Shown: positions 1 to 64,000, counted from the first letter of the stretch. The stretch is 64,000 nucleotides of DNA from Kiritimatiellia bacterium (GCA_040767085.1 JAXGPF010000008.1:128001-192000); one strand, 5' to 3'. Notes: generated from the sequence alone by a model not told the origin. Made by a program: numbers and translations.

Positions 1-86
1 CCACGGCCGCCGGCATCGTGTTGTACGAAGCCTTGCGCCAGTTGCAAAACGGCGGTCCTGCGGCTGCCGGACTGCGTCTGCCATAG
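1..86 (+). CDS. 3' end of SpoU/TrmL-family RNA methyltransferase (partial)
   Basis: Frame from nt 3 reads TAAGIVLYEALRQLQ...stop at 84-86, matching the SPOUT C-terminal (S)LN..xAxxxxLYExxRQ motif. Confidence 0.7.
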   Translation, partial: TAAGIVLYEALRQLQNGGPAAAGLRLP

Positions 87-771
87 CTTTTGCGACGGCA
101 GATTGTGGCCGCAGGCCGCCTCAGTATGGTTGCAAGGCGCGGGGCTTTTCCACGACTTCGCGCCAGAAGATGGCGCGGCGCATGCCGGCGGCGGATTTCA
201 AGGCCGCGGTTAAGGCGTGCGGCGGCCGGTTGGTGAATGGCTGCGGCTGCATGGCGGGCATAGCCGGCAGCGCGGCGTTGCGCAGGCTGGCGCCGGCTTG
301 CAATCCCCGTATCCCTTGCGCCAGTTGGGGCGCCCGCGCTTTGGCCGGTGCGGTTTGCAGGCCGGCCGGTTGCCGGGCGGGCCGGCTCAGTGCAGCGGCA
401 GGCGCGGCTGGCTTGGACGGGGTGGGGGCCGCGGCCCGGGCCATTGCCGGGCGAGCCGGCATGGCAATTTTCCGCTTGTGAGATTTATCCGCCAAGCCCG
501 CAGGCGCCGGACGCGCTACCGGACGCGGAACGGGCGGCGGCGCGGCGGGCGGCGTGGCGGGCTTGATTTCCGGCGCCGCTCTTTCCAGCATCTCCGCCAG
601 GAAATCGTCCAGGTCGCGGTGTTCCGCATCGCCCGGCAGACCGGGCAGCGTTGGCGGACCCGGCGCGCGCCGGTTTTTTTTCATGGAGCGTTGGAGCAAC
701 TGGGCCGCCACCCAGATCAAGCCGAATACCAGCCAGATCACGCCCTCCAGCGACGAAGCCAATACAACTAT

Positions 772-2132
772 GCCGCTTCCGGGTTTTGTGTGGGTAGCCC
801 CCATATGTAGTGGTGTCAGCATGCGAAAAGGCGGATCATTGGAGACGCGGGCGCTTTCGGCATGAGATCGAGTCCTCCACAATGAAAATAAATGGCTTTT
901 TTATAGTGATCCCGGTTGCGGAAACCGCAGGCCATCCGTTTGACCTTTTCTATCTTGCTATTAAGGCTTTCGCCCATGGCGTTGGTAACGCGGAGTTTGG
1001 CAAAGGTGACGATGTTAGCCATATGTGCCATCAAGGTCTTCGCCGCCTTGACCATAGCAGGCAACCGGGAGTGTGTTGCCCAGTGATACCACCGCTTAAA
1101 GAACTTCCGCGCCCAGGCCACCGAACGATACGACCACAGATGCCGCAGATTCTCCTTGATCGCCCACGCCCGGCAAACCTTCAAATCTTGGGATTTGAGT
1201 TGTTCGAACTCCACACGACGCCAATCGGGAATATTTTCTTCATTCCAAAGCCAAAGATACTTCGTGTGTTTCAAATCCTCTCGGCCCACTTGCATCAATT
1301 GCCGGTGTTCGATCTTGCGAACCTCGTCGACTGCCTTGGAAACATAGGCTGTCACATGGTATCGATCAAAGACGATCTTCTGGTGGGCAGCGGAAATCCA
1401 AGCGCGTGTCGCCGCGATGTACGGATCCCACATGTCCATGGCCACGGCTTCCACCGCCGCGCGCTCTTCCAGCGTGAACTGTTTGTAATATCCTTCCAAG
1501 CTTCCCTGCTCCCGATTGTCGGCCACATATTCCACCGTCGCTTGCTCCAAATCATAGACCAGCGTCTCGTACTTGTGGCCTTTTGCAAACGATTTCTCGT
1601 CCACCCCGATCCGTGCCGGCAACTTATGTTCCTTGCGATCCCAGCCGCGCGCTACACCACGTTCCACCACCGCCCACGCCTGCTCCCAGCTAATCCCCGT
1701 CAATCGACTAGCTCCACTCAAGCTGCATTCCTCAAGCACTGTAATAATCTGTCGTTCAAAGGCATATGTCATCGGCGAACCATTCTCGCCAAACTCCGAA
1801 AGAATCTGCTTAACCCCGTGCCGAGCGCACTGCGCACGCGGCAGTCGCACATGCACATACGTCGCCATTTCACAACTGTTAAGATGCCGATATTCGCGTT
1901 CCGCCGTGTGGTCGTACACTGGCCCAAATTGCCCACATTCCGGACAGGCCACTTGCACTCCCGGTTCATGCTTAACCCATACGTCCACACGACGGGCACT
2001 CTCGTTCACCTCAACCCGACTAACCAACCAAGGCCCTCGCAATCCCAACAATTTCGCGTATAATGTATTTGCATTCATTCACCACTATTACCACAACCTG
2101 TAGGGGGTGCCCATTCAAAAGTCTGAAGCCCC
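772..2132 (-). mobile_element. ISL3-family insertion sequence
   Basis: Imperfect terminal IRs GCCGCTTCCGGGTTTTGTGTGGG / GGGGCTTCAGACTTTTGAATGGG; 8-bp TSD ACAACTAT at 764-771 and 2133-2140. Confidence 0.92.
816..2078 (-). CDS. ISL3-family transposase
   Basis: Zn-finger CPECG...C..HG, IGVDEKS, AMDMW, FDRYH, TNAMGESLNSKI..VKR.ACGFRN motifs. Confidence 0.95.
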   Translation of the reverse strand: MNANTLYAKLLGLRGPWLVSRVEVNESARRVDVWVKHEPGVQVACPECGQFGPVYDHTAEREYRHLNSCEMATYVHVRLPRAQCARHGVKQILSEFGENGSPMTYAFERQIITVLEECSLSGASRLTGISWEQAWAVVERGVARGWDRKEHKLPARIGVDEKSFAKGHKYETLVYDLEQATVEYVADNREQGSLEGYYKQFTLEERAAVEAVAMDMWDPYIAATRAWISAAHQKIVFDRYHVTAYVSKAVDEVRKIEHRQLMQVGREDLKHTKYLWLWNEENIPDWRRVEFEQLKSQDLKVCRAWAIKENLRHLWSYRSVAWARKFFKRWYHWATHSRLPAMVKAAKTLMAHMANIVTFAKLRVTNAMGESLNSKIEKVKRMACGFRNRDHYKKAIYFHCGGLDLMPKAPASPMIRLFAC

Positions 2133-2246
2133 ACAACTATTGGGATGAGGGAAAACATGGTGTTCAGTGTGCGGCGGAAGTCGTTCCTTCGAACCCCCTA
2201 AAACCGTAAACCTGAAAAATTTCAAAACGTTAGTTTTAAAAGATGC

Positions 2247-3272
2247 TCAGGCATCTTCCTTGCGGGCCGCCGGCTTGTCTTCGCCGGAGATGGATTCACG
2301 CATGCTGGTGTCGGCGATCAGGTTTTGCATGCGTAGATAATCCATGACGCCCAGTTTGCCTTCGCGCAGGGCTTGCGCCAGGGCGCGCGGCACTTCCGCC
2401 TGGGCTTCCACCACCTTGGCCTGCATCTCCTGCACCCGCGCGCGCATTTCCTGCTCGGCGGCGGTGGCCATGGCGCGGCGGCCTTCCGCCTCGGCCTGGC
2501 GCAGTTTCTTGTCGGCTTCGGCTCTTTCCGTTTCCAGCAAGGCGCCGACGTTGGCAGCGTCCGCTATGCCGGCGACGCTGATATCGGCGATGTCAATCGA
2601 GACGATTTCGAAGGCCGTCTGCGCGTCCAGGCCGCTTTCCAGCACCTTGCGGCTGATGAAGTCGGGGTTTTCCAGCACGTTTTTATAAGAAGCCGCCGAG
2701 CCAATGGCGCTGACGATCCCCTGGCCGACGCGGGCGATGATCGTTTCCTCCGTGGCGCCCCCGACGACTTTCTCGATGTTCATGCGCACGGTGACACGCA
2801 CTTTGACCAGCAACCGGATGCCGTCCTTGGCCACGGCGTCGAGCATGCCGGTGGTGCTTTTGTTGGGGTCGGGGCATTCAATGACTTTGGGGTAGACGCT
2901 GGTGCGCACGGCTTCAAACACATCGCGCCCGGCCAGGTCAATCGCGGCGGCGCGCTGGAAAGTGAGGGAGATATCCGCCTTGTCGGCGGCGATCAGGGCG
3001 TTGACCACGCTGCGGACATCGCCGCCGGCCAGGTAATGGGCTTCCAGCGGATCGGTTTCAATGTTCAAACCGGCCTTGACCAGTTGGATGCGGGTATCCA
3101 CGATCATGGCCGGCGGCACGCGCCGCAGTTTCATCCCGATCAGCGACGCCAGCGATACATGCGCGCCGGACATCAGCGCGCGGATATAGACGCCGATGAA
3201 GTAGAAGAAAATCGAGCCGAGAATAATAACCAGTATGGCGGCGAGAATCAGAATCAGCGTGATGAATGACAT
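2247..3272 (-). CDS. floA: Flotillin-like protein FloA (YqfA/UPF0365)
   Basis: [54 protein letters not shown] motifs; AGGAG RBS before ATG 3272. Confidence 0.93.
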
Positions 3273-3469
3273 GGCGGCGCGCTCCTGTATTTGGTTGGGG
3301 ATGGCGTCCGGCGGATTGCCGTTAATTGCGGCGCGGTGCCATCCAGCATCGAAGGGCAATATATGCGCCGGCCGGCATGAAGGCAAGCGAAAATTGCCGG
3401 ACGATGCGCGGATTGGAACAGAAGGAGAAATAACGGATCAGGGGGAGGAGCAGGGATTTGAACAGAAAG

Positions 3470-3514
3470 CCCACCTTGTTCCGCCCTTGTGCTGCCTTAT
3501 GTTTAAAATTCCGG
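3470..3514 (-). repeat. 45-bp dispersed intergenic repeat, copy 1
   Basis: Reverse complement matches 20822-20866 at 42/45 positions. Confidence 0.85.
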
Positions 3515-3533
3515 GTTTCATGCGCCGCGGGAG

Positions 3534-4382
3534 TCAAGGCTGCGCCGGCCCGGCGGCACGGACAAATTGCCGGCGGAAGGCGGCCGGGCTGATTCCTTGC
3601 AGCTTGCGGAACCGGTAGGAAAAATAATAGCGGTCGCAGAAGCCGGCGGCTTCGGCTACCTGCTTGATGCTGAGCTTGGAAAAATGCAACAGGAGACAGG
3701 CGCGGTCAATGCGCCGGATTTGGCCGTAAGTTTGCGGCGGCGCGCCCACCGCCTGGCGGAAGCAACGGCAGAAGGCGGTAGGATGCATCCGCATGCGTTC
3801 CGCCAGCGCGCGGTTGGTTGCCGGGCGCCAATCCTGGCTTTCCCACCAGTTGAGCAGTTCCCACAGGCGCGGCGGGTAGCAGTCGGCCGGTGGCAACGAT
3901 GCGTCCGGCAAGGACGCGAGCGCGTGCCAGCATAGATTCAAGGCCGTGGCGGCGCAGCGCGCCTGGGTGGCGGGATCGGCGGCCGCGCCTTGCCGGGGAT
4001 ATATGCCGCGCATGGCCGCCAGCAGCGGCGCTGCCGCCGGGAATTGATGGACCTGGTTTTGGACATGCGCGAAGGGCAGGCCCACGGTAAAATGTGTGAA
4101 GTAATGCTCTACCGTTTGCGACAGTTCCTGGGAAAGCGTGGTATTGGGCGCCACCAGCATAAAATGGTCCGGCTCCAGGTTGTGGCATCGACCGTCTTCG
4201 GCGCGCAAACAGGCGCCGGGCCGGTCGTTCCAATAAAGCCGCCAATAAGGGCTGCGCACATTCTGAGTGCGCCATTGCCGCGGTTGCAAGTTCAGGTGTG
4301 CACAGCATAGCAGTGTCAACTGGGGCGTGTGGCCGATGTTGACGTGCCCCCAGGTCAGCGGCTTGACCTGATTTGTGTTCAT
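3534..4382 (-). CDS. AraC-family transcriptional regulator
   Basis: N-terminal cupin-like region; C-terminal SIKQVAEAAGFCDRYYFSYRFRKLQGISPAAFR. Confidence 0.93.
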   Translation of the reverse strand: MNTNQVKPLTWGHVNIGHTPQLTLLCCAHLNLQPRQWRTQNVRSPYWRLYWNDRPGACLRAEDGRCHNLEPDHFMLVAPNTTLSQELSQTVEHYFTHFTVGLPFAHVQNQVHQFPAAAPLLAAMRGIYPRQGAAADPATQARCAATALNLCWHALASLPDASLPPADCYPPRLWELLNWWESQDWRPATNRALAERMRMHPTAFCRCFRQAVGAPPQTYGQIRRIDRACLLLHFSKLSIKQVAEAAGFCDRYYFSYRFRKLQGISPAAFRRQFVRAAGPAQP

Positions 4383-4584
4383 GCTAATTTTACGAACAAC
4401 TTGGCTAATTCCGTTAATTGCATAAATTCTGGATGCATGATAACTTGATTGTAGAAAAAATCAAGTATGCAGCGTTCGGCGGAACGGTTTGGTTCGTATG
4501 TTTTATCCGGCATGATGTTATTTTGACGTATATGCTTCCGCCAGCAAGTTGATAATATTTCTGTTGATGTAAGGACGGTTTTGC

Positions 4585-7470
4585 ATGATCACCCTGGAAA
4601 CTAAAACCTTCGCCTGGCACATTGACGAGGCCGGATGCACCCGCGCTTTCTCCGCGGCGGATTCCGGCCAAAACCTCCTGGATGATGCCGCAGTGCCGGC
4701 GGCGTTCTGCCGGCTGGTTCAGGATGAACGCGAAATCATGCCGGCGGGCGTGGTCTTCCGGGGCGGGCAGCTGATCGTGGATTTCCCGGGCGCCGCCCCG
4801 GTCCGTCTGGACGTGGAAATCCGGGAACATTACCTGGTGTTGCGCGTGGCAGCGGCGCCGGACGGCTACGACCGCCTGGTGTTCCTGGATGTGCCGCTGC
4901 GCCCGGGCGCGGCCGCCGCCGATGAGTTCGTCGCCTGCGCCGTGTCCCTGAACCTGCGGACGCGTGTGGACGAACTGCCCGGCCCGCAATCCCGCCTGGC
5001 CGCCCGGTGTTACCGACGGTTCGGCCTGACGGGCGCGGCGGTGGCGGTGGCGGCCGCGCCATTCCATCAATTGCGGGAGATTTTAAAAACGGTGGTCAAC
5101 GCCGCGCCGGATTTGCCCAAATCGCCCCGGGGCGGCCCGTGGGCCATGGATGCCCGGGAAAATTACACTTCCTATCTTTTCGGCGTGGCGACGGAAGAAA
5201 CGGTGGACGAGTGGATTGGGTTGTGCCGCGATTTCGGGATGGATCAACTGCATTTCTGCGGGCAGCAGGGATTCCGTTACGGCGATTACCTGCCGGACCC
5301 CAAAACTTTTCCCCATGGCATGGCCGGCGCCCGCAAGGTTGTTGACCGCCTCCACCAGGCCGGGATCATGGCGGGACTGCATACCCTGTCGTTCTCGATC
5401 CGCCAGAACACGCCCTATGTCGCGCCCGTGCCGGACAAGCGCCTGGCCAGGGAGGCGTCCTACACGCTGGCGGCGCCGCTGACCGCGGCGGATGGCGCCG
5501 TGCTGCTGGCGGAAAACACCGCCGGCCTGCCCCAAGAAATCAGTTATCATATCCGGCGCAGCATGACCTTGCAGATTGACGATGAGTTGATTGAGTTCAC
5601 CGGGGTCAATGACCGGCCGCCTTTCGGCGTCGGCGGATGCCGGCGCGGCGCCTGGGGCACGCGCGCGGCGCCGCATGCCCGGGGCGCGGTTGCGCATCAT
5701 CTCAAGGCCTGCTGGGGGATGTTCGCTCCCGATGGCGAGTCCACCCTCTTCAGTGAAATCGCCGGCAATATCGCCCGCACGGTGAATGAATGCGGGTTTG
5801 ACATGATTTATCTCGATGGGCTGGACGGCATCCACATCCTGGGCGGCGAGGAAGCCCGCTGGCATTATGGCGGCCGGTTTGCCTTCGAAGTTTTCAAGCG
5901 CTTGAACCGGCCGGTGATCATGGAGATGGCGGCGTTCCTGCACCACCTCTGGTTTTTACGGTCGCGCATGGGCGCCTGGGATCATCCCATCCGCGGATAC
6001 ACTCCGTTTTTGGATCATCATGTGCGGTCCAATGCGCAATGCGCGCGCATCTTTCTGCCGGCGCATCTGGGCTGGTGGGCGCCGCGCACAGCCGCGGCTT
6101 CGAACATGACCACCACCGATATCGAGAACATGGGCGGCCTGGCGTGCAAAAACGAGACCACCCATGTCGAAGATGTCGAATACTTGTGCGCCAAGGCCCT
6201 GGAGTCGGGCGCAGGCTTTTCGCTGCAGGGGCTCTCCCCGCAGGCAGTGCGGAATACGCCGCACTTGCAGCGCCTGGCGCCGGTTTGCAAGCGCTACGCG
6301 GCCGCGCGCGCCGCTGCCGTCCCTGTAGCGGCGCCACTGTGTGGCGCAAAAGCCGCACCCCGTGCAGCGACGACAGATCATTCCCCGCTGGTAGTCCGGC
6401 CGCCGTCCGCTGGCCGGGGCGCATCTTGCGTAAAACACCTCGTCACCGGTCTGGACGACAGTTCCGACGCCTGGCGGGTGCATTCCGATGCCGCGCGGCC
6501 GGCGAAAATCCGCGTGGAAGCGCTCTGGTCGGTTGCGCCATTCGAGGACGAGCGCGGCATAGTTGTTGCCGATTGCGCGCATCCAATGGAATTCAGCCCG
6601 GGATGGGAACTCGTCCGTATCCTTAACAGCGGCAAAAAATATTCCTGCCCGGGCGCGGCGCCCGGTTTGCGGATCTGGCTGGAAGCGGCGCCGGCGAACG
6701 CGTCCGGCGACGGCCGCGCCCGCGCGTGTTTAAAAGCCGAGCGTCAAAGCGGCAGCCGGTTTCCCGTTTCCTCGCCGGCCGACCGCCTTTCGCTGCTCGA
6801 TCATGGCGAACGCATTTACGAAGCAGGCCCGGCATCCTGGGGTTGGCTGGGCAAGCGGTTCACGTCGGAACTGGATTTGTCCAAATGTCCGGCTTTGGGA
6901 TTGTGGGTGCAGGGCGACGGCAGCGATGCGGTCTTGAACGTCCAGCTTGCCGGGCTGGAGCGCACCCAGGCGCTGGAAGATCATTACGTGCCGCTGGATT
7001 TTACCGGGTGGCGTTATGTGGAGCTGGTGGAGCCGGAGGCGGAGCGGTTTGAAAATTACAGATGGCCTTACGGACGGTGCGTGTATGACATTTACCGCGC
7101 CACAATTCAGTACGCCCAGGTGGCCGGCATCAAGCTGTGGCTTAACCACGTGCCGGCTAAAGGCGGTACTACCTGCCTGATCTCGCAGATTCGCGCGCTG
7201 CCGCTGGTCCGGACCAAACTCAACCAGCCGGTTTTGACCATTAACGGGCGCGAGCTTACCTTGCCTTTTGCCTTGGCCGCCGGCGACTGGGTGGAAATTG
7301 GTGCGGATGGAATGGCGGCCGCATTTGCGCCCGATGGCCGGGAAATTCAGTCCGCGCCGTTGCCGGGCGGGACGATCCGGATGAAGGCGGGCGCCAATGA
7401 ACTGGCTTTCAAGGCTGACGCGCTTGCAGGCCGATGCCGGGCGCGGGTGACGGTGATATGCAATTCTTAG
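4585..7470 (+). CDS. Large hypothetical protein, glycoside hydrolase-like (clan D GH27/36-like TIM barrel) with C-terminal CBM-like domain
   Basis: FPHGMAGARKVVDRLHQAGIMAGLH and GFDMIYLDG resemble clan-D motifs; LGLWVQGDGS..LNVQL..LDFTGWRYV is CBM-like; divergent from AraC. Confidence 0.55.
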   Translation: MITLETKTFAWHIDEAGCTRAFSAADSGQNLLDDAAVPAAFCRLVQDEREIMPAGVVFRGGQLIVDFPGAAPVRLDVEIREHYLVLRVAAAPDGYDRLVFLDVPLRPGAAAADEFVACAVSLNLRTRVDELPGPQSRLAARCYRRFGLTGAAVAVAAAPFHQLREILKTVVNAAPDLPKSPRGGPWAMDARENYTSYLFGVATEETVDEWIGLCRDFGMDQLHFCGQQGFRYGDYLPDPKTFPHGMAGARKVVDRLHQAGIMAGLHTLSFSIRQNTPYVAPVPDKRLAREASYTLAAPLTAADGAVLLAENTAGLPQEISYHIRRSMTLQIDDELIEFTGVNDRPPFGVGGCRRGAWGTRAAPHARGAVAHHLKACWGMFAPDGESTLFSEIAGNIARTVNECGFDMIYLDGLDGIHILGGEEARWHYGGRFAFEVFKRLNRPVIMEMAAFLHHLWFLRSRMGAWDHPIRGYTPFLDHHVRSNAQCARIFLPAHLGWWAPRTAAASNMTTTDIENMGGLACKNETTHVEDVEYLCAKALESGAGFSLQGLSPQAVRNTPHLQRLAPVCKRYAAARAAAVPVAAPLCGAKAAPRAATTDHSPLVVRPPSAGRGASCVKHLVTGLDDSSDAWRVHSDAARPAKIRVEALWSVAPFEDERGIVVADCAHPMEFSPGWELVRILNSGKKYSCPGAAPGLRIWLEAAPANASGDGRARACLKAERQSGSRFPVSSPADRLSLLDHGERIYEAGPASWGWLGKRFTSELDLSKCPALGLWVQGDGSDAVLNVQLAGLERTQALEDHYVPLDFTGWRYVELVEPEAERFENYRWPYGRCVYDIYRATIQYAQVAGIKLWLNHVPAKGGTTCLISQIRALPLVRTKLNQPVLTINGRELTLPFALAAGDWVEIGADGMAAAFAPDGREIQSAPLPGGTIRMKAGANELAFKADALAGRCRARVTVICNS

Positions 7471-7502
7471 TGGTTAGACAAATAATTGATGATGAGTGTA
7501 AA

Positions 7503-10250
7503 ATGCGATTTATTACACGCCTTTTTCGCAAATCGGTTCTGTTGGCATGCATGGTCGTGGGCGTGCGCGGTATGACCGCGGATTCGGCTCCGATGGCCGT
7601 GACTAATTGCGCTACCCCGCCGGTTATTGACGGCGTATTAAGCGACTCGGCCTGGCAGAAGCCACCGCTGGTTGACGAATTGTTCCTGAAAAACAGCAAT
7701 CAATCATCATCCGCCACCCGGGTCTGGATGACTTTTGACCGGCAATATCTGTATTTGGGATTCCATTGCGCAAATTCCAACATGTCCCGGGTGATCCAAC
7801 GCACGTTCGATCATGACAGCCCCGCTTATAAAGACGATTCGGTTCAGTTGTTCGTCCGGCCGTCCGCTGCGCGCGAGCGCTATGACCTGTTCGTGCTGAG
7901 CTTCGCCAATGTGGTTTATGACGAACAGTGCACAACCGGGGGTTGGCGCAATCGCGGATGGACTCCGCCGCTGCGTTCCATGACCGCGCAGCAGGCGGAC
8001 GGCTGGACCGCCGAGCTGGCGATTCCGCTCTTTATTTTCGATTGCGACGATTTCGGCGATATGGAAATCGGGCTGGTTCGCAATTATAACGACATCACGC
8101 TTGATGTTTATGGCGCGTTACAGGAGGAAAAAATTGTTGCTTATGCATTGTCGCCCGATACTAAAAATTTTCATGATGTCAGCCGGTTCCGGCCGGTAAA
8201 GGGCGCGGGCGGCTTCAAGCCGGATGTGCCTTTTGCCCCGCAAGTCGTTGCGGCCGAGATCGCCGGTTATCACCAGCAAGATGACCGTATATGCTACGTA
8301 ATAAACGCGCTCCTGAAATCGGGTTCGCCGATGTGCGGCATGGCTGAACTCCAGGTCGTCGAAGACGACGGTCGGGCTGAAACTGTTCGACATCGCGAAC
8401 AAGTAAAACTTGCTCCCGCCGAGTCCCGGCTGCCAATCATAATTCCTGTGACGGAATTCCGCGACCGCAAAGTAAAGTTGCTGCTGGTGGCGCCGGATAA
8501 TCCCGCCAACGTGCTGGCTTTTAACGAGATCACCGATGTGTCAGCGCTGAGTGTGATCCGCCGGGCGTTTGCCGGCCGGAGTTTTTATTCGTCAGAAGAC
8601 GCCGCCGATATAATACTGGAGTTGGGGTTGCCGGATGCAATGCTGGCCAAAGCCATACTGAAAGTCGAACTTGCCGGCCAGCCGGCTTTGGAATGCAAGG
8701 GAGTGCGGACGGTCATGACTCCAAAACTGCCGTTGAAAATGCTGGCGCCGGGCGATAACCAGGTGGATTTGCGCATTCTGGTGGATGGCCGGGAATTGGC
8801 CGCGCGACGGGTGAATGTTTTGCGCCTGACCCCGCGGCCCGGATATGAAACCAAGGCGGATTTCATCAGGGGTGTGGTGTTAAAGGATCAAAAGCCGTTT
8901 TTCCCGGTGGGCATTTGCTGCCATGTGTTGTATGGCAATGAAGATGATGCCTGGCGGTTTGATTTTCTCAAGCGGATTGGTTTGAACACATTGGTGAAAA
9001 TGCGCATTGCAACCAACACGGTTTCGTTCATGAACCTGGCCGAAGCGCGCGGGTTCAATGTCATTACCTGGAATTATCCCAACGTGGACCACTATATGAG
9101 TGCGTTGCCAAAACTCTTTAATCTGGATTTTCAGGATTTAGCGGTTCCGGCGCGGATCAAGGAGGCCATGACCAATGACCCGCAATTCTGGTCCGGCATA
9201 CATGGAACCATGGCGTTGCCGGAGCGGCTGCTGCTGCGCCGGGCCTTGTACGAACAGGTGGAGCCTGGTGTAGTCAAGGAGGTTGAAGTCCTGCGCGACT
9301 ACAAGAATTTTGTCGGATACTGGAATGTGGATGAGCCCAATCTCATCAATTCCGACGATAGAATCGCGCTGGCGGAATGGTATTGGAAGACAACGCGCCG
9401 GCACGATCCGCATCATCCGCAGTTCCTCCTGTATTCAATGAATATTCCGTTTGGCGATAATTGGACGCGCTGGGGCGATATCTTGGGGTTTGACATTTAT
9501 CCCCGGCCTTATACCGGGGGATTGCTGAGCGAACCGGGCTTGTATACCGCGTATTATGCCTGCCAATTGCGCGAGCGATGCCGGCGCGACAATAAGATCA
9601 TGTGGTTTGTCCCCTTGGCCAACATGCTCGACTTGGGGCGTACGCCCATCGGCATGAGCAAGGCCCAGATGCTCTGCCAGGCATATACCGCCATCATTTA
9701 CGGCGCGCGCGGATTGCTCTATTTCGCGTTGAACGCGGTGGTCGGCGAGGAGGCCTGGGACGCCTTGTCCGTCATCTCCGCCCGGGTGTCGGAACTTGCG
9801 CCGGCCTTGCTCAATGGCGATGTGCCCCAGACCGTAAAATACACGCCGGATAATTTTTATCCGCGCGAGCAAAAATTCCCCATGATCAACGCCGCGGTGT
9901 TTCAATATCCCGCCGGCGATTATCTGCTGCTGGCGGCAAATATCATGCCGTTTGCCGTAGATACTAAATTTAACTTGAGGGGCATGCGCCAGGCGGCGCG
10001 GCTGTTTGAAGATGAAGACCCAAAGGCGCAAAGTGAAATTGAGTTGATGGACGAGTCGTTTGCCGAAAAAATCGAGCCATGCGGCACGCGCGCTTACCGG
10101 ATTAAGCTCCGGCAATTGCCCGCTGCCGCGGGCGATGACCGCGGTTCCGGAGAACCGCCGCGCCCAGCGGACGCGGCTACAGCCGGGGCAGGGCCGCGCA
10201 GCGGCTTGGGCCATCCCTTGCCGGTGGAAGTAGCCGCAGGCGTTTCCTGA
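7503..10250 (+). CDS. Secreted CBM9-like plus putative glycoside hydrolase protein
   Basis: Signal-like N-terminus; PPVIDGVLSDSAW...DDSVQLF...WTAELAIP (CBM9-like); KPFFPVG, YWNVDEP, DILGFDIYP, IIYGARGLLYF. Confidence 0.65.
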   Translation: MRFITRLFRKSVLLACMVVGVRGMTADSAPMAVTNCATPPVIDGVLSDSAWQKPPLVDELFLKNSNQSSSATRVWMTFDRQYLYLGFHCANSNMSRVIQRTFDHDSPAYKDDSVQLFVRPSAARERYDLFVLSFANVVYDEQCTTGGWRNRGWTPPLRSMTAQQADGWTAELAIPLFIFDCDDFGDMEIGLVRNYNDITLDVYGALQEEKIVAYALSPDTKNFHDVSRFRPVKGAGGFKPDVPFAPQVVAAEIAGYHQQDDRICYVINALLKSGSPMCGMAELQVVEDDGRAETVRHREQVKLAPAESRLPIIIPVTEFRDRKVKLLLVAPDNPANVLAFNEITDVSALSVIRRAFAGRSFYSSEDAADIILELGLPDAMLAKAILKVELAGQPALECKGVRTVMTPKLPLKMLAPGDNQVDLRILVDGRELAARRVNVLRLTPRPGYETKADFIRGVVLKDQKPFFPVGICCHVLYGNEDDAWRFDFLKRIGLNTLVKMRIATNTVSFMNLAEARGFNVITWNYPNVDHYMSALPKLFNLDFQDLAVPARIKEAMTNDPQFWSGIHGTMALPERLLLRRALYEQVEPGVVKEVEVLRDYKNFVGYWNVDEPNLINSDDRIALAEWYWKTTRRHDPHHPQFLLYSMNIPFGDNWTRWGDILGFDIYPRPYTGGLLSEPGLYTAYYACQLRERCRRDNKIMWFVPLANMLDLGRTPIGMSKAQMLCQAYTAIIYGARGLLYFALNAVVGEEAWDALSVISARVSELAPALLNGDVPQTVKYTPDNFYPREQKFPMINAAVFQYPAGDYLLLAANIMPFAVDTKFNLRGMRQAARLFEDEDPKAQSEIELMDESFAEKIEPCGTRAYRIKLRQLPAAAGDDRGSGEPPRPADAATAGAGPRSGLGHPLPVEVAAGVS

Positions 10251-10257
10251 TCAGCGC

Positions 10258-10836
10258 TTGCCATTGCTTAACGTCCCGGCGATTGCCGAACGATTGCGCC
10301 GGAGTAAAAATCACTGCCCCAATCCCTGTTTCCGGCATCAAACCAATCGAGGCGTACCGGACTTTACGCGCAAACTCGGCGGCGGATGGGCGGTGGACGG
10401 GGAAATGCAATGGAACGGCTACCCGTCTTTGCGTTTGCATAATGCTTCCGACACCAATGCTTTGGGATTCAAACCCGGCAATTTGCAGGGAACGCTGGGA
10501 TATGTTCCGGCCACCACACAACCGGAGAAAATGACTTTTTCGTTTTATGCGCGGAGCGACCAGCCGTCGGGTATTTTTGTCGGCTTGCAGATCGGGAATT
10601 ATTATGCGCCGGCGTCAACGCAAAAGTCATTTACCGTGACCACCGAATGGCAACGGCACCATATCACTTTTGACCTGCCGGCCACGGCGGACGCGAATCT
10701 GTGGCAGCGCGGTTATGAGATGGTTCCCCGGCGCGATACGACCGTCTGGATTACCGGGTTACAGTTGGAGGCCGGCGGCCAGCCGACGGCATTCCAGGAT
10801 GATTATCAGGCAGCGCTGGATGCAATTGGCCGTTAA
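10258..10836 (+). CDS. Carbohydrate-binding-like domain, probably the frameshifted C-terminus of the upstream gene
   Basis: TTG start without RBS; NPCF...TFSFYARS...TTEWQRH...VWITGLQLEAG galactose-binding-like pattern. Confidence 0.55.
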   Translation: MPLLNVPAIAERLRRSKNHCPNPCFRHQTNRGVPDFTRKLGGGWAVDGEMQWNGYPSLRLHNASDTNALGFKPGNLQGTLGYVPATTQPEKMTFSFYARSDQPSGIFVGLQIGNYYAPASTQKSFTVTTEWQRHHITFDLPATADANLWQRGYEMVPRRDTTVWITGLQLEAGGQPTAFQDDYQAALDAIGR

Positions 10837-10853
10837 AACCAAACGAGGAGCTA

Positions 10854-12338
10854 ATGATGAAATGGGTACGATTAATTATGATGATATGTGTTTGTTCGTC
10901 CTCATATTCCGCCACTCGTTATGTGGCGCTGGGGGGCGGCCATGACGCCGTCGGCGGCTATACCAACTGGACCGGCGCCGCCACCAGCATCATTGACGCG
11001 GTAAACGCCGCTCAGCCTGGCGAGACAATCCTGGTTTCGAACGGCTTGTACAAATTGACAAACCAGATCACTTTGGGCGCCAATAGCATGCGCAGTTGGA
11101 ACAACGGCGTCACCGACCGGGCCGGCACCATTATTGACGGTGATTTTTATGACAGCAAGCCGGTGACCAACCGCTGCGTGGAAATTACTGGCGCCAGCGC
11201 CCGGCTGGACGGATTCACGATTTCCAATGGCTGCGTCAGGTCCGCCGGCGGCGCCGGCATTCTGGTCGCCGCCGCCGCGGACTATGTCATAATCACCAAT
11301 TGTTTCATTACCCAAAACACCACAACGATCACAACTACGTCGTCCGGCGCCGGCGTGCGCATGAACGGCGTGGGCGGGATATTGACGCATTGCCTTGTTG
11401 TTTCCAATAGTGCGCCCATGTCCAGCAGCGCCGCCGCCGGCGGCGCGTATTTGTTCGGAACTGATAATACAATGGAATTTTGCGATGTGGGTTATAACCA
11501 AGCCCAGACCGCCGCCGGAGTCGCTGTTAATGCCGGTAACCGGGTGTCCAATTGCCGGATATATGGCAATAGCGCCGGCAGTTGGGGCGGCGGATTTTAC
11601 CTGAACGCTCCGGATGCAGTGCTGGAGGGCTGTGTTGTCAGCAATAATTCTGCCGGGGGTACGGGCGGTGGCGCCGCTTATTTGCGCCGTGGTGCTCTGC
11701 GCAATTGCATCCTGGTTGACAATCGCACTCCCGCCAATTATGGCGGCGGGCTCTACGTCAATGATCCTGTCGCCGAATTGACGATCGAAAGCTGCTTGTT
11801 TGTCAATAATGTCGCGTCAAACGCCTCTGCCGCTTACGGTGGCGGCCTGGCGATCCGGCATGTCGGCGCGGGAACCGGCAATGTGCAGTTGTTGAACTCC
11901 ACCTTCACTGGTAACTGGGGCCGCAATGGCAATGGCGGCGGGATATGGATGGAAGTCAGCGCGGCGAATGCGGATAAAGTCGCCATTAAAAACACCATTG
12001 CCGCCGGGAACAAAGTCGGGGCGTTTGACCGGGATATTGATGCGGTTGGCACCATCGGGGATGCTGCCGCCACAAATGGTTTTGTGTTTTGCTGTTCCCC
12101 GACTTTCGACTACTTTCCCCCTGGTCAAGGCAGTCTGCGCACCGATCCTTTGTTCGTATCGTCAACCGATTATCGCCTGCAAAGTGTTTCGCCTTGCGTT
12201 AACGCCGGCACGAACCAATCCTGGATGGCGGAATCGCTGGATTTGGATGGACACTCGCGGATTGACCGGTATTCAGGCCGGGTTGACATCGGGTGTTATG
12301 AATATTTTTTAAAGGGAACTCTGTTTGGAATACATTGA
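10854..12338 (+). CDS. Secreted right-handed parallel beta-helix protein with choice-of-anchor-Q-like tail
   Basis: GAGGAG RBS; repeated NC.I.GN.A...GGG units; DYRLQSVSPCVNAG..DLDG..R..VDIGCYE. Confidence 0.85.
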   Translation: MMKWVRLIMMICVCSSSYSATRYVALGGGHDAVGGYTNWTGAATSIIDAVNAAQPGETILVSNGLYKLTNQITLGANSMRSWNNGVTDRAGTIIDGDFYDSKPVTNRCVEITGASARLDGFTISNGCVRSAGGAGILVAAAADYVIITNCFITQNTTTITTTSSGAGVRMNGVGGILTHCLVVSNSAPMSSSAAAGGAYLFGTDNTMEFCDVGYNQAQTAAGVAVNAGNRVSNCRIYGNSAGSWGGGFYLNAPDAVLEGCVVSNNSAGGTGGGAAYLRRGALRNCILVDNRTPANYGGGLYVNDPVAELTIESCLFVNNVASNASAAYGGGLAIRHVGAGTGNVQLLNSTFTGNWGRNGNGGGIWMEVSAANADKVAIKNTIAAGNKVGAFDRDIDAVGTIGDAAATNGFVFCCSPTFDYFPPGQGSLRTDPLFVSSTDYRLQSVSPCVNAGTNQSWMAESLDLDGHSRIDRYSGRVDIGCYEYFLKGTLFGIH

Positions 12339-12719
12339 TCGGCATGATGGCCTGCCGTTTAATCCTCGGGTTTTGCCGGATTGTCGGCTTGCGCGGCCCG
12401 GTAATGCAAGCTGTAATTACGGCCAATTGTGTTTGGGCGGGATCGACATTAGCCGGTGGTGATCGGCGCCCAAAAGCTTGGCGGTGGCGGCGGCGGTGCC
12501 CGCGGCAAAGGCGCAGCAATGGCTGCGCTGGGCCATTCCCCGGCCGCACATGGCGGCGGTCCAGCGTAAGTTGGTCATGCCGGCCGCGGATGTGGGCTGC
12601 TGAGAATACATCTCCCACGGCACGCTGTTCCATGTGCGATGAACACCGTTTTTCAGGGCCTGAATGATACGCCACGGTCTGCCGGCAGCGCCAGCCGGCG
12701 CGGCATAATCATGGCCGGG

Positions 12720-13148
12720 TCAGGTAGGGCGCCGTTTCAGGAAAGCCGCCAGTTTGCGGTCGTCGGTTTGCACCTGGTCGCAGAACCATTCGATCAGCCA
12801 CCGGCTCATCTGGACGGTGAATGTGTCCATGTCGGTCAAGTCTTTCATGCCGGCGGAAAGCGAATCCGTGCGATCGCGGAAAATGTTATGCTTGGCGCGA
12901 TGCTCGGCGTAGGCAGGATATTGATGCTCGAGCATGACCAGTTCCTCCGCGTCAAAATGCTCCATGGCGTATTTTAACACGGCATCCATGGCGCCGGACA
13001 ATTCCCGGCGCGAGACGCCCCCGCGCATTGCCTGCGCAAAGAGACTTTCCACCAGGTTGGCGTATTCCGCATGTTGCCGGTCAATCAGGGGGATGCCGGT
13101 TATCAGCAATCGCCGGTCGAATTGAATGACTTTTCCGGTAATTTTCAT
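12720..13148 (-). CDS. Bacteriohemerythrin-family protein
   Basis: TGIPLIDRQH, HFDAEE.VM...YP...EH...H motifs. Confidence 0.88.
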   Translation of the reverse strand: MKITGKVIQFDRRLLITGIPLIDRQHAEYANLVESLFAQAMRGGVSRRELSGAMDAVLKYAMEHFDAEELVMLEHQYPAYAEHRAKHNIFRDRTDSLSAGMKDLTDMDTFTVQMSRWLIEWFCDQVQTDDRKLAAFLKRRPT

Positions 13149-13266
13149 GGGCCGTAACTTGTGCCGAACCGGTTAAACAATGAAAATCAGAGCATATTAG
13201 AATCATTTCGGACTGTCAAATCATAATCGCGGGATGACGCAGCCGTGATGCAGCCGCAACCGGGGA

Positions 13267-13295
13267 TTGACATTGCCGCGGCAATGTGTCAGATT
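13267..13295 (+). promoter_or_regulatory. TTGACA -35 overlapped by perfect 18-bp palindrome upstream of sod
   Basis: TTGACA 13267-13272; ACATTGCCGCGGCAATGT 13270-13287. Confidence 0.45.
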
Positions 13296-13367
13296 AATTG
13301 CGAAGATGCAACGCCGGAGTGGCGGCGGCTTACAGCGGGATGCTTGAATCATATATGGGAGGTAGCC

Positions 13368-14072
13368 ATGAAAAGCGGATTGACGATGATCGCGGCGGCA
13401 TTTCTGTTGGCGGCATGGGCGCCATGGGCGCGCTCGCAGGATAAGGTCCCGGCCGGTTTCGAATTTCCGGCCTTGCCTTACGCCTACGATGCGCTGGAGC
13501 CTTACATTGACGCGCAGACGATGGAAATCCACTACAGCCGGCATCACAAGGCCTATTACAATAATTTTCTCAAAGCCGTTGCCGGGACCGATTACGAGCG
13601 GCAGGCCATGCCGCAGATTTTCGCCGGCATCAGCCAGGCGCCCGCCGCGGTGCGCAACATGGGCGGCGGCTATTACAATCATAACCTGTTTTGGGCAAAC
13701 CTGTCGCCGGCGCCGGGCGAACCTTCGGATGCCTTGAAGAACGCTCTGGATGCCAGCTTCGGCTCGATCGCGGCCTTTCAGGAAGCATTCAGCAAGGCGT
13801 CGTCATCAGTTTTCGGCAGCGGCTGGACCTGGCTGGTGCTGGCGGACGGCGGGAAACTGGAGATTGTTTCCACCGCCAACCAGGATAACCCGCTGATGGA
13901 TGTAGCCGCCGTGCGGGGCGCGCCGCTGCTGGCGCTGGATGTCTGGGAACACGCGTACTACCTCAAATATCAGAACAAGCGCGGGGATTACATTGCCGCC
14001 TTCTGGAAGGTGGTCAACTGGGCCGAAGTCAGCCGGCGCTATGCCGCGGCTTTGGATGCTGGGGTAAAATAG
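13368..14072 (+). CDS. Fe/Mn superoxide dismutase (Mn-type signatures) with signal peptide
   Basis: LPYAYDALEP, H.SRHH..Y, GGGYYNH, FGSGW.WL, NQDNP, DVWEHAYY; GGAGG RBS. Confidence 0.95.
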   Translation: MKSGLTMIAAAFLLAAWAPWARSQDKVPAGFEFPALPYAYDALEPYIDAQTMEIHYSRHHKAYYNNFLKAVAGTDYERQAMPQIFAGISQAPAAVRNMGGGYYNHNLFWANLSPAPGEPSDALKNALDASFGSIAAFQEAFSKASSSVFGSGWTWLVLADGGKLEIVSTANQDNPLMDVAAVRGAPLLALDVWEHAYYLKYQNKRGDYIAAFWKVVNWAEVSRRYAAALDAGVK

Positions 14073-14264
14073 ATTTTTTGCCGGCAAGCCGGCCAGCATC
14101 ACCGGCGCGGTCCGCCGGAGGCTGTCCTCCACTGGTGGAGCCGGGACGCCCTCGTCCCGGCCTGCCGTGTTACAGTCGGAATCAAAATCGGCGCCGGGAC
14201 CATGGCCGCCAAAGCAGATCATTCATAACAGCGCGCCCATGGCCCGCCGCCGCGGAAAATTTAG

Positions 14265-15665
14265 TGTTCGTAACAAGTCAAGTGTCCGCTTTTTGTAACA
14301 AGTGATCTGTCCGATTTGTTATTGTGTGTTGTTGCTCCTGGGGTGAGGATTTTCCTCCCCCGCGGGGGAGGAAAAAGTTTATGCGACGTCCTCCAGCGAC
14401 GCCGAAATGTTCAACGGTCCTTGGTAGCGGCCAACCACATGCGGGCCATAACGGATGGACACCGTGCCATCGAGGTGCTCGCAGACTTTAACCCGGCACT
14501 TGGCGAAGCTGAAACGCCATTTTGATGGTCCAATCTGCAAGCGGCGACTCCCGACAGCCACGGTATTGTCATTTTGAACCTCTCGCGCATGCTGCACACA
14601 GAAAATGCTGTCCAAATCCTGCTCACCGCAAGGCACGAAACACGTTCCTGTTTCCCGCGCCTTCACCTTCATGTTGCGATTGAAGGAAGGCAGAAACTGT
14701 TGTTGAATATAGACGTTGGCCTCGGCCATCGTCCGGATTCCCGCCTGCCTTAATTCCTGCGGCAGGCGCCCTTGCCAGGTCTTAAACATCCGCTCTATTC
14801 GCCCACGTCCCTGGGGGCTATAGCTCGGAATATGTTCGATCCCCAACTGTTGCAACGCCCGTCCAATTTGCGTCAATTGACGCCGGTCCACCGCCCCGCC
14901 TTCTTTGGGCGTATAAAAGAAATGACTGCCACGATCCGTGTACAGACTGCAGAAAACCCCATGTTTAATAATGACTTCTTTCAACCCCTTCATCACCGTT
15001 AATGTCCCTTCCTGGGGCACAAGATAGGCCGTGTAGACTTCGCTGGTGGCATCGTCCATCACCAGGATCAGATCCTGCTTCTGGCCCGCCAGCAGGGGCA
15101 ACCAGGCATGGGTGCTGCCATCCACCATCAACATCATCCCCGCCATTGGTCGCCGTTCCCGCTGCTGCCGATGCGGCCCTCGTTTCCGGGCCTTCGCCAC
15201 CAACCCGGCCGTCTGCAAGGCGCTCTTGACCCACTGATAACTGAGCTCGATCCCATGCTCCGCCTGCAGCTTCTCGTGAAAATGCCTCACATTGAAATCC
15301 ATGTATTCTTCTCGGTACAACCTCAGCACCTGCTTCACCGTCGCAAGGGGCACGCGCCGCGGCCCCGGTATCTTCCGCCGACGATCCAGCAGCCCGTCGT
15401 AACCATACCGCTCGTAGCGCCCTTTCCAGCGCCGCATGGTCCGGTAGCTCACACCTAGTATCTCCGCCGCCTCCCACCACATTAACCGCCCTTCAATCGC
15501 ACGCAAGATCACTTCCTGTACCTTCATTGCCCGCTCCAGTGCTGCCTTCGGATATTCATCCATATAACCCCCCTTTGAATGCACCATCCTGACAGCTTTA
15601 AGCGGACAAATCATTTGTTAATTATGCGGCCAAGTCATTTGTTTACGACACATTTGTTTACGACA
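14265..15665 (-). mobile_element. IS1202-family (formerly ISNCY) insertion sequence
   Basis: TGT...ACA ends with internally repeated TAACAAGT..TGTCCG motifs; 16-bp TSD GCCGCGGAAAATTTAG at 14249-14264 and 15666-15681. Confidence 0.9.
14379..15563 (-). CDS. IS1202/ISNCY-type DDE transposase
   Basis: HTH N-terminus (EAAEILGVSYRTMRRW), DGS.H.W, MDDATS, YTDRGSHF, SPQGRGRIER...TWQGRL. Confidence 0.93.
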   Translation of the reverse strand: MDEYPKAALERAMKVQEVILRAIEGRLMWWEAAEILGVSYRTMRRWKGRYERYGYDGLLDRRRKIPGPRRVPLATVKQVLRLYREEYMDFNVRHFHEKLQAEHGIELSYQWVKSALQTAGLVAKARKRGPHRQQRERRPMAGMMLMVDGSTHAWLPLLAGQKQDLILVMDDATSEVYTAYLVPQEGTLTVMKGLKEVIIKHGVFCSLYTDRGSHFFYTPKEGGAVDRRQLTQIGRALQQLGIEHIPSYSPQGRGRIERMFKTWQGRLPQELRQAGIRTMAEANVYIQQQFLPSFNRNMKVKARETGTCFVPCGEQDLDSIFCVQHAREVQNDNTVAVGSRRLQIGPSKWRFSFAKCRVKVCEHLDGTVSIRYGPHVVGRYQGPLNISASLEDVA

Positions 15666-15681
15666 GCCGCGGAAAATTTAG

Positions 15682-15709
15682 TTGACAATCATGCAATAAA
15701 GAATATAAG
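15682..15709 (+). promoter_or_regulatory. sigma70-like promoter
   Basis: TTGACA-16 bp-TATAAG immediately right of the IS TSD. Confidence 0.5.
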
Positions 15710-15759
15710 GCAAAATCAAGATGGTACTAAGTCATGGAGGACCAATTAACGGAGGCGGT

Positions 15760-17430
15760 ATGCACCACTTGAAATTTGCGGTTTGGTCAGCGTTCATGGC
15801 GGGCGCGGTCATGACTGCTTCGGCGGCCATCAGTTTAACCGATATCGGTTTTAACGATGCCAACGCCGGCCCGGTGGAAATCACCGCCGATGTGGCTGGC
15901 ACGGGGTCCAGCGGCGGCATCGTGTCCTGGGAGGCCGCGCTTGACAGCGGACTCCTGAAATTGTACCGGGCGCCGGAGATGCTGGAGCCGGGGACGAATT
16001 TCTGGTCCTCATCGTGGAATCCCTATTTCCGCGGCAGGTATGATTTCGATCTGACCGCGGTGGATTTTCCCCCCACCGCGCCGCCGGCGGAATACCAATG
16101 CTCCCACACGGTCGGCGCGGCGCGCGCGATTTCCGGCGCGTTGAATGCCCTGCAATACAGCAACAGTTTTTCCGGCGGCGCCTGGGCCGGCCTGGATCTC
16201 TCCAAGGTGACCCTCCATTGCATCGGCTACAATGCGGATGAAACGGAAGTGGCTTCCATCGGCTGCAACCTGCTGAACGCCAATTTTGAGCCAACATCGG
16301 GGATGTCGCCGGAAGTGACGGACATCGGTTTTACCGATATCAGTTCCAATTATCCGGCCGGCACCGTGTTCCGGTTTGATGTTGACCTGCATGCCCGCCC
16401 GACATCCATCATGGGATTTGGCGGATTATCGCGCTTCGTCTGGGCGCCGCAGGATCAGGGCAATCCCGCCGGGGCGGGCAACCTGTCCGTGGATGTCGCG
16501 AGTTGCAGCCCCTGGCGCAGCTCTTACACTTACCCGCTGGGAGCGCATGCCGGCTTTGCGCCGCTGTTTTTCGGGGACCCGGAGGACGCGGAGGAATTCG
16601 AAGGCGCGCTGATGTGCACCACCGCCCATTACCTGGATGTCGCGCCTTCGCTGTCGGAGGACGAGGCCGATCGCATCGGGCTGGTGGTGGACGGCCATGC
16701 CGGCACCACCAATTATCTGCAGATTTTCCTGCCGGACCGGATTCTGGAAGCCTGGGGGATCACCAACCTTGAAAACGCCGCCGCGGTGCAAGCGCAACTC
16801 GGGTATTTTGTGGATGGACTGGAATTGGACGAGGACGTCGCCGCGCCGGTCGTCATGCGGCTGGAAGATGCCGGCGGAATTTTTCAATTCGACTGGGATG
16901 GCGACGGCGCCATGGACGACGGCTGCCTCGTGCGTTTCACTTTCGTGTTTCCGGCGGAACCTTTATCGGCCGGCCGCGCCAATCAGCGGGGCTTGGCCGT
17001 GGAAGTCGGGCCGCACGCCACGCCCCCCGCGCCGAAGCCGGGGCCTTCCATCCAGGTCAACGGCCGGACCGGCGAGGTAGCCCTGGCGGTCGGCGAGTGG
17101 ATGAACATAACCGTGGCCATGAATGCAGGTCAATACGCGGGGGCGCCGGTGGACTGGTGGTTTGTGGTTTGCTCCCTTTCCGCGCAGCCCGTCTGGTATT
17201 GCATGAACACCGCCGGTCAGTTGGAGGTGTTTGACGGCAATAACCTGGCGACCTGCCGGCCGGCGTTGCAAGTGCCGCTGTTCGACCTCCCGCCGTATTC
17301 CGTCGTCAACATGCCCATGCCCCCCGGCAATTACCAGATCTGGTTCGCCGTGGATTATCCCATGGATGGGGTGCTGGATGTGCAGGGACAGTTTTTGATG
17401 GACACCGTCACCATTAATGGCATCCAGTGA
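15760..17430 (+). CDS. Secreted acidic hypothetical protein with C-terminal beta-sandwich-like module
   Basis: GGAGG RBS; signal peptide ...TASA; Pro linker then VNG...GQYAG.PVDWW...GNYQIWFAVDYPMDG. Confidence 0.75.
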   Translation: MHHLKFAVWSAFMAGAVMTASAAISLTDIGFNDANAGPVEITADVAGTGSSGGIVSWEAALDSGLLKLYRAPEMLEPGTNFWSSSWNPYFRGRYDFDLTAVDFPPTAPPAEYQCSHTVGAARAISGALNALQYSNSFSGGAWAGLDLSKVTLHCIGYNADETEVASIGCNLLNANFEPTSGMSPEVTDIGFTDISSNYPAGTVFRFDVDLHARPTSIMGFGGLSRFVWAPQDQGNPAGAGNLSVDVASCSPWRSSYTYPLGAHAGFAPLFFGDPEDAEEFEGALMCTTAHYLDVAPSLSEDEADRIGLVVDGHAGTTNYLQIFLPDRILEAWGITNLENAAAVQAQLGYFVDGLELDEDVAAPVVMRLEDAGGIFQFDWDGDGAMDDGCLVRFTFVFPAEPLSAGRANQRGLAVEVGPHATPPAPKPGPSIQVNGRTGEVALAVGEWMNITVAMNAGQYAGAPVDWWFVVCSLSAQPVWYCMNTAGQLEVFDGNNLATCRPALQVPLFDLPPYSVVNMPMPPGNYQIWFAVDYPMDGVLDVQGQFLMDTVTINGIQ

Positions 17431-17459
17431 CAGCGGCGCGGGATGGCTGCGCCGGGACG

Positions 17460-18449
17460 TTACCCGGCGCGCCCGTGGCGTTCCATTGCGGATTGAACAA
17501 TCTGGCAGAGCATGCGCCGGTATCCTTCGGCCGGGTCGCTGGTTGGATGATAAAGCGCGTAAATCTGCGGACTCCAGCTCTTCAGCGGTTTCAAGCCGGG
17601 GATGCCGTTGACCTCAATCACCTTCAATCGTCCGCCGGCATCCATCCGCATGTCAATGCGGATGTGATCATGACAATCCAGGGCCGCCGCGGCTGCCCTG
17701 GCCAGTTGCCGCGCTGCTTCATCCTGCTCTGCCGGGATGCTGATTTTCGTGACGCCGACCCCGCGCAAATCGCTGCGTAAAATCCGGTGTTTGCCGTAGA
17801 GCGCCTCATCCACCGTGACCAGGCCGGGTAAAAATTCCTGGCCTGCGCCGTTGCCCAGCATCAAGACCGTGTATTCCCGGCCCGGCAGGTATTCCTCGAG
17901 CAGCGCCGCCTGTTGAAATGTGTCGTGAATATACTTCACCCGCCGCGCCAATTCCTCCAGCGAATGCACCACGCTTTCATCGCTGATGCCCACGGAGCGG
18001 GATTCCGCGCAGGGCTTGACGAAAGCCGGGTAGGCGACCTCCGGCAAATCCGCGGCGGGAAGCGCCAGCCAATTGGCGGGCACGCGCACTCCATGGGCCT
18101 GCAGGATGCGATGGGTGGCGGCTTTGTCGATCAGGTTTTTCATGGTTTGCGCGTTGGGCCCGATATAGGGAATGCCGCGCGCATCCAGCAGGTCCGCCAC
18201 CCATAAATTGCCGTCGGCGTTCAGGCCGATAATATCCGCGCGCGGCGTGATGTAATACAGGGCCGACCAGACCAGGCCGCCGGCTTGGCCGGCGATGGCT
18301 TGTTCGAAGTCCGCAAGTGTTTCCACCCAGGCGATGCGCGCGTCGAACCCGCCCGCGGTCAAGGCGTCGCGCATGCATTCCGTCACGCGCATATCGCCCC
18401 AACCCTGGGCGTCGCCGCCCGGCCCGGTGATTAATAAAATCCTCTTCAT
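17460..18449 (-). CDS. D-Ala-D-Ala ligase-family ATP-grasp protein
   Basis: GIPYIG, FVKP..E..S.GI, EEYLPGREYTV, RID.R, EVN.IPGL. Confidence 0.85.
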   Translation of the reverse strand: MKRILLITGPGGDAQGWGDMRVTECMRDALTAGGFDARIAWVETLADFEQAIAGQAGGLVWSALYYITPRADIIGLNADGNLWVADLLDARGIPYIGPNAQTMKNLIDKAATHRILQAHGVRVPANWLALPAADLPEVAYPAFVKPCAESRSVGISDESVVHSLEELARRVKYIHDTFQQAALLEEYLPGREYTVLMLGNGAGQEFLPGLVTVDEALYGKHRILRSDLRGVGVTKISIPAEQDEAARQLARAAAAALDCHDHIRIDMRMDAGGRLKVIEVNGIPGLKPLKSWSPQIYALYHPTSDPAEGYRRMLCQIVQSAMERHGRAG

Positions 18450-18490
18450 GATAGAACTCCTTCCGGCAGAATCAAAATGAATGAATTGAA

Positions 18491-19399
18491 TCAGCAGACA
18501 AACAGCCCGGGATCGTGCCGGTACTGCCGCAGCGCCGCGGCCGTTGCCGGCGAGACCGGCGCCAGCGCCCGGCTGATGGCCCGGATTTTCTCAGCGGTGA
18601 ATGTGGTTTTCGCCACCATGGTTACGGAGATGCGCGGCGCTGGAAATGTACCGGCCCGCCCCGGTCCCGCCAGGCAGGCGCTCATGGCGCGGTTGGGATT
18701 CAGGATGACCGCGGGGCCTTGCGTATGGCGCGCCAGGCTTTTCTCGAACAGTTGCCGGCTGTAGCCGAAATGCGTGCAGCAGAGCGCCGCCGCCAGCGGT
18801 TGCCGCCGGTCCGGCAGTCGCGCCACCGCCTGGCGGACGTAATCCTCGATCATGCCGGCCACCAGCGGCCGCTCCGGGCCGTTTTCGATTTCGCCGGCCA
18901 GTCGGTCGCAGGGTTGGGTGATTATCCGGTCGGCGTCTGTGCCGCGCGCGATCAATCGCGCGGCATGCGTGTTGGCTTCAATGGTAGTCGGTGTGCCGAA
19001 TATGATCACCCGCCCGGCCGGCGCGGCCTGCAGATACGTCTGCATTAATTCCACGCCGAAATCAATGATGTCCACCACCGGGATGGCGGCCCGGCGACGG
19101 AAGGGCGTATGTTCATACAGGACGGACAGCGTATTGCAGGCGATCAGGATCGCGTCGGGTTGCAGCCGCTGCATGCCTTCCAGGGCGCAGTTGAAAACAC
19201 GGATTTTTTCCGCCATGTCCGGCAGCATGTTGTAACCCCGGCGCTGCTCCGGGCGGGCGTCAAAGCAGACGATCTCCGCCGCCTCGAAATCGCCGCGGCG
19301 CGCCAGGTTTGCCGCCAGTTCCGCGCAAACGGAGAGGCCGCCGAGGCCGGAGTCGGTGATGATTATTCTGACCGCTTTTTTATCCAATACGGTATGCAT
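18491..19399 (-). CDS. Glutamate/aspartate racemase-family protein
   Basis: DSGLGGLSV, IACNT, LCCTHF (two catalytic Cys). Confidence 0.9.
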   Translation of the reverse strand: MHTVLDKKAVRIIITDSGLGGLSVCAELAANLARRGDFEAAEIVCFDARPEQRRGYNMLPDMAEKIRVFNCALEGMQRLQPDAILIACNTLSVLYEHTPFRRRAAIPVVDIIDFGVELMQTYLQAAPAGRVIIFGTPTTIEANTHAARLIARGTDADRIITQPCDRLAGEIENGPERPLVAGMIEDYVRQAVARLPDRRQPLAAALCCTHFGYSRQLFEKSLARHTQGPAVILNPNRAMSACLAGPGRAGTFPAPRISVTMVAKTTFTAEKIRAISRALAPVSPATAAALRQYRHDPGLFVC

Positions 19400-19443
19400 A
19401 AGTTTTTGGCGCACGCGCCGGCCAGCATGCCGCCCGGCGCAGC

Positions 19444-20667
19444 TTAGCGCCTGGCCGTCAGCCACTCCCGCGCCAGGTCGCAAGCCCAATCCGGCGCGTC
19501 GTCCAGCGTCCCTGCCATGATCCGCGTCAGCGCGGCCTCCCAATGCTGCCGGTGCTGCATGGTGGTGAGCCGGTTGCGGAACATGGCCGCTCCCTTGGCC
19601 GGGTCCGACGCGAGCCGGTCCATGATCATCCGGACTTCCGCCTGAAATCCGGGAATGCCGTAATAGCGCAGAAATCCGCGCCAGGCCTGTTCCGCGCCTT
19701 CGCGGCGCTGCAGCGGGCGGGAAACCCGGGCCAGCATTCTGAAAAAATGCGCGCGGCGAAGGCCCTGCAGCCGGCGCAGTCCATCGGCCGCAATTTCGTA
19801 AGGGATGATCTCCAGGCGCGCCAGTGTCCCCCGGGCGATGCCCGCCCGCACCAGGTAGCCGATTTTGCGGCAGGCCAGGTCGGTTTCCTGGTAAAAGACG
19901 AAATTGCCCAGGCTGTAGCAGATCGGCGTGTTCCGATGAATTTGCACGCCTTGGGGCACATGGGGATGGTGGCCGATGACCAGGTCGGCCCCGGCCTCGG
20001 CAATGCGTTCAAATGCGCGCGCCACATACGGCGGGGGGAACGGGATGTATTCCAATCCGCAGTGGCCTATGGCCAGGACGAAATCGGCCCGTTGACGTTC
20101 CGCGCGCACCTGCTGCGCGATGGCGTCAATTTCCCAGCCGCGGACGCCCGGGCCATCCGCCGCCGCGGTCAAGTCTTCGGCCTCGCTGAAATTGACGATC
20201 GCCAATCGCAGCCCCTTGACTTTCAGGCGCAGCGGCTGGCTGGCCGCCTGGCCCGTCAGGCCGGCGCCGGCGGCGCGGATGCCGTGCGCGCGCAAGACCC
20301 GGCAGGTTTCCCGAAATCCGGCGACGCCGTAGTCGAAAACGTGATTGTTCGCCAGGGTGGCCGCTTCGAACGGCACGGCGGACAGCGCGCGGACATCCGC
20401 GGGCCGACCGCGCAGCACGGAGCCGCTCTTGCACGCCGGCGCGCCCCTGGTTGTCAGCGGGCACTCGAGGTTGACGATCCGCAGGTCGGCCCGGCGCAGG
20501 TCCTCCAGCACGTCGCCGTAAACGGCTGCCGGATCGCGGGCGATAACCGGCGCGAAGTTGCGGATTGGCGCCCAGTCGGATGCAATCATGACTTCCGCCG
20601 CCGGCGCCGGCGCCCCGGTCCGTTCCCAGCAGCCCTGCCGCCAATCCATGAACCAGTTTTGTCGCAT
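19444..20667 (-). CDS. CapA/PgsA-family metallophosphoesterase-fold protein
   Basis: VNLECPL, LANNHVFDYG, H.G.E, GADLVIGHHPHVPQG, YSLGNF. Confidence 0.92.
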   Translation of the reverse strand: MRQNWFMDWRQGCWERTGAPAPAAEVMIASDWAPIRNFAPVIARDPAAVYGDVLEDLRRADLRIVNLECPLTTRGAPACKSGSVLRGRPADVRALSAVPFEAATLANNHVFDYGVAGFRETCRVLRAHGIRAAGAGLTGQAASQPLRLKVKGLRLAIVNFSEAEDLTAAADGPGVRGWEIDAIAQQVRAERQRADFVLAIGHCGLEYIPFPPPYVARAFERIAEAGADLVIGHHPHVPQGVQIHRNTPICYSLGNFVFYQETDLACRKIGYLVRAGIARGTLARLEIIPYEIAADGLRRLQGLRRAHFFRMLARVSRPLQRREGAEQAWRGFLRYYGIPGFQAEVRMIMDRLASDPAKGAAMFRNRLTTMQHRQHWEAALTRIMAGTLDDAPDWACDLAREWLTARR

Positions 20668-20821
20668 AAGTTACGCCTCGCGCATGCCGGCCGCAGCGCC
20701 TCCGGGAACCGCTTGAAGTCAACCCGACATGTACAGGGCAAATTAGCAGAATCGCTTTCCGGCCGCAATGCTATTCACCACAAAGCAAATTCTCTGACTC
20801 CGCCCGCTTCGCGTTGGCAAT

Positions 20822-20866
20822 CCGGAGTTTTGAACATAAGGCAGCACAAGGGCGGCACAAGGTGGG
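20822..20866 (+). repeat. 45-bp dispersed intergenic repeat, copy 2
   Basis: CCGGAGTTTTGAACATAAGGCAGCACAAGGGCGGCACAAGGTGGG matches the reverse complement of 3470-3514. Confidence 0.85.
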
Positions 20867-20988
20867 ATTGTTGAAGATATCCGCCATGCACGTTCCCGGC
20901 GAAGCGGTTAATCCGGCCTGCGAATTTTGCTCGCATTCCGTTCTGAATTTGGGTTTTATCTTATACCGCCGCCTGCCGGCGGGAAACC

Positions 20989-23900
20989 ATGACTGATGCA
21001 AAAGTGAAATCCGACTTGAAATTCAACCGCGAATTGCTGGCGCGGCTGCGGATGGCTTTGGCGCGGGACGGCGTCCGCCGGATTCCCGCCCTGCCGTTTT
21101 CCGCGGCCGCGTTGCTGGCGGCGGAAATCCGCCGCGCGCTGCAACGCGGCGTGGTGGCGGTGACTGACAGCCTGCGGACGCTGGAAGAATTCCAGCGTCA
21201 CCTGGAAGTCTTCTGCCCGGCGGATGAGATTCTGCGTTTCCCGGCGGAGGAAGACCCGGAAGGCGCCGCCCGGGATCGGAACGCCGTCGCCGGACGCCTG
21301 GGCGGGGAACGGGCGCAGGTTTTGTACAAGCTGGCGCAAACGTCCCGGCCGCTGGTGGCAACCTGTATCCAGGCCTTGATGCAGACGGCGCCGCCGGCGG
21401 CGAGTCTGCGGCAGATGGCCCTGCGGCTGCGGCCGGGCGCCAGCCAGGATCCTGTCGCCTTGTTGGAAAAACTGGCGGAGCAGGGGTACGACGTGGCGGT
21501 CGAAGTCCAGGCGCCCGGCCAGGCGGCGCGGCGCGGCGGACTGCTGGATGTCTGGCCGCCGGGCACGGAAGGGCCATGCCGCATTGAATTTTACGGCGCA
21601 AAAGTGGAGACGCTTCGCTGGTTCGATCCGCTGACCCAGCGCTCGCAGGCGCGGGCGGAGGAACTGGTCATCCTGACGGAACCGTCCGGCTCAGGCAGCC
21701 GGGATCAGCCTGCAACCTGGGAGTCACCCGTGAAGCAATTGCCGGCGGACGGCATTTACCTGTGGCTTGAGCCGGCCGGCGACGCCGTCCCCGGCGTGCC
21801 GGGCGGCATCACCGGGATTGAAGCGCACGCGGAAATGTTCCTCCAGGCGGCCCCGGAAGCCGCCGCCGCCGGCCGCCTGGTTTCATTGCCGCAGGTGCGG
21901 GCCGACCTGGCGGAATTTACCCGGGGGCCTTCGGGCGCGCGGGAACTGCATATCGGGGGCATCGAGACGCCGGACCCGGCGCAGATTCTGGATCTGGCAT
22001 TCCGGCCGTTGCCGCCTTTGTTCAGCGGCGGCGAACGTTTGTTGACGCCGGACGTTTTTGAGTCGGAGCGGCGCAAGTGGTTGGAAGACCTGGAGCGCAT
22101 GGCCCGCCATGGCCGGCGGGTATGCTTGTTTTTCGGTTCGGCCGGCGGCTTGGAACGTTTCCGCGAGTTGTATCCCCGCCTGCCGTTCGAGTTGCGCCTG
22201 GGAGCGCTGGCGGACGGATTCGAAAACGACCTGCTCGGTCTGACGGTGGTTTCGGAATCCAACCTGATCGGCCGGCGCAAACGGCTGCCCGGCGGATTCA
22301 GCCGCCGCGCCGCGCGCCGGGCGGCATTAAGCGCGGCCGGCGAAACCATTACCGACGCGATGAAGCTTGAACCCGGCGACCTGGTGGTGCATGTCGAACA
22401 CGGGATCGGGCGCTACCTGGGCATTTACGAAGTCGAGTTCAACGGCAAACGCCAGGAGGCGCTGACGCTGGAATATGCCGACGAAGCCCGCTTGTATGTG
22501 CCGGCCTCCCAGGCGCATCTGCTCAGCCGCTATGTCGGCGCCGGCCGGCCGCATACGGTGGTCCTGCACCGCCTGGGCGGCGGCCGCTGGCGCCGCGAAA
22601 AACGCGCGGCGGAAATCGCCGTGCGCGACCTGGCCGCCGGCCTGCTGGAAACCCAGGCTTTGCGCAGCGCCCGGCCCGGTTACGCGTTTCCGGAAGACAC
22701 GGCCTGGCAGCATGAATTTGAAGCCGCCTTCCCGTTCCAGGAAACCGAGGACCAGGAACGCGCCATCCGGGAAGTCAAGCGCGACATGCAGGCGCCCCGT
22801 CCGATGGACCGGCTGGTATGCGGCGATGCCGGCTACGGCAAGACCGAAGTGGCGATGCGCGCCGCTTTCAAATGCGTGCTCGCGGGCCGCCAGGCGGCGG
22901 TGCTGGTGCCGACCACTGTTCTGGCCCAGCAGCATTTTGACAGTTTCCGCGAGCGCCTGGCCGCCTATCCCCTGCGCGTGGAATTGCTTTGCCGGTTTCA
23001 GCCGCCCGGCGTTCAGGCGCGCATCATCCGGGATTTGCGCGCCGGGGCGGCGGATATCGTCATCGGCACGCATCGCCTGGTGCAGAAGGATGTGGCTTTC
23101 AAGGACCTGGGCCTGGTGATCATTGACGAGGAGCAGCGCTTCGGGGTCGAGCACAAGGAGCGCCTGAAAAGCATGAAGCAACTGGTGGATGTGCTGACGC
23201 TCACCGCCACCCCCATCCCGCGCACCCTCTATCTGAGCCTGACCGGCGCCCGCGAGATCAGCGTCATCCAGACGCCGCCCCGCGAACGCCAGCCGATCGA
23301 GACGATTATCGCCCGCGATGACGATGCGCTTATCCGCGCCGCCATCCTGCGCGAATTGAACCGGGGCGGGCAGGTGTATTTCCTTTACAACCGCGTGATG
23401 ACGATCGAACGGATGGCCGAACGGTTGCGCCGGCTGGCGCCGGAAGTGCGGCTGGGCGTCGGACACGGCCAGATGGCCGCCGGCGAGCTGGCGCGCGTGG
23501 TACGGGATTTTGCCGCAGGGCGCCTGGACCTTTTGCTCTGCACCACCATCATTGAAAGCGGCATGGATATTTCCAACGCCAATACCATCATCATCGACCG
23601 CGCCGACCGCTTCGGCATGGCGGAACTTTACCAGTTGCGCGGACGGGTGGGGCGCGCCAACCGCAAGGCCTATGCCTACCTGCTGCTGCCCGCCCACGGG
23701 CATCTGCTTTCCGATGCCCGGCGCCGGCTCGGCGCCATTGTCGAATACAGCGGCGCCGGCGCCGGGTTCCGCCTGGCCTTGCGGGATTTGGAAATCCGCG
23801 GCGCCGGCAATCTGCTGGGCGCCGCGCAGAGCGGCCATATCGCGGCGGTGGGATTCGAGCTTTATTGCCAGCTCCTGCGCCAGGCGGTAGCGGCGGTGAC

Positions 23901-24408
23901 CGGCGCAAGCGGCGGCAGCACGCCGACGCCGCTCGGCAACGCGGAGTTGAACCTGGATTTCATCGAGTTTTCACCCCTGGCGGCGGATGCCGGCAACGGC
24001 GCCTTCCTGCCGGCCGATTACATCGAGGATGAAAGGCTGCGGTTGGAGTTTTTCCGCCGGCTGGCGTCGGCCGGGCTGGACGAACTGCCGGCCTTGCGCG
24101 AGGAACTGGCCGACCGGTTCGGCCCGCCGCCGCCGCCGGCCGAACGGCTCTTGCGGATGGCGGACTTGCGCCGGCGCGCGGCGGCGGCCGGGATCGTCAG
24201 CGTGGAGGTGCGCGCCGGCCGCGTCATGCTGCGCCGCGGCGGCGGTTACGTGCAGAAGCAGCACCAATTCCCGCGGTTGCGCGCCGGCAATGCCGATGCG
24301 CGCCTGGCGGAACTGGCGGAGTTGCTCGCGGAGGCCACGGCTGCGTCATTCTCGGCGGCTCGCCCGGAGGTCTCGCCCTACCCACGACAAATGCTTATGA
24401 AACGGTAG
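20989..24408 (+). CDS. mfd: Transcription-repair coupling factor
   Basis: [14 protein letters not shown] (RID), [40 protein letters not shown]. Confidence 0.97.
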
Positions 24409-24431
24409 GGCGAGGTCTCCGTACCGAGCCG
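24356..24431. repeat. Inverted pair of GTAG-type REP-like elements overlapping the mfd stop
   Basis: CGGCTCGCCCGGAGGTCTCGCCCTACC ... GGTAGGGCGAGGTCTCCGTACCGAGCCG. Confidence 0.7.
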
Positions 24432-24573
24432 TCTGTTCTGAGAATGACGCAGCCGTGTGGCGGAGGCGTAAGCCGCCACTTCTGGATTGACCTTGGTCCA
24501 ATATCATGTAAACTACATCATTAATGGCTGGCGGTGAGAGGATGGCCCCGGGAATTCAACAGGACGTCGGTAT

Positions 24574-24966
24574 ATGGCTGCGCTCAATGTTTTAATTGTT
24601 GACGACGAAGCATGCGTCCGCCGGTTGCTGGCCAGAATCTTGCAGCGCGAATTGCAACTGACGCCCAGCGAGGCCGACTGCGGCCGGCAGGCATGCGCAC
24701 TGGCGGCCCAGTCCGCATTTGACGCCATCATTTGCGACTTGTACCTCCCGGATATTGACGGAGTGAAATTGATTAAAAAATTGCAAAAAGCCGGCCGTTG
24801 CCCGCCCTTGATCATAATGCTTTCCGGCGCCATACCGCCGCCGGCGGAAACCATGCCCGCCGGCACGATATTCATCAGCAAGCCATTCAACCCCGGCGAC
24901 ATCATCGCGCCCCTGGCCGCTGGCGCGCGCCGCGCGGCAGACCCCGGCGCCGCCAGGTTAGACTAA
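24574..24966 (+). CDS. Single-domain response regulator
   Basis: VLIVDDE, ICDLYLPDIDG, SG, KPF. Confidence 0.85.
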   Translation: MAALNVLIVDDEACVRRLLARILQRELQLTPSEADCGRQACALAAQSAFDAIICDLYLPDIDGVKLIKKLQKAGRCPPLIIMLSGAIPPPAETMPAGTIFISKPFNPGDIIAPLAAGARRAADPGAARLD

Positions 24967-24981
24967 ACGGAGCACCCCCCC

Positions 24982-26655
24982 ATGTCCGAAGGGAACAAAT
25001 TATCTCAGACCATGCGTATCAAGATCGACGCGGACTCGGATGCGCCGGTCACGCGGCGCATGCCTTCCATTCGCGCCCGCTCTTTCAGCACCCGCCTGCC
25101 GGTCAAGGCGCGCCTGAGTCCGGCCGAGAACACGCTCTACCAGCAATTCATGAAGAGCATCTATGACGCGGTGCTGATCACCGATCCCCAGGGCGCGTTA
25201 GTGGACGCCAATGGGCGGGCCTACGAATTTTTTCTGTATGATTTGGACGAACTGTGCACCAAGACCATTTTCGATATCGTCTGCGGCTTCAATGCCGTCG
25301 TCCTGGGGACGATCATCAGCAACCTCAAGAACGAGCGTTTTACCTTGATCGAGGCCTGTTGCCGGCGCCAGGACCAGACTTTGTTCCACGCCGAAATCGC
25401 CACCAGCCTGCTGCACCTGGGCCAGGCGCCGCATTTGTGCTTTTTCGTGCGCGATATCAGCAAGCGCAAGCAGGACGAAGCCGACCTGGCGCAAACCCGC
25501 GCCCAACTTGACCGGGCGGAGCGGCTGGAAATGGCGGGCAGCATTGCCGGCCATATAGCGCACGATTTCAACAACTTGCTCACGCCGCTGCTGGCCTATC
25601 CGCATTTTATCCGCGAAGCCCTGCCGCCTGATTCCCAGTGCCGGCAGGACCTGGATATCATCGAAAAAACCGCCCAGCAGATAGCGGACATCAACCAGCA
25701 GCTGCTGGCGCTGTCGCGCCGCGGCTATTACGAGCAGCGGGTGCTGGACATTAATGCCGTGATCGAAAACGTGATGGTGCTGTTCAAGCGCAGCGGCCAG
25801 ATGCAGGGCATCGAAGTCGATTTGCGCATGGAGGAAAACCTCTTGCACATCAAGGGCTCATCCGAACAGTTGCTGCGGGTGATTCACAATCTCTGCCAGA
25901 ACGCCCTGGATGCCATGGAGAAGCAGGGGCGGCTGGTTATCCAGACCGAGCAGGTTTACCTGGAAGCGCCATTGAAAAAATACGAATCGGTGGCCCAGGG
26001 CGAATATATCAAGGTCACGGTGGCCGACACCGGCCATGGCATTCCCCCGGAAATCCAGGACAAGATTTTCGATCCGTTTTTCACCACCAAGGAGGCCACG
26101 CGCCAACGCGGTTCCGGCCTGGGGCTGAGCGTGGTGCATGGCATCGTCAAGGACCACCAGGGCTACATCGATCTGGAAAGCGCGGTGGGACAGGGCTCCG
26201 CCTTCAGCCTGTATTTCCCGGTCTGCCGCGAAGAAGTGACCGAGGCGGCGGTGCAGGAATGCATGGGCGGCAAGGAATTGATTCTGGTGGTAGATGACGA
26301 TAAGCTGCAAATCGAGGTTACCACGCGCATCCTGGCCAAACTGGGTTACCAGGTGCTCAGCGCCATGAGCGGGGAGGAAGCGCTCGCCCTGATGCGGCAG
26401 CGGAAGGCGGAAGGCCGGCTGCCCGCCCTGGCCGTGCTGGATATGATCATGGGCGGCGGCATGGACGGCACGGAAACCTTCCGCCAGATGAAGGAGATCA
26501 ATCCCCGGCAGCGCGCCATTATTTTTTCCGGCTATGCCGAATCCGCGCGGGTGGGCCTGGCCCAGGAACTGGGCGCCGGGGCTTACCTGCGCAAGCCGGT
26601 CAGCCTGGAAAAGCTGGCGCAAGCTGTCCGCTTTGAGCTTGACCGCCAGACGTGA
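24982..26655 (+). CDS. Cytoplasmic PAS hybrid histidine kinase with C-terminal receiver
   Basis: PAS; IAHDFNNLL H-box; NALDAM, DTGHG, FDPFFTTK, GLGL; VVDDD..LDMIM..KP. Confidence 0.95.
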   Translation: MSEGNKLSQTMRIKIDADSDAPVTRRMPSIRARSFSTRLPVKARLSPAENTLYQQFMKSIYDAVLITDPQGALVDANGRAYEFFLYDLDELCTKTIFDIVCGFNAVVLGTIISNLKNERFTLIEACCRRQDQTLFHAEIATSLLHLGQAPHLCFFVRDISKRKQDEADLAQTRAQLDRAERLEMAGSIAGHIAHDFNNLLTPLLAYPHFIREALPPDSQCRQDLDIIEKTAQQIADINQQLLALSRRGYYEQRVLDINAVIENVMVLFKRSGQMQGIEVDLRMEENLLHIKGSSEQLLRVIHNLCQNALDAMEKQGRLVIQTEQVYLEAPLKKYESVAQGEYIKVTVADTGHGIPPEIQDKIFDPFFTTKEATRQRGSGLGLSVVHGIVKDHQGYIDLESAVGQGSAFSLYFPVCREEVTEAAVQECMGGKELILVVDDDKLQIEVTTRILAKLGYQVLSAMSGEEALALMRQRKAEGRLPALAVLDMIMGGGMDGTETFRQMKEINPRQRAIIFSGYAESARVGLAQELGAGAYLRKPVSLEKLAQAVRFELDRQT

Positions 26656-26656
26656 C

Positions 26657-27358
26657 ATGTCCGCCGCCATCCAGATAGCGCGGATTTGCGGGATTCCGCT
26701 CCGCGTGCATTATTCCCTGCTGGCGCTCTTCCCGTTGTTTGCCTGGCATTATGCCGCTGCCTTCGGCGGGGATGTCCGCGCGTGGTGGTGGGGCGGGGCG
26801 CTGGCGGCGCTGTTGTTCGCCTGTGTGGCTTTGCATGAATTCGGCCACTCGCTGGCGGCTCTGGCGATGGGCGGGCGTGTGCGGGATATTTTGCTCCTGC
26901 CCATCGGCGGGGCGGCCCGTCTGGAGCACATGCCCCGGCGATTCTGGCAGGAACTGCTCCTGGCTGCCGCCGGCCCGGCGGTCAGTTTGGCGCTAGCCGC
27001 GGCCCTGGCCTGGGCGGCGGGCGGGGTTGGCCAGACTTGGCCGCGCGCCGGCCGCGCGTTGGATTACCTGTTCTGGGTCAATCTGGCGCTGGGAGTGTTT
27101 AACCTGTTGCCGGCCTTTCCCATGGATGGCGGCCGCATGCTGCGCGCGATATTGACGCCGTGGCTGGGGCGTCCGGGCGCCACCCGTCTGGCGGCCCGGA
27201 TCGGCCAGGGGCTGGCCGTGCTGCTGGGCGTTATGGGCGCCTATCCGCCATTTCAGCCGGTGCTGGTGGCAATAGCTTTTTTTGTTTATACCGCAGCCGG
27301 CGCGGAGTATCGTCAGGTCTTGCGCGAAGAATCCGCGCCGCCGCTCCCCGGGTTTTAA
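26657..27358 (+). CDS. Site-2 protease (peptidase M50)
   Basis: LHEFGH, AAGP, FNLLPAFPMDGG. Confidence 0.93.
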   Translation: MSAAIQIARICGIPLRVHYSLLALFPLFAWHYAAAFGGDVRAWWWGGALAALLFACVALHEFGHSLAALAMGGRVRDILLLPIGGAARLEHMPRRFWQELLLAAAGPAVSLALAAALAWAAGGVGQTWPRAGRALDYLFWVNLALGVFNLLPAFPMDGGRMLRAILTPWLGRPGATRLAARIGQGLAVLLGVMGAYPPFQPVLVAIAFFVYTAAGAEYRQVLREESAPPLPGF

Positions 27359-27403
27359 ACCGGCAAGCGCCGGAGAGCGTTCCCGCTCATCCGTCATTCC
27401 GTT

Positions 27404-29656
27404 TTATTCCCCGAGGTAAATGATCAGCTTGTCGTGCGCCAGCAGCGCCAGGTCGCCTGTGCCGTCGCCGTTGAAATCGCCGGAAGCGGCCGCGCGCGGT
27501 TCCATCCCGCCGTGTTGGCCCGCGAAGCCGGGATCTTCAAACACGGCAAAGGCCAGGCGTTCCGTCAGCCGGCGGGATCTGCGCTCGATAATTTCGAGCG
27601 CGCGGTTGCGGGTGTCGGTCAAAGCGATCAACGGGCGCGGCGGACGGCCGAGTTGGACCAGGCGCGCGTCGGCTAAGGACGGCTCTTCGGCCGGGGAAGT
27701 GTATTCCGCGTCATGCTCGATTTTGAAGGCGGCCGGCGTATCGTGAAACACATAAATTTCCTGGGCCGTAATCAGTAAAAGCCCCGCATCCCGGCCGTCT
27801 GCCCCGGCGGCGCGCAGCGGGTGCAGGCCGACCGGCTGGGCCAGGGTGGCGCCAACGTGCATCCGGCGCGGCAGGTCCGCCCCCGGGGCGAACCAGAGCA
27901 GGTCGTTGCCATCCTGGTCAAAAACCAGGGCGCCGGCGGCGCCGGGTGTTTGCCGGAAAAACGCCGCGGCGGCCAGGTTGGCATTGCCGGAGGTTGAACT
28001 GAATTGCCGGCGGGGCTGCCAGGCGCCGGCGGACCAGTTGAATTCCCGGGCGACTTTGCCCAGCGCCAGCAGCATGGCCCCGGCCCGGGCATCGTGCATG
28101 GCCGGACGCAGCGAGGCGCCGGCGGCATTGAAGGATGCGGCCTTGACTTCCGCCAGTTCCTCGGCGGCGGAAAGGATGTAAAATGCCGGCGGCTGGAAAG
28201 GGATAAAAAGCATGATGCCCAGGGCCCGGTCCGCCAGCGGCCAGATGCGGATGGCGTCCGGATCGTTGGGCAGATCAATGGGGTGGGCGTAGGGCGCCTG
28301 GGCGGGCTGGTCCGGAGCTTCCGCCAGCGGTTGCAATGTCATGGTGGCCGCGCGGGTAATCGCATCGCGGCAGACCCAGACCGCTGCCGGCCGGTCGGGC
28401 AGGGCGGCGGCGATCAGCGGCCCGGGAAAAGGTGGCGGCAGGAGCCGGGGGAAGTCGGCCGGCTGGCTGCGGTCATGCAGCGCGGCGGTTTTTTCGGCCG
28501 CGCTGAATACCAGCAAGTCGCCGCCGTCCGTGAGGCTGATCGCGCTGGCGCCGGCCAGCGAATTGCAACAGAGCGGCTCGGCCGACAAGCCGGAGGCATT
28601 GCCGTTATAAATGTGAATTTGTCCCGCTTCCGGCGCCGCGACGCAGCAATCGTTGTGTCCGTCGGCATTGAAATCGCCGACAGCCCACGCCGTCGCCAGG
28701 CGCGGATTGACGCCCCGCAGCGGAATGCGCACCGGCAGAATTTCGTCACGGTCAAGAAAACTCGACGCCGCCTCCGGCTGGACGGCATACAGCCGCAGGC
28801 CGCGCCCGCTGGTAATAATGCTGGCGATCTGCGCCGGAGCGTCCGCCCGGAGCTGCAGGGCCGCGGAGCGGCGCGCGGGCGTGATGGACAGGATGCATTC
28901 GGGGCCGAATTCCCGGTCGCCGACGCCGGGACGGAGGCGGAGCAGGGCCGGGGCGTCCGCCATGAAAATCAGCAAATCGGTCAACCCGTCGCCCGTGAAG
29001 TCGGCGGCTTCGATTTTCAGGGCTTCCGGCGGCGTGATGGGAATTTCCGTGCGCCGGGTGAAATGGCCGTCGCCTTCGTTCCATAACAACTCCAGTTTAT
29101 CCTTGCGGCAGACGGCGATGTCCAACCGACCGTCGCCGTCCAAATCGGCGGCATGCAGGTCCATCAGCCGTTCCGGCGCTTGCAGGAAAATTTTTTGGGC
29201 AGGCAGCAGCGCGCCTTCGCTGAAAGGATAAAGATGCAGGCCCTGTTCCCGGCCGAGCGCCAGGATGGCCGGCCGGCCGGGGCCGTAGACATCGTCCGTG
29301 CGGCAGGCGATGATCTGCTGATCCACCACGACGCCCAGGTTGGTGAAAGTTTCCTCCAGCCGCGGGGCGCGCCCGGCATCCGGCGGGGCCGCCGGCTGCG
29401 CGCGGAGAAGCACTTCCAGGCGCGAGGCCTGGTTATTGGCGAAGATGACATCGTCCATGCCGTCGCCGTTCAGGTCATGGGTATGCAGGAGCGCCGCGCC
29501 ATTTTCAAACCGGTAGATTTCCATGCCGCCGAAGCCCAGTTCCGCGTCCGCCGGCGGTTCGCCGGCCGGCAGGTTGGCGTGCGCCAGCATGGCGGCGAAG
29601 ACCGCCGTCCAACAGGATTGTCTGAATGGTTTCATTGGCATCCCCCCCCGTGCCAT
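27404..29656 (-). CDS. Secreted FG-GAP/VCBS repeat protein
   Basis: Repeated DLNGDG/DLDGDG/DFTGDG/GDFNGDG motifs; signal-like N-terminus. Confidence 0.88.
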   Translation of the reverse strand: MARGGMPMKPFRQSCWTAVFAAMLAHANLPAGEPPADAELGFGGMEIYRFENGAALLHTHDLNGDGMDDVIFANNQASRLEVLLRAQPAAPPDAGRAPRLEETFTNLGVVVDQQIIACRTDDVYGPGRPAILALGREQGLHLYPFSEGALLPAQKIFLQAPERLMDLHAADLDGDGRLDIAVCRKDKLELLWNEGDGHFTRRTEIPITPPEALKIEAADFTGDGLTDLLIFMADAPALLRLRPGVGDREFGPECILSITPARRSAALQLRADAPAQIASIITSGRGLRLYAVQPEAASSFLDRDEILPVRIPLRGVNPRLATAWAVGDFNADGHNDCCVAAPEAGQIHIYNGNASGLSAEPLCCNSLAGASAISLTDGGDLLVFSAAEKTAALHDRSQPADFPRLLPPPFPGPLIAAALPDRPAAVWVCRDAITRAATMTLQPLAEAPDQPAQAPYAHPIDLPNDPDAIRIWPLADRALGIMLFIPFQPPAFYILSAAEELAEVKAASFNAAGASLRPAMHDARAGAMLLALGKVAREFNWSAGAWQPRRQFSSTSGNANLAAAAFFRQTPGAAGALVFDQDGNDLLWFAPGADLPRRMHVGATLAQPVGLHPLRAAGADGRDAGLLLITAQEIYVFHDTPAAFKIEHDAEYTSPAEEPSLADARLVQLGRPPRPLIALTDTRNRALEIIERRSRRLTERLAFAVFEDPGFAGQHGGMEPRAAASGDFNGDGTGDLALLAHDKLIIYLGE

Positions 29657-31377
29657 CAGGGTTCCGTCCAGACCGTGACGCTTTCCCAGCCGTCCGCCGT
29701 AGCCGCGCTGTAAGAAAGCAGCGGCCCGAAAAAAGCGGCGATTTTGTCCGCCGGCGGCATGCGGTCAAAATTCAGCATGGCGCAAGCTCCGGAGCGAACC
29801 TGTTTTTTGGCGTTCCACTGCTCGCAATGCCGGCGGATTTCCCGCCATTGGGGGCCGGCCAGGTAGGCGCGGATGGCGGCGGCCAGGTTCAGCATTTCAT
29901 AAGAGCAAGCCTGGGTTGGCTTGAGGCGCAGCAAGGCCTGGTAGCCGGCGCTGCCGTAAAACTCCGCGGCGGCGCCCGGGGCATCGGCGGCGCGCAGCGC
30001 GGCCCGCACCATGGCGTCATCGCCGCACACCAGGAATTGCCCGGCCACGGCCAGGCTCCAGGCGTTGGACCCGGCGGCGGCCGGCGTGATGGTATAGAGG
30101 GGACGCCCGCGGAAATCCGCGGCCTGGAGGCGTTCGCCCAGTTGCATGCGCAGCGGCGCGGCATCCGCCAGCAGGCGCCCCAGCGCGGCGGCGGCCTCCG
30201 CGGGCTGCTTGAGTTGCCAGTACAACAGCATGCGGCTCTCGCCGCCTTCCATGCGGCTGCAGGTGGCGTATCCGCTTTCCAGGTGCCGGATGACATCGTT
30301 GGACAAATCCACGCCGAAAGACTGCTGCAGCATGCCCTGGAACATCATCTGGGACGCGGCCAGCGCCGGATTGATCTGGCTGAGCATCCCCGGCAGCGCT
30401 TCCCAGAAAGCCGCCAGGTTCAGCCGGTTGGCGCTGTAGGCGAAGGCATCCGCCGGGATGTATGGCAGGCGCCAATCCGCGGGCAGCGGCGCGGGGTCCA
30501 GCAGCGTCCAGATGCCCTGGCGGCAGCCGCGGTTTTGAATGCGCACGGCCGTGCGCAACTGGCGGTCCTGCTCGGCGATGGAAAACGTCACCTCCTGCAG
30601 TTCGGAGATTTTCAAGGCATTGATCAAGTCGCCGGGCTGGAAAAGCGGAGGGGTATTGGTGGCGGCCGCGGCGGCTGGCCGCCGCGGCCTGGGCGCGAGC
30701 GCTTTTTCAATGAGCGCGCGGATGCCGTCGCCAGACACCCGGGCGTGCAGCAGGTAGGCGGCCGCCGCGCCGGACGGCGGCCGGGCCTGGAGCCGGCTGA
30801 TGCTTTTTTCCATCCAGGCGCGGTCGTTGGAGTACAGGAAGGTGTCGTTCACCAGCGCCTGCCAGGTGATGTTGGTGGCATGGCGGGCCGACACGCGGGT
30901 GGCGCGCAGCAGCTCCACGCCTTGAAAATTCTCGCGGACCAGCGCCATGGCCTCCGGCAGCAACCGGTTGATGCGCTGGTCCAACTCCTGCAACCTGGCA
31001 TATTGCGGCGCCGCCAGTTGCGCCGCCAGGCAGATCCCGGGGATTGTCCCCTGCGTCAGCCCGAGGGCCGCTTCGCCCTGCAACAGTTGCATCTGCTCCC
31101 GCTGCAAGTGCCGTACTTCCTCCCGCGCCGGCGCGGGCGCGTCGCGATGCGGCAGCCAGCGGGCGGGATCGGGATGTCCTAAAAATTCCTGGATCGCCGG
31201 GTCGCGCCAGCAGCGTCCCGGCGGCGATGCCGCCAGCGCGGCGCACAGGTTGGAAATGTTGGGCGCATGCAGTTGGATGGCGCTGTCGCCCGGCAGCAGT
31301 TCCAGGCGGGCGGCGGCGGGGAGCGCCAAGGCGGCCAGCGCGGCGGCGGCCAGCGGCAACAGGCGTGATGGTTTCAT
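29656..31377 (-). CDS. Secreted hypothetical protein (DUF3352-like, tentative)
   Basis: Signal peptide; long ORF translationally coupled to both neighbours. Confidence 0.7.
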   Translation of the reverse strand: MKPSRLLPLAAAALAALALPAAARLELLPGDSAIQLHAPNISNLCAALAASPPGRCWRDPAIQEFLGHPDPARWLPHRDAPAPAREEVRHLQREQMQLLQGEAALGLTQGTIPGICLAAQLAAPQYARLQELDQRINRLLPEAMALVRENFQGVELLRATRVSARHATNITWQALVNDTFLYSNDRAWMEKSISRLQARPPSGAAAAYLLHARVSGDGIRALIEKALAPRPRRPAAAAATNTPPLFQPGDLINALKISELQEVTFSIAEQDRQLRTAVRIQNRGCRQGIWTLLDPAPLPADWRLPYIPADAFAYSANRLNLAAFWEALPGMLSQINPALAASQMMFQGMLQQSFGVDLSNDVIRHLESGYATCSRMEGGESRMLLYWQLKQPAEAAAALGRLLADAAPLRMQLGERLQAADFRGRPLYTITPAAAGSNAWSLAVAGQFLVCGDDAMVRAALRAADAPGAAAEFYGSAGYQALLRLKPTQACSYEMLNLAAAIRAYLAGPQWREIRRHCEQWNAKKQVRSGACAMLNFDRMPPADKIAAFFGPLLSYSAATADGWESVTVWTEP

Positions 31378-32369
31378 GGTTCCTCCGTATGGGTTGCTGG
31401 GGGTGTGTTTGCCGCGCGGCGCGGCGGGTCAAGATACAGGAATCCCGATTCGGCATTGGATTCGTCGAAGGCATAATCATCCAAATGCTCCAGCAGGAAG
31501 CGGGCATGGCGCACCGGGATGGCGAAGTTGAGCCCCTGCCGGATGGGAATCTGCATGTTGATAATGCCAATCACCTGTCCGCGCGCGTTGAACAGCGGTC
31601 CGCCGGAATTGCCCGGATTAACCGGAGCATCCGTTTGCAGAAACAGCAGGCCGTTGATATTCCGGGCCGTTTGACTGATCACGCCCTGGGTGACGGATCG
31701 TTCCAGGCCCAGCGGGTTGCCGATGACGAACACCGCTTCCCCGGGCTGGCTGCGGTCGTGCGGCGCCAGCACGGCCGGGGTAACCGGGGCATCCGCCGCG
31801 ATTCCGCCGATCCGCAGCACGGCCAGGTCATGAAAAGCGTCCACCGCGACAATCGCCACATCCTGGTGCACGATCCGCCGCAGGATTTGCCGGTCCCGCA
31901 CAAAACGGGTCACCACCGCCCGGCGTTCGCCGCGGATGACGTGAAAATTGGTGAGCAGGTAACCCTGCCGGTTGACGAAAAAACCAGACCCCAGCCCGCG
32001 CGGCGTGCGGACGACGGCCACGGCCGGCGCGAACAGCGCCGCCGCCTCGGTGATGGATGCGGCGTCGGTTGCGCCGGCGTGGAAGAAGGCCGCGGGGCCG
32101 CCGGCGTCGGACGCTTCATCCGCGCCGGCCGCGCGCGATTCCAGGATGGCGTTGGCCGGCACCGCCAGGACGTTGTAGCCCAAGTCCAGGAAAAGCGCCT
32201 GATCGTCCTGCTTGATTACCGGCGCCGTGATGACCGCCCCGCCGCGCAGGGTGATGGATGCGACCCGTTGGCTCGGGCCGGCGGCCGCGCCCGCTGCCAA
32301 GGCCAGGAGTCCCAGTCCCGACGCCAGTTTGTTCCGGACGTTTGACAGAGCGAAAACGTGAAATCCCAT
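31374..32369 (-). CDS. Trypsin-like (S1C) serine protease without PDZ
   Basis: GSGFF, TNFHV, DLAVL, IGNPLGL, QTDAPVNPGNSGGPL; start uncertain. Confidence 0.9.
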   Translation of the reverse strand: MGFHVFALSNVRNKLASGLGLLALAAGAAAGPSQRVASITLRGGAVITAPVIKQDDQALFLDLGYNVLAVPANAILESRAAGADEASDAGGPAAFFHAGATDAASITEAAALFAPAVAVVRTPRGLGSGFFVNRQGYLLTNFHVIRGERRAVVTRFVRDRQILRRIVHQDVAIVAVDAFHDLAVLRIGGIAADAPVTPAVLAPHDRSQPGEAVFVIGNPLGLERSVTQGVISQTARNINGLLFLQTDAPVNPGNSGGPLFNARGQVIGIINMQIPIRQGLNFAIPVRHARFLLEHLDDYAFDESNAESGFLYLDPPRRAANTPPATHTEEP

Positions 32370-32553
32370 ACGGCACAGTGTAATGGAAAAACCAGGAAAT
32401 GAAAGCGGAAACATCCAGCCCCGGTAGGCGTCCCTTCCAGCTGGGCGGCCAAACATTTTGATTGACATGGCTGGTCAATAAGTACAGATTAACGCGAATT
32501 GCAGTTGTCAAAACTGGTGCATCCATTGCGCCGACGAAAGGATGGGCGGCCTC

Positions 32554-33915
32554 ATGCAGAAGAATCAAAAACAGCGGAAAAATGCGCGTATCTGGATATT
32601 GTTGATTGGGGCGCTGTGCGCCGGATTGTCCGTTTTGCCGGCGGCGGCCGAGGAGCCGGCGGCCGCTGTTGAGCCGGCCTCTGCCGCCGCGCCAGCCGCT
32701 GCGGCCGCCCTGGAGCCGGCGGCGGCCCCGTCCAACGCCGCCGCCACCGCCACCGCCGCTGCGCCGGCGGCGGAGCAACCCGCCGCCGATCCGGCGGAAG
32801 TGATCGTTACCGTCAACGAACAAAAAGTCACCCGCGGCGATTACACCCGCGAGACCGAAGAAATCGCCCTGATGCTGAAGACCCGCGGCGTGCCCGAATC
32901 CCAGTTTGAGGCCATGATCAAGAATTTCAAGCCTCAGATCGTGGACGGCTTGGTCACCCGGGCGTTGATCAACCAGGCCTGCGCTGACAAAAAGATCACC
33001 GTCAGCGACGAGGACCTGGCCGCTAAAATCGCCGCTTTCGAAAAAAACCTCCCCAAGAATCTGACGCTGGCCGGCGTGCTGAAACAAAGCGGCTTGACGC
33101 GCGAGATGTTCGAAAACGATATGCGGGAGCAGTTGAAACTGGAAAAACTGCTGCAAATCGGCCAGGCGACCGAGGAACAGGTCATCGCTTATTACGAGGA
33201 AAACAAGGCCCGCTTTTTTGAAAAGCCGGAAATGACGCATGCCCGGCACATCCTGATCGCCGTCAAGCCAAATGACACCGACGAGCAAAAAAAGGAGAAG
33301 CGCGCGCGCGCCGAACAACTGCTCAAGCAACTCAAGGAAGAGCAAGTCGACTTCGCCAAGCTGGCGGAGGAAAATTCCGATTGCCCCAGCAAGGCCATGG
33401 GCGGCGATCTCGGGGAATTCTGGCGGGGCCAGATGGACGAGAAGTTCGCAGACGCGGCCTTTGGCATGCAGACCAACGAAATCAGCGGCGTGGTGGAAAC
33501 CCGGTACGGTTACCATATCATCCAAACCCTGGGCCATACCGAGCCGAAAACCCTGGAACTGAATGAAGTGCGCGAACGCATTGTCGAGGCGCTGAAAGGC
33601 CGCGCCATCCAGGAAAAGGCCGAGTCCTTCATGGATGAAATGCGCAAGCAGGCCCAGATTACTTATGCCAAGGATTTTGACCCGGCCCAGAAAACCGAGA
33701 CGGAGCAACCCGCGGGCGAGCCGCGGGCTGAACCGGGCGCCGCCGCGCCGGACGCCTCCAAGCCCGCCGCGGATGCAGCCGCCAGCGCGCCGGCTGGCAC
33801 CGCTGAGCCAAAGACCGCCCCGGCCGATGCCCCTGCAAAAACGGCCGAACCGCCGGCCGAACCGGCCGATGCCCCTGCAAAAACGGCCGAACCGACGGCC
33901 GCCCCGGCCAATTGA
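32554..33915 (+). CDS. PrsA/SurA-like parvulin peptidyl-prolyl isomerase
   Basis: ARHILI, FAKLAEENSDCPS..GGDLG, VETRYGYHII; Ala/Pro-rich termini with PADAPAKTAEP repeated twice. Confidence 0.93.
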   Translation: MQKNQKQRKNARIWILLIGALCAGLSVLPAAAEEPAAAVEPASAAAPAAAAALEPAAAPSNAAATATAAAPAAEQPAADPAEVIVTVNEQKVTRGDYTRETEEIALMLKTRGVPESQFEAMIKNFKPQIVDGLVTRALINQACADKKITVSDEDLAAKIAAFEKNLPKNLTLAGVLKQSGLTREMFENDMREQLKLEKLLQIGQATEEQVIAYYEENKARFFEKPEMTHARHILIAVKPNDTDEQKKEKRARAEQLLKQLKEEQVDFAKLAEENSDCPSKAMGGDLGEFWRGQMDEKFADAAFGMQTNEISGVVETRYGYHIIQTLGHTEPKTLELNEVRERIVEALKGRAIQEKAESFMDEMRKQAQITYAKDFDPAQKTETEQPAGEPRAEPGAAAPDASKPAADAAASAPAGTAEPKTAPADAPAKTAEPPAEPADAPAKTAEPTAAPAN

Positions 33916-34140
33916 ACGCCGGGCGCCGATCAATCGGCGGCTTGTGCCGTGTGGGCGGGACGGCTTTGGCCGCGCCGTGCTCCGGGCGGTCTATGCTTGT
34001 ATGGCCGGCCAGGCCTGGCGGTATCCCACGCTTGCGCAGTCTGGCGCCGGAGGGAATTGGGCCGGGTTGAAACATTCCAAACGTTAGTTTTGAAATTGGC
34101 TCGCAATGGACAATCCACGCTTGATTTTGATCCTGAAATT

Positions 34141-35163
34141 ATGAAACCGGATGAATTGCTGGAGTTGAAGGCGCAGGCGCTGCGGGAGATCGGCCAGGCC
34201 GGCGCGCCGGAACCATTGGAGGCTTTGCGCGTCAAATACCTGGGCCGCAAAGGGTTGCTCGCCGGCATCATGCAGGCGCTCAAATCCGCCGGTCCCGATG
34301 AACGTCCGCAACTGGGGCGCCTGGCCAACGAGTATAAAACGGAAGTGGCGGCAGCCTTGGAACAACGCCGCAGCGCCTTGCAGGCGCCGGCCGCGCCCGG
34401 CGGCGCGGAACGCTTCGATTGGACCCAACCCGGGTACTGGCCGCGGCCGGGCGCCTGCCATCCCATCAGCATGATCATTGAGGATGCGGTGCGGATTTTC
34501 ACCGCCATGGGCTTTACGGTGGCCGATGGCCCCGACATGGAGACCGATTATTACAATTTCGAAGCCTTGAACACCCCGGCCGATCATCCCGCGCGCGACC
34601 TGCAGGACACGTTCTGGCTGGCGGACGGGCGCCTGCTGCGGTCCCAGACTTCGCCGGTCCAGATTCGGGTGATGGAACGCCAGGCGCCCCCGGTGCGCAT
34701 TATCGCTCCGGGACGCGTTTACCGCCGCGACACCACCGATGCCACGCATAGCGCCAATTTTCACCAGATTGAAGGGTTGTACGTGGACTGCCAGGTGTCG
34801 CTGGCGGACTTGAAGCGCGACATCACCTGCTTTGCGCAGAGCATGATGGGACCCGATGTGCGCGTGCGTTTCCGCCCGCATTTCTTCCCGTTCACCGAAC
34901 CCAGCGTGGAATACGATTTTTCCTGCCATGTCTGCGGCGGCCGCGGTTGCCGCGTCTGCAAGCAAAGCGGCTGGATTGAAATTTCCGGCGCCGGGCTGGT
35001 GCATCCGCGCGTCTTTGAAAAAGTCGGGTACGACCCGGAAACCTTCAGCGGTTACGCTTTCGGCATGGGCGTCGAACGGATCGCCATGATCAAGTACGGC
35101 ATCCGCGATATCCGCGAACTATATGCCAACGATTTGCGTTTTTTGGAGCAGTTCCAGCCATGA
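34141..35163 (+). CDS. pheS: Phenylalanine-tRNA ligase alpha subunit
   Basis: NFEALN..HPAR..QDTF, GRVYRRD..DATH, FPFTEPS, FGMGVER. Confidence 0.98.
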   Translation: MKPDELLELKAQALREIGQAGAPEPLEALRVKYLGRKGLLAGIMQALKSAGPDERPQLGRLANEYKTEVAAALEQRRSALQAPAAPGGAERFDWTQPGYWPRPGACHPISMIIEDAVRIFTAMGFTVADGPDMETDYYNFEALNTPADHPARDLQDTFWLADGRLLRSQTSPVQIRVMERQAPPVRIIAPGRVYRRDTTDATHSANFHQIEGLYVDCQVSLADLKRDITCFAQSMMGPDVRVRFRPHFFPFTEPSVEYDFSCHVCGGRGCRVCKQSGWIEISGAGLVHPRVFEKVGYDPETFSGYAFGMGVERIAMIKYGIRDIRELYANDLRFLEQFQP

Positions 35164-37694
35164 AAGTATCTTTGAATTGGTTGCATGAATTGGTCGCCTT
35201 CGATGCCGCTCCCGGCGCCCTGGCCGAGCGCCTGACATTCGCCGGCCTGGAAGTAGAGGCGGTGGCGGAGTCCGGCACGGACCTGCGGGAGATTGTGGCG
35301 GCTGAAGTGCTGGCCATCAGCCCCCATCCCCGGGCCGACCGGCTGCGGCTCTGCGACGTGGCCGACGGACGGCAAACGGTCCGGGTGGTTTGTGGCGCCG
35401 CTAATTTCGCGGTGGGCGACAAGGTTCCGTTGGCCCGGCCCGGCGCCGTGCTGGCCGGCGGCGTCCGCATCAAGCCGGCGGTGCTGCGGGGCGAAAAGTC
35501 CGACGGCATGCTTTGCGCGGCTGATGAACTGGGAGTCAGCGACGACCACCAGGGCTTGATGCTGTTGCCGCCGGAGACGCCCCCGGGGACGCCGCTGGCT
35601 GAAATCGTCGGCCCGGCCGACCATGTGTTGACCATCGAAGTTACGCCCAACCGTCCGGATTGCATGAGCATGATCGGGATTGCCCGCGAGGTCGCCGCCC
35701 TCTACGGCAGCCGCCTGCAACGGCCGGCCGCGCCCCTGCCGGAGCCGCTGCCGGCGCCTGACGCGGCGTTCCAGGTCGCGGTGGAGGATGCGGCGGATTG
35801 CCCGCGTTACATGGCCTGGCGGCTGGCGGATGTGGCCGTGCGTCCCAGCCCGTGGCGACTGCAGCGGCGGCTGTTTCAAGCCGGGATCCGGCCGATCAAC
35901 AACGTGGTGGATATCACCAATTACGTGATGCTGGAAAGCGGCCAGCCTTTGCATGCCTTTGACCAATCACTGCTGCACGGCGGGCAAATCCGGGTGCGGC
36001 GCGCCCGCGCCGGGGAAACCCTGGTCACGCTCGACGATGTGCCGCGTAAATTGACGCCGGACATGCTGGTGATTGCCGATGCCGAACGGCCGGTGGCGCT
36101 GGCCGGGATCATGGGCGGGGCGGGCAGCGGCATCCAGGATGCCACCCGCGCGGTGGTCCTGGAAAGCGCCTGCTTCCAAAGCGGCCTGATCCGGCGCGCC
36201 AGCCGCGCCCTGGGCCTGACTTCCGAAGCCACGGCCCGGTTTGAGCGCGGCGTGGACGCCCTGCAGACGGACTGGGCGGCCCGGCGCGCGGTCTCGCTGA
36301 TGATCCAGCTGGCCGGCGCGCGGCTGGCGGCCGCCCCGGCGGATGTTTTCCTGCTGGAGCCGAAGTCCCGCAAAATCGAATGCCGTTTCGACCGCCTGCG
36401 GCAACGGCTGGGGCTGGACATATCCGACGACGCCATGACTGCCATCTTCGAGGCGTTGGAATTGCAGGTGCCGGCGCGCGGCCGGAAGAGCTGCACTGTC
36501 TCCGTGCCGCCCTTCCGCCCCGACCTGGAAGGCGAGGCCGACTTGCTGGAAGAGGTCGCCCGTTTGCACGGGCTGGATAAGCTGCCGGCGCCGCCGGCGT
36601 CTGCCCAGTCATCCGCCACGCGGGAGTCGCATGCCCGGGCCATGGCCGTCATGCGGCTGAGGGCCGGCTTGACGGGCATGGGGCTCACGGAAATCATGAA
36701 TTACAGTTTTACCGGATCGCGTTTGCTGGATTTGTGCGATGGCAGTTGCCCGGAAAAACGCGTGCCGATACCCAATCCCGTCAGCGCCGACCACGGCTGG
36801 CTGCGTAATTCGCTGCTGCCGCAGATGGTTGAAACCCTGGGCCAGAATCGCGCCCGCCAGGTCCAGGATGCCGCCTTTTTTGAAATCGGCCGCGTGTTTT
36901 TCGTTCCGGACGCCGCGGCCGCCGCCGGTCATGCTGTTGACCGCCCGCCGGCCGGTCCCGCCGCGGCGGCAGCCCTGCCGGCCGCCGAAATGGATGTGTT
37001 GGCCGTCGGTCTCATGGGCGCCGCCGGCCGGCCGCCGCTGGACCAGCGGCGGCCGGTGGCGGACGAAGAGGCCTGGTTGTGGCTGAAGGGCATCCTGGAA
37101 AACCTGTGCCGGATGATGAAGTTCGATTTGCCGGGCGCCGGCCGGGGACCGTTCCACGCCGCCGCCCTTCGGCTGGCGCCGGCGGAAGAGGCGCCCTCCG
37201 GCTTTGACTGGCCCAACCGCGCCGCGTTCGCACCCGGCCGCGGCTTCGCGGTGCTGCTGGACGGACGGCCGATCGGCCGGGCCGGCTTGATCCGGCCGGG
37301 CTTGCGCCAGGAATGGCGGATCCATGAGCCGTTGGCCGCGGCGGAGCTGGCGGTGGCGCCTTTGCTGGCCCGCCTGGAGGCGGTCTGCGCTCCCCGGACA
37401 CCGCCGGTGTATCCGGCGGTGCAGCGCGACCTGGCCATGCGCGTGCCGCTGGCCTTGACGCATGCCCGCATTCTGGAAGTGATTGAAAAATTAGCGCCGC
37501 CGGAATTGACGGATGTCAAACTTTTTGATATATTCCAAGGCAAGCAGATAGGAGCGGGTTATAAAAGCCTGGCTTATGCGCTGACTTACCGCTCCGGCAG
37601 CAAGACCCTCACGGATGAGGATGTGAATGCAATGCATAACCTCATCCTGGAGGGATTGCGCAGGGAATTGCAGGCGGAAATAAGGATTGGGTAG
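35160..37694 (+). CDS. pheT: Phenylalanine-tRNA ligase beta subunit
   Basis: HPRADRL, VCGA.N, TPNRPD, NNVVDITNY, RFERGVD, C-terminal FDX-ACB. Confidence 0.98.
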   Translation: MKVSLNWLHELVAFDAAPGALAERLTFAGLEVEAVAESGTDLREIVAAEVLAISPHPRADRLRLCDVADGRQTVRVVCGAANFAVGDKVPLARPGAVLAGGVRIKPAVLRGEKSDGMLCAADELGVSDDHQGLMLLPPETPPGTPLAEIVGPADHVLTIEVTPNRPDCMSMIGIAREVAALYGSRLQRPAAPLPEPLPAPDAAFQVAVEDAADCPRYMAWRLADVAVRPSPWRLQRRLFQAGIRPINNVVDITNYVMLESGQPLHAFDQSLLHGGQIRVRRARAGETLVTLDDVPRKLTPDMLVIADAERPVALAGIMGGAGSGIQDATRAVVLESACFQSGLIRRASRALGLTSEATARFERGVDALQTDWAARRAVSLMIQLAGARLAAAPADVFLLEPKSRKIECRFDRLRQRLGLDISDDAMTAIFEALELQVPARGRKSCTVSVPPFRPDLEGEADLLEEVARLHGLDKLPAPPASAQSSATRESHARAMAVMRLRAGLTGMGLTEIMNYSFTGSRLLDLCDGSCPEKRVPIPNPVSADHGWLRNSLLPQMVETLGQNRARQVQDAAFFEIGRVFFVPDAAAAAGHAVDRPPAGPAAAAALPAAEMDVLAVGLMGAAGRPPLDQRRPVADEEAWLWLKGILENLCRMMKFDLPGAGRGPFHAAALRLAPAEEAPSGFDWPNRAAFAPGRGFAVLLDGRPIGRAGLIRPGLRQEWRIHEPLAAAELAVAPLLARLEAVCAPRTPPVYPAVQRDLAMRVPLALTHARILEVIEKLAPPELTDVKLFDIFQGKQIGAGYKSLAYALTYRSGSKTLTDEDVNAMHNLILEGLRRELQAEIRIG

Positions 37695-38026
37695 TTGGCG
37701 GTCGGATGGAAAGGTAGTCAACCGTGCAGGGTTAGTGAATGATCTTCAGCATGGCAAAATTGATAATGTGTTTCTTCTCAGGCGCGCGGGCTTCGCTCTG
37801 CGCGTCTGTTGACGGCGCAAGGCGCCCGTGGCGCGCGCCGGTTTGGCGGTGGGATTCCGGCGGGGCCGGACTGGTGCGCGCGGTCAGGGCCGCGGCGGCG
37901 CTCTGGCGTCCCGGGTTTATCATACAGGATAGCGCCCGGTGTATGTGGCGTTGTCCGCCATGTTGGTTCTTTCACAGTCAATCGGTTCTTGCCGCGCATC
38001 CGTAAGGATGACGCGCCCAAAGATTC

Positions 38027-38204
38027 GAATACCCTGCCTGGTGCGTGGTTGGGCCTGTTTTCTGACCCATTAACAATCCAACGGGGAGCCGGATGCGGTT
38101 GGGGGCTGCATGCCCCGCCCGGGGAAGCAAATCCCAGCCGCTATGGCGCCCACTTGGCTTTATCGGAACAGATAAGGGTTCGTAACGGCCGAGGTGGGGT
38201 ATTC
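38027..38204 (+). ncRNA. ssrS: 6S RNA (probable)
   Basis: Closing stem GAATACCC/GGGTATTC spanning about 178 nt; internal GACCC..GGGAGCC..CGCCCAC..AGGGTTC pattern; pheT...ygfA-rny synteny. Confidence 0.75.
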
Positions 38205-38224
38205 CTTTTTTGGGGGCAGATTCG

Positions 38225-39604
38225 ATGGACCTTTTTGAAACCACTTCCGCGGAAAAGCCGGCCAACGCGCCCCTGGCCGCCCGCATGCGCCCCCGCACCC
38301 TGGATGAAATCTTCGGGCAGGACCACCTGCTGGGGCCGGGCATGCTCCTGCGCCGCGCCGTGGAGTCCGACCGCCTCGGCAGCATCATCCTTTACGGGCC
38401 GCCCGGCTGCGGCAAGACTTCGCTGGCCGAAGTGATCGCCGGCGTTACCCGCCGCCGCTTCGAGCGCATCAGCGGCGTGATCGCCAATGTCAGCGCGCTG
38501 CGGGATATTCTGCAGTCCGCCGCCCAGCGCCGCCGGCGCGACGCCACGGAAACCATTCTTTTTATTGACGAAATCCACCACTTCAACAAGTCGCAGCAGG
38601 ATATCCTGCTGCCTTACGTGGAAGAAGGCGCGGTCACGCTGATCGGCGCCACCACGCACAACCCGTTTTTCTTCATCAACAGTCCGCTCGTCTCCCGCTC
38701 CCAGATTTTCGAACTGCAGGCGCTCAGCGAAGCCGCCATCGGGCAGCTTCTGCGGCGCGCCTTGCAGGACGCCGAACGCGGCTTAGGCGCGCGGCGCATC
38801 CGCGCGGATGACGACGCCCTGGCGCATTTGGGCGTGGTCTGCGAAGGCGACGCCCGCCGCGCGCTGAATGCCCTGGAAATCGCCGCGCTGACCACGCCGC
38901 CGGATGCGGATGGCGCGGTGCATATCAACCGGCGCGCCGCCGAGGATTCCATCCAGAAAAAGGCGGTGCTTTACGACCGCGATGAGGATGGGCATTACGA
39001 CACCATTTCCGCCTTTATCAAGAGCGTGCGCGGCTCCGATCCCCATGCCGCGGTTTACTGGCTGGCCAAAATGCTGGAAGCCGGGGAAGACCCGCGGTTC
39101 ATCGCCCGCCGGCTGATCATCCTGGCCGCCGAGGATATCGGCAATGCCGACCCGCGCGGGCTGCTGGTGGCCAACGCGGCCAAGGAGGCCGTGCTTTTTA
39201 TCGGCATGCCGGAGGCCCGGATCGTGCTCGCCCAGGCCGCGACCTACCTGGCCTGCGCGCCGAAAAGCAATGCTTCCTACATGGCGCTGGAAAAAGCCAT
39301 GCATGACGTCAAGACCGGCCGGGTCTTGCCCGTGCCCAAGCACCTGCGCGGCGCCAGCTACCGCGGCGCCGAAAAACTCGGCCATACCGGCTACCGCTAC
39401 GCCCACGATTTTGAAGGCCACGTGGTGGACCAGGAATACATTCCCACTTCCGCCGTGTATTACACTCCCGGCGACCAGGGTTACGAGGTGAACATCCGGC
39501 AGCAAATGGAACGCTGCGCGGAAATCCGGCGGCGGCAGAAACAGGCGGCGGAAAAAAACAAAAAATCGCCGGAAAAAGGCGGGGAAGCGGCCCCGGAAAC
39601 TTGA
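38225..39604 (+). CDS. rarA: Replication-associated recombination protein A (MgsA)
   Basis: PLAARMRP, GPPGCGKT, FIDEIH.FNK.QQD, SAFIKSVRGSD, EDIGNADP. Confidence 0.97.
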   Translation: MDLFETTSAEKPANAPLAARMRPRTLDEIFGQDHLLGPGMLLRRAVESDRLGSIILYGPPGCGKTSLAEVIAGVTRRRFERISGVIANVSALRDILQSAAQRRRRDATETILFIDEIHHFNKSQQDILLPYVEEGAVTLIGATTHNPFFFINSPLVSRSQIFELQALSEAAIGQLLRRALQDAERGLGARRIRADDDALAHLGVVCEGDARRALNALEIAALTTPPDADGAVHINRRAAEDSIQKKAVLYDRDEDGHYDTISAFIKSVRGSDPHAAVYWLAKMLEAGEDPRFIARRLIILAAEDIGNADPRGLLVANAAKEAVLFIGMPEARIVLAQAATYLACAPKSNASYMALEKAMHDVKTGRVLPVPKHLRGASYRGAEKLGHTGYRYAHDFEGHVVDQEYIPTSAVYYTPGDQGYEVNIRQQMERCAEIRRRQKQAAEKNKKSPEKGGEAAPET

Positions 39605-39676
39605 TCCGGGAGTGGCCGGCAATGGTTATCGGCAGTTGGCGATCAGAATTTATTAGTCGGTAAACAATGATGTGTT

Positions 39677-40336
39677 ATGCCTGGACGGAACAATAATCCA
39701 ACCGCTCAATCCGCTGCCGGCGCTGTGGCGGCGCAGCCGTGTTGCGCATCCGCCCCGACCCCGCCCGGCAAGGCGGGCATCCGCGCCGCCATGCGCCGCC
39801 GCCGCGCGGCGCTTACACCCGCGCAGGTCCGGCAGGCCAGCGCGGCCGCCCAGGCGCGCCTGGCGCAATTGCCGGAGTGGTCCGCCGCCGACGCCGTCTG
39901 CTGCTACCTGGCGGCCCCGGGGGAAATCCAGACCGGCTGGCTGCTGGAAGATTGCCGCCGGCAGGGCCGCCGGGTATGCGTGCCGGCGTTCTGCCGGCGC
40001 CGCCGGGAATATTTTCCCGCTTGGCTGTTGCCGGATGCCGCGCTGGCGCCCGGTTACGGCGGGATTGACGAACCGCGCGATCCGCAGTGGGTGGCGGCCG
40101 GCGAGCGGGTGGACCTGGCGGTGGTGCCCGGGCTGGCGTTCGATCCTGCCGGCATGCGCCTGGGACATGGCGGCGGGCATTACGACCGGCTGCTGGCGCA
40201 GTCCGCCTTGCGCGGGGCTTTCAAGATCGGATTGGCTTTCGGAATGCAGGTGGTGAAAGAATTGCCAGGCTGCCCGTGGGACATTGTTATGGACGCGGTG
40301 GTGACGGAGCTTGGCATGTATCGTAAACAAACATGA
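39677..40336 (+). CDS. 5-formyltetrahydrofolate cyclo-ligase
   Basis: VVPGLAFD..G.RLG.GGG.YDR, WDI.MD.VVTE. Confidence 0.93.
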   Translation: MPGRNNNPTAQSAAGAVAAQPCCASAPTPPGKAGIRAAMRRRRAALTPAQVRQASAAAQARLAQLPEWSAADAVCCYLAAPGEIQTGWLLEDCRRQGRRVCVPAFCRRRREYFPAWLLPDAALAPGYGGIDEPRDPQWVAAGERVDLAVVPGLAFDPAGMRLGHGGGHYDRLLAQSALRGAFKIGLAFGMQVVKELPGCPWDIVMDAVVTELGMYRKQT

Positions 40337-40349
40337 CGGGAGGTTGACA

Positions 40350-41903
40350 ATGACGCAATGGTGGACCGGGGCGCTGGTGGTGATGCTGGCGGGCACTCTG
40401 GGTTATTACATAAGGTTGATCATCGGACGCTATGCCGCCAAATCCTGCGAACACGAGGTAAAGCGTTTGCAGGCCGAGGCCGGCCGGGAAGCGGATAACA
40501 TCCGCAAGGAAGCCGCCCTGCAGGCCAAGAGCGAGGCGCTCAAGGCGCGGGAGTCGCTGGAAGATGAAATCAAGCGCCGGCGCCAGGAAATGGCGGCCCA
40601 GGAAGAGCGCATGAACCAGCGGGAAGTCAATCTCGACCGCAAGGTGGCGATGATTGACAAGAAAAACCAGGTCATCGAACAGAAACTTGCCGAGGCGGAG
40701 AAAAAGGAAAAAGAGCAGCAGCAGCAGCGCGAGGCCTGCGAGGCCCTGATCAAGCAGGAAAAGGACAAGTTGCAGCGGATCGCCGGCATGACGCCCGAAG
40801 AGGCCCGGCGCATGCTCATGGCGCGCATGGAGGAGGAAATCCGGGGCGAAACCGGCATGCTCATCCGCCGGCGCCAGGAGGAAGCCCGGCAGACGGCCGA
40901 ACGCGAGGCCCGGCGGATTGTCGCCACCGCCATCCAGCGGTACGCGCTCAGCCATGCCGCGGAATTGATGACCAGCACCGTCACGCTGCCCAGCGATGAC
41001 ATGAAGGGGCGGATCATCGGCCGCGAAGGGCGTAATATCCGCGCTTTGGAAGCCGCCACCGGCGTGGATCTGCTGGTGGACGATACCCCGGAAGCCGTGG
41101 TGATTTCCGCCTTCGATCCCATGCGCCGGGAAATTGCCCGGCAAATCCTGGAGCGCCTCATCGCCGACGGCCGGATTCATCCGGCGCGGATCGAGGAAAT
41201 CACGGCCAAGGTCAAAGAGGAAATCGAGGAAACCATCCGCACTACCGGCGAGGAATCCGTTTTTGCCATCGGCATCCAGAGCGTGAACCCGGAATTGATC
41301 CGCAACCTGGGGCGCCTGAAATTCCGCAGCAGTTACAGCCAGAACGTCTTGAACCATTCCATGGAAGTGGCCCACCTGATGGGCGTGATGGCCGGCGAAA
41401 TGGGGCTGGACGCCATGCTCGCCAAGCGCATCGGCATGTTCCACGATATCGGCAAGTCGCTGGACAGTGAAGTGGAAGGCAACCACGCCCTGATCGGCGC
41501 CGATTTGCTGCGCCGACATGGCGAAAACCAGGTGGTCGTCAACGCCGTGGCCGCCCACCACGAGGATGTGCCGGCGGAAAGCATTTACGCCATTCTGGCG
41601 GCGGCGGCCGACGCCATTTCCGCCGCGCGCCCGGGCGCGCGCGCGGAAACCAGCGCCATCTACGTCAAGCGCCTGGAACAGCTGGAAGCCATCGCCAACG
41701 GGATGCCCGGCGTGGAAAAATCCTTCGCCATCCAGGCCGGCCGCGAAGTGCGCGTGCTGGTGCAGTCCGACAAGGTGGACGACGCCGGCGCCATGCACCG
41801 CGCACGGGAAATCAGCAAAAAAATCGAGCAGGAACTGCAATACCCCGGGCAAATCCGCGTGACGGTGATCCGCGAAACCCGCTTCGTCGAGTATGCCCGG
41901 TGA
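40350..41903 (+). CDS. rny: Ribonuclease Y
   Basis: TM, coiled coil, KH (KGRIIGREGRNIR), HD (FHDIGK), AIQAGRE. Confidence 0.97.
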   Translation: MTQWWTGALVVMLAGTLGYYIRLIIGRYAAKSCEHEVKRLQAEAGREADNIRKEAALQAKSEALKARESLEDEIKRRRQEMAAQEERMNQREVNLDRKVAMIDKKNQVIEQKLAEAEKKEKEQQQQREACEALIKQEKDKLQRIAGMTPEEARRMLMARMEEEIRGETGMLIRRRQEEARQTAEREARRIVATAIQRYALSHAAELMTSTVTLPSDDMKGRIIGREGRNIRALEAATGVDLLVDDTPEAVVISAFDPMRREIARQILERLIADGRIHPARIEEITAKVKEEIEETIRTTGEESVFAIGIQSVNPELIRNLGRLKFRSSYSQNVLNHSMEVAHLMGVMAGEMGLDAMLAKRIGMFHDIGKSLDSEVEGNHALIGADLLRRHGENQVVVNAVAAHHEDVPAESIYAILAAAADAISAARPGARAETSAIYVKRLEQLEAIANGMPGVEKSFAIQAGREVRVLVQSDKVDDAGAMHRAREISKKIEQELQYPGQIRVTVIRETRFVEYAR

Positions 41904-41910
41904 CGCGCCG

Positions 41911-42372
41911 TCAATTGGTGCTGGCCGGCTGCAGGGGGATGTGCGTGATGTAGGCTTCGGCGGTATGCACCACGGCGGTAGTTGTGCCGTTGGTGGTCGT
42001 CCCGCCGGAGTTTTCGCTGGCGTTGTCCGAGAAATGGGACGCCACCGTGACCACCTGGACTTCCGGGGTGGCGGATGGCTGCGCCAGGCTGGTGTAATGC
42101 ACCTGGCTGCCCGCGTAGGTGTCCAGCCGGCCAATCTGGTTGTTCGAAAGCGACCACTGGTAACGGTAACCGCCGGAGGCGTTGAGCGTCACCGTCTGCC
42201 CGACTTGGTTGACATGCGCGGCGGAAGGATTGATGCTGATGGATGAATCGGCGGAGTCAACTTCACAGCCGGCGCCGGCCAGCAGCAACGCCGCCGCGCC
42301 GGCCAGCAGCAGCCCGCCGCGCCCGCCCGCCCGGCATACGATCGTTTGGCAAATTATGGATAGTCTATGCAT
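41911..42372 (-). CDS. Hypothetical lipoprotein
   Basis: Lipobox LAGAGC; Ig-like Ser/Thr-rich mature region. Confidence 0.7.
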   Translation of the reverse strand: MHRLSIICQTIVCRAGGRGGLLLAGAAALLLAGAGCEVDSADSSISINPSAAHVNQVGQTVTLNASGGYRYQWSLSNNQIGRLDTYAGSQVHYTSLAQPSATPEVQVVTVASHFSDNASENSGGTTTNGTTTAVVHTAEAYITHIPLQPASTN

Positions 42373-42524
42373 GGCGACGCAACTCCGTAGGGTTAACCCG
42401 CTGTCTTAACATAAAATCCCGTCGTGGATTCAGGTGATGGTTAACCCGGCAGTATAAATCGCGCGCCAGCCAAGTCAAACTTATTTTTAGCATATATTTT
42501 TAGCATATTCTCGCGAAAATATCA

Positions 42525-42553
42525 TTGACAAACAACGGGAGGCAGCCTAGTTT
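42525..42553 (+). promoter_or_regulatory. sigma70-like promoter for the island operon
   Basis: TTGACA-17 bp-TAGTTT. Confidence 0.5.
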
Positions 42554-42679
42554 AAAAAAAAGTTTGACTGTTGAGCTGTGGACAAGACGGTGATTAATGC
42601 GGCCGCCTTGCTCGATGAACAACGGCTGATGGATATATACGATGGAACTTAGGCGTTCAAGGTCCAATCGGAGATTGCG

Positions 42680-44086
42680 ATGAGAGAACTTGGTTTCACA
42701 AGTTGGAGAACTCTGGTTGCAGTATGTTTGGTCGAGAGTTGCTTCTTCCTGCCGCATTCTTGTTTCGGCGGCGATGCGGGCGTTCTGATCCTGTCGGAAA
42801 AAGATGTTGATGGTTTGGAAAAGCAGGCTGAAGTAGCACGGAATTGTTTTAACTCAAACGCGTACGATGAGGCCATCACAATCTTGGGGAAACTTTCTGC
42901 CGATACAACGATCAGTCAACCCCTCTACCTCAATGAGTTGGGTGTTTGCTGCTTATTCGCGACACAGTATGCCAAGGCAAAGACTGCCTTTCTGCTCGCG
43001 GGCCGGTTAATGGAGACATTTGACCCGCGTTCTGAGAGAAAAGCGCTGAGCCTTTTTGGGGCCGAAGCACAGAAACTGTATCGTGGTGATCCTTACGAGA
43101 GGGCAATAAATTGCCTGTTTCTCGGCCTTTGTTTTCTCCGCGACAACGATGTGGATAACGCCCTTGCTTGCTTTAAAAATGGCATCCTGTTCGATTCGGA
43201 CGCGGCCGCGGATTCCTATAAGTCCGATTTTGCCCTTATCTATTGCCTCGAAGCCTTTTGTTACCGACTTCGAGGTCAGGATGACCTGGCGTCCCAGTCC
43301 GCCCAACAGGCTGAGGCGGCGCTGCTGACGGCCCACGCCATGTTTAGGCCGTTCGTTTTTCTCGACAATGTATTAACAGACGGGATGTCGAAGAACAAGG
43401 ACGAGGAAGAGAGGAAGATTATGCTGGGAATGCGCGATGAACTTCGTGAGAAGCGAAAACAGCTTGAATCGCGCTTCGACATGCGAGACATCCGGAAACT
43501 GGCGGATGGCCATTTCAACACTTTGCTTCTCATTGGCTGTGGCAACGCCCCGAAGAAACTCCGTTACGGCCAGTATGGCGAAAAGTTCAACATAGTTGAA
43601 CCAGACCGGGACGACAGCATTAGATTCGAAATAACGGATGAAAACGGCAATATCACGGACGCCGCGCGATACGTATGTGATGTCACCTATCAGGCCACCA
43701 CACGGGGCGGGCGCCAGATGGACAACGTTCTGGAGAGCAAGGCTTCGATAAAAAAACGAGCCGATGCAATGGCCGGCAGTCTGTGGAATGCCCAAAATTA
43801 TAACAACATATCTGACCCGCGTGCGCGCTTGATTGCAATGGGTGTGGGATTCGTTGCGGGTGGAATAAGCAAGGTTGTGAGTGCTTCGACGAAGGCTCAG
43901 GCCGACATTCGATGTTGGCAACTACTGCCGGGCGAGTTTCAAGTCGTGGGCATTAATCTCAAGCCTGGAATTCATCAACTCCAAGTGCGTGCCTTCCGCT
44001 CATATTTTCCGATAAGCGAAGCAAAAAGCGTTGCTGTGGACATCTCGCATGATCGAGCCCTGAACTTCTTTGTAGTGGCCCCATGA
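42680..44086 (+). CDS. Exported TPR protein (COG3014-like)
   Basis: TPR-like helices; YRGDPYE and ADIRCWQLLP motifs. Confidence 0.7.
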   Translation: MRELGFTSWRTLVAVCLVESCFFLPHSCFGGDAGVLILSEKDVDGLEKQAEVARNCFNSNAYDEAITILGKLSADTTISQPLYLNELGVCCLFATQYAKAKTAFLLAGRLMETFDPRSERKALSLFGAEAQKLYRGDPYERAINCLFLGLCFLRDNDVDNALACFKNGILFDSDAAADSYKSDFALIYCLEAFCYRLRGQDDLASQSAQQAEAALLTAHAMFRPFVFLDNVLTDGMSKNKDEEERKIMLGMRDELREKRKQLESRFDMRDIRKLADGHFNTLLLIGCGNAPKKLRYGQYGEKFNIVEPDRDDSIRFEITDENGNITDAARYVCDVTYQATTRGGRQMDNVLESKASIKKRADAMAGSLWNAQNYNNISDPRARLIAMGVGFVAGGISKVVSASTKAQADIRCWQLLPGEFQVVGINLKPGIHQLQVRAFRSYFPISEAKSVAVDISHDRALNFFVVAP

Positions 44087-44100
44087 TCGAGAGAGGGGAT

Positions 44101-45240
44101 ATGAGTCGCTGTTTAGCCTGCCGCGCGCTTCTGGTCTTTACATCTCTTGTGGGGTGCATGCTTTGTTCTTGCGCTACGAAACAAGCGTCAAAGCGCTATG
44201 TCATAGATACCTCCCGCATGACTCTCCCCGAGATACCTTCCTACAAACAAGCCCGTTTGCATTCTGAGGAAGGGGGCTGTGTGTTCGCGGTAGTGCCGGA
44301 CCCAAAGAATGACTTCCAGAGAATAATGAAAGAATGGCGCGAGAATTCAGATTTAGATGTGCATGATCCGGATTGGGAGGCTAAGCTAAAAGAGAAAATA
44401 AATGTTCATTTAGACAAAGCGAAGACGGTCGGATTAAATAAAGCAGTTGCGAAGTTCATCGCGATAGAACTTGCCGAGGCCGGAATTGCTTGCTTGACAA
44501 ACGCCACCCCCGAGGAGGAGATTCAAATATTCTTCTCGTCAATGTCACAAACGACATACGAGGCACTAAAGAAACATAATCCGCGCTGGTCTGAAGTTGC
44601 GTACGATCGCCAACAGAAGGGAGAAGTGACTCTCTCCGATATTATGGGCGCAGTTCCGTCAATCGTGAATACGCGCAATCCTATCTCTTCCGTGACTTCG
44701 TTCTCTCATGTTCAGCGGATGTTGCCAACTAGATTGTTTGTTGTTCGGTATATGGGTAATAGGGAAGTCGGGGATGCAACAAGCGTAGGCCGGGATGTTC
44801 GTTTGGCGATTGATGTCTACGAACCGAGGACGTGCGTTATGCTCGGCACATGCGAGGTGTGGGGGCGGTCATTGGTTGACAAGGAGAAGGCATATTCTTA
44901 TCTGGACGATTACGTACGGAAGTACTTCGATCGGCAAGCTATTGAGAGACAGGCACAGGAGATCGCGGACAACACGCCATTGTTCACGCTCGCTGATGTG
45001 GAGATGCTTGTTAACCCGTTCAGTTACATAATTCCGAGATGCGCCAAACACCTTCCCTTCGGCAGGAGGACGAGGATTAAGAATGAACACATTCGCATGA
45101 TGGTGAAGGTCAAAGAAGAGAACATACCATCTCATTTAGGGGATTACTTGAACGGAATGGCATGTCAGGTCGCGGTGTCAAACTTAATGTGCTCGGATCA
45201 ATTCAGTGAATTTGTCTTGTCTGCAAATACTGAAAGGTAG
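44101..45240 (+). CDS. Hypothetical lipoprotein, tandem paralog 1
   Basis: Lipobox-like LCSC; near-identical blocks shared with the next gene. Confidence 0.8.
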   Translation: MSRCLACRALLVFTSLVGCMLCSCATKQASKRYVIDTSRMTLPEIPSYKQARLHSEEGGCVFAVVPDPKNDFQRIMKEWRENSDLDVHDPDWEAKLKEKINVHLDKAKTVGLNKAVAKFIAIELAEAGIACLTNATPEEEIQIFFSSMSQTTYEALKKHNPRWSEVAYDRQQKGEVTLSDIMGAVPSIVNTRNPISSVTSFSHVQRMLPTRLFVVRYMGNREVGDATSVGRDVRLAIDVYEPRTCVMLGTCEVWGRSLVDKEKAYSYLDDYVRKYFDRQAIERQAQEIADNTPLFTLADVEMLVNPFSYIIPRCAKHLPFGRRTRIKNEHIRMMVKVKEENIPSHLGDYLNGMACQVAVSNLMCSDQFSEFVLSANTER

Positions 45241-45374
45241 GGGATGGATCGGTCAAAGGGGGAAGGTCACGCTCATATTTTCCGATAAGCGAAGCAAAAG
45301 CGTTGCTGTGGACATCTCGCATGATCGAGCCCTGAACTTCTATGTAGTGGCCCCATGATTGAGGGAGAGGGGAT

Positions 45375-46541
45375 ATGAGTCGCTGTTTAGCCTGTCGCGC
45401 GCTTCTGGTCTTTACATCTCTTGTGGGGGGGTGCATGCTTTGTTCTTGCACTACGACACAAGCGTCAAAGCGCTATGTCATAGATACCTCCCGCATGACT
45501 CTCCCCGAGATACCTTCCTACAAACAAGCCCGTTTGCATTCTGAGGAAGAGGGTTGTGTGTGCGCGGTAGTGCCGGACCCAAAGAATGACTTCCAGAGAA
45601 TAATGAAAGAATGGCGCGAGAATTCAGATGTAGATGTTCATGATCCGGATTGGAAGGCTAAGCTAAAAGAACGGCAAGAGAAACAAAATGTTCATTTAGA
45701 CAAAATGAAGACGGTCGGGAATAATCAAGGACTCGCGAAGTTAATCGCGAAAGAACTTGCCGAGGCCGGAATTGCTTGCTTGACAAACGCCACCCCCGAG
45801 GAGGAAATTCAAATATTCTTCTCGTCAATGTTACAAACGACATACGAGACACTGAAGAAACATAATCCGCGCTGGTCTGAAGTTGCGTACGATCGCCAAC
45901 AGAAGGGAGAGGTGACCCTCAGCGAGGTTCTAGCAGCAGTACCGACATTATATAATGAGAAAAACATGATATCCTTTATGACTTCATTTTCTCATTATCA
46001 GCGGATGTTGCCGAATAGATTGTTTGTTGTTCGGTATATGGGTAATAGAGAAGTCGGGGATGCAACAAGAGTAGGCCGGGATGTTCGCGTTGCGATAGAT
46101 GTCTACGAACCGAGGACGTGTGTTATGCTCGGCACATGCGAGGTGTGGGGGCGGTCATTGGTTGACAAGGAGAAGGCAAATGCATATCTGGACGATCAAG
46201 TGCGGAAGGACTATGATCTGCAAACAATTGAAAGACGGGCCCAGGAGTTGGCGGACGCCATGCCGTTGTTCGCGATCTGGGATGTGTTATACTTTATTAA
46301 CCTTGTTAATCCGCTAGCGCACATCATTAGGCCGGGCTTTGCCAAAGAAGATCTTCCCTTCGGCAGGAGGACGAGGATCAAGAATGAACACATTCAACGT
46401 GAATTAGAGATCAAAGAGAAGCTCAAGCCAGGATATTTGGACCGTTACTTGCACTCTATGGCATGTCAGGTCGCGGTATCAAACTTAATGTGCTCGGATC
46501 AATTCGGTGAATTTGTCTTGTCTGCAAATACTGAGATGTAG
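45375..46541 (+). CDS. Hypothetical lipoprotein, tandem paralog 2
   Basis: Duplicate of 44101-45240 including about 100 bp of upstream sequence. Confidence 0.8.
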   Translation: MSRCLACRALLVFTSLVGGCMLCSCTTTQASKRYVIDTSRMTLPEIPSYKQARLHSEEEGCVCAVVPDPKNDFQRIMKEWRENSDVDVHDPDWKAKLKERQEKQNVHLDKMKTVGNNQGLAKLIAKELAEAGIACLTNATPEEEIQIFFSSMLQTTYETLKKHNPRWSEVAYDRQQKGEVTLSEVLAAVPTLYNEKNMISFMTSFSHYQRMLPNRLFVVRYMGNREVGDATRVGRDVRVAIDVYEPRTCVMLGTCEVWGRSLVDKEKANAYLDDQVRKDYDLQTIERRAQELADAMPLFAIWDVLYFINLVNPLAHIIRPGFAKEDLPFGRRTRIKNEHIQRELEIKEKLKPGYLDRYLHSMACQVAVSNLMCSDQFGEFVLSANTEM

Positions 46542-46780
46542 GGACGCTGTTGCGATTCTGGCCGCGCATTCGTTTCTTCTCCGCCTGGGGTCATTCTTAT
46601 GGTATGGAAGTCAAGCATGAGGTGGTCAAGATATCCCCGCCATTACAATATGATTGCGAAAAATGTGCTTGTGCCCATTGCTTTTTTATGTTAAAAAATA
46701 CATACACATACATTATTTTGTCTGTTACTACACTACACCCTGGTGCGATGGCTCGCGGAAACTGAAGGAGGACTCGTAGC

Positions 46781-47941
46781 ATGAAGAGACAAGATGCGTG
46801 TCTGAAGGAAAGCCCAGTCCTGACGGCTTGGGCCTTTCTGCTGGCTCTGCCCCTGCTGTTGCTCGCAAACGGTTGCGCGACTCCTTCGGGGGGCTTGTCG
46901 AAGACGACGGTGCTGCAGCCGGATCAGGAAGACAACATCGGCGGCAGTTTCATCGAAAGCAGCGACATCAGGACCATCGCGTCCCGGATGACGCCGGCGT
47001 TGCTGTCCGTGCCCGCGATCTCGCAGAATGGGGGCGCCGTCCGAATCGCCTTGGCCCCGATACGGAACTCGTCGCGGTACATCATTGACAAGGACATCTT
47101 CGCCAAGCGTCTGCGCCTGGAACTGAACCGCGTCTCCGAGGGACGAATCGTATTCTTCTCCCAAGGCATGGGTCAGGAGGTTAGAGAACAGGTTCTGACG
47201 GAACGGCAGGAAGACGAGTGGGACAGTCTCATTGATCAGGCTGCCGCCGCGCTCCTGGCGTCTTCCGTGGCGACGGGCAGCGCTCAACCCCTGCGGGTGG
47301 CCGTCATGCCGGTCAAGAACACGAACCTGACCGGCGTGAATGCGGATAGCTTCACGAGCCTCCTTCGCGCCAAGGTTGCGGAGAAGGCCAACGGCAAGAT
47401 CGTATTCCTCTCCCGAGAAGCCAACGGGAAAGTCACGGAACAAATCCTCGACGAGAAAGACGTGAAGGACCAGGGGTTGGTCAGCCGCGGAGGGGCGAAG
47501 CAGCTCTTCGGCGTGGATTATTTCCTGACGGGGGAGTTCATCGCCAAGAGCGTTATGCGCGAAGGGGCCGCCGATGTGGTGGAAGCAAAGGTCGGGAGGT
47601 CGGCGGATGATCCCGGCGTTGTAGAGGGGAACGTCACCCAGTCGCGGAAGAATCCGAACGTCACGAAGTATCTGAACATCAAGCTCGTGGACGCCGAGAC
47701 CGCTGCCGTCCCCTTTGAGAAACTCCTGAAGGTGGAAAGCAAGATCGCCTCCGGCGTCGGACGCGCCGACTTCATCCTGACCGGCGAACTCAGCGCCTTG
47801 AGCAAGGCGGCGGAAGGCGGCGACCGCTCGGATTACATCCTGATGAGTTTCCAGCTGGTTGACCCGGTTTCCAACGAAATGGTGTGGGAAGATGCTTACG
47901 AAACGAAGAAGAAGACCAATGTTGGGGTCGTCTACAAGTGA
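46781..47941 (+). CDS. LpoB/CsgG-fold lipoprotein with two domain copies
   Basis: Lipobox ANGC; twin motifs IALAPIRN/VAVMPVKN, DYFLTGE/DFILTGE, KLVD/QLVD..WED. Confidence 0.7.
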   Translation: MKRQDACLKESPVLTAWAFLLALPLLLLANGCATPSGGLSKTTVLQPDQEDNIGGSFIESSDIRTIASRMTPALLSVPAISQNGGAVRIALAPIRNSSRYIIDKDIFAKRLRLELNRVSEGRIVFFSQGMGQEVREQVLTERQEDEWDSLIDQAAAALLASSVATGSAQPLRVAVMPVKNTNLTGVNADSFTSLLRAKVAEKANGKIVFLSREANGKVTEQILDEKDVKDQGLVSRGGAKQLFGVDYFLTGEFIAKSVMREGAADVVEAKVGRSADDPGVVEGNVTQSRKNPNVTKYLNIKLVDAETAAVPFEKLLKVESKIASGVGRADFILTGELSALSKAAEGGDRSDYILMSFQLVDPVSNEMVWEDAYETKKKTNVGVVYK

Positions 47942-47964
47942 TTACGGCAGGAAGGAGGCATGAC

Positions 47965-48441
47965 ATGAAAAGATATCTGACCGTTCTGGGCTTGGTCATC
48001 GCAACGGCGCTTTCTGGATGCAAGAGCGTTTACAACGTGCGCCGCGCCGCGCCGGACGAAGTAAGCCAGGAGGGCACGGTTGTTTTCGTTCGCCCGACCG
48101 ATTATACGCTGTTCGGCACGAAGTCCATGCGTGACTACCTGGAAATCGTGAACGAGCGCGCCTCCAAGAACGACGCCGGATTGCTTCAAGTTCAAGTCGG
48201 CTTTCGCAATCGCGGCGGCCGTCACTTGTGGGACACCAAGGGTCCCAACATCTCGCTGTCCGTGAAGACGGCGTTCTATGATCAGCCGTTTGTTTCAGAT
48301 GGACAGAAGGATATACCGGTCTACGAAACGAACTGGGAAACGCTGCCCATGCCGCGCGGCGATACGGTCGAGTACAAGGCGGTTTGCCCGAAGCCGTCCG
48401 GGGCATACTACCAGGTCACGGTTTCGGAAATCCTCAAGTAG
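47965..48441 (+). CDS. YcfL/DUF1425-like lipoprotein
   Basis: Lipobox LSGC; GLLQVQVGFRN...FYD...W..L...P pattern; adjacent to lpoB-like gene. Confidence 0.6.
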   Translation: MKRYLTVLGLVIATALSGCKSVYNVRRAAPDEVSQEGTVVFVRPTDYTLFGTKSMRDYLEIVNERASKNDAGLLQVQVGFRNRGGRHLWDTKGPNISLSVKTAFYDQPFVSDGQKDIPVYETNWETLPMPRGDTVEYKAVCPKPSGAYYQVTVSEILK

Positions 48442-48456
48442 ACGGGAGGCGCGCGC

Positions 48457-49359
48457 ATGAATTGTTCCCGGTCATTCCGAAGTCGAATGTGGTGCGGCCT
48501 TGCCGCCGGCATGGTCGCTTGCGGCGTCGCCGGCCAACTGCTGGCGGAAGACGCTGCCTCGCCTCTCAGCCAGCCGGTTCTTCGGCATAGGGTCGCAGTC
48601 GTAGCGTTGCCGCCGAGCGCCGGTTTGACCAATCAAGCCAACACCATCCTGGTCAAGTCGGAAGCGTGGCAGGCATTGCTCTTGAACGAGGGCGTAAAGA
48701 TAACCCCGGACGAGTGGGCAACGGCGGTTGACCTGACGAAAGCGGCATTGGGCGAGTCCGACGCCTTCCGGGTGGTCGAAATGCCGGGGACGAGTGACGC
48801 CGCCGAAAACGCGCCGGGCTTCGTGCTCCTGGCGAGATATGGCGTTGGACTGAACGGCACTCGCGTCTTTTTCCGCCTTGTCGAGGCCAAGTCCGGCACG
48901 TTGCTGGCCAGCGCCGACGCGACGGGTACGGCCATGAAGATGGCCATCGAAAAGGCATTGTCGAAAATCCAGAACGAAGCGGCCCTGATGCCTTGGCGCT
49001 GTCATGTGGTTGGCGTCAATGGCGACCTGATGGTGATTGACCGGGGCCGGCTCGACGGCATTCGCGCCGGCCAGGAATTCATTGGCTACTCGCTCGACAA
49101 GGCCGCCACAAACGCGACGGCCCTGCCGGATGAGCAACGCATCATGCAGTACGGCAAGCGGACGGGAACCTACAAGGTGGTTGAGGAAGGGCAGTTGTTT
49201 TCCAAGGCACAGGCAACGGAAAACGCGGTTGCGCTGAAAGCCGGAGACATCCTGGAACTGCCCGAAATCCGCATGAAAGACCGTGGCAGAGAGTCGCGGG
49301 GGAAGCGGGTCTGGGACGGAATCTACCAACACGGCGAAAGCGAGAGAGGATCGAAATAA
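48457..49359 (+). CDS. Exported protein with CsgG-like and FlgT-C-like regions
   Basis: RVAVV, FRLVEAKSG.LL, VIDRGRLDGIRAGQEF...KAGD. Confidence 0.55.
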   Translation: MNCSRSFRSRMWCGLAAGMVACGVAGQLLAEDAASPLSQPVLRHRVAVVALPPSAGLTNQANTILVKSEAWQALLLNEGVKITPDEWATAVDLTKAALGESDAFRVVEMPGTSDAAENAPGFVLLARYGVGLNGTRVFFRLVEAKSGTLLASADATGTAMKMAIEKALSKIQNEAALMPWRCHVVGVNGDLMVIDRGRLDGIRAGQEFIGYSLDKAATNATALPDEQRIMQYGKRTGTYKVVEEGQLFSKAQATENAVALKAGDILELPEIRMKDRGRESRGKRVWDGIYQHGESERGSK

Positions 49360-49700
49360 TGGCAAGAAAAATGTCTTTGCCCCGCAGATTCATCATCGCG
49401 GCATTCGCTTTGCATGCATGCTCTGCCGTACTTGCAGGGGAAAACTCTGCAAAACAAGAGAGATTTGAGCGGCTTTCTGCGAGTCAGGTCGACGCCATGG
49501 AGCGCGAAGCCGAACAAGGTCGTATGAAAAGTATTGGCGAGGTCGACGTTTGGGGCCGAGGTATAGCCACGAATGCGCCGAACCGCCGGATAGATATGTC
49601 GAAGATAGTGAGGCCGCAGGCTCGAAGGGAGGCGTTGTCAGCGGCTGTGCTCAATACTGTCTCAAGTCCAGACTTCCGGAACATCGTTGAAGGGCGATGA
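49359..49700 (+). CDS. Small exported hypothetical protein
   Basis: TAATG overlap with upstream stop; signal-like N-terminus. Confidence 0.5.
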   Translation: MARKMSLPRRFIIAAFALHACSAVLAGENSAKQERFERLSASQVDAMEREAEQGRMKSIGEVDVWGRGIATNAPNRRIDMSKIVRPQARREALSAAVLNTVSSPDFRNIVEGR

Positions 49701-49750
49701 TGGCGGAGTCAATATAGACACAACGAAGGAGTTCGTGGGAGGAACGCAGA

Positions 49751-50284
49751 ATGAAGAGAATCTTATTCGGAATGGTGGTGTTATTGGCATTTGCTGCGGT
49801 GTCGGCGCACGCGCAAGAGGTCAAGTTCGCGCGTCTCGGTCCGGCCATCGGCATGACGGCCGGCGGCGATGTGGACAACGCTTTCGCGTTTGGTCTCCAG
49901 GGCGAGGTTGACTTCGGCGGGCATTTCGGCGTCGAGTTGTCCTACATGCGTTTCGACAATCAGAACGACGTGGACGGCGTCTCGCTCGACATGCACCAAG
50001 ATACCATTGGCCTGTCCGCCATTGCCAGGAAGAGCCTCCTGGAAGATGTGTCCGGCTACCTCCTCGGCGGTCTGAACTACAACCTGATCAACGGTGGGCC
50101 GGACGTGGACGACGAAGTCGGGATCCACCTCGGCGTCGGTTTCAACATGAAGACCGGGGATTTCACGGAACTCTGCCTTGAGTACCGCTACACTTTCCTC
50201 GACCTTTCCGGCGACCTCCCCGGTAAAGATTCATGGGATAGCGACTTCGGCCTGCTGAAACTTGGTCTGAACTTCCTGTTCTGA
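49751..50284 (+). CDS. Outer-membrane beta-barrel (OmpA/OmpW-like 8-strand)
   Basis: Signal peptide AHA; alternating strands; EYRY; terminal Phe. Confidence 0.85.
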   Translation: MKRILFGMVVLLAFAAVSAHAQEVKFARLGPAIGMTAGGDVDNAFAFGLQGEVDFGGHFGVELSYMRFDNQNDVDGVSLDMHQDTIGLSAIARKSLLEDVSGYLLGGLNYNLINGGPDVDDEVGIHLGVGFNMKTGDFTELCLEYRYTFLDLSGDLPGKDSWDSDFGLLKLGLNFLF

Positions 50285-50380
50285 CATCCAGTCTCACGGC
50301 CAAGCGGTCAGCCGCCGGCGCCCAGCAAGCAAGCTTTTATTGTGTCCTGCACCACATCGGAGGGCGAAGCTTTCGACGGC

Positions 50381-50415
50381 GGCCCGGCGGCCGTTGTAGT
50401 TGTGGCCGCCGGGCC
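50381..50415. terminator. GC hairpin between convergent genes
   Basis: GGCCCGGCGGCC / GGCCGCCGGGCC 12-bp stem; no clear U-tract. Confidence 0.35.
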
Positions 50416-50440
50416 TTGCGCCTGAGGGCTGGCGGGACGT

Positions 50441-51502
50441 TCATTCCGGAATGAAAGATTCGCGGCCGGAGAGCGCCAGGATGGTTTCCGCCAGGAGTTT
50501 GACCGTGTCGTCCAAGTCGCGCAGTGAGACGACTTCCACCGGCGAGTGCATGTAGCGGTTGGGAATGCTGACCAGGGCGGCGGCGCAGCCGCCGCGCGCG
50601 AGTTGCATGGCGTTGGCGTCGGTGCCCGTGCCGCGCGGTTCGGATTGCATCTGGTGCTTGATGCGGCGCCGGCGCGCGGTTTCGCACAGCATCTGCCCCA
50701 GCACGGGATTGATATTGGGGCCGCGGTGCAGGATCGGGCCGCGGCCCACGCCGATGTCCCCGGTTTTCTTGGGATCGCCGCCGGGGTAATCGGCGGTGTG
50801 CCCGACATCTACGGCGATGCCGATCTGCGGCTGCACGCTGTAGGCGCTGGTGACGGCGCCGCGCAGGCCGACTTCCTCCTGCACGGTGGCGACCGCATGC
50901 ACGGCCACGTTCAATTTTTTGCCGCGCAATGCGCCCAGGGTTTCCGTGACCGCCCAGGCGCCGGCGCGATCGTCGAACGCCCGGCCGGCCGCGAAGCCGT
51001 TGCGCAGTTCCATGAATTCGCCGACCACCACCACGGCATCGCCGATTTCCACCGCCTGCAAGGCGTCCTTGCGGTCCTTGGCGCCGATGTCGATCCAGAG
51101 TTCATCCAGCTTGACGCCCTTGTTGCGGTCTTCCGGCGGAATTTGATGGATGGGCTTGCGGCCGATCACGCCGCGCACGTCGCCGCGGCGGTTGCGGATG
51201 CTGACGCGCTGGCCCAGGGCGACGGGGGCATCCCAGCCGCCGACATCGGCAAAATAGATAAAGCCTTTGTCGTCAATATGCGTGATCATCAGGCCGATTT
51301 CATCCACATGGCCGGCCAGCATGACCCGCACCGGCGCCTTGGCGTTCAAGACGCCGAAAACATTGCCATGCACGTCCGTGCGGACGGTGTCGGCGAATTT
51401 TTTCATCCGGGCGCGGATGACTTTCTGGGCCGGCGCTTCGAAGCCGGAAGGCGAAGGTTGTTCCATTAATTCCCGCAGAAATTTCAGGCTGTCAGCTTGC
51501 AT
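50441..51502 (-). CDS. M42-family metallopeptidase
   Basis: SPSGFE, AGHVDEIG, FDDRAG, VQEEVGLRGA, GTDA, RYMHSP.E. Confidence 0.95.
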   Translation of the reverse strand: MQADSLKFLRELMEQPSPSGFEAPAQKVIRARMKKFADTVRTDVHGNVFGVLNAKAPVRVMLAGHVDEIGLMITHIDDKGFIYFADVGGWDAPVALGQRVSIRNRRGDVRGVIGRKPIHQIPPEDRNKGVKLDELWIDIGAKDRKDALQAVEIGDAVVVVGEFMELRNGFAAGRAFDDRAGAWAVTETLGALRGKKLNVAVHAVATVQEEVGLRGAVTSAYSVQPQIGIAVDVGHTADYPGGDPKKTGDIGVGRGPILHRGPNINPVLGQMLCETARRRRIKHQMQSEPRGTGTDANAMQLARGGCAAALVSIPNRYMHSPVEVVSLRDLDDTVKLLAETILALSGRESFIPE

Positions 51503-51606
51503 GGTTTTTCTCCTGTGCGCCAAAGCAGTCGTTTCAGCGCGATGATAGTCCGTATTCCCGGCATCTCCGCAATAAAGGCCAACTATCGCAAACGCCGCCG
51601 CGCATG

Positions 51607-52434
51607 TCAAGCCCGCCAGCGCCAGGAGATTCCATCAAACGCGGCGCGGGCGCCGGGGAAGGCCCGGCGCGCGGCGCGGGCAATGGCGTCAATCTGGCGG
51701 TCGGTACGCCCGGGCGCATGATGGGTCAGAATCAGTTGCCGGATGCCGGCGGCGCGCGCGATTCGGACGCCCTGGGTCCAGACGCCATGTCCCCAGCCGC
51801 GGTAGCGCGGGTATTCGCGGGGGGTGAATTGGGCGTCAAAGATCAGCACATCCGCCTGCCGGCAGAATTGCAGGAATTGCGCATCGCCGGCGGCATCTCC
51901 CGGCTCGTAATCCGTGGCAATGACGATCGAGCGGGCGGGGGTGTCCAGGCGGTAGGCCAGGCAGGGTTGGGGATGGCGCACGGGACACCAGGAAATATCC
52001 ACGCCATACAGTGACCGGCGGCGGGAAGCCGGCAAGTCCCGCCAATGCAGGCATCCCCCGCATTTTCCCAATTCCACCGGCCAATAGGGCCAGCCGACCA
52101 GCCGGCGCAACGCGGCGCGCCAGCGCGGATAGCGCCGGGCATCCGCCATGAAGTTGATTTGGGCGCGCGGATCGTACAGCGGCGCAAACGCCGGCAAACC
52201 AATGACATGGTCGAGATGGAAGTGCGTAAAAAATATGGTGGTTGGCAGAGCCGGGGCGCCGCGGAGCGGCCGGCTGGCGTCGCCCATGCCGGTGCCGGCG
52301 TCGAACACCAGCAAGCCCGCGGGGGTGCGCAGGGAAAAACAGGTGGTCTGGCCGCCGTGCCGGAGGAAATGTTTTCCGCAGACCGGGAAACTGCCGCGCG
52401 TGCCGTGGATGGTAAAACGGTAATCGGCTGCCAT
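51607..52434 (-). CDS. MBL-fold metallo-hydrolase
   Basis: GTRGS.P, DAGTG, THFHLDH, TD.E, DAQ, GWGH, HH.P. Confidence 0.92.
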   Translation of the reverse strand: MAADYRFTIHGTRGSFPVCGKHFLRHGGQTTCFSLRTPAGLLVFDAGTGMGDASRPLRGAPALPTTIFFTHFHLDHVIGLPAFAPLYDPRAQINFMADARRYPRWRAALRRLVGWPYWPVELGKCGGCLHWRDLPASRRRSLYGVDISWCPVRHPQPCLAYRLDTPARSIVIATDYEPGDAAGDAQFLQFCRQADVLIFDAQFTPREYPRYRGWGHGVWTQGVRIARAAGIRQLILTHHAPGRTDRQIDAIARAARRAFPGARAAFDGISWRWRA

Positions 52435-52665
52435 GGGCGCTCCCCGCCAGTAGTTTACGTTGCTTAAGCGCCCGACAGCCTAGGCCATGCCCGCGCGAAT
52501 GTCAAAAAAAATGTTGACGGTTGAATGCCGCAGCTGTAGTACAATGGAATAGCGATGGCGCCTAGGGCGCCCATCGTCCGCGCTGCGCGCCAGTCGCGCA
52601 GCATGGCCCGGCGCCGGCGGCCGGAAGGGATTTTGGTTGGCCGGCATGTGGAAGGATCGCCGCTG

Positions 52666-54105
52666 ATGCCTGCAAAAAACAACGCGCAAATAGTGGATAA
52701 CACCGCGCCGCCGGCGCCTTGCGGCGCCGCGCCGAGCGCCCGCCAGCTGGCGTGGCATCGCCTGGAAACATACGGATTTGTGCATTTTACGGTGAACACC
52801 TTCACCGGCAAGGAATGGGGATATGGCGATGAAGCGCCCGCGTTGTTCAATCCGACGGAGTTCGATGCCGGCCAGATCGCCGAGACCGCCGCCGCGGGCG
52901 GGCTGGCCGGGCTGATCCTGACCTGCAAGCATCACGATGGCTTCTGTCTGTGGCCGTCCAGGTATACCGGGCATTCCGTCAAACATAGTCCCTGGCGGAA
53001 CGGGCGCGGCGATGTCGTGCGTGAAATCTCCGATGCCTGCCGGAACCGTGGCCTCAAATTCGGCGTTTATCTCTCGCCCTGGGACCGCAATCATCCGGAA
53101 TATGGCCGGCCGGCCTACCTCGCGTATTACCAGAACCAGTTGCGGGAACTGCTGACCGAATATGGCGAACTGTTCGAAGTCTGGTTCGACGGCGCCAACG
53201 GCGGCGATGGCTATTACGGCGGCGCCCGGGAACGCCGCGCGATCGATCATCTGACCTATTACCGCTGGCCGGAAATCGTCGCCCTGGTGCGCGAGTTGCA
53301 GCCGCAGGCCTGCATTTTCGGCGAGGCGGGCGCGGATATACGCTGGGTGGGCAACGAGATGGGTCATGCGGGCGATCCCTGCTGGCATACGATCGACGGG
53401 TCCCGCCGCCAGCGGAACCTGCTGGGGTGGCGCTACCTTGAGCAAGGCGAGTGGCGCGGTAATATCTGGCAGCCGGCCGAATGCGACGTTTCCATCCGGC
53501 CGGGATGGTTTTATCATGCCGCCGAAGATGAGCGCGTGCGCACGCCCCATAACCTGCTGGCGCTGTATTTCCATTCGGTGGGACGCGGCGCGGCGCTGAA
53601 CCTGAACCTGCCCCCGGACCGCCGCGGCTTGATTCATGCGCGCGATGCGGCCGCGCTGCGGGAATTCCGCCGGCTGCTGGACGCCATCTTCGCCCGCGAC
53701 CTGGCGCGCGCGGCGCGCGTTGAAGCCGACAATACCCGCGGCAACCATCCGGCTTTCCAGGCGGCCCATGCCGCCGATGGCCGGGCGGATACATACTGGT
53801 GCGCGGATGACCATGTGCGGCAGGCCAATCTGACGCTGGTTTTCCCGCGGCCGGTGGAATTCAATGCCATCAGCCTGCGCGAGTATCTGCCGCTGGGGCA
53901 GCGGATTGCCGGCTTTGCCGTCAGCGCGGGCGCGCGCGGCGGCTGGCGCGAGTTGGCCGCGGGCCTGAGCATCGGCCACCGGCGCCTGCTGGCCGGCGAA
54001 ACGATTCGGGCCGACCGGCTCCGGGTGGAGTTGCGGGGGGACGACGCTTGCCCGGCCTTGGCCGAAATTGCGGTGTTCAAAGGCGCGGATTTGCCGTGGC
54101 GTTAA
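52666..54105 (+). CDS. Alpha-L-fucosidase (GH29) with C-terminal F5/8-type domain
   Basis: FVHF..NTF..EWG, KHHDGF.LWPS, YLSPWDRN, WFDGA, DVSIRPGWFYH. Confidence 0.95.
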   Translation: MPAKNNAQIVDNTAPPAPCGAAPSARQLAWHRLETYGFVHFTVNTFTGKEWGYGDEAPALFNPTEFDAGQIAETAAAGGLAGLILTCKHHDGFCLWPSRYTGHSVKHSPWRNGRGDVVREISDACRNRGLKFGVYLSPWDRNHPEYGRPAYLAYYQNQLRELLTEYGELFEVWFDGANGGDGYYGGARERRAIDHLTYYRWPEIVALVRELQPQACIFGEAGADIRWVGNEMGHAGDPCWHTIDGSRRQRNLLGWRYLEQGEWRGNIWQPAECDVSIRPGWFYHAAEDERVRTPHNLLALYFHSVGRGAALNLNLPPDRRGLIHARDAAALREFRRLLDAIFARDLARAARVEADNTRGNHPAFQAAHAADGRADTYWCADDHVRQANLTLVFPRPVEFNAISLREYLPLGQRIAGFAVSAGARGGWRELAAGLSIGHRRLLAGETIRADRLRVELRGDDACPALAEIAVFKGADLPWR

Positions 54106-54142
54106 CCCCGCGGCGGCGCATGCGCGGAGCGGCACACCTGTC

Positions 54143-55015
54143 ATGAATATTTTGGATAAAATCAGCGACCCGGCCTGCCCGGACCCGAACTTGTCAGGCA
54201 AGACCGCGATCTTGCGGGACCGGCTGCGGGCCCTGCCGTCAGCCCTGGTGGCCTTCAGCGGCGGCGTTGACAGTTCCCTGCTGGCGGTGCTGGCGCAGGC
54301 GGCCCTGGGCGGCCGCGCCCTGGCCGCGACGGTTGTTTCCCCCTTGCTGCCGCGGGCCGACCGCGAAGCGGCCGGGCGGATCGCGGAACAGTATGGCTTG
54401 CGCCACGTCTGGCTCGAGATCAATCCGCTCCAGCATCCGGAACTGGCGGCCAACCCGCCCAACCGCTGTTATTATTGCAAAACCCTGGTCTTCCGCGCCC
54501 TGCGGAAGGCGGCGGCGGACCGCGGCCTGGCACAAGTTCTGGACGGCGAAAATGCCGACGATGCCGCGGACTACCGCCCCGGCCGGCAGGCGGCCCGGGA
54601 GCAGAACGTCATCAGCCCGCTGGCGGAAGCCGGTTTAACCAAGCAGGACATCCGCGCGGTCTCCCGTCTGCTGGGATTGCCGACCGCCGAACGTCCGGCG
54701 ACCGCTTGCCTGGCGTCCCGCGTGCCCTATGGCGTGCCGCTCACGGCCGAGGCCTTGAACCGGATTGATCGAGCGGAAACCATGCTGCGCGGCCTGGGCT
54801 TCGTACAGGTGCGGGTGCGCGCCCATGGCGATGTGGCGCGCATCGAACTGCCGGCGGACGATATCCCGCGCGCGGCGCGGCCGGATGTGCGCGCCGGCAT
54901 GGTCCAGGCCGTGCAAGACGCCGGTTTCCGTTATGCCGCCCTGGATTTGCTGGGTTACCGCACCGGCAGTTTGAACGAAACACTCGCCGGCGCGCACCCG
55001 TCAATGCCAGCGTAA
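54143..55015 (+). CDS. larE: LarE-family PP-loop sulfur transferase
   Basis: AFSGGVDS, RCYYCK, DYRPG..A, CLASRVPYG, VRVR.HG. Confidence 0.9.
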   Translation: MNILDKISDPACPDPNLSGKTAILRDRLRALPSALVAFSGGVDSSLLAVLAQAALGGRALAATVVSPLLPRADREAAGRIAEQYGLRHVWLEINPLQHPELAANPPNRCYYCKTLVFRALRKAAADRGLAQVLDGENADDAADYRPGRQAAREQNVISPLAEAGLTKQDIRAVSRLLGLPTAERPATACLASRVPYGVPLTAEALNRIDRAETMLRGLGFVQVRVRAHGDVARIELPADDIPRAARPDVRAGMVQAVQDAGFRYAALDLLGYRTGSLNETLAGAHPSMPA

Positions 55016-55045
55016 AGCCGGCGCTGTGCGGCTCGGATACGGCGC

Positions 55046-55139
55046 ATTACGTTCCAAATACGTTTCAAATACGTTTCATTACGTTTCAAATACGTTTCAT
55101 TGCGTTTCAATACGTTTCGTTGCGTTTCAAATGTGTTTC
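55046..55139 (+). repeat. Nine degenerate head-to-tail 10/11-bp repeats, consensus (A)AWTRCGTTTC
   Basis: Units ATTACGTTCC, AAATACGTTTC x2, ATTACGTTTC, AAATACGTTTC, ATTGCGTTTC, AATACGTTTC, GTTGCGTTTC, AAATGTGTTTC. Confidence 0.92.
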
Positions 55140-55208
55140 ATGCCGGTGCGCGCCTGATTGTCCGTCAAAAACATTGCCGGATTGAAGGCGGTTTGGCATA
55201 CTGTGCCC

Positions 55209-55877
55209 ATGCATGGCTTAAGCAACGATTGCTGGAACCGCATCGGCGCGGCGGGGGATCAATCCTGCCCGGAACTGCGGCGGCATGTGCATTGCCGCAA
55301 TTGTCCGGTGTTTGCCAACGCCGCCGGTCAATTGCTGGAGCGCGATCTGCCGGATGGTTACGCCCGCGAGTGGGCCGGCCGGCTGGCGGAGCCGGTCCGT
55401 TCCGCCGCGGCGGCCGATGACAGTTTGACCGTGTTTCAGGTCGGCGCGGAGTGGCTGGCGCTGCCCTCCGCCGTGTTCCGGGAGGTGGCGGCGGTGCAGA
55501 CAGTGCGCGTGATTCCGCACCGTTCCAACGCGGTGCTGCTGGGCCTGGTGGCTGTACGGGGCGCGCTTCATTTATGCTTTTCCATGGCGGCTTTGCTGGG
55601 CCTCGCGCCGGCGGACACCCCCCCCGCGGATGCGGCCCGTTCCGTTATTGCGCCCCGGCATTGCCTGCTGGACGACCGCGGGCAGGGCTGGGTGTTTCAG
55701 GCGGATGCGGTGCTGGGCCTGCGCCGGTTCCAGGCCGCGGACCTGCGGCCGCCCCCCGCCACGGTGGCGCATGCCTTGCCGCAATTCAGCCGGGGTTTGC
55801 TTGACCATGCCGGTCATGCGGTCGGCGTGCTGGATGCGGAACTGTTGTTCAAGGCGCTGGCCGGAGTAAAGGCATGA
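55209..55877 (+). CDS. wspD: CheW-like scaffold, WspD type
   Basis: N-terminal DCWNRIG..GD.SCPEL..HVHCRNC characteristic of WspD; CheW core. Confidence 0.85.
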   Translation: MHGLSNDCWNRIGAAGDQSCPELRRHVHCRNCPVFANAAGQLLERDLPDGYAREWAGRLAEPVRSAAAADDSLTVFQVGAEWLALPSAVFREVAAVQTVRVIPHRSNAVLLGLVAVRGALHLCFSMAALLGLAPADTPPADAARSVIAPRHCLLDDRGQGWVFQADAVLGLRRFQAADLRPPPATVAHALPQFSRGLLDHAGHAVGVLDAELLFKALAGVKA

Positions 55878-58165
55878 AGGACTTGAGCGGATTTTCCATG
55901 CTGGACTTGTTCCGCCAGGAGGCGGAAGCCCAGAATGAAATTTTGAATGCCGGGCTCCTGGCGCTGGAACAGGGCGGCGCGGCGCCGGAAAAACTGGAAG
56001 CCATGATGCGCGCGGCGCATTCGCTCAAGGGGGCCGCCCGCATTGTCGGACTCGATGCCGCCGTCAAGGTGGCGCATGCGCTGGAAGATTGTTTTGTCGC
56101 CGCGCAGAAAAAAATGCTCCGGATCACCCCGCCGGACGCCGACCTGCTGCTGCGGGCGGTGGATTTGCTGGGGGCCATTGCCGCCGCTCCGGAAGATCCC
56201 GCGGCGCCCTGGCGGGCCGGCGATGCGGCCCCGGTGGCGCAAGTGTTGCGGCAGTTGGATCAGGTTCTGCATGGCGCCGCCGCAGCCGGCTCCGCCGCCG
56301 CAGTCCAACCCGCCGCCATCGCGAAGACGCCGGCCGCCGGGGATGCGCCCCCGCCCGCCGACACCCCGCAGCCTGCCGACACCCAGTCCGCCACCGGGCA
56401 ACCCGTTCCGGCGGCGCCGGCCGCCGGGCCGGATCGCACGGTGCGCATAGCGGCGGAAAGTCTCAGCCGCCTGGTGGAACTGGCGGGCGAGGCGTTGGTG
56501 CGGACGCGCTGGCATACGCCGTATGCCGGCGCCTTGACCGGGTTAAAAAATGCGCTCGCGGCTTTGGCCCGGCAGACGGATCAACTGGCCAGCCGGTCCC
56601 AGCAGCATGCGGATATTCAGCCGTCGGAGTGTGCCGACCTGCTGCGCCAGATTGGTGAAATCCGCAAGCAAGTCGGACAGTTGCAGGCGGATTTCGACTC
56701 CAGCGCGCATCGCTCGGCGGATTTAACCGAACGGATTTACCAGGAAGTTGTCGCCAGCCGCATGCGGCCGCTGGCCGACGGCGTGCAGGGCCTGCCGCGG
56801 ATGGTGCGCGATCTGGCGCGGCAACTGGGCAAGCAGGTCCAGTTCGAAATCACCGGCCGGGATACCGGCGTGGACCGCGAAATCCTGGCGCGCCTGGAGG
56901 CTCCGGTGACGCATTTGCTGCGCAATGCCCTGGACCACGGACTGGAAACTCCGGCGGAGCGCCAGGCGGCCGGCAAGCCGCCCGCCGGCCATTTGCAATT
57001 GGAAGCCCGGCACCATGCCGGGCAGTTATGGGTCACGGTTGCCGATGACGGCCGCGGCATGAACATCGAGGGCATCCGGCGCAAGGCGGCCGCCCGCGGC
57101 TTGAGCGCGCCGGAGACCCTGGCGCGCATGTCGGATGAAGAAGTGCTGGAGTTCCTGTTTTTGCCGGGTTTTTCCACGGCGGAAGCCGTTTCGGAAATCT
57201 CGGGCCGGGGCGTGGGGCTGGACGTGGTGCAGAGCCTGGCCCGGGAGCTGGGCGGCGCCGCGCGCCTGGAAAACCGGCCTGGGCGCGGCGCGGCTGTGCA
57301 TCTGCATCTGCCCATCACTCTGTCAGTGCTGCGCGCGCTGCTGGTGGAAATAGGCGGCGCGCCCTACGCGCTGCCGCTGACGCGCGTCGCCCGCCTGGTT
57401 CAGCCAGCGCCCGGCGATTGGCGCATGCTGGAAGGACGGCGTTACCTGGCGCTGGAAGGGCGGGATATCGGGGTGGTGGATGCCGCGGAAGTTTTGGGGC
57501 TGCCGCCGCCTGCCGCTTGTGAGGCCGGCCCGGTGGTAATCCTGGGCGGAGGCGTTGAGACTTACGGATTAGCGGTGGAGCGGCTGCTGGGCGAATGCAA
57601 GCTGGTGGTGCGGCGGCTGGATGCGCGGCTGGGCAAAGTGCGCGATGTCAATGCCGCGGCGTTGCTGGATGATGGCACGCCGGCGTTGATCCTGGACGCG
57701 GATGATTTGACGCGTTCCATCGAAACCATGCTGGGCCGCGGCGGATTGAAACATTCCGTCCGGCCGGCGGCCGGCGCGTCCCAGCAGCGTCAACAGGCGG
57801 TTTTAGTGGCGGATGATTCCATCACCGTGCGCGAGATCGAACGGCGCCTCCTGGAAAACCGCGGCTACCATGTGGATACGGCGGTGGACGGCATGGAGGC
57901 CTGGAACCTTCTACGGGAAAACCAGTACGATTTGCTGGTGACGGATGTGGACATGCCGCGCCTGGGCGGGATCGAGCTGGTGCAGAACCTGCGCCGGGAT
58001 GCCCGGCTGCGCGAGTTGCCGGTGGTGGTGGTTTCCTACAAGGACCAGGAAGATGACCGGCGGCGCGGCATGGAAGCCGGCGCCGATTATTACCTGACTA
58101 AGAGCAGCTTTCAGGATGAAACCTTTATCCGGGCCGTCGCGGATTTGCTGGGGGGGACTGACTGA
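55874..58165 (+). CDS. wspE: Hybrid CheA-like kinase with receiver, WspE type
   Basis: Hpt AHSLKGAAR; HLLRNALDHG; SGRGVGLDVV; CheW; REC (VADDS, TDVDMP). Confidence 0.9.
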   Translation: MKDLSGFSMLDLFRQEAEAQNEILNAGLLALEQGGAAPEKLEAMMRAAHSLKGAARIVGLDAAVKVAHALEDCFVAAQKKMLRITPPDADLLLRAVDLLGAIAAAPEDPAAPWRAGDAAPVAQVLRQLDQVLHGAAAAGSAAAVQPAAIAKTPAAGDAPPPADTPQPADTQSATGQPVPAAPAAGPDRTVRIAAESLSRLVELAGEALVRTRWHTPYAGALTGLKNALAALARQTDQLASRSQQHADIQPSECADLLRQIGEIRKQVGQLQADFDSSAHRSADLTERIYQEVVASRMRPLADGVQGLPRMVRDLARQLGKQVQFEITGRDTGVDREILARLEAPVTHLLRNALDHGLETPAERQAAGKPPAGHLQLEARHHAGQLWVTVADDGRGMNIEGIRRKAAARGLSAPETLARMSDEEVLEFLFLPGFSTAEAVSEISGRGVGLDVVQSLARELGGAARLENRPGRGAAVHLHLPITLSVLRALLVEIGGAPYALPLTRVARLVQPAPGDWRMLEGRRYLALEGRDIGVVDAAEVLGLPPPAACEAGPVVILGGGVETYGLAVERLLGECKLVVRRLDARLGKVRDVNAAALLDDGTPALILDADDLTRSIETMLGRGGLKHSVRPAAGASQQRQQAVLVADDSITVREIERRLLENRGYHVDTAVDGMEAWNLLRENQYDLLVTDVDMPRLGGIELVQNLRRDARLRELPVVVVSYKDQEDDRRRGMEAGADYYLTKSSFQDETFIRAVADLLGGTD

Positions 58166-59184
58166 TGCGGGTGGCCATCGTCAACGACATGCGGATGGCG
58201 GTGGAGGCGCTGCGCCGGATCGTGGCGGCCTGCCCCGGGCATTCGGTGGCCTGGGTGGCCCGCGACGGCGCGGAAGCGGTGGCCAACTGCGCGGCCGACA
58301 CGCCGGATGTGATCCTGATGGATTTGATCATGCCGGTGATGAACGGGGTGGAGGCGACGCGGGAAATCATGCGGCATTCGCCTTGCGCCATCCTGGTGGT
58401 GACGGCCACAGTGGACGGCAATATCGCCCTGGTTTTCGAAGCGATGGGCCATGGCGCGTTGGACGCCGTGAATACCCCCGTGCTCGGGCCGGACGGGCGG
58501 CTGGAAGGCGCCGGGGAACTGCAACGCAAGCTGGACGTCATCAGCCGCCTGCTCGGCCGTGAATCCGCCGCTCTGCCGCCGCCGGCCGCGCCGGCCGCGC
58601 CGCGCGCGGATAAAATGCCGCTGGTATTGTTTGGCGCTTCCACCGGCGGTCCGGCGGCCATGGCCGATATTTTAAGCGGATGGCCATCCGGCATCGCCGC
58701 CGCGCTGGTGGCGGTGCAGCATGTGGATGCCCAGTTCGCCCCGGACCTGGCCGCCTGGTTGAATCGGCGCGGGCGTTTGCGGGTGGCGGTGGCGGAGCCG
58801 GGCCGCCCGCCGCCCGCCGGCATGCTCAGTCTCGCCTGCACCAACGATCACATGGTGTTCGACCCGGCCGGCGCCCTGCAGTATGTGCGCGAGCCGCAGG
58901 ATTGTTTTTACCGCCCGTCGGTGGATGTGTTTTTCCGGAGCGCGGCGCGCCATTGTCCGGCCGCCGGCGTGGCCGTTTTATTGACCGGCATGGGCCGCGA
59001 CGGCGGGGCGGGCCTGCTGGAGCTGCGCCGTAGCGGCTGGCGCACCATCGCGCAGGACGAGCGGAGCTCCGTCGTTTACGGCATGCCCCGCGCCGCCGCG
59101 GAATTGGGCGCCGCGGAGGAAATCCGCCCGCTGGCGGAAATCGCCGGCGCCGCGGTCCAGGCGCTGCAACGGGGGAACCGGTAA
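58165..59184 (+). CDS. wspF: REC-CheB methylesterase, WspF type
   Basis: MRVAIVND; GASTGG, QHVD, TGMG.DG triad. Confidence 0.9.
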   Translation: MRVAIVNDMRMAVEALRRIVAACPGHSVAWVARDGAEAVANCAADTPDVILMDLIMPVMNGVEATREIMRHSPCAILVVTATVDGNIALVFEAMGHGALDAVNTPVLGPDGRLEGAGELQRKLDVISRLLGRESAALPPPAAPAAPRADKMPLVLFGASTGGPAAMADILSGWPSGIAAALVAVQHVDAQFAPDLAAWLNRRGRLRVAVAEPGRPPPAGMLSLACTNDHMVFDPAGALQYVREPQDCFYRPSVDVFFRSAARHCPAAGVAVLLTGMGRDGGAGLLELRRSGWRTIAQDERSSVVYGMPRAAAELGAAEEIRPLAEIAGAAVQALQRGNR

Positions 59185-59215
59185 CGCTGCCGCGTGGGCT
59201 TATCAAAGGGAAAAC

Positions 59216-60421
59216 ATGCAAACTGACAATCAAAACACCGTCCGGCCGCCGCCGCATGGCATCCGGGTCTTCCTGGTGGACGACCAGGCGATGATCGGCG
59301 AGGCCGTGCGCCGCATGCTCGAGCCGGAATCCGATATTACCTTCCAGTATTGCGCCGATCCGGCCGCCGCCGTCAGGCAGGCCGAGGCCTTTGCGCCAAC
59401 CGTGATCCTGCAGGACCTGGTGATGCCGGAGATTGACGGATTGACCCTGGTGAAATTCTACCGCGCGCATCCCGCGACGCGCGATGTGCCCCTGATCGTT
59501 TTATCAACCAAGGAGGAGCCGGCGACCAAGGCCGAGGCCTTCGCCCGGGGCGCCCACGATTACCTGGTGAAACTGCCCGACCGCGTGGAATTGGTTGCGC
59601 GCATCCGCCACCATTCCGGCGGCTACATCAACCTGTTGCAGCGGAACGAAGCTTATCGCGCCCTGGTGGCCAGCCAGGAAGCGCTGGCCGCCGAACTGGC
59701 GGAAGCGGCCGCTTACGTGCAATCGCTCCTGCCGCCGCCGCTGAACGAAGGCCTGGTGCGGACGGCCTGGCGTTTCATTCCCTCGGCCCAGCTTGGCGGC
59801 GACGCCTTCGGGTACCATTGGCTGGATGACGACCACTTGAGCTTGTACCTCCTGGATGTTTGCGGGCATGGGGTGGGCGCGGCCCTGCTGTCCATCTCGG
59901 CTATGAACGTCCTGCGTTCCCAGGCATTGCCGCACACGGATTTTCATGATCCGGGACAGACCTTGTCGTCCCTGAACGAAGCCTTCCTGATGGAAAAACA
60001 CAATAACATGTATTTCACCATCTGGTACGGGGTGTATGACCGGGTGGCCGGCGCGCTCCGCTATGCCAGCGCCGGCCACCCGCCGGCGCTTCTCATGTCC
60101 CCGTCCGCCGGCGCCCCGGCGGTCAGGGAACTGCGCACGCGCGGCATGGTGCTGGGCGGGCTGGCCGGCGCATCGTACTCCAGCGCCGCCTGCGATGTGC
60201 CGCCGGGAAGTTCCATTTTCCTGATGAGCGACGGCGTGTATGAAGTCAGCCGGCCCGACGGCACCATGTGGTCGTTTCCCGAGTTCGTGCAATGCCTGAC
60301 CGAGGCCGCCGCCGCCGGCCGGCCGGAAATCGCCGAGGTGGAGCGCCGTGTCCGCGCCTGGCGCGGCCCGGGGGCGCTGGAGGATGATTTTTCGATTGTG
60401 AAGTTCGCCTTCCCGTGTTAA
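59216..60421 (+). CDS. WspR-like receiver fused to SpoIIE/PP2C phosphatase
   Basis: VDDQAMIGEAVRR...QDLVMP...DYLVKLPD; GGD, DVCGHG, AGHPP, SDG, DD; no GGDEF. Confidence 0.92.
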   Translation: MQTDNQNTVRPPPHGIRVFLVDDQAMIGEAVRRMLEPESDITFQYCADPAAAVRQAEAFAPTVILQDLVMPEIDGLTLVKFYRAHPATRDVPLIVLSTKEEPATKAEAFARGAHDYLVKLPDRVELVARIRHHSGGYINLLQRNEAYRALVASQEALAAELAEAAAYVQSLLPPPLNEGLVRTAWRFIPSAQLGGDAFGYHWLDDDHLSLYLLDVCGHGVGAALLSISAMNVLRSQALPHTDFHDPGQTLSSLNEAFLMEKHNNMYFTIWYGVYDRVAGALRYASAGHPPALLMSPSAGAPAVRELRTRGMVLGGLAGASYSSAACDVPPGSSIFLMSDGVYEVSRPDGTMWSFPEFVQCLTEAAAAGRPEIAEVERRVRAWRGPGALEDDFSIVKFAFPC

Positions 60422-60489
60422 ATTGCCGCATGTCCAGTAATAATACGCAGCCTGCCATTAACTCAAACTCAAACAAAACGAGGTGCACA

Positions 60490-60813
60490 ATGCAAATTTC
60501 CTCAAACGTCCGCGATGACAATACGATCGTTTCGATTGCCGGCCGCCTGGATTCCGGGACGTCCGCGGAAGCGGAAAAACAGTTGCTGGCCCTGGTGGAA
60601 CGCGGCGCCCGCAAGATCGTGCTGGATTGCGCCGGTCTGGAGTATGTCAGCAGCGCCGGGCTGCGGGTGATGCTGGCGGTTGCCAAGCGCATGGGCGGCT
60701 TGCAGGGCCGTTTGACGCTGGCGGCGCCCGCGGCGCAAGTGCGCGAAATTCTGGATATCGCCGGTTTCGGCGACATTCTCCCTGTTTTTGCCACGGTGGA
60801 AGAGGCGCTTTGA
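60490..60813 (+). CDS. STAS anti-sigma factor antagonist
   Basis: GRLD...LEYVSSAGLR with phospho-acceptor Ser. Confidence 0.92.
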   Translation: MQISSNVRDDNTIVSIAGRLDSGTSAEAEKQLLALVERGARKIVLDCAGLEYVSSAGLRVMLAVAKRMGGLQGRLTLAAPAAQVREILDIAGFGDILPVFATVEEAL

Positions 60814-61262
60814 TGTCTGCTGAACTGCGGCTTGCCGTGGATAATGATTTGCCGGCCATCAGCCGCTTGTGCGCCGCCTGCACCGAGTTCATGGAGCAGC
60901 GCGGGGTTTCCGCAGCCGGCATCTATGCCGTCAACCTGGCCCTGGAGGAAATGGTTACCAACATCGTCAAGTATGGTTATGACGACTTGGAACGCCATGC
61001 CATCCAGGTTTCCCTGCGCGTGGAAGGCGCAATGGCGACGCTTGTGCTGGAGGACGACGGGCATGCGTTCAACCCCCTGGACGTGCCCGCGCCGGATGTC
61101 CGGCAGTCGCTCCAGGAACGGCCGATCGGCGGATTGGGCATTCATTTGACCCGGAAAATGGCGGCTTCCATGGAATATCGCCGCGATGGCGGCCGCAACA
61201 TCCTGACGATTCATGTCCGGGCTAATCCAGCGCCCGCGGCGGCCGGTGGGGTACATGTTTAA
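60813..61262 (+). CDS. RsbW-like anti-sigma factor / Ser kinase
   Basis: LEEMVTNIVKYG, EDDG, GGLGIHL. Confidence 0.92.
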   Translation: MSAELRLAVDNDLPAISRLCAACTEFMEQRGVSAAGIYAVNLALEEMVTNIVKYGYDDLERHAIQVSLRVEGAMATLVLEDDGHAFNPLDVPAPDVRQSLQERPIGGLGIHLTRKMAASMEYRRDGGRNILTIHVRANPAPAAAGGVHV

Positions 61263-62238
61263 TTCCGGGCATAATCATCGCTGGCTGGGGCTTGGTCTGG
61301 CGGGCTTGCTGGCCTGCCGCCTGGCGGCAGCGCAGCCGGATGCCCCGGCGATTTTCATTCCGCAGTGGAAGCACCAGGCCCAGTTTGCCGGTTTCTATGC
61401 CGCCATGGAGCAGGGTTTTTTCCAGCAGCGCGGCCTGGAAGTCAAAATGCTGGGCGGCGGCCCGGCGCAGCCGGCCATTCCCATGCTGGCCGAAGGCCGG
61501 GCCGAGTTCGGCACGATGTTTTTGGCCGATGCCATCCGGGCCCGCGCGCGCGGGACGCCGCTGGTTAACCTGGCCCAGTTGGTGCAGCGTTCGTCCCTGA
61601 TGCTGGTGGCCCGCCAATCGTCCGGCATCCGTTCGCCCGGCGATCTGGCCGGCCGGAAAGTCAGCTTGTGGTCCGATTTCCGTGTGCAACCGGAAGCATT
61701 ATTCCGCCAGTTTGGCGTGGCGCCGCAAATCATCAACCAGGGCGCCACCATCAACTTGTTTCTGCGCGGCGGCGTGGATGCGGCTTCCGCCATGTGGTAT
61801 AACGAGTACCATCTTCTGCTCAATGCCGGGCTGGATGCAGGGGAATTGACGGTGTTTTTTTATGACGATTTCGGGCTGAATTTTCCGGAAGACGGCATTT
61901 ATTGCCTGGCGCAGACCTGGCAGGAGCGCCCGGACCGGTGCCGCGCCTTCGTTCAGGCCGCCCTGGAAGGCTGGCGTTACGCCTTTGCCCACCCGGACCA
62001 GGTCCTGGACCTGGTCATGCGCCAGATGGCCGCCGGCGATTACGCCGCCAACCGCGCCCACCAGCGCTGGATGCTGGGGCGCATGCGCGATCTCATCATG
62101 CCCGCAGGCAGTCCGGCGGCCCTGGGCGAACTGCGGCAGGCTGACTTTCAGCGGGTGGCGGACGCTCTGCAGGCGCACGGCATGATCCAGACGCCACCGG
62201 CCTGGACGGATTTTTATGCAAACTGCCTCACACCATAA
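61255..62238 (+). CDS. NMT1/THI5-like periplasmic substrate-binding protein
   Basis: [12 protein letters not shown]...GF....GL.V; SGI..P.DL.G.KV; F..A...GW.YA. Confidence 0.85.
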
Positions 62239-64000
62239 TCGGAATAAGTACTGCGGCTTGGCGTTCAAGCTCAGCGTCTGGATCCTTGCCGGCGCGGCGG
62301 CAGTGTTTCTGACGGTGTTCTTCTATTATTTTTTCAATACGCGCCGCATGGCCCTGCGGGATATCGAGGAAAATATACGGCATCTGACCCTGGCCACGGT
62401 CAGCCGGGTGGAAACGGTTTTTCAATCCACGGAACGCATTCCCGGTTACATGGCGGCCCTGCTGGAGCAGCCGGACTTGCGGTTGGCGGCATTGCCCGGG
62501 CTGATCAGCAATGCTGTCGCCGCCAATCCGGTGGTGTACGGTTGCGCGGTAGCCTTTGAACCTCACGCCGCCGACACGGCCCGCCTGTATTACGCGCCTT
62601 ACGTTTGCCGCAGTCCGGCGGGACTGGAAATGCTGTGGCTGGGCGGGACCAACTACCACTATTTCGACTGGGACTGGTACCAGATTCCCCGCGAGCTGGG
62701 CCAGCCTATCTGGAGCGAGCCGTATTACGATGAATCCGGCGGGCAGATGCTGATGACCACTTATGCGGCGCCATTTTATCTCCGGCCGGCGGGGCAGCGG
62801 CGGCTGGGCGGCGTGGTCACGGCGGATATCACCCTCGAACGCCTGGTGGAAATGGTCGGGCAGGTGTCGGTTTTCTCGTCCGGGTACGCTTTCCTGATTT
62901 CCCGGAACGGCGTGTTCCTGGCGCATCCCGACCAGTCGCTGGTCATGCGCGAAAGCATCTTCAGCCTGGCGGATGAGGCGGGCGATCCGGAATTGCGCCG
63001 GGTGGGCCGGGCGATGTTGCGGGGCGGCAGCGGCATGGCGCGCATCAGTTACCCGCGCCTGGCGCGGCGCCGGGCGCGGATGTACTATGCCCCCCTGGCA
63101 TCGCTGGGCGGGTCGCTGGGGGTGGTGGTGCCGGAAAACGAACTGTACGCCGGGGTGTACGCTCTGGGCCGGCGCGCCGTCCTGTTCGCCGCCGCCGGAT
63201 TGGCGGGGCTGGCCCTGATGGTGGCCTGCATCGCCCGCGCGATTGCGCGCCCGGTGACCGCGCTGGCCCAGAGCGCCGCGGAAGTGGCCGCCGGCCGGTT
63301 GAACGCCGCCGTGCCGGAAGTGCGTTCGCGCGATGAAGTGGGCGTGCTCGCCCGTGCTTTCCGGGGCATGACGGCCAGCCTGGCGGCCCTGGTCCGGCAA
63401 GTGCAGGCCGCCGCCGCCCGCCTGGTGGAGACTGCCGCCGGCATGACCGATAACCTGCGCCGGCAGGAAAACACGGTGGCGGAATTCGGCGCTTCCACGT
63501 CGGAGATCGCGGCGGCCGTCAAGGAAATTTCGGTTACCGGCCAGGAATTGGCGCATACCATGCAGGAATTGCAGGATGCCGCCGCCGCGGCCGCCGCCCT
63601 GGCGGACAGCGGGCGCAGCGGCCTGGGCGCCATGGACGGTTCGATGCGGCGTCTCGAAGCGGCGGCCGGATCCCTTGCCGCGCGCCTGGCGGCCATCAAT
63701 GCCAAGACCGCCAGCATCAACAACATGGTGGCCATTATCAACCAGGTGGCGGAACAGACCAACCTCCTGTCGCTGAATGCCGCGATTGAGGCGGAGAAGG
63801 CCGGCGAATACGGCCGGGGGTTCGCCGTGGTGGCCCGCGAAATCCGACGCCTGGCCGACCAGACGGACGTCGCCGGGACTGATATCCGGCGGACGGTGCG
63901 GGAAATGCAGGCTTCCGTTTCAACCGGCGTCATGGAAGTGGATAAATTCAACAACGAAGTGGGGGCCGGCTTGCATACCGTCAACGGGGTGGTGGCGCAG
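62216..64000 (+). CDS. Methyl-accepting chemotaxis protein, WspA-like, with Cache and HAMP domains (runs off the window)
   Basis: Read manually: [24 protein letters not shown] (TM), WY..P....W.EPY.D (dCache), SRDEVG.LARAF (HAMP), [36 protein letters not shown]. Confidence 0.9.

Follow-up and report, generated by a model that had tools for sequence, protein, structure and literature searches.

A Wsp-type chemosensory operon with a receiver–PP2C output regulator and an adjoining STAS/kinase pair in a Kiritimatiellia bacterium

Related chemosensory and partner-switching systems

The Wsp pathway of Pseudomonas comprises an MCP, two CheW proteins (one of them long and WspD-like), CheR-TPR, a hybrid CheA-REC, and CheB, with a GGDEF domain as its output. 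In the available text of a 2021 survey, Wsp is recorded from Beta- and Gammaproteobacteria only, its outputs there being WspR or WspH (PMC8552884). The original prediction could not say whether a REC-PP2C output had been described before. The accessible part of the catalogue of Munoz-Martinez et al. 2012 (PMC3447774), which cites the 2010 survey of Wuichet and Zhulin, associates cheR-TPR with ACF clusters and already lists REC joined to a family 2C Ser/Thr phosphatase among their regulators; in that text it is an entry only, with no substrate, partner, or function attached. A literature search found no experimental study of the REC-PP2C Wsp type.

Partner switching is represented by the PP2C, STAS, and kinase triad RsbU/RsbV/RsbW of Bacillus subtilis. 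CrsR and HsbR are REC-PP2C-kinase fusions, HsbR being fed by HptB. From the portions of the two reports available, CrsR/CrsA of Shewanella oneidensis and HsbR/HsbA of Pseudomonas aeruginosa each combine a REC-PP2C regulator with a STAS antagonist (PMC9855816, PMC6482189), and the F7-type Che1 locus holding CrsR/CrsA is a chemosensory locus with its own partner switch, in which the anti-sigma factor domain lies within CrsR and the client is RpoS (PMC9855816). The RssB-RssC system of P. aeruginosa shares the REC, coiled-coil linker, and PP2C architecture. Available passages of PMC12143880 describe PPM phosphatases as under coiled-coil linker control, exchangeable with GGDEF and HK outputs, and propose that the linker-dimerisation mechanism is general.

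Organization of the operon and its chemosensory genes

The window analyzed here is a stretch of 64,000 nucleotides, the last part of which (positions 55209–64000) holds eight genes on the + strand. By Pfam, these encode CheW, CheA-REC, CheB, REC-PP2C, STAS, an RsbW-like kinase, an NMT1 protein, and a dCache chemoreceptor. The successive junctions measure −4, −1, +31, +68, −1, −8, and −23 nt, five of the seven being overlaps, and a 193-nt spacer lies upstream of cheW. RNA-library contigs from one study contain pieces of the operon and span three of the junctions, with DNA carry-over as a possible source. The predicted combination of Wsp-type genes with PP2C, STAS, and kinase genes in one operon was confirmed, every stated domain being found.

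The first gene (55209–55877, +; Pfam CheW, E = 4e-13), whose start was placed by alignment to 17 orthologues, encodes a WspD-like CheW with an N-terminal extension. Its N-terminus carries a four-cysteine motif (C8, C20, C29, and C32; 55230–55304, +), each cysteine of which is at least 90% conserved across 18 aligned orthologues drawn from several phyla. It is followed by a WspE-like hybrid CheA of 763 aa with Hpt, HATPase_c, CheW, and C-terminal REC domains (55874–58165, +), the sole CheA-type CheW-domain match in the genome, and by a WspF-like CheB methylesterase with REC and CheB_methylest domains (58165–59184, +), which scored 422.6 bits against NCBIfam NF009206 (PRK12555; cut-off 342). At the far end, a chemoreceptor with PDC/dCache, HAMP, and MCPsignal domains (62216–64000, +) runs 231 nt past the window, to a full length of 671 aa.

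No wspB or wspC was found in the 16 kb 3' of the chemoreceptor, where a phosphoribosyltransferase and oxidoreductases come next; wspA/B/C-like genes, encoding a dCache MCP, a second, WspB-like CheW of 171 aa, and a WspC-like CheR with TPR_16, were located instead on contig C25. The Wsp-like gene set is divided between contigs C25 and C27, with a receptor following the output gene. The genome, which is 95% complete, contains one CheA, two CheW, one CheR, and two MCPs. Consistent with a system uncoupled from flagellar motility, FlhA (FHIPEP) gave no match in it and no flagellar export gene was seen, an absence that at this completeness is not proof.

Synteny was followed across 80 species-level REC-PP2C loci from many phyla, at least one che gene being present at 61 of them. 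Where 1.5 kb or more of upstream sequence is available (73 loci), CheB lies directly 5' of REC-PP2C in 44. The canonical order, with wspA-B-C-D-E-F ahead of the output regulator, is absent in this genome. Within the family it is kept at 11 of 16 loci; in other lineages, 24 of the 54 loci that have 7 kb or more of upstream sequence likewise keep it, with the full CheW-CheR-CheW-CheA-CheB set 5' of REC-PP2C. Because this arrangement recurs in relatives from many phyla, the pathway is, judged by its genes, a Wsp-type, non-motility (ACF-class) pathway in which the output has been swapped, and its host a non-motile PVC-group bacterium. The WspR-like receiver and stalk, hybrid CheA, paired CheW proteins, CheR-TPR, and CheB all bear out the predicted Wsp assignment. 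Relative to Pseudomonas, relatives keep the Wsp order with the output regulator last, whereas the receptors here are dCache-sensing, the host is a PVC-group member, and in this genus the operon is divided over two contigs. The permuted order that had been pointed out is real but limited to the genus: among the 16 same-family loci, the split and the STAS-kinase-binding protein-receptor tail are genus-specific.

Elsewhere, a kinase or STAS gene occurs within 1.5 kb 3' of REC-PP2C in 8 of 64 other-lineage loci (L006, L008, L028, L037, L077, L059, L009, and L034), and likewise in genomes G016, G001, and G002. Neither adjoins REC-PP2C in the other 56, nor, within the family, in any of the 14 loci from other genera; the adjacency seen here is thus a recent rearrangement. 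Across 41 related genomes, which are not independent samples, REC-PP2C and the kinase were found together in 21, the phosphatase alone in 1, the kinase alone in 3, and neither in 16. The complete genome G009 contains REC-PP2C with no kinase match to this query and no GPP34.

The output regulator and the STAS/kinase pair

The output regulator (59216–60421, +; 401 aa; Pfam) is a WspR-like REC domain and stalk fused to a SpoIIE-family PP2C domain. In its AF2 model (mean pLDDT 83.1), the REC domain spans residues 16–122 (59261–59581, +), followed by a stalk formed of a single long helix, residues 123–170 (59582–59725, +); the PP2C catalytic domain occupies residues 182–399 (59759–60412, +; SpoIIE, E = 1.9e-39). 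Across 14 orthologues, REC residues D22, D23, D67, T98, and K119 are invariant, D67 (59414–59416) being the predicted phospho-acceptor, as are D196, D214, H218, G219, D339, D390, and D391 of PP2C, where the acidic residues D196, D214, D339, D390, and D391 are presumably the metal-binding positions. By PDB sequence search, residues 12–158 matched WspR of P. aeruginosa (3bre, E = 2.7e-55) and Pseudomonas syringae (3i5a, E = 7.8e-55), far ahead of the next receiver, PleD (E = 1.2e-13). The alignment extends into the stalk as far as residue 158; a hand count gives 95 identities over 147 aligned positions, so that receiver and stalk share ∼65% identity with Pseudomonas WspR. Both the likeness to WspR and the complete PP2C output read from the DNA were upheld. 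The C-terminal domain is SpoIIE/PP2C and not the GGDEF of Wsp in the strict sense, the genome's one GGDEF match being located outside the operon.

PP2C is one of several outputs carried by this type of receiver. Among 77 representatives of the WspR-type receiver, 15 had PP2C, 13 GGDEF, 16 cyclase, 16 HK, 3 HD-GYP, and 1 PAS, and the other 13 had no output domain C-terminal of the receiver, which in one case has a partial cyclase match on its N-terminal side. The same output spread appears in the ACF catalogue.

Downstream of the phosphatase lies a single-domain STAS protein (60490–60813, +; Pfam STAS, E = 6e-21), which scored 79.7 bits against TIGR00377 (cut-off 53.45). Its predicted phospho-serine, S55 (60652–60654), is invariant in 18 sequences and aligns with the serine at which the SpoIIAA entries 1th8 and 1tid differ. 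The next gene encodes an RsbW-like serine kinase (60813–61262, +; HATPase_c_2, E = 4.6e-24, 85.3 bits, cut-off 27.4), the only strong match to its family in the genome, in which N-, G1-, and G2-box-like motifs could be read by eye. It gave no PDB match by sequence search, and matched anti-sigma B/F models weakly (NF003144, E = 4.6e-8; TIGR01925, E = 1.1e-5), far under the RsbW and SpoIIAB equivalog cut-offs. A STAS protein and an RsbW-like kinase after PP2C are present as proposed. The binding protein that follows belongs to the NMT1/SsuA family of periplasmic proteins (61255, or 61213, to 62238, +; Pfam NMT1, E = 3.1e-39); its leader is a signal or lipoprotein sequence, no transporter genes adjoin it, and it stands next to the operon in the same genus only. 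Three SpoIIE phosphatases are encoded in the genome, along with five or more small STAS proteins.

The client of the switch and competing readings

As to the client, the proposed sigma cascade found no support. A sigma gene is lacking within the operon and the 16 kb downstream, and in the 95%-complete genome only two Sigma70_r2 matches were obtained, one RpoD-like and one ECF-like, with no SigB/SigF-type or RpoS-type sigma; a dedicated sigma factor is improbable as the output. The other option that had been raised, a different STAS client, fits better. In sister genera a GPP34-like protein, and not a sigma factor, is encoded between STAS and kinase. This STAS-GPP34-kinase order was found in five sister genomes, with STAS and kinase orthologous to those of the window. 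Of 80 metagenomic GPP34 genes, 52 have STAS no more than 1 kb away, as do 32 of the 50 among them that are flanked by 600 nt or more on each side; within the phylum, the two are neighbors at 9 of 30 loci, and at 21 of 30 GPP34 has no STAS within 1.5 kb. Three metagenome contigs, and one incomplete, read kinase-STAS-GPP34-REC-[REC-PP2C], with PP2C domains 52–57% identical to that of the window, and GPP34 is directly 5' of a wsp-like operon in L090 and four metagenome loci.

This organism's own GPP34-like protein is encoded on contig C2, beside a different STAS paralogue that is 47% identical to the window STAS. The protein is bacterial, cytoplasmic, and 216 residues long, which sets it apart from eukaryotic GOLPH3 and Vps74; it matches Pfam GPP34 at E = 5.1e-53, and its matches to solved chains of GOLPH3 and Vps74 have E values of 2.7e-14 to 1.8e-13. 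A complex model of the window STAS with this protein scored 0.83 (three runs: 0.83, 0.83, and 0.85), against 0.06 for the best of three controls, with contact agreement of at least 98% between runs and a partner pLDDT of 82 or more. Solved complexes attained that mark in 116 of 157 cases and mismatched pairs in 2 of 215, a rough guide only, because our own alignments were used, and proteins closely paralogous to a true partner can pass as well. The modelled interface takes in STAS residues 52–56, S55 among them, on the predicted phospho-serine face. Genomes G011 and G019 have REC-PP2C and kinase with no GPP34 match, indicating that GPP34 is not an obligatory part of the system. Among solved relatives (GOLPH3 and Vps74 entries), none is named as a STAS complex, and an association with STAS and kinase genes is missing from PMC11706023, the one paper on bacterial GPP34 that the literature search turned up, in which the term "STAS" occurs 0 times.

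From these features, we infer the following phosphotransfer and binding steps. Two dCache receptors, one in the operon and probably served by the adjoining periplasmic binding protein, the other encoded on C25 together with CheW and CheR-TPR, would signal through the two CheW proteins to the hybrid CheA, with CheR and CheB giving adaptation. CheA would phosphorylate REC-PP2C at D67, which, by analogy with WspR, RssB, and RsbU, may order or dimerise the stalk and so turn the phosphatase on. The phosphatase would then strip from S55 of STAS the phosphate added by the RsbW-like kinase, leaving STAS free to bind partners, of which the GPP34-like protein is the best candidate. Such a switch would resemble CrsR/CrsA and HsbR/HsbA in its REC-PP2C regulator and STAS antagonist but differ in having the kinase as a separate protein, a Che class of Wsp/ACF type, and no RpoS-type sigma found. 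Whereas RssB-RssC and RsbU/V/W take their input from a two-component kinase or stressosome, this pathway is fed by a chemoreceptor array, and there is no cognate sigma gene.

The kinase might instead sequester the RpoD-like or the single ECF-like sigma, which dephosphorylated STAS would free by binding the kinase. The weak kinase matches to anti-sigma models and the rsbV-rsbW gene order would suit such control, and there are precedents, within the available text of each source, in the Chlamydia Rsb network of the PVC group, proposed to control the primary sigma (PMC4552016), and in the REC-PP2C-kinase systems of Shewanella and P. aeruginosa that target RpoS (PMC9855816, PMC6482189). Set against the sigma inventory given above and the GPP34 gene of the sister genera, however, we consider anti-sigma control unlikely. 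A tail joined by rearrangement and functionally unrelated to the phosphatase, which would then act on a different STAS paralogue or on a protein outside the STAS family, has still lower odds. That the tail is confined to the genus within the family, and that elsewhere such genes follow in 8 of 64 loci, agrees with this idea, as do the several STAS paralogues and two further SpoIIE phosphatases of the genome. The genes nevertheless abut or overlap on the same strand, and independent lineages, represented by the eight loci, also have a kinase or STAS gene directly after REC-PP2C; the kinase is present in 21 of 22 related genomes carrying REC-PP2C, and in metagenomes an orthologous PP2C shares operons with kinase, STAS, and GPP34.

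It is also conceivable that REC-PP2C is mainly a phosphorylation-dependent adaptor that, like RssB, delivers a client to a protease. P. aeruginosa RssB is the best Foldseek match of the model (3f7a, E = 4e-27), ahead of WspR, and the NCBIfam model of Pseudomonas RssB matches with E = 5.2e-29; the score of 101.5 bits is, however, far from the cut-off of 700. According to the accessible portion of PMC12143880, the phosphatase domain of P. aeruginosa RssB is itself active and the adaptor role requires the STAS protein RssC. The PP2C acidic residues, all invariant across phyla, would favor catalysis, and with no RpoS-type sigma found in the genome, an adaptor role seems very improbable.

The REC-PP2C Wsp type is widespread across many phyla. 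With a probability of roughly 0.7 for the reading as a whole, this operon would be the kinase-and-output half of the organism's sole chemosensory system, a Wsp-type array acting through REC-PP2C on a STAS/kinase switch, and that switch may act on a GPP34/GOLPH3-like protein rather than on a sigma factor.

The operon and the chemosensory set of the genome

An eight-gene, same-strand operon joining a chemosensory pathway to a partner switch had been predicted from the sequence, and Pfam and NCBIfam domain matches together with the gene gaps confirmed it. Based on Pfam, the forward-strand series runs from a long, WspD-like CheW (55209-55877) through a hybrid CheA with Hpt, HATPase_c, CheW and REC domains (55874-58165), CheB (58165-59184; also NCBIfam), a 401-residue REC-SpoIIE/PP2C protein (REC-PP2C; 59216-60421), a single-domain STAS protein (60490-60813; also NCBIfam) and an RsbW-like HATPase_c_2 kinase (60813-61262) to an NMT1-family binding protein that begins with a leader peptide (61255-62238) and a PDC/dCache-HAMP-MCPsignal receptor, whose gene begins at 62216 and ends 231 nt beyond the window. 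The successive gaps are -4, -1, +31, +68, -1, -8 and -23 nt, and cheW is preceded by a spacer of 193 nt, upstream of which lies an unrelated PP-loop ATPase gene. CheB passed the cut-off of the NCBIfam PRK12555 subfamily (422.6 bits against 342) and missed that of PRK00742. The NMT1/SsuA-type binding protein at 61255-62238 sits between the kinase and the dCache receptor without transporter genes, adjoins the operon only in the window's genus (among 16 same-family loci fetched) and may be a co-receptor.

Consensus scans gave 1 promoter-like site (1.6 expected from shuffled sequence) and 8 terminator-like sites (9.7 expected), with a similar lack of excess downstream, and are therefore uninformative on the limits of the operon. 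Metatranscriptome contigs from one study matched pieces of the operon exactly and spanned the cheA/cheB, cheB/phosphatase and phosphatase/STAS junctions. An RNA contig across two genes is not equivalent to a single transcript, DNA carry-over is possible, and parts of the operon outside these contigs are uninformative; the contigs are at most a weak hint of expression.

A look for wspB and wspC past position 64000 was negative, the receptor being followed by phosphoribosyltransferase and oxidoreductase genes, with no cheR or cheW. The window corresponds to C27:128001-192000 of the host genome (4.08 Mb in 28 contigs, estimated 95% complete). An inventory of this genome showed a single CheR, two MCP signalling domains and CheW-domain matches in three proteins (CheA plus two CheW proteins). 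A small operon on another contig, C25, encodes a second dCache receptor, a CheW of 171 residues and a TPR-tailed CheR, and the two loci together therefore supply a full wspA-B-C plus wspD-E-F set. FHIPEP (FlhA, flagellar export) had no match in this 95%-complete genome, and a role in motility was rejected on that ground; the system of the window is the organism's sole chemosensory system and is non-flagellar. For a 4-Mb genome the regulatory inventory is very small, with two sigma-70-family matches, a single GGDEF match, one CheA and no flagellar export.

The N-terminus of the WspD-like CheW carries a C-x11-C-x8-C-x2-C motif (55230-55304). Conservation of each cysteine at 90% or more in 18 orthologues, drawn from several phyla, points to a metal or redox site on this CheW. 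A published Wsp survey mentions neither cysteine nor zinc (PMC8552884).

A WspR-type receiver with a phosphatase output

Among all PDB sequences, residues 12-158 of REC-PP2C matched Pseudomonas aeruginosa WspR (3bre) at E 2.7e-55 and 191 bits, and P. syringae WspR (3i5a) at E 7.8e-55, with an identity to WspR of ~65% (95 of 147 aligned positions, counted by hand on the alignment). The next receiver was PleD, at E 1.2e-13. Grouping of the receiver with WspR had been set beforehand as one of the points on which the original prediction could fall, and the distance between E 2.7e-55 and E 1.2e-13 upholds it. In an AlphaFold2 model computed from 14 orthologues (mean pLDDT 83.1), the receiver occupies residues 16-122 and is followed by an unbroken single helix (123-170) and a PP2C fold (182-399). 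Foldseek returned P. aeruginosa RssB first and WspR second; RssB is, like the output regulator of the window, a REC-linker-PP2C protein. In the 14-sequence alignment, the acidic pocket (D22, D23), acceptor D67, T98 and K119 of the receiver were all invariant, as were D196, D214, H218, G219, D339, D390 and D391 of the PP2C domain.

To place this fusion among other outputs, the receiver-stalk segment was searched against the database, giving 432 cluster representatives at E 1e-30 or better. From the best 150, 77 were scanned (at least 300 residues with one matched stretch, plus three with two). Outputs comprised 15 SpoIIE, 13 GGDEF, 16 class III cyclase, 16 HisKA/HATPase, 3 HD-GYP and 1 PAS, and in 13 proteins no output domain followed the receiver at E 1e-5. 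Of the 13, one had a partial cyclase match N-terminal to the receiver and nothing else; at a laxer threshold some resembled divergent SpoIIE or GAF, and three were still unmatched. The latter (survey proteins P0153, P0169 and P0210) carry ~200-230 residues after the WspR-type receiver and stalk, with no Pfam match at E 0.1, and these regions may be undescribed Wsp-type output domains. A tree of 78 WspR-type receiver-stalk segments and two outgroups left 44 of 77 inner branches open, and no branch put the outgroup on one side. The PP2C label required 11 changes, at least 3 of them forced; with so poorly resolved a tree, the count of phosphatase-fusion origins, one or many, is not given by it.

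The output survey agrees with a published catalogue of CheR-TPR clusters, which names regulators combining REC with a family 2C Ser/Thr phosphatase, mononucleotidyl cyclase, HK, GGDEF and others, and refers the same architectures to Table S1 of Wuichet and Zhulin 2010 (PMC3447774). The spread of outputs also fits the proposal that receivers, PPM phosphatases, HKs and GGDEF domains can be interchanged as modules through coiled-coil linkers (PMC12143880). A 2021 survey places Wsp in Beta- and Gammaproteobacteria only, with WspR or WspH as the only outputs (PMC8552884). A chemosensory locus with a partner switch is described for Shewanella Che1 with CrsR/CrsA, acting on RpoS (PMC9855816). Our literature search found no paper studying a Wsp-type/ACF pathway that acts via PP2C, STAS and kinase. 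The window holds a well-preserved Wsp-type pathway with a phosphatase output, of a class that is widespread and catalogued but unstudied.

Distribution and gene order

Relatives of REC-PP2C number at least 8000 in the database at E 1e-10 or better. The 120 top-scoring relatives listed were 59-86% identical over their full length, and those with names were MAGs of several phyla, the best being labelled Kiritimatiellia or Verrucomicrobiota, which makes the host a likely PVC-group member. A pattern scan with one genome per species confirmed at least 513 encoding stretches, the best 80 of which were examined by tblastn with the window's proteins. At least one che gene was found at 61 of the 80. 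CheB lay immediately 5' of the phosphatase gene on the same strand at 44 of 73 loci having at least 1.5 kb of upstream DNA, and the full CheW-CheR-CheW-CheA-CheB series preceded it at 24 of 54 having at least 7 kb. Six loci with at least 5 kb on each side had no che genes, and a Gemmata-like group had them 3' of the phosphatase gene. Among the hosts are Verrucomicrobiota, Planctomycetota, environmental Chlamydiales, Lentisphaerae, Acidobacteria, deltaproteobacterial lineages and Methylococcaceae.

Of 40 related genomes, 24 belong to the same family, and 20 of these have the REC-PP2C gene; the other 16, from the remaining families of the class, yielded it once. The permuted gene order noted originally is real but confined to the genus: of 16 same-family loci fetched, 11 had the canonical order, led by one or two receptors, 3 showed only CheB then REC-PP2C, and 2, both of the window's genus, had its split order. 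Because the split order is limited to these two loci of one genus, it is a recent genus-level rearrangement, which puts a probable substrate, kinase, extra binding protein and receptor 3' of the phosphatase.

The partner switch and its candidate client

The STAS protein passes the NCBIfam anti-sigma-antagonist superfamily model. Across 18 orthologues and paralogues its S55 is invariant; it aligns with the serine at which the SpoIIAA entries 1th8 and 1tid differ, a position that we take to be the phosphorylation site. The kinase is the genome's only strong HATPase_c_2 match and, judged by eye, has N-, G1- and G2-box-like motifs; against PDB sequences it had no match at E 0.001. Of 41 related genomes, which are not independent, 21 have both REC-PP2C and the kinase and 16 have neither, while 3 carry just the kinase and 1 just the phosphatase. 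At 8 of 64 loci outside the genus, and in one related genome (G016), the phosphatase gene has a kinase or STAS gene within 1.5 kb on its 3' side. In the window organism, the STAS protein and kinase beside the phosphatase are probably its substrate and kinase.

Eight STAS matches were found in the genome. A single-domain STAS lies 2 kb 3' of the receptor, past the phosphoribosyltransferase and oxidoreductase genes (C27:194228-194581 on the window's contig; L002:4228-4581 in the fetched locus), and a same-genus relative (L085) has its equivalent. Two further phosphatases, a GAF-SpoIIE protein (C25:196542-198017) and an 896-residue HAMP-SpoIIE protein (contig C28, 98078-100768), are read as alternative inputs to the same STAS/kinase network; the GAF-SpoIIE gene is preceded by that of a 212-residue STAS-like protein. 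The switch would then comprise a single kinase and several STAS proteins, with three phosphatases as inputs, of which one takes its signal from the chemosensory array.

It had been speculated that this switch would control an alternative sigma factor or another STAS client. The sigma reading was not borne out: there is no sigma gene in or near the operon, and Sigma70_r2 was matched twice in the genome, by an RpoD-like and an ECF-like protein; additional matches to region 4 are short helix-turn-helix hits that lack region 2. A dedicated sigma factor as client is not favoured on present evidence, and the case for sigma is weak. The primary sigma factor, for which such control is proposed in Chlamydia (PMC4552016), is a possible client.

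A different candidate client was suggested by relatives. In five sister genomes whose wsp-like operon lacks the tail of STAS, kinase, binding protein and receptor, the best STAS and kinase orthologues lie together elsewhere with one gene between them, of the GPP34/GOLPH3 family by Pfam (E ~1e-48, two genomes) or tblastn (the other three). The window organism has a homologue of this protein on contig C2, 68% identical (Pfam E 5.1e-53), in a cluster of STAS (+), GPP34/GOLPH3-like (+) and convergent STAS (-) at C2:187758-189242 (L110:7758-9242 in the fetched locus). Within it, the GPP34/GOLPH3-like gene occupies C2:188213-188863. This cluster contains no kinase, whereas the sister genera have STAS-GPP34-kinase; evidently the kinase and its STAS were relocated beside the phosphatase in the window's genus. 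GPP34 occurs in 43 of 401 genomes of the phylum. STAS adjoins it at 9 of 30 phylum loci, and lies within 1 kb at 52 of 80 metagenome loci (32 of the 50 whose flanks both reach 600 nt); a kinase is present at 15 of the 80. GPP34 stands directly 5' of a wsp-like operon in one related genome (G018) and four metagenome loci. Clustering of the neighbours of GPP34 genes gave, besides STAS and kinase, only antisense frames of GPP34 itself.

Three metagenome contigs (L194, L200 and L208, plus L206, which is truncated) carry kinase-STAS-GPP34-REC-[REC-PP2C] on one strand at ~2180-5630. The PP2C domain of these contigs is 52-57% identical to that of the window, and the receiver is not WspR-type.

Complex prediction was carried out for the window STAS and the C2 GPP34 protein, each supplied with an alignment that we had built. 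Scores were 0.83, 0.83 and 0.85, compared with 0.06 for the best of three controls; the runs had at least 98% of their contacts in common, and the pLDDT of the partner was 82 or more. Of 157 solved complexes 116 reach this score mark, as do 2 of 215 mismatched pairs; these rates are rough when user-built alignments are supplied. The predicted interface involves STAS residues 21-23, 52-56 (including S55), 58-69 and 86-97, and GPP34 residues 41-57, 149-156 and 186-195, including conserved D47, D49, P151 and D191. A remembered structure is unlikely to account for the score, since the solved GPP34 relatives are GOLPH3 and Vps74 entries and none is named as a STAS complex. The model supports STAS-GPP34 binding, with the proviso that a close paralogue of the true partner may reach the mark as well. 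Counting against a GPP34 client, no GPP34 match was found in three phosphatase-bearing relatives (G009, G011 and G019), and 21 of 30 phylum loci had no STAS within 1.5 kb of GPP34.

We weigh, at a probability of roughly one in three, a switch whose client is not a sigma factor, in which unphosphorylated STAS would bind the bacterial GOLPH3/GPP34 homologue through its phospho-serine face; given such binding, chemoreceptor signalling would control the GPP34 protein. Eukaryotic GPP34 relatives act at membranes and on glycosyltransferases. The literature search returned no paper on GPP34 with STAS or anti-sigma proteins, and the sole paper found on bacterial GPP34 never mentions STAS (PMC11706023). 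A GPP34-like client is a new, testable alternative to sigma.

The standard example of a chemotaxis-like array controlling something besides motility is Wsp, whose receiver-stalk module is joined to phosphatase, cyclase, histidine kinase, HD-GYP and still-unnamed domains across many phyla. As the phosphatase of the window adjoins its probable substrate and kinase, the output step is directly testable with four small soluble proteins. If true, the GPP34 link would name a partner-switch client other than a sigma factor, would mean that the uncharacterised phosphatase branch of Wsp-type pathways has an output independent of sigma, and would give bacterial GPP34/GOLPH3 relatives a first function and regulator, their first cellular role.
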